Shown here: piece after piece, positions 1 through 64,000 of the stretch
Numbering within the stretch: position 1 is the stretch's first letter
How the letters are laid out: each line of letters starts with the position of its first letter
Assembly (NCBI RefSeq): GCF_044324875.1
Contig: NZ_CP172185.1
Reading direction: 5' to 3' (one strand)
DNA length: 64,000 nucleotides
DNA from: Escherichia coli
GTDB lineage: Bacteria > Pseudomonadota > Gammaproteobacteria > Enterobacterales > Enterobacteriaceae
The notes under the pieces: model-generated
Database searches by the model: none
What the model was told of the DNA's origin: nothing
What the model saw: only the letters and a program-made list of their open reading frames with translations
Position numbers and translations under genes: made by a program

Positions 1-36220: not shown

Positions 36221-37075
36221 TTAAATAGAGGCTGCGGGTTGCAGACTGACTTTAATGTCAGCTGGTGTCGCGTAATAAGGCGCGGAGGTAATAAAAAGGC
36301 GAATGCCGCAGTCGAGGTAATTTTTGAGTGTTGTCAGATTAATTCCACCGGTCAGAGCCAGCGTGCAGTGAGGAGCCAGCGACGGTGCTATTTGCGCAAT
36401 TTCAGTTGCCTGTTGCGGACTAAATTTGTCGAGCTGAAGTACGTCTGGTTGCGCGCGTAACGCGGCGATTGCCTCTTTCGGCGTGTCGGCTTCAACAACT
36501 ATTTTCTTCTCGGGTGCGTGGCGACGTAACTGATTGATTGCGCCTGACCAGTCCTGATTGTCATGAAGAAAATGACGGTGGTTGGCAAACAATAATATGG
36601 TTTCCGCACATCCGGCACGATGAATCAGTCCTCCGGCAGCCAGAATTGCCTGCGAGGCCAGTAAGCGGGTGCCCGGAATCGCTTTTCGGGTGCAGGCGAT
36701 ATTGCCATCAGGGTAACGTTCACGAAGTAACGCCAGCATTTGAGCGAGATAATCAGAAACACCGCAACTCCACTCCAGCACATTCTGGACTGCCTTCCAT
36801 CCCTGATGAAGTGCTGCGGCATTACCCTGCGCACGGATTAGCCGCTGACGCGCGTTCGCTTGTGAACCGTCGCTGACCGCGTCATCAATAGTTAATCCCA
36901 GCGTAGTTAACATCTTACACGCGACAGAAATTCCGCTGACGCAGCCGCCCTGACGGTGAAAAAACTCTATATAGCCATGCTGGTGTCCAATATTTAATGC
37001 TCGCGTGGTCAGGTCACCGCCCTGGATATCTTCCAGAAGTAACGCATCGATTTGTGCCTGAGAAAGGAAAATCAT
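36221..37075 (-). CDS. ModD-like protein (quinolinate phosphoribosyltransferase fold), 284 aa
   Basis: Family assignment from sequence resemblance recalled from memory; not searched. Confidence 0.55.
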   Translation of the reverse strand: MIFLSQAQIDALLLEDIQGGDLTTRALNIGHQHGYIEFFHRQGGCVSGISVACKMLTTLGLTIDDAVSDGSQANARQRLIRAQGNAAALHQGWKAVQNVLEWSCGVSDYLAQMLALLRERYPDGNIACTRKAIPGTRLLASQAILAAGGLIHRAGCAETILLFANHRHFLHDNQDWSGAINQLRRHAPEKKIVVEADTPKEAIAALRAQPDVLQLDKFSPQQATEIAQIAPSLAPHCTLALTGGINLTTLKNYLDCGIRLFITSAPYYATPADIKVSLQPAASI

Positions 37076-37884
37076 CGCAGTGCCTCTTGCGGTACGCTAT
37101 CCCACCAGATGAGCGCCCAGTCGCGGCTGGCAGGGGCGAGGGCACGAGCATCTTGTTGTTGATACCAGCGATATAACCGCTCACGCTCATCGTCGTTAAG
37201 TGCGCCCAGACTCCAGCTGACGTTCTGCTCAAAACGTTCCCAGGTGCTGTTATCCTGTTGGCAATTTTGTCCACGGATAAAATCAACGTGAGCATAAATT
37301 CCCATCTGATACAGGACGTTGAGCGCAAAGATATAGTTGGGTAATTCGATCACTTCCCGACCAGCCGCCCGCTGAATGGCTGGAGAGACGAACGAGGTGC
37401 TGACCAGATGAGTCGTATAGACGCGAAGCCGTGCCTGATTATTCAGTTTGCTCATTGCCTGGCGCATATCAGCCACCAGAGTGGAGCGGGAAGCCACGGC
37501 AATATCGCAGCGTGGCAGGTCACTCCAGTCCTCTTCCCAGGCGCGCTGGATCCAGTGGACATTGTCTGCCTTTAGCGCGGCGGCGCGACGGGCGGCAACC
37601 TTCAGCATCCCCTGACTGTAATCAACGCCATAAATCGTCGTGAGTTTGTCAGCCAGCGCCAGCGATACGGTACCCGGTCCGCAGCCCATATCGAATAAGG
37701 TCTGCGCGCCTTGCAGATCAATTTTAGCGGTCAGTTGTTGCAGGTAGCTGTCCGTAGGCGAGGCGCAATTTTCCGCCATTTTTTCCGCCCGTTGATCCCA
37801 GTGATCCGGCGTTTTTTCTGTGCGGTGGGCCAGTTTGAGTTGCTGCAGGTAAAGGTCCGCAAAATCAATATCATCAATGAGCAT
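37072..37884 (-). CDS. class I SAM-dependent methyltransferase (270 aa)
   Basis: Motif I-like DMGCGPGT; overlaps the ModD-like gene start by 4 bp. Confidence 0.65.
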   Translation of the reverse strand: MLIDDIDFADLYLQQLKLAHRTEKTPDHWDQRAEKMAENCASPTDSYLQQLTAKIDLQGAQTLFDMGCGPGTVSLALADKLTTIYGVDYSQGMLKVAARRAAALKADNVHWIQRAWEEDWSDLPRCDIAVASRSTLVADMRQAMSKLNNQARLRVYTTHLVSTSFVSPAIQRAAGREVIELPNYIFALNVLYQMGIYAHVDFIRGQNCQQDNSTWERFEQNVSWSLGALNDDERERLYRWYQQQDARALAPASRDWALIWWDSVPQEALR

Positions 37885-37893
37885 GATTGTTCC

Positions 37894-38652
37894 TTAGTGG
37901 CTAATTGCAGAGAGGTGATGATGAATCTGGTCGGCAGAAACCCGATACAGGGCAGCCAGTTTGTTCGTTGTTAACTGTTCGGTCGGTAAGCCTTGTGTTA
38001 CTCGTCCATCTGGCTCTACCTGGATAATGCTGTCGGCAATGGCGTTGGCATGGAGCGGATGATGAGTCGACATTAGCATTGTCATGCCGTTATTTTTGAG
38101 CTGCGCCAGCGTGTCCAGTAGTTGGATCTGATGACCGAAATCGAGGCTGGAGGCAGGCTCATCCAGTAATAACAAGCGCGGTTGCTGGACGAGTGCACGG
38201 GCGATTAAAGCCAGCTGACGTTCACCGCCGCTAAGCGTATTCCAGCGTCGTGTCGCCAGATGCAAAATGCCCAGCTTTTCCAGTTGCTCCGTTGCTTTCA
38301 GGCGTTCTTGCTTACCGGGAACGGAAAAAGCGCCTATGGTGGGGGCCAGGCCCATCAACACCATATCCAGCACACTAAAAGCAAAAACGCCGTCGTGCGC
38401 CTGCGGCACCCAGGCAATAGCCTGCGCGCGTTGGCGATGGCTGAGTGTCTGCACAGGGAGGCTATCCAGTAAGATCTCGCCTTTTCATAACGGTATAACG
38501 CCAAGAATGGAGCGCATGAGTGTGGTTTTGCCGCAACCATTGGCTCCTAACAGACAACAAATTGTTCCTTGCGACAGGGTGAAGGACACGTCGCGTAGCA
38601 CCGGATGGCGGGAGTAACCCAGAGACGCATGACGGACGGCAAGCAAAGTCAC
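37894..38652 (-). pseudogene. FepC/FecE-type ABC transporter ATPase interrupted by an in-frame TGA (stop at 38485..38487)
   Basis: Walker A GANGCGKTT upstream of the stop; ABC signature LSGGERQ, Walker B LLLLDEP and H-loop downstream, same frame. Confidence 0.8.
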
Positions 38653-39629
38653 TGGCGACCTCCGCGTAACAACAAAAACAGGAAAAACGGTGCACCAACA
38701 AAAGCGGTCAGAATGCCAAGTGGGATTTCTGTTGTTCCAATGCTGCGTGCCAGCGTATCGGTAAGCAGGAGCAGAATCGCGCCAGTACACATTGCCATGG
38801 GCAACAGCTGCTGATGGTTATGACCGGTCAACAAGCGAGCAATGTGCGGAACGACCAGGCCGACCCAACCAATTATGCCCGCTATTGCTACCGTGCTGGC
38901 GGTGATTAGTGTGGCGCAGACAATTAATCCAAAGCGCAGACGTGTCACGTTCAGTCCCAGCGAACGGGCTTCGTCGTCGGAAAGCGTGAGTAAATTCATG
39001 CGCCAGCGGAGAAAAAACAGGGGCAAGGAGCCTATGAGAATGATCGGTGCAGCATAGCAGAGATCGCGTAAGGTCACGGTGGACAGCCCCCCCAGCAACC
39101 AGAAGGTAATTGACGGTAACTGGGTGTAAGGATCGGCCAGCGTTTTTATTAGCGATATCCCCGCTCCGCACAACGTTCCTAACGCAATGCCTACCAGCAC
39201 CAGGGTTAAGATCGGATCGTGGCGGGTCACCCGACGCGTAATCAACCAGACGCCCGCGACCACCATCAGCCCGCCGCAAAATGCGTACAGCTGGATGTAA
39301 ACAATGGATAATCCCCACAGGATTGCCGCGCAGGCACCAAGTCCGGCACCGGCGGAGACGCCTAAAATATCCGGTGACACTAAGGGATTACGGAACATTC
39401 CCTGATAGGTGGTTCCGGCCCCTGCCAGCGCCGCGCCCAGAAACAGCGCAGCAAGAATACGCGGCACGCGGATTTGCCAGAAGACAATTTGTTCCTGCAC
39501 AGGAACATTTTCTTGACGAAGAATGAGCGCCAGCAGTTGCTGTATATCGAGATGATAAGCCCCACTTACGGCGGCAAAAGTGATACTGATAGCTGCCAGC
39601 AGCAAAATACATCCGTTTACGGTTCTCAT
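38649..39629 (-). CDS. FecCD-family ABC permease (326 aa)
   Basis: Polytopic membrane protein, typical FecCD/BtuC-like sequence; stop overlaps the ATPase start (GTGA). Confidence 0.85.
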   Translation of the reverse strand: MRTVNGCILLLAAISITFAAVSGAYHLDIQQLLALILRQENVPVQEQIVFWQIRVPRILAALFLGAALAGAGTTYQGMFRNPLVSPDILGVSAGAGLGACAAILWGLSIVYIQLYAFCGGLMVVAGVWLITRRVTRHDPILTLVLVGIALGTLCGAGISLIKTLADPYTQLPSITFWLLGGLSTVTLRDLCYAAPIILIGSLPLFFLRWRMNLLTLSDDEARSLGLNVTRLRFGLIVCATLITASTVAIAGIIGWVGLVVPHIARLLTGHNHQQLLPMAMCTGAILLLLTDTLARSIGTTEIPLGILTAFVGAPFFLFLLLRGGRQ

Positions 39630-40651
39630 TAGCTCGTCACCAATTTTTGATAGTCGGCGTCACTTAATGGGCAATGCCAGAACAGTTGGGCGTAATGCTG
39701 CATGTCACTTTTAAACTGGCGATTGATGGCGGGATCCAGCCAGGCGTGAAGTCTGCGTAATCCCAGAAGACGGTTGATTCCCGGCGGGGCATCCAGCCAG
39801 CCAAAGGGCAGGCCACTTAAAAATAAGATGCGTTGTTCCGCAACCGCTTTCACGCCCTGCCAGAGAGGATCACGACGAATAAAATCTGCAGTAACGGCCT
39901 CCTGAACCAGAATAATATCCGGCTGCCAGCGCAGGAGATTTTCCATGGAAACCTGTGTCAGACCGTGGCGATCGGCTATTTGCGCGACGTTATGCAAACC
40001 TAATAATTCCGCCGCCTCGGTATGCAACGAACCCTGTAAGCCCGTTTCCAGCCCTCGAGGACCGCGCGCAGCATAAAAGCTGAGGTTAGCGGCGGGTGAG
40101 GTGGCGAATGCCTGAGCTTCACCAACGAAGCGGCTGGCGAGATTGGCTTGTTCTGCGGCGCGGTGCTCTTCGCCTAACGTTTTGCCAAGCGTTGTTAACT
40201 GTTCTGCTGATTGTTCCAGTTTCCCGTTAAGCAATAACCAGGGTATTTGTGTCTGTTCGCTAACCTGCCGTGCCTGGGAGATCCAGGTTTCATCCGTATT
40301 GCCGCAATCAACGACCAAATCGGGATGTAACGCCATAAGCCCTTCCAGCGAGAGTGTGCTGGCGCGCCCGGCGAGTCGTCCCAGCCTGGGTAACTGGCGA
40401 ATGTGCTCTGGCAATGGAATTAATGCCTGACGGGCAAAATCAAAAGAGGAAAAACCGACCATTTTTTCTGGCGCGACAGCCAGCAATAGCAAATCGGCGG
40501 GCGCACCTGCGCTGACGATGCGTGTAATGTTTTGGGCTTCGGGAAGCGTCAGTGAGGCCCAGAATTTGACTGATTGTGCAAAAGAAGGCAGATGATGCAG
40601 GAACAACGTCGACGCAAGAATCTGTGTAAACCTCCGTCTGGTTAGTGACAT
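39629..40651 (-). CDS. periplasmic substrate-binding protein (cluster A-2 siderophore/cobalamin-type) with Tat signal (340 aa)
   Basis: N-terminal RRRFTQ twin-arginine motif; first gene of the operon. Confidence 0.75.
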   Translation of the reverse strand: MSLTRRRFTQILASTLFLHHLPSFAQSVKFWASLTLPEAQNITRIVSAGAPADLLLLAVAPEKMVGFSSFDFARQALIPLPEHIRQLPRLGRLAGRASTLSLEGLMALHPDLVVDCGNTDETWISQARQVSEQTQIPWLLLNGKLEQSAEQLTTLGKTLGEEHRAAEQANLASRFVGEAQAFATSPAANLSFYAARGPRGLETGLQGSLHTEAAELLGLHNVAQIADRHGLTQVSMENLLRWQPDIILVQEAVTADFIRRDPLWQGVKAVAEQRILFLSGLPFGWLDAPPGINRLLGLRRLHAWLDPAINRQFKSDMQHYAQLFWHCPLSDADYQKLVTS

Positions 40652-40924
40652 AAGTTATATCCTGATAATTAAAACCGCTATATATTTACATATATATCGA
40701 AAAAAATCATGTTTGATGTCAAAATTTGTCTAAAGAGACAGAATGATTTGCTTGTTGCTTAAATAACACTTTGTTCCACAAGAAAATTGTCAGGGAGAAT
40801 GGCGGAGTGGCAAAAAATATAAATAGAGGTGTAATGATTAACAAATTGATAAAATAAAATTAAAATCTTCTCTGATAAAAGAAAATAAAGGCATAGACCG
40901 TAGAATGGGGGGCATTTCGTGGCG

Positions 40925-40967
40925 AAAAAAGAGCAATGCCAATTTTATGCACATAATGGCATTGCTC
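40925..40967 (-). terminator. terminator-like hairpin downstream of treA
   Basis: 11-bp stem gagcaatgcca / tggcattgctc with long loop, plus-strand A6 upstream. Confidence 0.45.
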
Positions 40968-40981
40968 GATATACAGCAAAG

Positions 40982-42679
40982 TTAAGGCGTAGGTTCCGCC
41001 TCTTTTTGTTTTACCGGCTGTGTTGTTGATTCACTGAGTGGACGCGTCGCCGGAACATTGTCACACGGTTGCTCTTTCGGGCAGAGCAAATCCAGCATTT
41101 TCAGCGTCACGCCATTGGTCCAGCCAAAGCCATCCTGTAATGGATATTCGCCACCGCCGCCCCCTGTTCCGGTGGTGCTGACATCATATTTCTCGACCAG
41201 CTTCTTCTCCCGGTCATAAGTGTGCTGAACATTGGTCAGGAAGTGCCAGCTAATGTCCATCGCCACCTCGTTCTGCCCGTAGTTTTGCAACCCTTCTGTC
41301 GCCACCCATTGCAGGGGAGCCCAGCCATTTGGCGCATCCCATTGCTGTCCACTTTTCACCGACGTGGTGTTCAGGCCGCCTGGTTGCAGCAGATGTGTTT
41401 TCGTCGCCGTCGCCATTTTGTTGGCGCGATCTTTCGCTGCCGCATTGACGTACAGCGGGAACAGGGCGGCAGCGGTTAACTGATTGCGCACTTTATGACT
41501 TTTCAGGTCGTAATCGGCATACCAGCCTTGTTGATCGTTCCACAGGTATTTTTCGATCCCTTTTTGACGGGCATTCGCCAGCGTTTCGTACTGGTTTGCC
41601 ATCGCGTTATCTCCGGAAGCTTTGCTGGCGCGGGCGAGGATTTTTTCCATTTTAAACATCAGGCTGTTCAGATCGACCGGTACGATGCTGGTGGTGCGTA
41701 AGGTATTTAACTGCTGCGGATTGTCCATCCAGCGCGAGCTGAAATCCCAGCCAGACGCAGCGGCAGAGCGCAGGTCGCGGTAAATTTCAGTGGCAGGTCG
41801 ATTCGGATTGCTTTTGGCGGTGGCAATATCTTCCACCCATGACTCTGGTCGTGGCGTATCGCGATCGTCCCAGTAGCGGTTGAGAAGGGTACCATCCTGA
41901 AGTTTTACAACGCGTTTTTCCTGTTGTCCGGCTTGCAGGTTTTCAACACCGTCCATCCAGTAAGCATATTCTTTTTGCATTTGCGGCAGGTATTGCTTCA
42001 ACGCGGCATCGCCTTCATGCTGCGCCAGTAACTCTACCATCAGGGCAAAGAAGGGCGGCTGCGAGCGACTTAAATAGTAACTGCGGTTGCCGTTGGGAAT
42101 ATGACCGTAAGTGTCTATTTCATGAGCAAAATTGGCCACCATATCCGCGACTTTATCCCAGTGACCGCTTTCGGCAAGCCCCAGCATGGTGAAGTAACTG
42201 TCCCAGTAATACACTTCGCGAAAACGTCCTCCCGGCACGACATAGGGTTCCGGTAACGGCAACAGAGAATCCCATTTCTCGGTACTTTCGGTAGAACGGG
42301 TTAACACCGGCCAAAGTCCGTCTATATGTTCGCGTAGTGATTGCCCCTCTGGCGGAACATATTTCTCGCCCTCTTTCGGCAGGGTGAAATTGACGTTAAC
42401 GAAATGGCGCAGATCAAATCCGCTCTGGTTTTGCTGCATCCGATAATCAGCAAGGATCATCAGCGGATCGCTGTTCGGCACGGCATCGGCAAAGGTTTTT
42501 TGGTCCGGAAAAAGTTTGGCGTTTTGCACATCATTAAACAGCGGCCCTAATAAAATATCAGGCGGCTGTGGCGTTACCGGTGTTTCTTCTGCCTGCACCG
42601 ATAGCGCAGCGAAACACAAAAAGATGCAGGTTGGAATTAACGCCATTTTTAGCGGGCGAGAAGCTGCGGGGGATTTCAT
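40982..42679 (-). CDS. treA: periplasmic trehalase TreA (565 aa)
   Basis: Recognisable full-length sequence. Confidence 0.95.
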
Positions 42680-42997
42680 CAATCATTCTCCTTTGGCGAA
42701 ACCGAATAAAACGGTATTCAAGTATCAGAAAACCTTAGTTCAGGATCGCACTAGCTGCATGATCGAAATCTCATTCTGCGAACGGTCAGGCATTTTAGAA
42801 AAGGGAATTAAAGGGATAAATAACGTCGAAATAGAGTGAACAAATAACGTCTGTTTGTTAGCCAGCCAGCGGCGTTGGGTTCGCGATTAGCGAAGAAAAA
42901 TCATCACAAATTGGTGAAAAATATAACAGGTAGTTAAAAACATCCGTGCAGAGTAAATAGCCGGATGACATCAGAACGATGCCATCCTAACTGTGGT

Positions 42998-44416
42998 TTA
43001 ACCCTGACGGCTGAAACGTTGCGTTTTAACGTCCAGCGTTAGCGTTTCTTCTGGTTGTATCGCATACAGTTTCTCACCCTGCTGGCAAATCCAGCCAATC
43101 CCCAGTTCACGGGCGATCAGGGCGCTGTGGGATAGCGGACTTCCGGCGCTAAGGCAGATACCTTTTACAACCGCCGGATCCAGTTGCAGTATTGTGGAGG
43201 GATAGATGTTCTCCGCCAGTAGAATAGTTGGCGAGTTAAACTGCGGGAGTTCTTCTTTCGTTTGGGTCAGGTGGACCAGGGTGCGATGCAGAAGATCGTC
43301 CACATCAATATAGCGAGCCTGTAGATATTCATCATCCAGTTGCTGGTATTGCTGGCTAAGTTCTTTAAGAACTTGCTGCCAGGCATATTCTGCCGTGCAA
43401 TGTTCATGCTGAAGGAGTTCGCTTGCCGCTGCCAGCAGTTCCGGATCATCTAACAGTGTATGGTGACCAGAAAAGATTGCGGCAATATCGTCAAGCCCGC
43501 TGGCTTCTGCTTTCGCTGTTAACGTCATCAGATCTAATAACGTGAAGTCAATGGCCTGGCGTAATCGTTCTTGTTCTTCATCCACGGTCAGGGTTGATTT
43601 TGCCTGTACCGTACATAAAACCGGTTGATAATAAAAGGTTTTACCCGAAACAGGCGGAACGGGACGCAGAATAGGTGGAGCAACTTCCTCCGTTTCACCA
43701 AAGTTATCTTCAGCCAGCTGACGGAAAGCGATCAGTGCCTCTTCAGCTTCTGGCCCTTTCGCAATCAGGCGCAGCGTATCGTTATAGCGAACTTGTAGTA
43801 ACGCAATCTGGTTAATACTCTCCGGTGTGACGCATTTGCCGTTTTTCTCCAGCAACATATCGGCATTAAATGTCGATAAGGTATAAACCAGCCGGGAGGC
43901 CGGACGTACATGCAGGCCGTTACGGTTTTTAATGACCACCGCCAGAGAACGGGCTTCTTCATCGTAGGCAGGACATGACTCAGAGATTTCAGTGTCGGAG
44001 GAGGGTAAACCCAGTTGTTCACGTTTGGCTTCCAGCGCATGCATGGCGTCAAAGATAACTTTGTCGATATCCGCCCCCGAGGCCGCGCTGACCGTTGCTG
44101 CCAGTGTACCTTCGACCAACGGCGCAGCACACAAACGTACTTTTGCGGCGATCTCGGGAGCCAGCAATTCCAGCGCAGTTTCAGCACTCAATAATGCGCT
44201 ACCCATATCCATCATGACCAGCACATGGTCGGCATCGGCAACAGATTCGATGGCCTCCATCACTTTGACGGCATCGGTACCAATGGGATTTTGTGGATCG
44301 TCAATTCCCGCGGCAATGGCGATTTTACAACTATCACTCATTAACATCTGACGGGCTAATTCACCGACACCTTCTCCCAGTCGGCTGCTATGTGAAACTA
44401 TGACCAGGTTTACCAT
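42998..44416 (-). CDS. dhaM: dihydroxyacetone kinase phosphotransfer subunit DhaM (472 aa)
   Basis: Recognisable sequence (EIIA-like, HPr-like, EI-like modules). Confidence 0.9.
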   Translation of the reverse strand: MVNLVIVSHSSRLGEGVGELARQMLMSDSCKIAIAAGIDDPQNPIGTDAVKVMEAIESVADADHVLVMMDMGSALLSAETALELLAPEIAAKVRLCAAPLVEGTLAATVSAASGADIDKVIFDAMHALEAKREQLGLPSSDTEISESCPAYDEEARSLAVVIKNRNGLHVRPASRLVYTLSTFNADMLLEKNGKCVTPESINQIALLQVRYNDTLRLIAKGPEAEEALIAFRQLAEDNFGETEEVAPPILRPVPPVSGKTFYYQPVLCTVQAKSTLTVDEEQERLRQAIDFTLLDLMTLTAKAEASGLDDIAAIFSGHHTLLDDPELLAAASELLQHEHCTAEYAWQQVLKELSQQYQQLDDEYLQARYIDVDDLLHRTLVHLTQTKEELPQFNSPTILLAENIYPSTILQLDPAVVKGICLSAGSPLSHSALIARELGIGWICQQGEKLYAIQPEETLTLDVKTQRFSRQG

Positions 44417-44426
44417 CACCAATTCC

Positions 44427-45059
44427 TTACTCTTTTGCGGCTAACGCCAACATTTGCATCATAAACATCACCGAGGTCGCACCGGGGTCCTGGTGACCAA
44501 TACTGCGTTCACCGAGATAACTGGCGCGGCCTTTGCGGGCTTGCATCGTAATCGTACTTTGTGCAGCGGATTCGGCGATGCTACTGGCAGCTTCGAGCGC
44601 CGCCGGAACAGAGAGATTTTGCTCGCTGGACTGACGTAACGATTCCACCACCGGCACCCACACATCACACATGGTTTTATCGCCAGGTTCGGCTTTACCG
44701 CGACTGATTACGCCGTCCGCGCCATCGCGGAACATCTGATAAAGCTCTTCCAGCGTCAGGCTTTGCCGTGCCTGGGTCGCCTGTGCGGCGCGGATAAAGA
44801 AGGTACCGAAAAGCGGACCACTGGCACCACCGACGCTGGAAAGTAGCGTCATACCGGTATTCTTGAGAATGAAACCGATATCTTTATCTGCGATAGCAGG
44901 GAGTTTTTCCACCACTTTGCTAAAGCCTCGGTTCATATTTAGCCCGTGGTCAGCGTCGCCAATTTCGCGATCCAGTCCGGTAAGATACTCGCTCTCGGTG
45001 TTGAAAATATCGCCACAACGAGTGAGCCAGTTAACAATTTGAGTTCTGCTCAGTGACAT
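44427..45059 (-). CDS. dhaL: dihydroxyacetone kinase ADP-binding subunit DhaL (210 aa)
   Basis: Recognisable sequence; start at MSLSRTQIVN. Confidence 0.9.
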   Translation of the reverse strand: MSLSRTQIVNWLTRCGDIFNTESEYLTGLDREIGDADHGLNMNRGFSKVVEKLPAIADKDIGFILKNTGMTLLSSVGGASGPLFGTFFIRAAQATQARQSLTLEELYQMFRDGADGVISRGKAEPGDKTMCDVWVPVVESLRQSSEQNLSVPAALEAASSIAESAAQSTITMQARKGRASYLGERSIGHQDPGATSVMFMMQMLALAAKE

Positions 45060-45069
45060 TGCTTTCTCC

Positions 45070-46140
45070 TTATTTACCCCAGTTAAGGGCCGGGGTGTGG
45101 ACCGGGGCGTCCCAGAGTGCCAGCGTTTCGTCATCAACTTTCAGTAAGGTGATTGAGAAACCGGTCATATCCAGTGAGGTGCAGTACGCGCCAATTAAAT
45201 TACGTTCGATAGTCAATCCTGCTTGCTGGCAACGTGTGGTCAGGCGGTTATAGACGCCGTATAGCTCAGAAAGCGGAGTTGCGCCAAGATTGTTAACCAG
45301 CGCAATCACCCGATCGCCAGACTGGAGCGGTTGCTTAGTTTGTGGTTCTTCCTGCCAGCTGCCTTGTTGATAATCCCAGAAACGCAAAGTGCGATGGTAT
45401 GAGCCATTTTCCAGCAGGGTGTCGAACATTTCATCGACGGTTTGATCAAGGGAAGAGAAGGGACGGCGGTCAATACCTGGCTCACCATGAATGCCGACGC
45501 CAAACTCCATCTCATTGTCCGCCAGGGTAAAAGAAGGTTTGCCCGCGGCAGGAACGGTACAGGCACCGAGAGCAATACCTATTGAGTGGCCTTGATTATT
45601 CAACTTACGCCCCAGTTCCGCACAGGCGTCCAGTGAGTCGCCACGCTCCGCCGCTGCGCCTACGAGTTTTTCAATTAATACGGTGTTGGCAACGCCGCGC
45701 CGCCCGGCGGTATAAAGACTGTCTTTTACTGCAACGTCGTCATCAATGACCACAGTGGTCACTTTTACGCCGCTATCGTGCAGTAACTCGGTTGCTGTTT
45801 CGAAGTTAAGAATATCGCCGGTGTAATTTTTGATAATCAACAGTACACCTTCGCCGCCATCAATTTGCATGGCGCATTCAAAGATTTTATCGGGCGTCGG
45901 TGAGGTGAAAATTTCGCCCGGACAGGCCCCCGAAAGCATCCCCTGACCGATATAACCACAATGCATCGGCTCGTGTCCGCTACCGCCACCCGACAGCAGG
46001 GCGACTTTTCCTGCAACGGGGGCATCAGCTCGGGTGACATACACCGGATCCTGGTGCAGTATCAGCGATGGATGCGCTTTCGCCAGTCCTGCCAGTTGTT
46101 CGTCCAGTACGTCTTGCACATCATTGATCAATTTTTTCAT
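45070..46140 (-). CDS. dhaK: dihydroxyacetone kinase substrate-binding subunit DhaK (356 aa)
   Basis: Recognisable sequence; start at MKKLINDVQ. Confidence 0.9.
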   Translation of the reverse strand: MKKLINDVQDVLDEQLAGLAKAHPSLILHQDPVYVTRADAPVAGKVALLSGGGSGHEPMHCGYIGQGMLSGACPGEIFTSPTPDKIFECAMQIDGGEGVLLIIKNYTGDILNFETATELLHDSGVKVTTVVIDDDVAVKDSLYTAGRRGVANTVLIEKLVGAAAERGDSLDACAELGRKLNNQGHSIGIALGACTVPAAGKPSFTLADNEMEFGVGIHGEPGIDRRPFSSLDQTVDEMFDTLLENGSYHRTLRFWDYQQGSWQEEPQTKQPLQSGDRVIALVNNLGATPLSELYGVYNRLTTRCQQAGLTIERNLIGAYCTSLDMTGFSITLLKVDDETLALWDAPVHTPALNWGK

Positions 46141-46367
46141 TATTTTGCTCCAGCAATTACGGTAGGGCATGGATGATGTTCAACGACACGGCGACCACTG
46201 ACTGCCGATGAATCCATTGTGCATCAGGCAAGGGAAAAGAAAATTAGCCCAAATTATGTTTCATAGTGAAACATATTCTTTAATGAATGTTCCATATTGA
46301 AACTTTTACGTGTATTAATACTTAAAATTGCGAGCCGGAACACCTTTTGTCATAAGGGATGCGGGAT

Positions 46368-48287
46368 ATGAGTAGCGCTTTTAACAACGATGGTCGGGAC
46401 ATATCTCCCTTAATTGCAACCTCCTGGGAGCGATGCATTAAGCTGATGAAACGGGAGACATGGAACGTACCACACCAGGCCCAGGGCGTGACATTTGCGT
46501 CTATTTATCGGCGTAAGAAAGCGATGCTGACGCTCGGGCAGGCTGCGCTGGAAGATGCCTGGGAATATATGGCACCGCGAGAGTGTGCGCTGTTTATCCT
46601 CGATGAAACCGCCTGCATTCTCAGCCGTAATGGCGATCCGCAAACCTTGCAGCAGCTAAGTGCACTGGGATTCAATGACGGCACGTATTGCGCCGAGGGA
46701 ATTATTGGTACTTGTGCGCTATCGTTAGCGGCTATCTCTGGTCAGGCCGTGAAAACGATGGCCGATCAACATTTCAAACAGGCACTCTGGAACTGGGCCT
46801 TTTGTGCAACGCCGTTGTTTGACAGCAAGGGCCGATTGACGGGAACAATAGCGCTGGCGTGTCCGGTTGAGCAAACTACCGCAGCTGATTTGCCGTTGAC
46901 GTTGGCAATCGCCCGAGAGGTCGGTAATTTACTGCTGACGGACAGTTTGCTCGCTGAAACTAACCGTCATTTAAATCAACTTAATGCCCTGTTAGAAAGT
47001 ATGGATGATGGCGTGATTAGCTGGGACGAGCAGGGTAATTTGCAATTTATCAACGCCCAGGCGGCGCGGGTCTTGCGCCTTGACGCGACGGCAAGTCAGG
47101 GAAGGGCAATCACTGAACTCTTAACGTTACCCGCCGTATTGCAACAAGCAATAAAACAGGCACATCCGCTCAAACACGTAGAAGCAACCTTTGAAAGTCA
47201 GCACCAGTTTATTGATGCGGTGATAACCCTTAAACCGATAATAGAAACGCAGGGAACCAGCTTTATTTTGTTGCTCCATCCTGTGGAACAGATGCGGCAG
47301 TTAATGACCAGTCAATTAGGAAAAGTCAGCCATACTTTCGCTCATATGCCACAAGAGGATCCGCAAACCCGCCGCTTGATTCATTTTGGTCGCCAGGCGG
47401 CGCGCAGTAGCTTTCCTGTCCTGCTTTGTGGAGAGGAGGGCGTGGGCAAGGCACTGCTAAGTCAGGCAATTCATAATGAAAGCGAGCGTGCAGCGGGGCC
47501 TTATATTGCCGTCAATTGTGAGTTATATGGTGATGCGGCGCTGGCGGAAGAATTTATTGGTGGCGATCGCACGGATAATGAAAATGGCCGTCTGAGTCGG
47601 CTGGAACTGGCGCACGGCGGCACGCTGTTTCTTGAAAAGATTGAATATCTGGCGGTGGAGTTACAGTCTGCTTTGCTTCAGGTTATCAAGCAGGGTGTTA
47701 TCACGCGACTGGATGCGCGGCGATTAATACCCATTGATGTCAAAGTGATTGCCACAACGACCGCGGACCTCGCAATGCTGGTGGAACAAAATCGCTTTAG
47801 TCGCCAGCTGTATTACGCGCTGCATGCATTTGAAATTACCATCCCGCCTCTGCGTATGCGGCGTGGCAGCATTCCGGCGCTGGTGAATAACAAATTACAC
47901 AGTCTTGAAAAACGCTTCTCTACGCGGCTGAAAATTGATGACGATGCCCTCGCTCGCCTGGTTTCCTGTGCATGGCCTGGCAACGATTTTGAACTTTACA
48001 GCGTCATCGAGAATCTTGCTCTGAGTAGTGATAACGGGCGCATTCGCGTCAGTGATTTACCTGAACATCTGTTTACCGAGCAGGCGACAGATGATGTCAG
48101 CGCCACCCGCCTTTCCACCAGTCTGTCATTTGCGGAAGTTGAAAAAGAGGCAATTATTAACGCAGCCCAGGTCACAGGCGGTCGCATTCAGGAAATGTCG
48201 GCTTTACTTGGAATCGGCCGCACTACGCTGTGGCGGAAAATGAAGCAACATGGCATTGATGCAGGGCAGTTTAAGCGCCGGGTATGA
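46368..48287 (+). CDS. dhaR: sigma-54-type (AAA+) transcriptional activator DhaR (639 aa)
   Basis: Recognisable sequence; divergent from dhaKLM. Confidence 0.9.
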   Translation: MSSAFNNDGRDISPLIATSWERCIKLMKRETWNVPHQAQGVTFASIYRRKKAMLTLGQAALEDAWEYMAPRECALFILDETACILSRNGDPQTLQQLSALGFNDGTYCAEGIIGTCALSLAAISGQAVKTMADQHFKQALWNWAFCATPLFDSKGRLTGTIALACPVEQTTAADLPLTLAIAREVGNLLLTDSLLAETNRHLNQLNALLESMDDGVISWDEQGNLQFINAQAARVLRLDATASQGRAITELLTLPAVLQQAIKQAHPLKHVEATFESQHQFIDAVITLKPIIETQGTSFILLLHPVEQMRQLMTSQLGKVSHTFAHMPQEDPQTRRLIHFGRQAARSSFPVLLCGEEGVGKALLSQAIHNESERAAGPYIAVNCELYGDAALAEEFIGGDRTDNENGRLSRLELAHGGTLFLEKIEYLAVELQSALLQVIKQGVITRLDARRLIPIDVKVIATTTADLAMLVEQNRFSRQLYYALHAFEITIPPLRMRRGSIPALVNNKLHSLEKRFSTRLKIDDDALARLVSCAWPGNDFELYSVIENLALSSDNGRIRVSDLPEHLFTEQATDDVSATRLSTSLSFAEVEKEAIINAAQVTGGRIQEMSALLGIGRTTLWRKMKQHGIDAGQFKRRV

Positions 48288-48386
48288 AAGACAGAAACGA
48301 TTTCTGATACATCAGAGTGATCTGTATTTCATTCCGGCGCACGCTAACAATTTTCAGCATCGTTTAAGGGCTTGTCTATCCCGCAC

Positions 48387-51254
48387 TTAAAAGCTGAATC
48401 GATATCCTCCGTTGACTTGCTTCTGATCAAAGAGGTTACCCTGCGTGTAATCCGCTTCGAGATAGAATGTGTGCTGTTTGTTATACTGTGCACTGACTCC
48501 CACGCCGTTATTCCAGCCATTACCTTTGAAACTGTACTTCTCCCGGGAGTTGTTCAACAGATATTCGGTATCCCCTGAAAACTCGCGGATAGCGCCAGTC
48601 TTCACATAGACATTCAGCTGGCTGTTGCCTGCGGTGATGTCATATCCCAGTATCATGCTGGCACGCCCCAGCAGCGATTCGTAGTGATTCAGATGTATAT
48701 TGAGGCCATTACTCGCCTTCATAGCCATCTCATTCTGGTGGCTGTATGTGAGCTGGGTTTGCGGCTCTATATAGAACCCATAACCAGTAGGGGTCAGGTT
48801 GAACCTCTGCCCGGCTTCCAGGGCGATACTCATTCCATTCGCAGTGCCGTTGGCATTAACGCCGTTGTTCTGACTGTCCAGTACGTGGAAACTATTTTTC
48901 TGGCGTGATGCTTTTACAACGAGATCGCTGTAAAAACCGCTGTGTGCCATGTAACTGGCGTACATTCCCATGTAGTCTGAACGTGCGGTACCGTCGCCTC
49001 CGCTATAGTCCGGCGATGCATGTGTTGAGCCAATATACAGACCGACATACAACGGCATTTCATCAGAGAGACGTTTATCCCCACCAAACTGGATACCGCT
49101 GTAACCCATGTCAAAGCCGCTCAGTTTGCCACTGGCAAAGGAGTCCAGGCTTCCCCCATAACTGCGCAACCAGATATTACCGTCTTTACTCTGATTTCGC
49201 AGGTCACCCATCCGTTGCATCAGCGTACGGTTTTCAACATAGTTCAATAAGTAACCGACATTGAGATAATTGCCGCCAGCATCTGCAGTCGTGGTGGGTT
49301 TAGGCGTGGGAGCGGGGGCAGGCGTAGGATCGGGGTTGACTATGGGAGGCTGAGCGGGAGCTGGTGTGGGTTCAGGATTAGGAGTCGGTTCCGGAACTGT
49401 CCCGGAAGCGTAAAGCTCCCAGTTAGTGCCATTTTTACGCACATCGTACAGATATCCCCCCAACTCAACCTGAGAAGACGCGCTGAACGAGGCCGCACCG
49501 TCAGTGGTTTTTACCACTGTCAGAACTTCATTTCCCGTTGTGGCCTCGCTGCCCTGGTTGCGGATAGCCAATACGTGATTACCAGCACTACTCCCGCTGA
49601 TATTCAATAAATCCCCTTTATTATTAACGCCATTACCCTCGCCAACAACATCAGCACGCATAATAAAGGTACTGTTACCGCTCAGGTTCTCTACGTTTAA
49701 TGTGGTAAATGTGCCGGCAGTTGACCCGTGGCTGGCAAAATCGACAGTTGAATGGCTCAGCGCCAGCGTGTCGAGATTAGAATTACTTGTTACGTTCCAG
49801 ACGCTGTTATTCATTGCAACGTCCAGTTTCCCGCCATTGACATTATCGCTGAGGGAAGAACCTGTCCAAACCGACCCAGGGTGCATATCCAGATTGATTA
49901 GCCCACCTTTGGAAAGAACGCTACCGTTGATAAGCATACGACCCGAGGCGTTGATGCGGCTGGCGGCATAACCATCGTCATGTTGCGTTGCGATGGCCAT
50001 CTGGTCGGGTGTACTCATATCAATGACCAGATCGCTCGTGAGGTCGATCTGGCTGTTGGTCATGGCATAAATTCCCCTGGCTCCTGCCGCGCCGGTGATA
50101 GCCAAACTGTCTCCGGTTATTCTACCGCCGCTGAGCGCCCACAAACCCAGCGCCAGACTGCCATTACGATCAACCGTAATATCGGTATTTTGCATGTTGA
50201 CAACAGCCGTTGCCGTCTGGGCTGAGGCACCATAAGAACCGCTGGAAAAGATGCTGTTTCGTTGCGCTGCCGTGCCAGAAAAATTGATTGTCGCGTCTGA
50301 ACCACTGGTTACGAGGCCACCGCCCTGCGCGGAAGAAATATGGCTATCAGCACCGATAGTGGTTGTACCACCACGAACTTCGACGCCATTTGCCGCGGCT
50401 CCAGTTACATCAACAGTGAGTGCATTCGCGCTCACCTGGCCAAAGCTCCAGAGGCCGTGTGCATTATCGCCATTGGTTTTAATGGTACTGTTTGTTCCGA
50501 GATCGACAACAGAGTTTTTCTGTACGTTTATCCCCATGGCGCTGTAGCCCTGAACATCGATTGTCAGGTCTGTCGCCGTAAAACGCGCAGCACCATTGGC
50601 GTTATTGCCGTTGAGACCACCGATATAAACACCTGTACTTCCATCGGTCTTGATTTTACTTCCGCTTCCAAGATCGACACTGGTGCCATAGTCATTGATT
50701 GTTAGGCCTATACCGTTCGAGTTTTCAATGGTGAATTGAGTGGCTGTTAGTGTTGAGCTATGTCTAATAATGATGCCGTCATCGTTACTCTTAATGGTGC
50801 TGCCTGTGCCTAAGTCAGCATGGGTATAGTCACCAATTAAATTAATGCCGATGGCAGAGGTTTGACCAACAACATCTACTGTAAGTCGGTTAGCTGTCAG
50901 GGAGCTGTTCTTGCCCTGAATAATGATTCCCTTTGCATATCCAGAGGCGTCGTTGACATTGACGGTGACATCATTACCCAGGTTGATATTGCCAGGCGTG
51001 TTTCCTGCTGGGGTCATTACACCATAGAGGTTTCCTGATGGATCGGCGGTATCTCCTGTAATTCTGTCACCATCATTAATAGTAATATTGGTGCCATTTT
51101 GACTTCCTAAATCAGCAGCTATCAGCAGGGGGGAAAAGATAATTGCATTCAAACCAATAGCGCCATATTTTATCAGTTGAATGGAGGGCGAACGGATTTT
51201 TAATTCAGCGAGACGATCGGCTTTGGTATTCCCATTGTGTTGTTTGATGCCCAT
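48387..51254 (-). CDS. ycgV: autotransporter adhesin YcgV (955 aa), apparently intact
   Basis: Signal peptide, repetitive passenger, Pro-rich linker, C-terminal beta-barrel ending ...VNGGYRFSF. Confidence 0.85.
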   Translation of the reverse strand: MGIKQHNGNTKADRLAELKIRSPSIQLIKYGAIGLNAIIFSPLLIAADLGSQNGTNITINDGDRITGDTADPSGNLYGVMTPAGNTPGNINLGNDVTVNVNDASGYAKGIIIQGKNSSLTANRLTVDVVGQTSAIGINLIGDYTHADLGTGSTIKSNDDGIIIRHSSTLTATQFTIENSNGIGLTINDYGTSVDLGSGSKIKTDGSTGVYIGGLNGNNANGAARFTATDLTIDVQGYSAMGINVQKNSVVDLGTNSTIKTNGDNAHGLWSFGQVSANALTVDVTGAAANGVEVRGGTTTIGADSHISSAQGGGLVTSGSDATINFSGTAAQRNSIFSSGSYGASAQTATAVVNMQNTDITVDRNGSLALGLWALSGGRITGDSLAITGAAGARGIYAMTNSQIDLTSDLVIDMSTPDQMAIATQHDDGYAASRINASGRMLINGSVLSKGGLINLDMHPGSVWTGSSLSDNVNGGKLDVAMNNSVWNVTSNSNLDTLALSHSTVDFASHGSTAGTFTTLNVENLSGNSTFIMRADVVGEGNGVNNKGDLLNISGSSAGNHVLAIRNQGSEATTGNEVLTVVKTTDGAASFSASSQVELGGYLYDVRKNGTNWELYASGTVPEPTPNPEPTPAPAQPPIVNPDPTPAPAPTPKPTTTADAGGNYLNVGYLLNYVENRTLMQRMGDLRNQSKDGNIWLRSYGGSLDSFASGKLSGFDMGYSGIQFGGDKRLSDEMPLYVGLYIGSTHASPDYSGGDGTARSDYMGMYASYMAHSGFYSDLVVKASRQKNSFHVLDSQNNGVNANGTANGMSIALEAGQRFNLTPTGYGFYIEPQTQLTYSHQNEMAMKASNGLNIHLNHYESLLGRASMILGYDITAGNSQLNVYVKTGAIREFSGDTEYLLNNSREKYSFKGNGWNNGVGVSAQYNKQHTFYLEADYTQGNLFDQKQVNGGYRFSF

Positions 51255-52011
51255 ACCACTCCTATATAGTACCCAGGCTATGGGTCTATGGATTTTGTCA
51301 TTTTGTTTAAGTCAATGAATAATATCCTCTTATCATCATGATATTTGTATGGTGCTATCATGATGAGCTGCTCTGAGAATAATTCTCTATTACCGGGCAA
51401 AATCAGGAACACAGGAATTAATATATATTTAACATCCCCCTTACAAAGGTGAGTTTAGATCGAGTTATTCCCTAAGTTGTCGTTACTTATTCCAATTCGT
51501 TACAATGAATATGACAAAAACATTACAACAAACAGCGGTTAAATAATTTGGTGAATATTTTTGGTAATAATCCTAATTGGTTATGGGATTTTCGCTTGAT
51601 GTATCTGCATAACAAAAACAATATGAGCCATTTTTGCATTACTAATAAGAAAAAGCAAAAAACATCGATATTCATTTTTGATCAATGGATTTTCTGGCAT
51701 ATCGTTATTATCGTGATACTGGTTATCATTTTCATCTTGCCAGGATCGCACGTAATCACGTTATTCGGGGATTTTATCTGCGGGATATTACCCTTCAGGT
51801 AAGTCCTTTTCTCGCCAGCATATTGGAGCGTGATCAATATTGATCAGCTGTAAAAAGGTGTCTGATGTGCAGTGGAACACAAACTTACGTTATCTCATTG
51901 CTAATGAGATATCCCTCATCTGAACACTTATGTCTTTAATTATTCTCGTGGTTCACTATAGGCAATAAGCACAAAAGTGTAGGATGTTATAAGAATGGTT
52001 AGGACTCGGTG

Positions 52012-52053
52012 AAATGAAAAATCCACGCAATTGCGTGGATTTTATATACTTTT
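52012..52053. terminator. bidirectional rho-independent terminator downstream of ychF
   Basis: Perfect 20-bp palindrome atccacgcaattgcgtggat flanked by A-run and TTTTATATACTTTT. Confidence 0.7.
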
Positions 52054-52099
52054 GCGCTCTTCATGAGATTTAGCGAAACCTCTTGAGACAACAAATTAA

Positions 52100-53191
52100 T
52101 TAGACGTTGAACAGGAAGTTCATTACATCGCCATCTTTAACGATGTAATCTTTGCCTTCTGCACGCATTTTGCCTGCTTCTTTCGCGCCTTGTTCACCTT
52201 TGTAAGTGATGAAATCTTCAAACGAGATGGTTTGTGCACGGATAAAGCCTTTTTCAAAATCAGTATGGATTTTGCCAGCGGCCTGCGGCGCGGTTGCACC
52301 AACCGGAATGGTCCATGCACGTACTTCTTTCACCCCAGCGGTGAAGTAAGTTTGCAGGTTCAGCAGCTTATAACCGGCACGGATCACACGGTTCAGGCCC
52401 GGCTCTTCCAGCCCAAGCTCCTGCATAAACTCGTCACGTTCTTCGTCGTCCAGTTCGGCAATGTCTGCTTCAACAGCAGCACAAACCGGAACCACAACAG
52501 AACCTTCTTTCGCCGCGATTTCACGCACCTGGTCAAGATACGGGTTGTTTTCAAAACCGTCTTCGTTGACGTTGGCGATGTACATTGTTGGTTTCAGCGT
52601 CAGGAAGCTCAGGTAACGAATAGCCGCTTTCTCTTCAGCGCTTAAATCCAGCGCGCGCAGCATACCTGCGTTTTCCAGCTGCGGCAGGCATTTTTCCAGT
52701 ACCGCCAGCTCGGCTTTCGCGTCTTTATCGCCACCTTTGGCTTTCTTCTGTACGCGATGAATCGCACGTTCGCAGGTGTCGAGGTCTGCCAGCGCCAGTT
52801 CGGTGTTGATAACTTCAATATCATCCGCCGGGTTAACTTTGCCGGAAACGTGAATGATGTTGTCATTTTCAAAGCAGCGAACAACGTGACCGATCGCTTC
52901 AGTTTCACGGATGTTGGTCAGGAACTGGTTACCCAGACCTTCGCCTTTCGATGCGCCTTTTACCAGACCGGCGATATCGACAAATTCCATGGTCGTGGGA
53001 AGCGTACGCTGCGGTTTTACGATTTCAGCCAGTTGATCCAGGCGAGGGTCAGGCATTGGTACGACGCCTGTGTTCGGCTCGATGGTACAGAATGGAAAGT
53101 TGGCCGCTTCAATACCGGCTTTGGTCAGCGCGTTGAACAGGGTAGATTTCCCGACGTTGGGCAAACCGACGATACCGCATTTGAATCCCAT
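52100..53191 (-). CDS. ychF: ribosome-binding ATPase YchF (363 aa)
   Basis: G-motif GLPNVGKST; recognisable sequence. Confidence 0.95.
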
Positions 53192-53307
53192 GATTTAAAT
53201 CACCTTAATATCTTAATAATCAAGCTGTTATTGCTAACAGATTGCAGAAATGGAAATAACTTTGCCTATTATACACGGCACTCGGCAAAAATGCCGCAGA
53301 CAACGAC

Positions 53308-53892
53308 TTATTGCGCTTTAAAGGCGTGCAATCGGTTCGTTGCTTTGGTCAAGCCATCTGTAAACCACATTTCAGTACAACGCGCCGCTTCGTCGATGGC
53401 TTCATCAATTAACTTCTGTTCACTAACAGGCGGTTTGCCTAATACAAAACCAACAACTTTATTTTTATCGCCCGGATGACCGATTCCGATGCGTAAACGG
53501 TGAAAGTTAGGGTTATTACCCAATTTACTGATGATGTCTTTCAATCCATTGTGACCACCATGGCCACCGCCCAACTTAAATTTGGCGACGCCAGGAGGCA
53601 GATCCAGTTCGTCGTGGGCCACCAGAATTTCGTCCGGATTAATGCGGAAAAAACTGGCCATCGCCGCAACGGCTTTGCCGCTGAGATTCATAAATGTAGT
53701 CGGGACTAACAGGCGGACATCTTCGCCTCCAAGGGTGACTCGCGAAGTATAACCAAAGAATTTAGCCTCTTCGCGCAGCGGAGCGCGCAATCGCTCTGCC
53801 AGTAAGTCAACGAACCAGGCACCAGCATTATGTCGCGTTGCGGCGTATTCAGCGCCGGGGTTCGCCAGGCCGACAATCAATTTAATCGTCAC
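53308..53892 (-). CDS. pth: peptidyl-tRNA hydrolase (194 aa)
   Basis: Recognisable sequence. Confidence 0.95.
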
Positions 53893-54169
53893 GTTTTTTT
53901 GTCCTGAGTGTGTACATAACTGGCGCGTAGTTTACTGGTTGCGGCCCCGCTTGACAAAAAACTGCGTATCAAATGCAGATAACGCAATAATTGCCTGAGT
54001 GGACTATTAGAAAGTCAAGGTGTTCAGGCGTTTATTTGTAAAGTTTTGTTGAAATAAGGGTTGTAATTGTGATCACGCCCGCACATAACCCACAGGGTGT
54101 TGTCTATACTTTACACATAAGGAAGAGGGGTATTCCCTGTTACAACCCAGAAAGTTCCGGAGGTGACAT

Positions 54170-54448
54170 ATGAAACGCAAAAACGCTTCGTTACTCGGTA
54201 ACGTGCTCATGGGGTTGGGTCTGGTGGTAATGGTGGTCGGCGTGGGGTATTCAATCCTCAACCAGTTACCACAGTTTAATATGCCCCAGTATTTCGCACA
54301 TGGTGCAGTGCTAAGTATTTTCGTCGGTGCCATTCTCTGGCTGGCGGGTGCCCGTGTTGGCGGGCATGAACAGGTGTGCGACCGTTACTGGTGGGTTCGC
54401 CACTATGACAAACGTTGCCGCCGTAGCGATAATCGCCGTCATAGCTAA
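54170..54448 (+). CDS. ychH: small membrane protein YchH (92 aa)
   Basis: Size and position. Confidence 0.8.
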   Translation: MKRKNASLLGNVLMGLGLVVMVVGVGYSILNQLPQFNMPQYFAHGAVLSIFVGAILWLAGARVGGHEQVCDRYWWVRHYDKRCRRSDNRRHS

Positions 54449-54502
54449 CAAATAATGCAGTTTGCTGACCAGTCAGTTTGCGCTGACTGGTCAATCTCGT
54501 AC

Positions 54503-56182
54503 TTATAAATCCGCCATCGCCGCGCGACGATTCGGGAAGAAAGCAAGGCGGCCCGGGATCGGTTGAATGCCTGCGCGAGCCATAGTGCGCAGTGGCTGGA
54601 ATTCCAGGTTGCACACGCGCAGTTCACATCCTTCGGGCAGACGCTTCACAAAACGCTGGAACGCATCAAGACCACCAGCATCAAGTACCGGAACGGCATC
54701 CCACTTCAGAATCACAATCCGTTTGCCTTCAAGACGTGACTCCAGGTCCGTGAACAAGCCTTCAGCGGCAGCAAAAAACAGCGGACCAATAACGCGCAGA
54801 ACCAGAACATCGTCTGGAACGTCTACGACTACCGGTGCCAGGCGAGTCATACGTGCGATACGACGCATAAACAGTAGCGATGCCAGCACGATCCCCACGC
54901 TGATGGCAATAACCATATCAAACAGCACAGTCAGCGACATGCACAGCAGCATGACGATGATGTCATCTTTCGGCGCATGACGCAGCAAGTCGACCACTTT
55001 GTGCGCTTCACTCATGTTCCACGCCACCATCAACAGCAGGGCAGCCATGGCGGAAAGCGGCAGCCAGGAGAGCAGCGGTGCCAGTACCAGCAGGGCAAGA
55101 ATAACCAGAATAGAGTGGATCACCGCCGAGATAGGGGAAGTTGCCCCGGCACGGACGTTAGCGGCAGAACGCGCGATGGCAGCTGTAGCGGTAATACCAC
55201 CAAAGAACGGGGCGATGATATTCCCCAGTCCCTGTCCAACCAGTTCGCTGTTCGCTTTGTGTTTCGTTCCGGTCATACCATCCAGTACCACGGCGCAGAG
55301 CAGAGATTCGATTGCGCCGAGCATTGCCATTGAGAATGCCGCAGGCAGCAGTGTGCGAATAGAATCCCAGGTGAGGGTAAATTCTGAATTGGGCAGGTCC
55401 CACGGTAGTACCAGTTGCGGCAGCAGTTGCGGAATACCGTTACCCTGAGAACCATCTGCCAGAACGTAGTGGAATTGCGATCCGATGGTAGCAACATGCC
55501 CGCCGAGCAGGTTAACAATCCCCATCACCGCGCAACCAGCCAGCAAGGCCGGAAGGTGACCAGGCAAACGAATGCCCAGACGCGGCCAGAAAACCAGAAT
55601 GCCAAGCGTCACAATGCCAATGGCAGCATCACCCACATTAATGGTCGGCAACGCCATAAATAATGCGCCGACTTTTTGTAGATAATGCTCCGGGACATGG
55701 GCCATTTGCAGACCGAGAAAATCTTTAATCTGCATGGTACCGATGGTGATCCCGATACCCGAGGTGAAACCTAAGGTCACGGAAACCGGAATATATTCAA
55801 TCAAGCGTCCAAAACGTGCCAGCCCCATCAGGATCAAAAAGACACCTGACATGAGTGTCGCGACCAGCAGTCCTGCCAGTCCAAACTGTTGCGAAACGGG
55901 ATAGAGAATTACCACAAATGCCGCAGTCGGACCGGAAACGCTAAAGCGTGACCCACCCGTCAGAGCAATGACAATCCCCGCAACAGCTGCGGTATATAAA
56001 CCGTACTGGGGTGCCACACCACTACCAATAGCCAACGCCATTGCCAGCGGGATAGCAATAATCCCGACGGTTATCCCGGCAATCAGGTCACGGGTAAACC
56101 GTGCGGCAGTATATTTTTCTTTCCAGCAAGCGTCGATCAGAGCGCGGAAAGGCATCACATGTGAGGAAAATATTTTGTTCAC
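54503..56182 (-). CDS. dauA: SulP-family C4-dicarboxylate transporter DauA/YchM with STAS domain (559 aa)
   Basis: Recognisable sequence. Confidence 0.9.
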
Positions 56183-56306
56183 AATAATGTTTCATCCGTG
56201 AGCGCATCATCTGTCAACTAAATGGCAGGTGAAGGAGGCATAGGTCATACAAATGGATATTACAGACAAAAAAACCCGCCGCAGCGGGTCTTTGAGCCGG
56301 GTTCGA

Positions 56307-57380
<1,074 letters not shown>

Positions 57381-57404
57381 TCACCGAAACTCAGCTTGCC
57401 CGGC

Positions 57405-58255
57405 TTAAAGCATGGCTCTGTGCAATGGGGAAAGATTAACGCCTTTCGCCACAAAGCCATTGAGCCATTCCGGGGCTTGCTCTAGCACCTGGCGGGCTTC
57501 AGACTCTGTATCAAATTCAGCAAAGACACAGGCCCCTGTCCCAGTCAGGCGCGACGGGGCGTATTCTAACAGCCAGGAAAGCACCGCATCAACCTCGCGA
57601 AAACGTTTTCTTGCGATAACCTCGCAATCATTGCTGAATTCACATTTTAGCAACGTTTCTATTGACCTTTTTGGCGTATTGCGCGGGAGTTCAGGATCTT
57701 TAAAAATCACTGGTGTCGGAATACTTACACCAGGGTGCGCCACCAGATACCACTTCTCTGGCGGATCCACCGGCGTTAGTATTTCACCAACGCCTTCGGC
57801 AAACGCGGCATGCCCCCGAACAAAGACAGGAACATCTGCGCCCAGCGTCAGCCCCATTTCCGCCAGCTCATCCATGCTTAGCCCGCATTGCCAGAGATGA
57901 TTTAATGCCACCAGGACCGTCGCGGCATTGGATGAACCACCGCCGAGACCGCCGCCCATCGGCAAACGCTTGTCAATGCTGATATCCGCACCGCTTCCCG
58001 TCGGAAGACGCCCGCTGTCTGCCGCAGTTTTCATCAACAATCGTGCTGCGCGAACGATCAGGTTATCTTCATGTTCCACGCCTTCAACGGGCGTTAACAG
58101 ACGAATATCCCCATCGTCACGAAGCTCAATGCTGATGGTGTCGCCGTAATCAAGAAACTGAAACAGCGTTTGCAGCGTGTGGTAACCATCCGCACGCTGA
58201 CCGGTAATGTATAAAAACAGATTAAGTTTTGCCGGAGAGGGCCACTGTGTCCGCA

Positions 58256-58256
<1 letters not shown>
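57405..58256 (-). CDS. ispE: 4-diphosphocytidyl-2-C-methyl-D-erythritol kinase (283 aa)
   Basis: Recognisable GHMP-kinase sequence. Confidence 0.95.
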
Positions 58257-58948
<692 letters not shown>

Positions 58949-59092
58949 CTATGTTCAAGTTGTCTTAATTGCCAGAATCTAACGGCTTTCGGCAATTACT
59001 CCAAAAGGGGGCGCTCTCTTTTATTGATCTTACGCATCCTGTATGATGCAAGCAGACTAACCCTATCAACGTTGGTATTATTTCCCGCAGAC

Positions 59093-60349
59093 ATGACCCT
59101 TTTAGCACTCGGTATCAACCATAAAACGGCACCTGTATCGCTGCGAGAACGTGTATCGTTTTCGCCGGATAAGCTCGATCAGGCGCTTGACAGCCTGCTT
59201 GCGCAGCCGATGGTGCAGGGCGGCGTGGTGCTGTCGACGTGCAATCGCACGGAACTTTATCTTAGCGTTGAAGAGCAGGATAACCTGCAAGAGGCGTTAA
59301 TCCGCTGGCTATGCGATTATCATAATCTTAATGAAGAAGATCTGCGTAAAAGCCTCTACTGGCATCAGGATAACGATGCGGTCAGTCATTTAATGCGCGT
59401 TGCCAGTGGGCTTGATTCTCTCGTCCTTGGCGAGCCGCAGATCCTCGGTCAGGTTAAAAAAGCGTTTGCCGATTCGCAAAAAGGTCATATGAAGGCCAGC
59501 GAACTGGAACGCATGTTTCAGAAATCTTTCTCTGTGGCGAAACGCGTTCGCACTGAAACAGATATCGGTGCCAGCGCTGTGTCTGTCGCTTTTGCGGCTT
59601 GTACGCTGGCGCGGCAGATCTTTGAATCGCTCTCTATGGTGACGGTACTGCTGGTTGGCGCGGGCGAAACCATCGAGCTGGTGGCGCGTCATCTGCGCGA
59701 ACACAAAGTACAGAAGATGATTATCGCCAACCGCACTCGCGAACGTGCCCAAATTCTGGCAGATGAGGTTGGCGCGGAAGTGATTGCCCTGAGTGATATC
59801 GACGAACGTCTGCGCGAAGCCGATATTATCATCAGTTCCACCGCCAGCCCGTTACCGATTATCGGGAAAGGCATGGTGGAGCGCGCATTAAAAAGCCGTC
59901 GCAACCAACCGATGCTGCTGGTGGATATTGCCGTTCCGCGCGATGTTGAGCCGGAAGTTGGCAAACTGGCGAATGCCTACCTTTACAGCGTTGACGATCT
60001 GCAAAGCATCATTTCGCATAACCTGGCGCAGCGTAAAGCCGCAGCAGTTGAGGCGGAAACTATTGTCGCCCAGGAAACCAGCGAATTTATGGCGTGGCTG
60101 CGTGCACAAAGCGCCAGCGAAACCATTCGCGAGTATCGCAGCCAGGCAGAGCAAGTTCGCGATGAGTTAACTGCCAAAGCGTTAGCGGCCCTTGAGCAGG
60201 GCGGCGACGCTCAAGCCATTATGCAGGATCTGGCATGGAAACTGACTAACCGCCTGATCCATGCGCCAACGAAATCACTTCAACAGGCCGCCCGTGACGG
60301 GGATAACGAACGCCTGAATATTCTGCGCGACGGCCTCGGGCTGGAGTAG
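59093..60349 (+). CDS. hemA: glutamyl-tRNA reductase (418 aa; start [11 protein letters not shown])
   Basis: Recognisable sequence; the track ORF opens 66 codons upstream. Confidence 0.95.
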
Positions 60350-60390
60350 CAGTACATCATTTTCTTTTTTTACAGGGTGCATTTACGCCT

Positions 60391-64000: not shown

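Follow-up and report, generated by a model that had tools for sequence, protein, structure and literature searches.

A Probable Recent Nonsense Mutation in the ABC ATPase Gene of an Accessory Uptake Operon in a Terminal Sub-Lineage of Escherichia coli

Introduction

In type II importers of the BtuCD/FhuBC type, transport across the inner membrane depends on a functional ATPase dimer. The described ATPases of this class include HI1470 (MolC), FhuC, FecE, HmuV, and BtuD, and two of the Haemophilus proteins, HI1470 and HI1472 (MolA), are parts of the MolBC-A molybdate/tungstate importer. Of the stop codons, UGA, which interrupts the gene described here, is the leakiest in E. coli, and low-level near-cognate readthrough of it is possible in any E. 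coli strain. ModD, which is encoded in the same operon as the interrupted gene, has been linked to molybdenum transport and to nif clusters in other bacteria (PMC8594446, PMC8600466).

The window analyzed here, the whole stretch of 64,000 nucleotides taken from contig NZ_CP172185.1 of the E. coli assembly GCF_044324875.1, contains an uptake operon in which the frame of the ATPase gene is broken by a single in-frame TGA. From the comparison of sequences set out below, it is very probable that this stop is a real and recent loss-of-function nonsense mutation, Leu56 TTA to TGA, that arose in one terminal sub-lineage of E. coli. A consensus error, a recoded UGA, and a recurrently struck codon have been weighed as alternatives, each at the point where the evidence bears on it.

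The Operon and Its Putative Substrate

The locus is an accessory chromosomal operon that lies between treA and ymgE/ycgR and is found in 2139 of the 5426 complete RefSeq E. coli genomes (~39%). All of its genes are on the minus strand. The first (39629..40651) encodes an intact periplasmic substrate-binding protein of the Peripla_BP_2 family (PF01497), which RefSeq annotates as an iron ABC transporter substrate-binding protein. It is followed by an intact FecCD-family (BtuC/FecD-like) permease gene (38649..39629), which matches the BtuC, FecD, and FhuB models with E values down to 8e-72 and ends in TGA, and then by the ATPase gene. Downstream of the premature stop are intact genes for a class I SAM-dependent methyltransferase (37072..37884), for the quinolinate phosphoribosyltransferase-like protein ModD (36221..37075; 498 bits against the TIGR01334 cut-off of 179), and, as the last gene of the operon, for a TonB-dependent outer-membrane receptor with a Plug and a beta-barrel (34225..36195). 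The operon partners that are typical for a type II importer ATPase, a FecCD/BtuC-type permease and a cluster-A Peripla_BP_2 binding protein, are thus both present. The original prediction, which had been made from the letters of the sequence, considered the rest of the operon to be intact, and a comparison with strain GN25, in which the other five genes show neither internal stops nor indels, bears this out. The same holds for treA, ymgE, ycgR, and emtA.

The AT-rich intergenic region between treA and the operon (40652..40981, minus strand) is the presumed promoter, with sigma-70-like hexamers at 40844-40816 and 40813-40786. An Rfam search of positions 33500-43200 at E <= 1 returned no riboswitch in this region. 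Near the operon, there is no Fur box within three mismatches of the 19-mer consensus, the sole match in the window being at 51715-51733. The sequence TTGTTAATCATTAC at about 40844-40831 (minus strand), which overlaps the -35-like hexamer, resembles a degenerate Fur half-site by eye only. As TTGTTAATCATTAC failed the three-mismatch search, regulation of the operon by iron is unsupported. A literature search that used gene names and O157 locus tags turned up no publication in which the operon is characterized, and it appears to be uncharacterized. In E. coli O157:H7 OK1, the annotation lists the SAM methyltransferase as an internal-stop pseudogene (6867-7679 of the OK1 locus) while the ATPase is intact, indicating that different lineages break different genes of this operon.

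By NCBIfam models, the ATPase falls with the FecE/HmuV/BtuD/FhuC-type subunits, but it scores under the cut-off of every curated equivalog. Its best scores are 177.3 bits for TIGR03873 (cut-off 372.4), 164 for the HmuV model NF010068 (cut-off 261), and 152 for the FecE model NF008409 (cut-off 375). Since no equivalog cut-off is reached, the substrate cannot be assigned from NCBIfam. ModD is the only component of the operon that scores above such a cut-off. Among the solved single-domain importer ATPases, the closest to the ATPase of the window is HI1470 (PDB 2nq2, E = 8.5e-36), with FhuC (7lb8) at E = 4.1e-34, and the binding protein weakly resembles HI1472. The operon carries an "iron" annotation, and these similarities provide a lead that the substrate may be molybdenum- or tungsten-related, or otherwise not iron.

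Two other loci in the window may be noted. A pair of adjacent ORFs (4259-6558 and 7327-8973; 534 and 232 aa) corresponds to consecutive stretches of AIDA/MisL-type autotransporters and looks like a split ycgH-like autotransporter gene; an IS21-family transposase ORF (548 aa, minus strand) adjoins them. A further ORF of 478 aa (27442-28878, minus strand) adjoins cvrA, is variable between related loci, and has leucine-rich repeats similar to the LRR domains found in two type III effectors, SlrP and SspH2 (E = 2.8e-20), at a score far below the family cut-off.

An In-Frame TGA Separates Walker A from the Remainder of the ATPase

The ATPase gene is a frame of 252 codons on the minus strand, 38652..37894, and the translation of 38655..37891 contains one internal stop. 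It starts with a GTG at 38652 that overlaps the TGA stop of the permease gene as GTGA, and it terminates with a TAA at 37896-37894. The internal stop is the TGA of codon 56 (38485..38487, minus strand; the complement of 38487..38485), and around it the translation reads LLGANGCGKTTLMRSILGVIPL, stop, KGEILLDSLPVQTLSHRQRAQAIAWVPQ, or with the wider left flank, GANGCGKTTLMRSILGVIPL, stop, KGEILLDSLPVQTLSHRQRAQAIAWVPQ. The Walker A motif, GANGCGKT (aa 36-43, 38524-38547), is located on the N-terminal side of the TGA. After the TGA, and in the same frame, follow the Q-loop WVPQ (aa 81-84, 38401-38412), the signature LSGGE (aa 140-144, 38221-38235), Walker B LLLLDE (aa 160-165, 38158-38175), the D-loop, and the H-loop STHH (aa 195-198, 38059-38070). 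The order of motifs that characterizes ABC ATPases, from Walker A through the Q-loop, the signature, and Walker B with its catalytic Glu to the H-loop, is therefore complete in the gene, yet these motifs are not in one unbroken polypeptide, as the TGA falls between Walker A and the Q-loop. The original prediction had described precisely this split, with Walker A before the stop and the signature, Walker B, and H-loop after it, and the translation and motif positions confirm it; the description was accurate, and omitted only the minus-strand orientation of the gene.

The frame is restored by one base, a G to T change on the coding strand at 38486, which gives TTA. Such a single substitution had been predicted to restore a protein of about 252 aa, and in agreement with this, TTA is present in every orthologue examined. 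The pseudogene (37894..38652) shares 758 of its 759 bases with the intact gene of E. coli GN25, and the sole difference is the base at 38486. Chance is not at issue here, since the in-frame stop is unique and every other base of the gene agrees with an intact orthologue (758/759).

Two remnants of the gene can be distinguished. The 55 codons that are still read from the native start (38488..38652, minus strand) contain Walker A and nothing else of the catalytic site. A residual ORF of 186 codons (37894..38454, minus strand) starts at an in-frame GTG 31 nt past the stop and extends from the Q-loop to the H-loop, including the D-loop, without Walker A. No Shine-Dalgarno sequence is recognizable upstream of this GTG at 38454, where the sequence is GGATAGCCTCCCT. 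Gene callers treated both remnants as genes in Logan assemblies, the 186-codon ORF appearing as a separate gene, and the PF00005 domain is assigned to both fragments of the split ATPase as well as to the intact orthologue. The mutation also creates a new ATG (in TTATGA), which opens only an out-of-frame ORF of eight codons and is irrelevant.

The Stop Codon in Logan Assemblies and Its Clonal Placement

The original prediction had proposed that orthologues be used to identify the ancestral codon, and this comparison identifies it as TTA. Codon 56 is TTA (Leu) in GN25, in O157:H7 OK1, in the clone-mates of the window, and in all other intact copies examined. The change in the window is a T to G transversion on the coding strand, equivalent to A to C on the plus strand at 38486, so that the derived base is a coding-strand G. 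Among the 2139 complete RefSeq E. coli genomes that carry the locus, none matches a 71-nt query centered on the TGA at 100%.

A single-base difference from very close relatives, in an allele that no complete RefSeq genome contains, is also what would be seen if the isolate had TTA and the G were a consensus miscall. Several observations argue against a sequencing or assembly error of this kind. The Logan assembly of SRR31073000, a de Bruijn assembly, repeats the window base for base, with 100% identity over 20,561 bases and the TGA included, an agreement that is independent at the level of the assembler, though both assemblies may come from one read set. The exact 186-aa fragment that follows the stop is encoded by three Logan contigs, two of them in addition to that of SRR31073000, and by no NCBI protein record, a pattern that a pseudogene annotation by NCBI would produce. 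On this assembly evidence, the stop very probably exists in the DNA itself and did not arise during assembly. Furthermore, errors in a long-read consensus are typically not substitutions. Contig ends at codon 55/56 in Logan and ENA data were considered as a sign of heterogeneity or of a systematic miscall and rejected: they are no commoner there (49 blocks) than at control codons 34, 54, and 67 (37, 63, and 62 blocks), and these similar counts indicate that the breaks are the background of fragmentary assemblies.

The clonal context of the base at 38486 provides a further argument. A look-up of the exact TreA protein of the window identified NCBI draft genomes, among them GCA_044682645.1, along with 21 further similar places. 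Over 14.6-21.7 kb these drafts share 99.98% identity with the window, and they have TTA and an intact 252-aa ATPase. The window differs from these clone-mates at three positions only: 51356, 43639, and 38486. The first of these, 51356, is intergenic and lies about 100 nt upstream of a ycgV-like autotransporter gene. The SNP at 43639, which changes GCC to ACC in dhaM (Ala to Thr, with the frame read by eye), is common to about 20 contigs. Of the three dhaM-variant contigs examined, one has an intact 252-aa ATPase and two end before the ATPase gene, and the 51356 SNP is absent from both of the examined dhaM-variant contigs that reach that position. The SNP at 51356, like the TGA, occurs only in the window and in the 100%-identical Logan contig. 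Read from these SNPs, the branching order is from the clone to a dhaM subclade, and from there to a terminal twig with both 51356 and the TGA. This nested pattern fits real, recent clonal evolution, and it places the G at the tip of a clonal series of SNPs, whereas a miscall would be an isolated oddity. Sequencing error is thus largely excluded by these comparisons, and a TTA in the isolate itself is most improbable. Shigella-type genome decay was considered as a context for the mutation and rejected: the 16-kb neighborhood aligns collinearly with E. coli (99.3% identity) and contains no IS elements, and the clone-mates are ordinary E. coli drafts.

Decoding of the UGA

A genuine UGA might nevertheless be decoded, as selenocysteine or through programmed or otherwise efficient readthrough, such that a functional full-length ATPase is made. 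Residue 56 follows the Walker A helix and is Leu or Ile in solved homologues, so a substitution there might be tolerated, and the allele persists in several read sets. The orthologous codon, however, is the Leu codon TTA and never Cys or Sec, and the TGA occurs in 0 of the 2139 complete carriers of the locus. Neither feature by which a selenocysteine codon would be recognized, Cys or Sec at the homologous position and a conserved UGA, is found. The same holds for programmed readthrough, which would involve a conserved stop with a stimulatory context, as this stop is private to one sub-clone and the sequence downstream of it is plain ancestral coding sequence.

A search for a SECIS-like element downstream of the stop, which had been suggested together with the original prediction, gave a negative result. 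The 81 nt from the stop fold with a minimum free energy of -23.2 kcal/mol, whereas shuffled sequences average -20.9 (z = -0.73) and 37 of 200 of them do as well; no Rfam family, including SECIS and riboswitches, matches positions 33500-43200 at E <= 1. In the same operon, TGA serves as the normal stop of the permease, methyltransferase, and receptor genes. The window also contains prfA and prmC as full-length ORFs of 360 and 277 aa, and both observations argue against an efficiently decoded UGA. Efficient decoding of codon 56 is accordingly very unlikely, marginally more so than a consensus error. The order in which the original prediction ranked the explanations, with a recent pseudogene before a sequencing error and readthrough last, is backed by the ancestral TTA, the one-base difference, the TTA clone-mates, the Logan copy, and the lack of a SECIS.

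Other Knock-Outs of the Same Gene

The mutation in the window is not the only one to have truncated this ATPase. A change of Trp81 from TGG to TAG (541-543 of the contigs examined) is found on several haplotypes, in numerous public read sets (182 index blocks), and also in at least two complete genomes, where 71-nt queries gave one exact match per haplotype, so that this number is a lower bound and not a frequency. PGAP labels the Trp81 TAG copy a pseudogene with an "internal stop". Codon 56 itself is TGA in a contig of SRR3745275 (10166-10168), in a haplotype that is 98.9% identical to the window and has four other differences within the gene, and it is TAA in a contig of ERR4784044 (10166-10168), in an O157-like haplotype that is 97.9% identical to the window. 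The 90% cluster of the ATPase protein includes other truncated and frameshifted members. Still, almost every complete genome with the operon has an intact copy of the gene, and since most carriers keep it, the knock-outs appear to be sporadic and the accessory system dispensable.

Three nonsense events at codon 56 (the TGA of the window clone, the TGA of SRR3745275, and the TAA of ERR4784044), with no true stops at the three control codons TTA35, TTA55, and CAG68, could indicate that the loss is adaptive or driven by a hotspot, with codon 56 struck repeatedly through selection against the importer or because the site is prone to mutation. As read from the sequence, CCGTTATT would become identical to the GCGTTATA repeat that precedes it through a T to A change. 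The numbers are tiny, however, and three events in one of four equivalent codons correspond to p ~0.06 by simple counting. The Trp81 stop is far more widespread (182 blocks), and nonsense alleles are scattered through the gene. That almost all complete carriers have an intact gene argues for purifying rather than positive selection. The TGA may, moreover, have moved between haplotypes by short-tract recombination, the nearest flanking differences being at 38431 and 38838. Adaptive or hotspot-driven loss is, on balance, about as improbable as efficient decoding of the UGA. A related and more speculative idea is that codon 56 is a recurrent target, because loss of the importer is favored in some niches or through a local hotspot created by the GCGTTATA/CCGTTATT direct repeat, while the UGA allele perhaps stays partly functional by leaky readthrough; this too is improbable, and would rank with a consensus error. 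If it were true, the importer, which may take up a molybdenum- or tungsten-related substrate rather than iron, would be subject to a natural on/off polymorphism.

Probable Consequences of the Mutation and Comparison with Known Systems

A real and recent nonsense mutation at Leu56 is thus the preferred explanation for the stop, and its likely consequences can be outlined. Ribosomes would terminate after 55 residues, having made Walker A only, and the rest of the nucleotide-binding domain would either not be made, or start at the internal GTG (38454) and lack a P-loop. Loss of function is the expected outcome because Walker A is separated from the rest of the domain. No functional ATPase dimer would form, and the binding protein and the permease could then not drive transport across the inner membrane. 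The approximately 590 nt left untranslated may, in addition, expose the methyltransferase, modD, and receptor genes to Rho-dependent polarity. Traces of full-length protein could arise by near-cognate readthrough of the UGA, which would be leakage and not a programmed event.

With no secondary lesions in the gene and with intact neighbors, the ATPase gene, as judged from its sequence, is too recently hit for further decay to have set in. The allele is present in at least three read sets and is, therefore, not strongly deleterious, which fits a dispensable operon or residual function. It is an ordinary young pseudogene, the product of a known kind of event, and the same gene already has alleles to which PGAP has given the "internal stop" label. 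The gene should be annotated as a pseudogene (internal stop), and the strain scored as being without a working copy of this accessory uptake system. The SNPs at 43639 and 51356 can serve as lineage markers, and the TGA allele as a clonal marker of the sub-lineage. The locus provides a clean example of a pseudogene at its first step, one substitution away from the intact gene, though the uncharacterized operon, with its ModD and its links to MolBC-A, is more interesting than the stop codon itself.

The closest described event is found in isolate DCE7 (LZG50_RS10995, NZ_CP090611.1, with the ATPase at 2795-3553 of the locus record), where the same gene of the same operon has a nonsense mutation in its N-terminal third and the neighboring genes are intact. 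The two differ in the codon that was struck, which is Trp81 (TGG to TAG) in DCE7 and Leu56 (TTA to TGA) in the window. With E. coli fdhF, in which a UGA is accompanied by a SECIS, the ATPase gene shares an in-frame UGA within a conserved coding frame; unlike fdhF, it has no SECIS hairpin, no Cys or Sec homologue, and no conservation of the UGA. The ATPase resembles those of the type II importers (HI1470/MolC, FhuC, FecE, HmuV, and BtuD) in the order of its motifs and in having a FecCD/BtuC-like permease and a Peripla_BP_2 protein as neighbors. Compared with these importers, the operon in the window adds ModD, a SAM methyltransferase, and a TonB-dependent receptor of its own, and the frame of its ATPase is broken.

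Follow-up and report, generated by a model that had tools for sequence, protein, structure and literature searches.

Which regulator controls the six-gene uptake operon that lies on the minus strand downstream of treA in this E. coli DNA? The operon carries the label of an iron transporter, and an earlier note on the window (the whole 64-kb stretch of DNA analysed here) had read the 330 bp between treA and the first operon gene as an AT-rich promoter region with Fur-box-like hexamers, which would fit control by Fur or another metalloregulator although the match to the 19-bp Fur consensus is imperfect. The features discussed below are collected in Table 1.

Table 1. Coordinates of treA, the operon promoter elements and the operon genes in the 64-kb window
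Feature	Position	Strand	Remarks
treA gene	40982-42682	-	
treA stop codon TAA	40984-40982	-	
treA intrinsic terminator	40925-40967	-	11-bp stem GAGCAATGCCA/TGGCATTGCTC, 15-nt loop, then TTTTTT
-35 / FNR-like box	40709-40722	-	TTGACATCAAACAT; TTGACA at 40722-40717 is a perfect -35 hexamer
ModE-type operator	40676-40699		plus strand CGCTATATA-TTTACA-TATATATCG; operon orientation CGATATATA-TGTAAA-TATATAGCG
Alternative -10 CGATAT	40699-40694	-	17 bp after TTGACA; first hexamer of the operator
Candidate extended -10	40682-40690	-	TGTAAATAT; TG 40690-40689, hexamer AAATAT 40687-40682; inside operator spacer and right half
Shine-Dalgarno AGGA	40660-40663	-	8 nt before ATG; tcAGGA conserved in Enterobacteriaceae-type orthologs
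Binding-protein ATG	40651	-	
Periplasmic binding protein (Peripla_BP_2, cluster A)	39629-40651	-	first gene; twin-arginine motif TRRRF
FecCD-family permease, MolB type	38649-39629	-	best solved relative H. influenzae HI1471 (MolB)
ABC ATPase, MolC type	37894-38652	-	stop at codon 56 (38487-38485)
Class I SAM-dependent methyltransferase	37072-37884	-	position conserved in nearly all orthologous operons
ModD, quinolinate-phosphoribosyltransferase-like	36221-37075	-	TIGR01334 (modD) 498 bits, cut-off 179; PDB relatives are QPRTases
TonB-dependent outer-membrane receptor	34225-36216	-	last gene

Fur and other regulators at the operon promoter

The interval 40652-40981 is flanked by the treA stop codon and the binding-protein ATG, and this position between the end of treA and the first operon gene agrees with its description as the promoter region of the uptake operon. 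Its AT-richness was also borne out: G+C content is 31.2%, versus 49.1% in the 64-kb window and 52.5% in the coding DNA of the operon. Both quoted strings are present with their hexamers, tgtaatgattaacaaattgataaaat at 40830-40855 and cctgataattaaaacc at 40661-40676. As a regulatory element, the hexamers did not hold up. GATAAT, AATGAT and ATTGAT occur four times, a count at chance level (2.0 ± 1.4 in dinucleotide shuffles, 14% of which reach four), and hexamers of the form NATWAT are fewer than expected (4 versus 6.7). The GATAAT at 40664, the same spot as the earlier note's cctgataatt, is the reverse strand of the spacer adjoining the Shine-Dalgarno AGGA (40663-40660), and the conserved promoter elements all lie more than 100 bp downstream of the string at 40830-40855. 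No conservation was found upstream of the -35-like box in the cross-genus alignment.

Control by Fur would mean that Fe2+-Fur binds the GATAAT-like hexamers and represses an iron-chelate uptake operon. The annotation of the genes as an iron ABC transporter with a TonB-dependent receptor is in line with this reading, as are the hexamers resembling Fur half-sites and a best 19-mer that matches the Fur consensus GATAATGATAATCATTATC at 13 of 19 positions; however, 24% of shuffles reach 13/19. With a matrix made from 14 distinct sites under CFT073 ChIP-seq peaks (Table S5B, PMC7157518), the best score in the interval is 7.7 bits, which 41% of shuffles reach and which lies below every one of the 14 true sites scored leave-one-out (8.4-26.5 bits). 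Among the orthologous promoters there is no positionally conserved Fur-like site: the best matches are mostly 10-13/19, up to 15/19, and scattered. CFT073 itself carries the operon intact, between the old locus tags c1645 (ymgE) and c1654 (treA), yet c1646-c1653 are absent from every table of the Fur ChIP-seq, RNA-seq and proteomics study of that strain, which covers the direct regulon, genes affected by the fur mutation, proteomics and all 349 ChIP peaks in a single, anaerobic growth condition (PMC7157518). Given the background scores, the lack of conservation among orthologs and the missing c1646-c1653 entries, Fur control is not supported. We consider it largely refuted already and put its likelihood close to nil; the first reading was misled by the iron label.

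The best Fur-like site of the 64-kb window lies elsewhere. GAAAATGATAACCAGTATC at 51715-51733 matches 16/19 and scores 19.5 bits with the ChIP-derived matrix, within the range of true sites. It falls in the long stretch between ycgV and ychF, with the start of the ycgV autotransporter gene about 460 bp downstream, and a weaker site is present at 51375-51393. From its sequence, this region may hold an iron-regulated promoter or a small gene.

For Zur, NikR, MntR, CRP and a MerR-type dyad, we scored the interval with consensus strings. Zur, whose scoring the earlier note had proposed, stayed at background (best 13/22, reached by 76% of shuffles), and so did NikR (7/12, reached by 100%), CRP and the MerR-type dyad. 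MntR gave 13/18, but the match falls in the treA terminator hairpin. Covariance models run on 40300-41300 for riboswitches and leader RNAs (Moco, cobalamin and other Rfam families) returned only chance-level hits (E > 1).

A ModE-type palindrome and its promoter setting

ModE had likewise been proposed for scoring, and here the outcome was a perfect palindrome at 40676-40699 (TCGATATATATGTAAATATATAGCGG on the operon strand), which matches all 16 specified bases of the E. coli ModE consensus with a 6-bp spacer. This consensus, as quoted in PMC545781, is CGNTATATA-N6-TATATANCG (equal to ATCGNTATATA-N6-TATATANCGAT), an inverted repeat of the form CGnTATATA-N6-TATATAnCG. On the same scale, the known K-12 operators, read from the genome, reach 14/16 at modA (CGTTATATTGTCGCCTACATAACG) and 15/16 at moaA, both below the score found here. 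The second-best ModE-type site in the 64-kb window matches 12/16. Dinucleotide shuffling of the AT-rich interval, repeated 5000 times, never gave a score above 13/16, and about 3e-7 perfect sites are expected in such AT-rich DNA. The interval thus contains a site above background for a metalloregulator. E. coli encodes ModE, from a gene outside the 64-kb window.

The operator of E. coli modABC is a palindrome of the same type (CGTTATATT-GTCGCC-TACATAACG in K-12 versus CGATATATA-TGTAAA-TATATAGCG here) and likewise sits directly before the ribosome-binding site of a periplasmic binding-protein gene: 19 nt separate it from the ATG of modA, and 24 nt separate the downstream end of the present site from the binding-protein ATG. 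The site here is closer to the consensus, and a conserved FNR-like box lies upstream of it. The match to the consensus and its statistical rarity, together with two findings described below, the conservation of the site at one position in different genera and the homology between the transporter and MolBC, point to a canonical ModE operator, and not a Fur box, as the control site of the uptake-operon promoter, a reading to which we give a probability of about 85%. The idea that a metalloregulator controls the operon is thus very probably right, with ModE in the place of Fur.

We then placed the palindrome within the promoter. The treA terminator, whose RNA folds at -20.1 kcal/mol (z = -2.8 versus shuffles), separates treA transcription from the operon promoter. 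Upstream of the operator, the 14-mer at 40722-40709 matches the FNR consensus TTGAT-N4-ATCAA at 7 of 10 positions, a score that is common by chance in this region. In the 14 Enterobacteriaceae-type orthologs the match is 7-9/10 without exception, and only TTGAY and a CA 9-10 bases further on are conserved upstream of the operator, reading TTGAT-N4-nnCAA. The TTGACA at 40722-40717 could equally be a plain -35 hexamer, and anaerobic activation of the operon promoter through an FNR-like box is a prediction that we rate as less likely than not.

The TG of the candidate extended -10 lies in the operator spacer, which ModE leaves unspecified, and is nevertheless kept in 14/14 Enterobacteriaceae-type orthologs. 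With TGTAAATAT as the -10, the geometry would fit an FNR box centred at -41.5 and a transcription start just after the operator. The alternative -10, CGATAT, would likewise fall within the operator. Whichever -10 is used, bound ModE would lie over the -10/start region and so should repress, as at modA. A sigma-70 scan gave three promoter-like predictions, all in DNA that is unconserved in the cross-genus alignment; the TTGACA box escaped it for want of a canonical -10 at 16-18 bp downstream.

These elements suggest how the promoter might work. When molybdate is sufficient, a molybdate-bound ModE dimer would occupy the palindrome and, because this overlaps the -10/start region, block RNA polymerase as at modABC. 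When molybdenum is scarce, ModE would depart and the operon be expressed, with possible added anaerobic activation through the conserved FNR-like box just upstream. E. coli has other promoters of the molybdenum regulon that are co-regulated by FNR and ModE, namely those of moaABCDE, dmsABC and napF. They resemble the present promoter in combining a ModE site with an FNR-type box, which is here a putative one, predicted from conservation. At these three, however, ModE activates or enhances transcription, whereas the operator studied here overlaps the -10/start region and should repress.

Conservation of the operator and distribution of the operon

An alignment of 19 binding-protein orthologs led to 53 loci, with one genome per species. 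Throughout Enterobacterales the genes come in the same order (binding protein, permease, ATPase, methyltransferase, ModD, receptor); ModD is missing from the operon in Shewanella and a few others. A ModE-type site of 13-16/16, always with a 6-bp spacer, is present in about 45 orthologous loci from 13 genera (Escherichia, Citrobacter, Yokenella, Enterobacter, Klebsiella, Raoultella, Serratia, Pectobacterium, Symbiopectobacterium, Providencia, Proteus, Shewanella and Pluralibacter), whose proteins are only 44-72% identical. In nearly all of these loci it stands 9-34 nt before the binding-protein ATG. Exceptions are Affinibrenneria, Erwinia and Pectobacterium PL152, where the site is 106-252 nt upstream, and the Citrobacter braakii locus, in which no ModE-type site was found. 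When 18 upstream regions were aligned, the palindrome and the TTGAY box were the sole conserved islands in otherwise diverged DNA.

Across the 898 kb of loci retrieved, nearly every site of at least 13/16 stands either ahead of the first operon gene or ahead of the receptor gene. The latter position is used where a gap separates the receptor from ModD or the methyltransferase, as in Providencia, Proteus, Serratia, Pectobacterium and Shewanella fodinae (L030 13548, L034 6077, L037 12740, L038 13574, L045 13704, L047 13572 and others). Beta-proteobacterial operons (Lampropedia, Hydrogenophaga) have the receptor gene first, and there the ModE-type site precedes the receptor; further receptor-upstream palindromes are at L052 5888, L051 6152/6228 and L054 6171. 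The TonB-dependent receptor is thus consistently tied to ModE, through palindromes upstream of it in both split and receptor-first operons.

Could the palindrome serve another regulator, or be just an AT-rich -10 or UP-like feature whose resemblance to a ModE site is coincidental? TATATA repeats are promoter-like, and a palindrome rich in them will by nature overlap any -10-like sequence; the spacer TG and the FNR-like box are promoter elements interleaved with it. Yet promoter function accounts neither for the CG dinucleotides at the outer ends of the palindrome nor for its constant spacing. From Escherichia to Shewanella, and in beta-proteobacteria as well, the palindrome keeps its dyad symmetry, its outer C-G pairs and a strict spacing of 6 bp, and the conserved positions agree with the ModE consensus base by base. 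The operon itself contains modD and MolBC homologs, and no regulator gene travels with it in the loci compared. The second palindrome, moreover, turns up ahead of the receptor gene in just those places that call for a new promoter. We therefore regard both another regulator and a coincidental resemblance as unlikely and retain ModE as the regulator expected at this site.

The block at about 34249-40980 takes the place of the ycgY region of K-12. About 39% of complete E. coli genomes carry the operon, among them O157:H7, UTI89 and CFT073, and about 60% are without it; a search of plasmids returned only chromosome-like E. coli records. Immediately downstream of treA it is found in Escherichia, Citrobacter, Raoultella, Klebsiella-like and Enterobacter-like genomes (34249-40980 in the window; loci L009-L014, L018, L020-L022, L024, L028, L029, L035 and L046). 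Its absence from K-12 may reflect loss rather than recent gain elsewhere. In Providencia, Serratia and Shewanella the operon does not adjoin treA, so it is the operon, and not the insertion junction, with which the site travels.

Reading frames in the region vary among strains. K_EC180 has a frameshift in the receptor gene and a stop codon within treA (L001 3627-5596 and 10383-12080), and in O157:H7 strain 9234 treA is frameshifted (L003 1836-3335). In the window both of these genes are intact.

In the ATPase gene of the window, the stop at codon 56 (38485-38487) falls just past the Walker A motif; the same codon encodes Leu in K_EC180. The gene is otherwise close to an intact 252-aa reference (749 of 759 nt identical, no gaps). 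The transporter may therefore be inactive in the source strain, its operator being intact, and with this nonsense codon the regulation of the operon may no longer matter physiologically there.

Such lesions raise the prospect of a horizontally acquired, AT-rich promoter that is H-NS-silenced or decaying and under no specific metal regulation, in an operon that is becoming a pseudogene cluster. The ATPase nonsense codon of the window, the frameshifted receptor of K_EC180, the absence of the operon from about 60% of complete E. coli genomes and the lack of a reported expression change in CFT073 would all fit. The operator, however, remains at 15-16/16 in all five E. coli and both other Escherichia sequences examined, despite divergence of up to 8% in the intergenic DNA of different E. 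coli genomes and flanks that have diverged in E. albertii. The operon is also intact in CFT073 and UTI89, and silence in a molybdate-containing laboratory medium is what repression by ModE predicts. We judge decay without metal regulation to be very unlikely, and a ModE-controlled promoter remains our preferred reading.

Relation to known uptake systems

Two of the operon proteins are most like those of a molybdate importer. Among solved structures, the permease is closer to HI1471 (MolB; E = 5.9e-65) than to FhuB (2e-50), and is 41% identical to Pasteurellaceae MolB. The best single-domain solved match of the ATPase is HI1470 (MolC), a P-glycoprotein scoring higher overall. The binding protein is more distant: over 230 residues it shares only 25% identity with Pasteurellaceae MolA (E = 2e-11), and its PDB match to HI_1472 is weak and covers 73 residues only. 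In its N-terminus, MSLTRRRFTQ (40630-40651), all 19 aligned orthologs keep R5 and R6, a pattern that suggests Tat-dependent export.

In RefSeq the binding protein and the permease are called 'iron ABC transporter substrate-binding protein' and 'FecCD family permease', and the Pasteurellaceae homolog goes by 'molybdate ABC transporter permease MolB' at NCBI. For the E. coli proteins, the iron label is probably misleading and without specific support. Judged from the operator and these homologies, the operon labelled as an iron transporter is probably a molybdenum-starvation uptake system, and we infer that its cargo is molybdenum (or tungsten) in some form.

With the Fur-repressed operons fhuACDB, fecABCDE, fepA/fepDGC, fit and chu, the operon shares a receptor, a cluster-A binding protein, a FecCD permease, an ATPase and an AT-rich promoter. 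It differs from them in having a ModE-type operator and no Fur box, and in encoding ModD and a methyltransferase, which the iron systems lack. With modABC it shares the logic of a molybdenum-uptake operon, but modABC encodes a type I importer, whereas here a type II FecCD/BtuC-like importer is combined with a TonB-dependent receptor, a methyltransferase and ModD.

The closest solved relatives of the permease and ATPase are MolB and MolC of the H. influenzae molABC-modA-modD cluster (HI1469-HI1475). Like the operon studied here, the Haemophilus cluster has an adjacent modD (PMC3928620). Molybdate and tungstate are the substrates of MolBC-A, a type II importer. The E. coli operon adds a TonB-dependent receptor and a methyltransferase and is without the extra modA-like gene. 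MolBC-A has been described as low-affinity, and the E. coli binding protein shares only 25% identity with MolA. This divergence, together with the added receptor and methyltransferase, suggests that the cargo may be molybdenum other than free molybdate.

In H. influenzae, molB is repressed by molybdate via 'an unknown factor' (PMC4031551), which lends indirect support to a molybdate response of the E. coli promoter. In two Pasteurellaceae molABC loci, whose MolB proteins are 96% and 74% identical to HI1471, a ModE-type palindrome matching 14/16 precedes molA, at a distance of 35 nt (L063 6900-6923) and 22 nt (L066 6922-6945); in each case it is the best ModE-type site of the 17-kb locus. On sequence grounds, this palindrome is a candidate for the site through which that factor acts, with ModE as a candidate for the factor itself.

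In a broader and more tentative reading, which we place somewhat short of even odds, the operon would encode a ModE-controlled, TonB-energised molybdenum/tungsten pathway beside ModABC. The receptor would take up molybdenum, possibly as a chelate ('molybdophore') or a host or dietary complex, followed by MolBC-like import and processing in the cytoplasm by the methyltransferase and ModD. Such a pathway would be present in about 40% of E. coli, many Enterobacterales, Shewanella and some beta-proteobacteria, and the same operator would link it to the repression of Haemophilus molABC.

The operator is of a known kind, and what is newly seen is its attachment to an iron-labelled operon. No description of the operon or of its link to ModE was found in the literature searched; the site may have been predicted before. 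The conserved operator places a widespread accessory operon of E. coli, labelled in RefSeq as iron uptake, in the molybdenum regulon and calls for its re-annotation, and the operon gives ModD a concrete candidate role. If it is indeed a molybdenum/tungsten route, it may be relevant to strains bypassing interventions directed at ModABC, such as tungstate treatment. A TonB-dependent route of this kind, if true, would be relevant to the molybdenum supply that Enterobacteriaceae need when they respire anaerobically in the inflamed gut.

Follow-up and report, generated by a model that had tools for sequence, protein, structure and literature searches.

The Pro/Thr-rich spacer that separates the passenger from the beta-barrel of the autotransporter adhesin YcgV is polymorphic in length among Escherichia coli genomes, with four tract lengths (22, 30, 36, and 42 aa), every one in frame and with the changes confined to the tract. 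The tract is not hypervariable; apart from very rare variants, it essentially has two common lengths. It is probably a sequence-tolerant extended spacer whose length changes by slippage or unequal recombination, and not a switch. The starting material was a 64-kb stretch of E. coli DNA (the window), and the name ycgV for the ORF follows the annotation in RefSeq genomes 99.9% identical to it. A sequence-only reading had placed a Pro/Thr-rich linker at 49290-49400, within a few bases of its actual extent (49287-49394), and had anticipated that its length could vary between strains, as the four lengths confirm. No earlier account of the spacer polymorphism was found in the searched literature that mentions ycgV, subscription papers (e.g., the original adhesin study) lying outside the search. 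The features of the gene are listed in Table 1.

Table 1. Features of ycgV and of its spacer in the window (positions are those of the whole stretch).
Feature	Position	Strand	Residues	Description and basis
ycgV CDS	48387..51254	-	955 aa	Classical (type Va) autotransporter adhesin; ORF list and translation, Pfam, RefSeq annotation
Pertactin-like C-terminal passenger domain	49410..49775	-	494-615	PF03212, E = 1.9e-37; spacer directly downstream
Pro/Thr-rich spacer	49287..49394	-	621-656	PEPTPNPEPTPAPAQPPIVNPDPTPAPAPTPKPTTT; 16/36 Pro, pLDDT < 50, no secondary structure
Spacer N-terminal half	49335..49394	-	621-640	PEPTPNPEPTPAPAQPPIVN; allele table
18-nt unit CCCGATCCTACGCCTGCC	49317..49334	-	641-646	PDPTPA; one copy here, two in 42-aa alleles; alignments
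Unit PAPTPK	49299..49316	-	647-652	Missing from 30-aa alleles
PTTT spacer end	49287..49298	-	653-656	TTT motif conserved in the family; continues into the plug helix
Pair of imperfect 28-nt direct repeats at a 42-nt spacing	49310..49379 (49310-49337, 49352-49379)	+		Substrate of the 42-nt deletion giving the 22-aa allele
Alpha-helical plug segment	49200..49292	-	655-685	Leads into the barrel; model helices 655-661 and 663-685
Beta-barrel translocator domain	48450..49175	-	694-935	Pfam PF03797, E = 3.8e-37; strands run on to the C-terminus

YcgV has the C-terminal barrel, the alpha-helical linker before the barrel, and the pertactin-like passenger end that characterize type Va autotransporters. 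The passenger aligns with pertactin (1DAB, E = 1.5e-11) up to approximately residue 616, at the C-terminal end of 1DAB, and the final passenger strand of the AlphaFold model, which includes the last ~150 passenger residues, ends at the same residue. The plug segment aligns with the region of the N-terminal helix in the beta-domain structures of BrkA and EspP, the matches to these beginning at residues 666-674. The barrel matches BrkA (3QQ2, E = 1.7e-23) as well as the EspP barrels, and the model shows beta strands at high confidence from residue 694 to the C-terminus. The tract is placed exactly between the passenger end (residue 616) and the plug helix (residues 655-685); its location between passenger and beta-domain, first proposed from sequence, is thus borne out by Pfam, by the 1DAB and BrkA/EspP matches, and by the model. 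Proline accounts for 16 of the 36 spacer residues and for 11 of the 919 residues elsewhere in the protein (1.2%; binomial p ~7e-16). Residues 621-647 were modelled as coil with pLDDT < 50, taken here as a proxy for disorder, and form the sole long low-confidence, structure-free segment within the model. The spacer probably takes an extended or polyproline-II-like form and otherwise lacks order. An ORF on the + strand (48905-49264) lies antisense inside ycgV and ends before the tract; it was taken as a mechanical ORF and not as a gene. An Rfam scan of positions 48000-52000 on both strands revealed no RNA family.

At the DNA level the repeat of the window allele is weak and too degenerate for a tandem-repeat finder. 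Tandem Repeats Finder, run on the whole gene of this allele at a score of 30 or higher, reported 0 arrays, and the repeat was defined instead by peptide periodicity, a direct-repeat search, and lag statistics. The search yielded three 28-nt copies of 64-75% identity at spacings of 18 and 42 nt, and the self-identity of the spacer DNA exceeded that of codon-shuffled controls at lags of 6 (z 2.9), 18 (z 2.4), 42 (z 2.8), and 60 nt (z 3.0). The repeat is clearer in the peptide (PEPTPN / PEPTPA / PAQPPIVN / PDPTPA / PAPTPK / PTTT), where it takes the form of an imperfect P-x-P-T-P-x. The earlier description of the underlying DNA as a short imperfect repeat therefore holds only weakly for this allele, in which the imperfect 18-nt periodicity is visible but an array is lacking; a clear two-copy 18-nt tandem is present in the long alleles. 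The spacer DNA is the most strand-skewed 108-nt stretch in the window, with 51% G on the + strand. Canonical G-quadruplex motifs (loops ≤ 7 nt) were not found in it, only relaxed long-loop motifs.

The ycgV region is present in ~3,937 of the 5,426 complete E. coli genomes. The 36-aa tract is found in ~66% of the carriers (~2,600 genomes) and the 42-aa tract, with a second PDPTPx unit, in ~34% (~1,324 genomes); tracts of 30 aa were detected in two genomes and of 22 aa in one strain (frequency tally: 2 + 1 genomes; 1 strain). The junctions were tallied as 1,324 two-unit, 2,333 K-12-like, 143 window-like, and at most 217 L014-like, which sum to near the 3,937 carriers; the L014-type query contains a 30-nt stretch common to all alleles, and only its band of at least 99% identity (217 records) was used, as an upper bound. 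In total ~nine peptide alleles were recorded in ~3,900 genomes, a census based on junction-specific megablast counts and ~20 sequenced examples that may miss alleles present in few genomes. The long alleles read CCCGATCCTACGCCTGAA CCCGATCCTACGCCT(AAC/ACC/GCC). One 30-aa allele (L012) is the K-12 type minus 18 nt (the PAPTPK unit) and the other (L005) the long type minus 36 nt, while the 22-aa allele of strain KK19-02 (L004) carries a 42-nt deletion with its crossover within the 28-nt direct repeats. This deletion removes residues 635-640 of the N-terminal half and the first eight residues of the variable half; the N-terminal half has one and the same peptide in each full-length E. coli allele that was sampled, which hints at some constraint on its sequence. 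The H103 and H123 types were considered as further deletion alleles and rejected, as they represent a 36-aa sequence variant with CCAGCC replacing CCTGCC; this variant is likely the parent of the 22-aa allele. Identity to the window is mostly 97.3-97.8% for genes of 2886 nt and 98.2-99.9% for genes of 2868 nt, so that length class follows whole-gene divergence, indicating old haplotypes and not rapid switching.

All length breakpoints fall in short direct repeats. In the common long allele the two copies of the 18-nt tandem unit are identical at 16 of 18 positions, and in another allele (L011) they match perfectly. The 18-nt loss is bounded by ACGCCTGAACCC / ACGCCTAAACCC, the 36-nt loss by ACGCCTGAACCC / ACACCTAAACCC, and the 42-nt loss by the 28-nt direct-repeat family; such comparisons of alleles give length differences that may stem from duplication or deletion alike. 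One-copy and two-copy forms occur side by side on three sequence backgrounds: PDPTPN.PTPTPK and PDPTPE.PDPTPN.PTPTPK on the first, PDPTPA.PAPTPK or PDPTPE.PAPTPK and PDPTPE.PDPTPA.PAPTPK on the second, and PDPTPE.PTTT and PDPTPE.PDPTPE.PTTT on the third. Length events have therefore recurred, though rarely. The same 30-aa junction was also found on two distinct flanking-SNP backgrounds.

Comparable segments exist in YcgV-like autotransporters of Citrobacter, Morganella, Pragia, and other Enterobacterales, in which flanking domains 41-86% identical to those of YcgV enclose a low-complexity segment between the same motifs (NWELY ... TTT-ADAG). Between genera the length of the NWELY-to-ADAG segment ranges over 8-62 aa and its proline content over 0-40%; it is unrelated in sequence beyond close relatives, and in some homologues it is nearly devoid of proline. 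Variability of this kind in length and sequence is expected of a spacer. Several homologues, e.g., P0024 with (PDEKPTP)n and P0019 with (PANEPAAT)n, contain tandem repeats of their own, and in the family alignment the segment mostly closes with (I/L)T(T/S)(T/S). The 18-nt PDPTPx unit is limited to the Escherichia lineage.

The events may be pictured as follows. The spacer should come out at the cell surface, where, according to the allele, it would keep the passenger and the barrel ~7-13 nm apart. The DNA of the spacer can be regarded as a degenerate array of 18-nt units coding for P-x-P-T-P-x, and slipped-strand mispairing or unequal recombination between units would occasionally add or remove 18, 36, or 42 nt in frame, shifting the length of the spacer while the gene stays on. 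Such changes would be tolerated because the function needs a spacer and not an exact sequence, and they are presumed to be nearly neutral. The 36-aa and 42-aa lengths would then have become common and mostly been inherited with gene-wide haplotypes.

Host immune selection could also keep the tract polymorphic, as proposed for the R1/R2 repeats of Bordetella pertactin, if it were an exposed and immunodominant variable epitope. The tract occupies the position of R2, right after the region aligned to the passenger end of 1DAB, and amino-acid substitutions cluster where the variable units have their x (E, A, N, T, D). This reading is nevertheless unlikely, as only two lengths are common among the few peptide alleles, the N-terminal half is invariant, length class goes with the gene-wide haplotype, and no evidence was found for expression or immune recognition of YcgV in vivo. 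Genome scans have flagged ycgV among the E. coli genes under positive selection (PMC9110714), although at gene level and not localised to the tract. Selection might act instead on length itself, with a stalk tuned to bring the passenger beyond the LPS O-antigen or capsule layer of each strain. One unit makes a difference of ~1.9 nm if extended, both common lengths are held at high frequency, and some events are recurrent; yet the 36-aa class is shared by K-12 and BL21 derivatives and by O-typed strains (e.g., O103:H2), 8-62 aa are tolerated in the family, and the difference between 36 and 42 aa is small beside typical O-antigen layers. Tuning of this kind is accordingly judged improbable. A related proposal, regarded as quite improbable, is that the alleles (36 and 42 aa, and the rare ones of 22 and 30 aa) are kept or repeatedly regenerated as an adaptive reach matched to the O-antigen or capsule thickness of the lineage; were it true, the 18-nt repeat would let a surface adhesin be tuned slowly and in frame. 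More speculatively, slippage might be promoted by the extreme G skew that the template strand shows, with its relaxed G-quadruplex-like motifs.

Repetitive C-rich or G-rich DNA within a surface adhesin gene, of which frameshifted copies exist, might also suggest a contingency locus, i.e., a fast-mutating simple-sequence repeat that switches ycgV on and off by phase variation. A perfect tandem array is absent from the whole gene, the unit is 18 nt long, the indels of the tract (18, 36, or 42 nt) are all multiples of 3, and only two lengths are common. The frameshifts of the pseudogenes (O157:H7 FRIK2069, strain 98208, and strain 600055) lie outside the tract; one is a deletion of 10 nt in codons 43-46, and the other, a duplication of 16 nt, is found downstream of the tract. 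Phase variation was rejected as very unlikely. Assembly or sequencing artefacts, to which low-complexity G/C-skewed sequence can be prone, are an even less credible source of the length differences, as identical alleles are shared by hundreds to thousands of complete genomes that are independent of one another, and every allele is in frame and co-varies with flanking SNP haplotypes. With phase-variable contingency loci ycgV shares a repeat-mediated length change in the gene of a surface protein; it differs in its 18-nt imperfect repeats and in its rare, in-frame events that do not result in on/off switching.

A close parallel is R2 (and R1) of Bordetella pertactin, likewise a proline-rich repeat just after the beta-helix of a pertactin-type autotransporter, which the crystal structure leaves unresolved, as the YcgV spacer is of low confidence in the model. 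The units of pertactin are short and of the PQP or GGxxP type, compared with the imperfect 6-aa P-x-P-T-P-x of YcgV. YcgV, unlike pertactin, is not known to have an immunological role or to have undergone a vaccine-driven shift. A rigid X-Pro spacer is also found in the periplasm, in the (Glu-Pro)n(Lys-Pro)n region of TonB. The number of repeats varies between pertactin alleles (PMC8931430), as YcgV carries one or two PDPTPx units with rarer deletions, although only two lengths are common in YcgV. The proline-rich stalk of Streptococcus mutans P1 has been cited as an analogy (PMC8931430). In TonB and P1 the alternating X-Pro sequence probably makes a polyproline-II-like, extended rod by which two functional domains are kept at a distance, as may be the case in YcgV; both proteins are unrelated to YcgV, and the likeness is one of mechanism without homology.

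The present data document that the stalk of a cryptic E. coli adhesin varies naturally in length while staying in frame, which is ordinary for such proteins and matters little; new biology would follow only if the length proved to be tuned to the polysaccharide layer of the cell surface. The polymorphism is usable as a minor typing marker, and selection scans call for caution, as indels of the tract can make positive selection in ycgV look stronger than it is. The SignalP 6.0 call for the signal peptide of YcgV was reported as unreliable, and surface display required an added signal peptide (PMC13101318). In the same report, YcgV truncated to start at residue 622 (spacer and beta-domain) served as a functional surface-display anchor (PMC13101318). 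For engineering of this kind, the spacer position tolerates 22-42 residues (8-62 in the family as a whole).

YcgV contains, at residues 621-656, the Pro/Thr-rich peptide PEPTPNPEPTPAPAQPPIVNPDPTPAPAPTPKPTTT, and the sequence-only reading, which had quoted this peptide and placed it between passenger and beta-domain, was correct on both points. Prolines account for 16 of its 36 residues against 11 of 919 (1.2%) in the rest of the protein (binomial p ~7e-16), and alternate with other residues as P.P.P.P.P.P.P..PP...P.P.P.P.P.P.P. A Pertactin domain (PF03212, E=1.9e-37) occupies aa 494-615 and an Autotransporter beta-domain (PF03797, E=3.8e-37) aa 694-935. The match to pertactin 1DAB (P.69 passenger) stops at about aa 616, and the matches to the beta-domain structures of BrkA, EspP and Hbp, N-terminal helix included, start at aa 659-678 (BrkA 674; EspP 666-678). 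An AlphaFold2 prediction for aa 469-955, built from a 25-sequence alignment (mean pLDDT 84.9, pTM 0.79), ends the last passenger strand at aa 616 and continues with coil (aa 617-654), a helix (aa 655-685) and barrel strands from aa 694; aa 621-647 is the only long internal stretch with pLDDT below 50. Because these matches and modelled features flank the tract, it is predicted to be the tether that joins the passenger to the plug helix leading into the barrel. YcgV lacking residues 1-621, which leaves spacer and beta-domain, is a working surface anchor in a display toolkit when given an exogenous signal peptide (PMC13101318).

A RefSeq genome with 99.9% identity over the gene annotates it as ycgV, flanked by ychF and dhaR. 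According to PMC9289746, YcgV is an adhesin-like autotransporter that promotes biofilms and has no published structure; ycgV is listed among positively selected genes (PMC9110714). The N-terminus is long and atypical; SignalP 6.0 gave no reliable signal-peptide prediction, and display required an exogenous one (2026 paper, PMC13101318). The non-coding gap to ychF is unusually long and is also present in strain GMF054.

Coordinates of ycgV features and neighbours in the window
Feature	Position	Strand	Detail
ycgV ORF	48387-51254	-	955 codons
Pro/Thr-rich tract	49287-49394	-	aa 621-656
YcgV N-terminus	51113-51254		begins MGIKQHNGNTKADRLAELKIRSPSIQLIKYGAIGLNAIIFSPLLIAADLG
ycgV-ychF gap	51255-52099		~845 nt
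ychF, upstream neighbour	52100-53191	-
Relaxed G4-like motif	49332-49370		loops up to 12 nt
Further G4-like motif	49296-49335		loops up to 15 nt
Site of 10-nt deletion, other strains	51119-51128	-	codons 43-46
Site of 16-nt duplication, strain 600055	~49188-49203	-	plug-helix region

The peptide parses naturally into P-x-P-T-P-x hexapeptides, PEPTPN / PEPTPA / PAQPPIVN / PDPTPA / PAPTPK / PTTT. The short imperfect DNA repeat proposed to underlie it is present but weak in the window's allele: Tandem Repeats Finder reported no tandem array there, a direct-repeat search gave three 28-nt copies (64-75% identity, spacing 18 and 42 nt), and self-identity was modestly above codon-shuffled controls at lags 6, 18, 42 and 60 (z 2.4-3.0). 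The tract has 51% G on the + (template) strand, a strand skew that no other 108-nt stretch of the 64-kb window equals. No canonical G-quadruplex motif (loops ≤7 nt) occurs on its + strand; one of the three relaxed motifs of the whole window lies within it.

A 411-nt query across the tract (coverage ≥80%) matched 3,937 of 5,426 complete E. coli genomes. All 40 evenly sampled matches at ≥95% identity spanned 411 nt, and all 19 sampled from the 90-95% band (1,294 records) spanned 429 nt. Seventeen fetched loci, aligned between conserved anchors, showed four in-frame lengths, with all indels confined to the tract. Together with a census by junction-specific megablast queries (45-47 nt), whose classes sum to ~3,937 carriers, they bear out the suggestion that tract length differs between strains (22, 30, 36 and 42 aa). 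Among carriers 36 aa accounts for ~66%, 42 aa for ~34% and the others for ~0.1% or less. No paper describing this polymorphism was found in the openly searchable (non-subscription) literature.

Tract alleles of ycgV in E. coli (L numbers, fetched loci)
Length	C-terminal part	Source	Genomes
36 aa	...NPDPTPE.PAPTPK.PTTT	K-12 (L001)	2,333 K-12-like (2,222 exact; rest include window-like near matches)
36 aa	...PDPTPA.PAPTPK	window, L009, L010	143 window-like
	CCAGCC variant of window type		~31
36 aa	...PDPTPN.PTPTPK	L014-L016	≤217 L014-like
36 aa	...PDPTPE.PDPTPE.PTTT	L011	1
42 aa	all two-unit alleles		1,324
42 aa	...PDPTPE.PDPTPN.PTPTPK	O55:H7, O157:H7, L003
42 aa	as preceding, but PDPTPT	L008, L018
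42 aa	...PDPTPE.PDPTPA.PAPTPK	L017	~103 of the 1,324
30 aa	...PDPTPE.PTTT	L005, L012	2
22 aa	PEPTPNPEPTPAPAPTPKPTTT	L004	1 strain (probably; two records, equal in length)

Direct repeats bound every length event in the tract. The 42-aa alleles carry the tandem 18-nt pair CCCGATCCTACGCCTGAA / CCCGATCCTACGCCTAAC, which is perfect in L011; the junction of the 30-aa alleles lies between ACGCCTGAACCC and AC(G/A)CCTAAACCC; and the 22-aa allele corresponds to a 42-nt deletion between two of the window's 28-nt copies, with the crossover inside CCAGC. These breakpoints suggest that the indels would arise by slipped-strand mispairing or unequal recombination between repeats. One-copy and two-copy forms occur on each of three sequence backgrounds, and the identical 30-aa junction is shared by L012 (K-12 minus 18 nt), with flanking SNPs of K-12 type, and L005 (long minus 36 nt), with flanking SNPs of the long type; both observations indicate that length events probably recurred. 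Such events appear to be rare, and because length class tracks whole-gene divergence (identity to the window's gene mostly 97.3-97.8% for 2886-nt genes, 98.2-99.9% for 2868-nt genes), the two common lengths are probably old haplotypes. Compared with K-12 the window's allele carries E646A (GAA to GCC), most simply read as loss of 18 nt, in another register, from an L017-like two-unit allele and not as two adjacent point mutations; since L017 differs from both alleles at one more synonymous site, this origin is one that we infer.

The tract was rejected as an on/off switch, the unit being 18 nt, every tract indel in frame and the frameshift lesions elsewhere in ycgV. Among named systems it most resembles the proline-rich repeat regions of Bordetella pertactin, and it likewise comes directly after the part aligned with the end of the pertactin structure; however, its repeat unit is not the same, it has just two common lengths, and no immune role is known for it. 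Nothing here supports the proposal that tract length matters for antigenicity or LPS-layer clearance. The tract is ordinary biology, an autotransporter's low-complexity Pro/Thr spacer, and we infer that its modest, mostly biallelic in-frame length polymorphism is produced by its degenerate 18-nt repeats.

The stretch that separates the conserved NWELY and ADAG motifs has 8-62 residues and 0-40% proline across 24 homologues, drawn from Citrobacter, Morganella, Pragia, Gilliamella and metagenomes at 28-97% identity over the C-terminal 487 aa. Its sequences are unrelated beyond close relatives, only the terminal (I/L)T(T/S)(T/S) being conserved; such tolerance of changes in length and sequence marks it as a spacer. 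Some homologues carry, in this inter-domain position, unrelated tandem peptide repeats of their own, for example (PDEKPTP)n x3-4 (P0024), (PANEPAAT)n x3 (P0019) and GPET/DPGT runs (P0014), which points to repeat birth here as a possible general property of the family.

Frameshifted copies of ycgV were found in several strains. In 18 of 5,426 genomes (7 O157:H7 and 11 others; two backgrounds, one SNP apart), L006, L008 and L018 among them, the signal-peptide region has lost 10 nt (CTGCTGATAG) lying between direct CTGCTGAT repeats; the window's gene is intact there. In strain 600055 (L007) alone, a 16-nt tandem duplication, CCTGCGAAATCAGAGT, frameshifts the gene just downstream of the spacer. 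About 1,300-1,490 of the 5,426 complete genomes lack ycgV or have only remnants, annotated as 'pertactin-like passenger domain-containing protein' in three matched records (H39, H40, H100); phylogroup B2 is reported to have lost the gene (preprint, bioRxiv 10.1101/486399). One strain (H26) carries an IS1 insertion, and matches to the gene lie on plasmids in eight places.

Follow-up and report, generated by a model that had tools for sequence, protein, structure and literature searches.

The 845-bp spacer between ycgV and ychF in the Escherichia coli window (the whole 64,000-nucleotide stretch of DNA analysed here) is most probably non-coding DNA through which the cryptic adhesin gene ycgV is controlled, its far end being occupied by the ychF terminator; we place the probability of this reading at roughly 85%. 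An 84-aa open reading frame within the spacer has the properties of a frame that arose by chance in T-rich sequence, and its sequence features and variation suggest that selection does not maintain it. As we discuss below, the composition of the spacer, the distribution of diversity among strains, and published binding data from K-12 and an avian pathogenic (APEC) strain bear on this assignment.

Results

Layout, composition, and distribution of the spacer

The spacer is bounded by two genes on the minus strand.

48387..51254, minus strand: ycgV, a 955-aa autotransporter adhesin gene (ORF list; annotated under this name in NC_000913.3 and PGAP genomes)
52100..53191, minus strand: ychF, a conserved ATPase gene (ORF list and annotation; positive control in the selection tests)

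Between the start codon of ycgV (51254) and the stop codon of ychF (52100) lies a gap of 845 bp (51255..52099), close to the 850 bp or so given in a preliminary description of this sequence. GC content is 35.0% in the spacer versus 49.1% in the whole window and falls to 28% between 51500 and 51699, which bears out the earlier characterization of the gap as very AT-rich; the spacer is one of the eight lowest-GC clusters of the window.

Nearly every genome has one copy of the locus. Among 5,426 complete E. coli genomes, the spacer is without a match in 700 and only partially matched in 639, which leaves about 4,100 genomes with a full spacer; the whole region is deleted in strains HH45 and NT1N28. 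We considered a clean insertion of ycgV plus the spacer into an "empty site" and rejected it, because fragments of both ycgV and the proximal spacer survive in HH45, which thus carries a deletion rather than an ancestral empty site. The ycgV gene decays readily in many strains, and piN/piS over its first 200 codons is 0.27. A search of 100,044 species representatives with YcgV residues 1–350 found no relatives outside E. coli-derived contigs and returned two contigs only, evidently E. coli contamination, making comparison beyond E. coli impossible; this search covered one genome per species and required near-exact peptide words, which divergent orthologues could escape. A literature search for papers naming the ycgV–ychF intergenic region found none. 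An ancient tandem duplication of ~100 bp, suggested by two families of short direct repeats at spacings of 98 and 101 bp, was also rejected (global alignment z = 1.6 versus shuffles).

The 84-aa frame: form, integrity, and selection

The frame itself and the segment whose deletion truncates it are as follows.

51548..51802, plus strand: 84-aa open reading frame with a TTG start and alternative ATG starts at 51599 (67 aa) and 51623 (59 aa); not regarded here as a gene
51739..51813: 75-bp segment between two GCCAG repeats, carried by the window and lost by deletion from K-12-type alleles (alignments)

First, the length of the frame is within chance: when the spacer was shuffled 2,000 times with its dinucleotide composition preserved, frames of at least 84 aa occurred in 11.8% of the shuffles and frames of at least 67 aa in 36%. 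The encoded peptide is as hydrophobic and Ile/Phe-rich as previously described (15 Ile, 10 Phe; I/F/L/V = 44%) and has a single strongly hydrophobic stretch at approximately residues 41–64, preceded by a KKKQK patch. This composition is attributable to the richness in T (37% overall), as T at codon position 2, found at 47% of these positions in the frame, gives Ile, Phe, Leu, and Val.

Second, we found no Shine-Dalgarno-like sequence within 25 nt of the starts at 51548, 51599, or 51623, and the CAI-like score of the frame (0.60) was no better than those of the other frames (0.50–0.70), so that codon usage, proposed earlier as a check, argues against a gene. The peptide had been said to lack a recognisable motif, and Pfam and NCBIfam indeed gave no match to it; for the five longest spacer ORFs on both strands, there was none even at E ≤ 1. 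Searches of 5.8 billion and 1.84 billion proteins found no homologues beyond E. coli/Shigella, and the matches obtained (85 and 13) were all variants of the same E. coli/Shigella locus. The frame is unannotated by PGAP and in the K-12 reference, window-type alleles included; pipelines of some submitters label the ATG-initiated frame a "hypothetical/membrane protein".

These searches also bear on the idea that an older gene once stood between ycgV and ychF and decayed into the present AT-rich stretch. The spacer is long by the standards of bacterial intergenic DNA and ycgV is itself prone to decay, but none of the five longest frames matches a Pfam or NCBIfam family, the 84-aa frame has no relatives beyond the locus, and no intact gene is annotated there in any genome inspected. 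A decayed gene is a highly improbable origin for the spacer.

Third, the frame is frequently broken. Codon 11 is TAG in nine of 12 distinct alleles, which interrupts the 84-aa frame, and a 55-mer representing the window-type sequence around this codon occurs in 115 of the 5,426 genomes. The 75-bp deletion removes the 3' end of the frame (about the last 20–21 codons, 65–84, and the stop codon), and its 49-mer junction is found in 1,991 of the 5,426 genomes. Other disrupted versions are L005, which has a TGA, L009, which is frameshifted, and alleles that have lost the stop codon. Conservation across strains, which the preliminary description had offered as a means of deciding the matter, thus also argues against a gene. 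The ATG-initiated frame (67 or 59 aa) is open in nine of 12 distinct alleles; at ~4% divergence, an open ATG frame in most alleles is expected without selection, and this observation neither supports nor excludes translation.

Finally, variation within the frame has the pattern of non-coding DNA. The piN/piS ratio was 0.66 (0.91 for the N-terminal part), inside the range of 0.35–1.43 for the five other frames, and was 0.01 for ychF. Seven of ~34 point changes were synonymous (21%; neutral expectation 19%) and two were nonsense (6%; expected 4%). Nucleotide diversity (pi) was 0.039 in the frame, 0.040 in the distal spacer, and 0.014 in ychF. The synonymous bias that would have marked a real gene was not seen, and a small membrane protein encoded by the 84-aa frame, the alternative kept by the preliminary description, appears unlikely from these comparisons.

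Could the frame nevertheless be a genuine, selected gene for a small inner-membrane protein, in its 84-aa or its 67/59-aa ATG form, that annotation has missed? A hydrophobic stretch after a KKKQK patch is a topology typical of small membrane proteins, the ATG frame is open in most distinct alleles and called a membrane protein by some pipelines, and a promoter-like sequence, TTGTCG-18-TACAAT, lies just upstream at 51477..51506 (plus strand). By contrast, piN/piS values of 0.66–0.91 resemble those of non-coding frames and diversity equals that of neighbouring non-coding DNA; many alleles carry a nonsense codon, a frameshift, a lost stop codon, or the 75-bp deletion, and some strains have lost the region; and Shine-Dalgarno sequence, codon-usage signal, family match, and homologues outside E. 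coli/Shigella are all missing for a frame of chance length. We judge a selected gene to be very unlikely.

A young, lineage-restricted proto-gene, not yet selected and sometimes expressed when H-NS silencing lapses, would account for an orphan frame that is confined to E. coli/Shigella, open in most alleles, and set in AT-rich surroundings with plus-strand promoter-like sites, and neutral evolution is compatible with a translated, unselected ORF. However, its sequence-level predictions are the same as those of non-coding DNA, the starts lack a Shine-Dalgarno sequence, and the region is H-NS-bound in K-12 and belongs to a class reported to be transcriptionally almost silent (PMC3661553). A proto-gene is improbable. 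In a more specific form of this idea, to which we assign very little weight, the ATG frame (51599..51802, 59–67 aa) would encode a membrane peptide confined to E. coli/Shigella that arose de novo within an H-NS-silenced promoter island; its production would require relief of silencing, and its presence, length, and C-terminus would already vary across the species. Such a young peptide, if real, would show a gene in the course of being born, or else toxic "junk" kept harmless by silencing.

We also considered whether the frame could encode a hydrophobic peptide like a type I toxin, paired with an antisense RNA. In size, single predicted transmembrane stretch, and basic N-proximal patch, the peptide resembles the small hydrophobic proteins and type I toxins Ldr, Ibs, TisB, and ShoB, and there are antisense ORFs and a promoter-like site at 51735..51707 (minus strand). 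Unlike these families, the frame lacks purifying selection, a Shine-Dalgarno sequence, a partner RNA family, and paralogues, and is often disrupted: an Rfam scan of 50500–53000 with a permissive E-value brought no family to threshold, the locus is single-copy as noted above, and the peptide matches none of the known toxin families. A toxin is exceedingly unlikely on this evidence.

A catalogued promoter island in the AT-rich core

The AT-rich core of the spacer includes the counterpart of a known K-12 promoter island. Its position in the window was obtained by an indel-free alignment together with the U00096.2/U00096.3 offset, which we take to be 777 bp and which agrees with the NC_000913.3 annotation.

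~51412..51712: promoter island 1255333_301 (U00096.2 position 1255333, 301 bp; PMC3661553, Table 1); GC 28–31%

In that table, the row "1255333_301 ycgV(-)ychF(-)" is one of 78 K-12 islands listed; its H column carries the entry "A", for binding by H-NS in all studies compared (Grainger, Kahramanoglou, Oshima), and its column C marks ycgV as a foreign gene according to Nakamura et al. (PMC3661553). Promoter islands are defined with PlatProm as stretches of some 300 bp or longer in which predicted transcription start points are extremely dense, and as a class they are transcriptionally almost silent despite RNA polymerase binding (PMC3661553). This evidence comes from K-12, where the spacer is ~95% identical to that of the window and lacks 75 bp. 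It sustains the earlier suggestion that the spacer is a silenced promoter region, and the qualification that such regions are typical of autotransporter genes fits the same table, in which a promoter island is also listed upstream of yfaL, likewise a cryptic autotransporter gene (PMC3661553). For K-12, the status of the spacer as a promoter island and H-NS target is already known and catalogued. The island is tied to an accessory gene, as shown by the foreign flag on ycgV, the spacer's absence from 700 genomes, and its GC content of 35%.

Our scan for sigma-70 promoters found three promoter-like sites in the 845 bp, ~3 times the mean density in the window and compared with 4.7 ± 2.5 in composition-matched shuffles; with no excess over shuffles, the island is indistinguishable from plain AT-richness by this simple scan. 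The density of –10-like hexamers ranged from the 67th to the 98th percentile, depending on the 300-bp sub-window. A sigma-32 SELEX peak at 1255834 was set aside for low resolution and an uncertain coordinate system, as were a published sigma-54 site and a GalR site that lie inside or beyond ycgV.

The proximal control region and its inverted repeat

Next to ycgV, the spacer contains two features of likely regulatory character.

51255..51380, minus strand: proximal control region of ycgV (sequence, pi, and YbdO probe)
51333..51366: perfect 11-nt inverted repeat, TCATCATGATA-N12-TATCATGATGA, containing two ATCATGAT palindromes 22 bp apart

A Shine-Dalgarno sequence, AGGAG, is present at 51259..51263 (minus strand), 4 nt before the ycgV ATG. 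The proximal region is the most conserved part of the DNA upstream of ycgV, with pi values of 0.011–0.013 (51255–51354) versus 0.04–0.10 farther upstream. Read from conservation only, the DNA upstream of ycgV may divide into a promoter, a 5'-UTR, and an upstream silencer. In an APEC strain, YbdO shifted a 126-bp probe in electrophoretic mobility assays, and deletion of ybdO raised ycgV mRNA 4.1-fold (PMC11681634). The primers used there, ACCACTCCTATATAGTACCC and ATTCTCTGAGAAGCTCATCA, map to 51255 and 51380 in the window, and the probe thus corresponds exactly to 51255..51380 (PMC11681634).

The ATCATGAT cores of the inverted repeat are invariant in all 12 alleles, and the whole window has three ATCATGAT sites, two of them in the repeat. 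Only 4.5% of shuffles produced any inverted repeat whose arms reached 11 nt, and in the minus-strand RNA fold TCATCATGATA and TATCATGATGA form an 11-bp stem. These properties make the paired ATCATGAT repeat a candidate operator or 5'-UTR hairpin.

GATC sites in the spacer raise the question of a phase-variation switch of the Dam/OxyR type, like that preceding the ycgV relative agn43 (flu). The agn43 promoter has a cluster of three GATCs. Both genes belong to the same phylogenetic group of self-associating-type autotransporter adhesins, the window allele of the spacer has five GATCs, two of them, at 51832 and 51842, within a perfect 16-bp palindrome, TGATCAATATTGATCA, at 51831..51846, and a methylome study groups ycgV with genes having differentially methylated GATC sites. 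Only the palindromic pair is common to most alleles, however, and one of its members is lost in the O157:H7 allele; the palindrome is imperfect in K-12 and O157 alleles; the other three GATCs are each missing from five to seven of 12 alleles; and the conserved pair lies ~580 bp upstream of the ATG, away from the conserved proximal region. The ycgV spacer, whose sites vary among alleles and which has no conserved promoter cluster of three GATCs, is not a member of the agn43 type, and there is very little likelihood that it acts as such a switch.

The distal spacer and the ychF terminator

Toward ychF, a highly variable stretch precedes a highly conserved one.

51855..51904: most polymorphic stretch of the spacer, with small indels; pi 0.10
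52018..52043: intrinsic terminator hairpin of ychF (terminator scan, 11 pairs; RNA fold)

A hairpin at 51891..51911 is perfect solely in the window-type allele. Downstream of the ychF stop codon, the sequence has the hairpin and U-run of a rho-independent terminator; in the minus-strand fold, an 11-bp stem is followed by UUUUUCAUUUC (z = –4.3), and spacer diversity, taken over 50-bp stretches, is lowest at this element (pi 0.003). As T-rich sequence lies on both sides of the hairpin, the terminator is probably bidirectional and would also stop plus-strand transcripts leaving the spacer. Two Leu_leader matches in the Rfam scan (31 bits versus a gathering score of 50) were due to this hairpin, and an Rfam miRNA match was meaningless.

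In the scan of pi across the spacer, low diversity was confined to the proximal ~100 bp and the ychF terminator. Constraint thus sits where a regulatory role of the spacer predicts it.

Discussion

We propose that the spacer is organized around its AT-rich core (~51400–51850, 28–35% GC), whose composition would make it a promoter island that attracts RNA polymerase and, above all, H-NS. By coating the core, H-NS would keep ycgV and spacer-internal transcription off in ordinary conditions, an instance of xenogeneic silencing; H-NS binding would then be the cause of ycgV silencing, in the present strain as in K-12. Besides the conserved paired ATCATGAT repeat, the proximal ~125 bp contain the ribosome-binding site and, probably, the core promoter or 5'-UTR; this is the part to which the LysR-type repressor YbdO binds. 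The 84-aa ORF would be a T-rich by-product that selection does not maintain.

Much of this scheme has precedents. Among the promoter islands of K-12 described by Shavkunov, Panyukov, and Ozoline, the counterpart of ~51412..51712 is itself listed as AT-rich, H-NS-bound DNA beside a predicted foreign gene (PMC3661553); compared with that island, the window carries a minority allele, ~95% identical, with 75 extra bp just downstream. Like ycgV, H-NS-silenced cryptic adhesin genes (yfaL and its upstream region, chaperone-usher fimbriae) have a long AT-rich upstream region and H-NS occupancy, and comparable fimbrial operons are called cryptic in the literature. For ycgV, our literature search found no direct demonstration of de-repression by hns deletion, and the only regulator shown to bind its upstream region is YbdO, in an APEC strain (PMC11681634). 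The reported role of YcgV in adhesion and biofilm formation traces to Roux et al. (2005). The phenotype described by Roux and co-workers reportedly appeared on forced expression, and ycgV is said not to be expressed under laboratory conditions.

For annotation, these results favor recording the spacer as the regulatory region of ycgV, a promoter island and H-NS target, and not recording the 84-aa frame as a gene. Database entries that call this frame a hypothetical or membrane protein are most likely false positives of T-rich silenced DNA. The case also serves as a clean worked example of how a single population-scale comparison, here across 5,426 genomes, resolves the status of a doubtful small ORF. 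Beyond tidier annotation the finding matters little, as the spacer is of an ordinary and known silenced regulatory kind. The sole loose end of some biological value is the paired ATCATGAT repeat, which is a concrete candidate operator for the regulator or regulators of this cryptic adhesin.

The ycgV–ychF spacer contains the counterpart of a catalogued K-12 promoter island

In the window, a piece of E. coli chromosome, the ends of ycgV and ychF define an 845-bp spacer with a GC content of 35.0% (49.1% in the whole window) and a minimum of 28% at 51500-51699, bearing out the long AT-rich gap upstream of ycgV noted in the preliminary description. Eight low-GC clusters occur in the 64 kb, this spacer among them. 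Sigma-70 promoter-like sites in a simple scan of the spacer were not in excess of composition-matched shuffles.

Features of the spacer and its flanks
48387..51254, minus strand: ycgV, autotransporter adhesin, 955 aa
51255..52099: spacer (proximal, ycgV side; distal, ychF side)
51259..51263, minus strand: ycgV Shine-Dalgarno sequence, AGGAG, in the low-diversity proximal block
51333..51366: perfect 11-nt inverted repeat, TCATCATGATA-N12-TATCATGATGA, with two ATCATGAT palindromes 22 bp apart
~51412..51712: counterpart of K-12 island 1255333_301, placed by 777-bp offset and alignment
51548..51802, plus strand: 84-aa ORF
51599 and 51623: ATG starts of shorter frames of the ORF (67 and 59 aa)
51739..51813: 75-bp segment missing from K-12-type alleles, between two GCCAG repeats
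52018..52043: ychF terminator hairpin, T-rich on both sides
52100..53191, minus strand: ychF

The best explanation, to which we assign a probability of about 85%, is that the spacer is the H-NS-silenced control region of ycgV, with an AT-rich core and a conserved proximal control block. Panyukov and Ozoline (2013, PMC3661553) catalogued 78 K-12 promoter islands in U00096.2 coordinates, a class that binds RNA polymerase and H-NS, gives almost no productive transcripts, and adjoins horizontally acquired genes. One of the 78, "1255333_301 ycgV(-)ychF(-)", is marked as H-NS-bound in every ChIP study compared and as associated with a gene that Nakamura et al. predicted to be foreign; the table also has an entry for an island ahead of yfaL, likewise a cryptic autotransporter gene (PMC3661553). 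The alignment used to map 1255333_301 was indel-free up to 51738. The offset between U00096.2 and U00096.3, which we take to be 777 bp, is consistent with the K-12 coordinates of ycgV and ychF. The mapped island is the AT-richest core of the spacer and overlaps the ORF over its 5' two-thirds.

The ORF evolves as non-coding DNA

The plus-strand ORF is present exactly as first described, hydrophobic and rich in Ile (15) and Phe (10), with a TTG start and one strongly hydrophobic stretch. That it encodes a real small membrane protein is very unlikely, and a type I toxin is less probable still, as both proposals failed tests of coding signals, conservation, and selection.

First, the length of the ORF is no more than chance, as frames of at least 84 aa arose in 11.8% of 2,000 dinucleotide-preserving spacer shuffles and frames of at least 67 aa in 36%. 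T makes up 37% of the sequence and 47% of second codon positions, and a T-rich composition alone yields Ile, Phe, Leu, and Val. The DNA just upstream of the three candidate starts (51548, 51599, 51623) holds nothing resembling a Shine-Dalgarno sequence, and codon-usage scoring, proposed earlier as a check, gave no gene-like signal (CAI-like index 0.60, inside the 0.50-0.70 of other frames). Pfam and NCBIfam contained no family for the ORF or for the four other longest spacer ORFs. Homologue searches (word-indexed, 5.8 billion proteins; full HMMER scan, 1.84 billion representatives) returned only variants of the same locus, and all source-named matches were from E. coli or Shigella. That the spacer is the remnant of a decayed gene is highly improbable, homology support having been found in neither the family nor the protein databases. 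PGAP placed no annotation under the spacer match in any genome listed, including those with the allele type found in the window, and the curated K-12 record is empty between the two genes ycgV and ychF.

Second, the frame is not kept across strains, the comparison by which the preliminary description had proposed to judge it. Codon 11, TGG in the window, is TAG in nine of the 12 distinct spacer alleles that we read, and a window-type 55-mer centred on this codon, built so that the SNP destroys the megablast seed, matched in only 115 genomes. The 75-bp deletion removes the final 21 codons and stop, and its junction sequence is present in 1,991 genomes. The shorter ATG-initiated frames carry TGG to TGA at codon 47 in one allele (L005) and a 1-bp deletion in another (L009); among database variants, some have lost the stop (TAA to CAA, +17 codons) and many have frameshifted tails, part of which may be assembly errors; and the ORF region is wholly deleted in strains HH45 and NT1N28. 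All comparisons are within one species, at ~4% divergence, because a scan across species turned up ycgV relatives only on E. coli-derived contigs; at this divergence, chance persistence of an open 67-codon frame in most alleles is expected. Two contigs filed as an Actinomycetes MAG and a Nocardioides malaquae assembly (L019, JAEWQO010000123.1; L020, NZ_JADCSA010000422.1; one 270 bp, coverage 0.76) encode YcgV at 98-100% identity and are almost certainly E. coli contamination.

Third, the ORF showed no synonymous bias, another check proposed earlier, and its piN/piS fell within the range of the other frames.

Nucleotide diversity (pi) and ratio of nonsynonymous to synonymous diversity (piN/piS)
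ORF, whole: pi 0.039; piN/piS 0.66
ORF, part common with K-12: piN/piS 0.91
Other five frames, same DNA: piN/piS 0.35-1.43
Distal spacer: pi 0.040
Proximal spacer: pi 0.023
ychF: pi 0.014; piN/piS 0.01
ycgV 5' part: pi 0.015; piN/piS 0.27

Synonymous changes were ~7 of 34 point changes (21%, compared to the 19% expected were every change equally likely), and two were nonsense (6%, compared to 4%). Such a pattern is what neutral evolution of non-coding DNA leaves. An unselected proto-gene, translated now and then, is an unlikely reading of the ORF.

Conserved and variable parts of the spacer

The spacer matched in 4,726 of 5,426 complete E. coli genomes, with coverage of at least 80% in 4,087, mostly at just 90-95% identity; the window's own allele is rare, and just 141 of 4,727 matching records reach 99% identity to it. 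The 50-bp bins with the least diversity were those of 51255-51354 (0.011-0.013) and of the terminator, 52005-52054 (0.003), and the most diverse was 51855-51904 (0.10). The spacer (51255..52099) is a recombination mosaic, with a window-like proximal part and K-12-like distal part (51850-51930 stretch) in alleles L004 and L016 and the opposite in L014 and L015; the region also gathers IS1 insertions and deletions.

In an APEC strain, LysR-type YbdO shifts a 126-bp probe and deletion of ybdO raises ycgV mRNA 4.1-fold (PMC11681634); the probe primers map to 51255..51380. Both ATCATGAT palindrome cores of the 51333..51366 repeat are unchanged in 12 of 12 alleles, and only 4.5% of shuffles held any inverted repeat whose arms reached 11 nt. 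The repeat could be an operator, as it lies inside the YbdO EMSA probe, or a 5'-UTR hairpin, as its arms pair into an 11-bp stem in the RNA fold.

A 16-bp palindrome with two Dam sites, TGATCAATATTGATCA, lies at 51831..51846, ~580 bp upstream of the ycgV start; it is perfect in the window but not in the K-12 and O157:H7 alleles. A Dam/OxyR switch like that of agn43 is not supported and highly improbable, as GATC sites differ between alleles and the sole widely shared pair is ~580 bp upstream.

At the distal end, the ychF terminator would also halt plus-strand transcripts from the spacer. Two sub-threshold Rfam Leu_leader matches at 51927..52085, one per strand (31 bits; gathering score 50), are both centred on this hairpin and are therefore artefacts of hairpin and U-run. 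Some E. coli carry a genomic island that directly abuts the ychF 3' end (L003, 3702..5091, beginning with a tyrosine integrase; L013, 1900..3204, with a TerB-domain gene). In L013 homology to the window is lost at ~52112, and in L003 it is regained, at only 87.5% identity, at ~52011, which suggests an attachment site formed by the final 13 nt of ychF and the terminator (52011..52112).

A model for silencing of ycgV

In the H-NS-silenced control region that we favour, the AT-rich core would serve as a platform for H-NS nucleation and spreading, and H-NS there would silence both ycgV and spurious initiation inside the spacer. Specific control would come from the proximal ~125 bp, a conserved stretch with the ribosome-binding site, the segment bound by YbdO and its paired palindromes, and probably a promoter or 5'-UTR. 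The rest drifts and recombines freely. Published work on other strains established the H-NS binding, the island status, and the YbdO binding; that these bring about silencing in this strain is our inference.

ycgV is often inactivated elsewhere, by frameshift (L007), IS1 truncation (L010), near-complete deletion (L011), or splitting (L012), and is truncated or fragmented, possibly by assembly errors, in L017 and L018. Its piN/piS of 0.27 is in keeping with weak selection on a gene that is silent most of the time. The adhesion and biofilm role of YcgV was reportedly seen on forced expression, the gene being silent in laboratory conditions. The locus is listed as an H-NS-bound island in K-12, and its ORF evolves as if neutral and is broken in many strains, which supports the original preference for a silenced promoter region over a real gene. 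The reported adhesion and biofilm role itself goes back to Roux et al. (2005). The spacer is an element of an already described kind, at a locus itself catalogued, and annotation of the ORF as a gene is not warranted.
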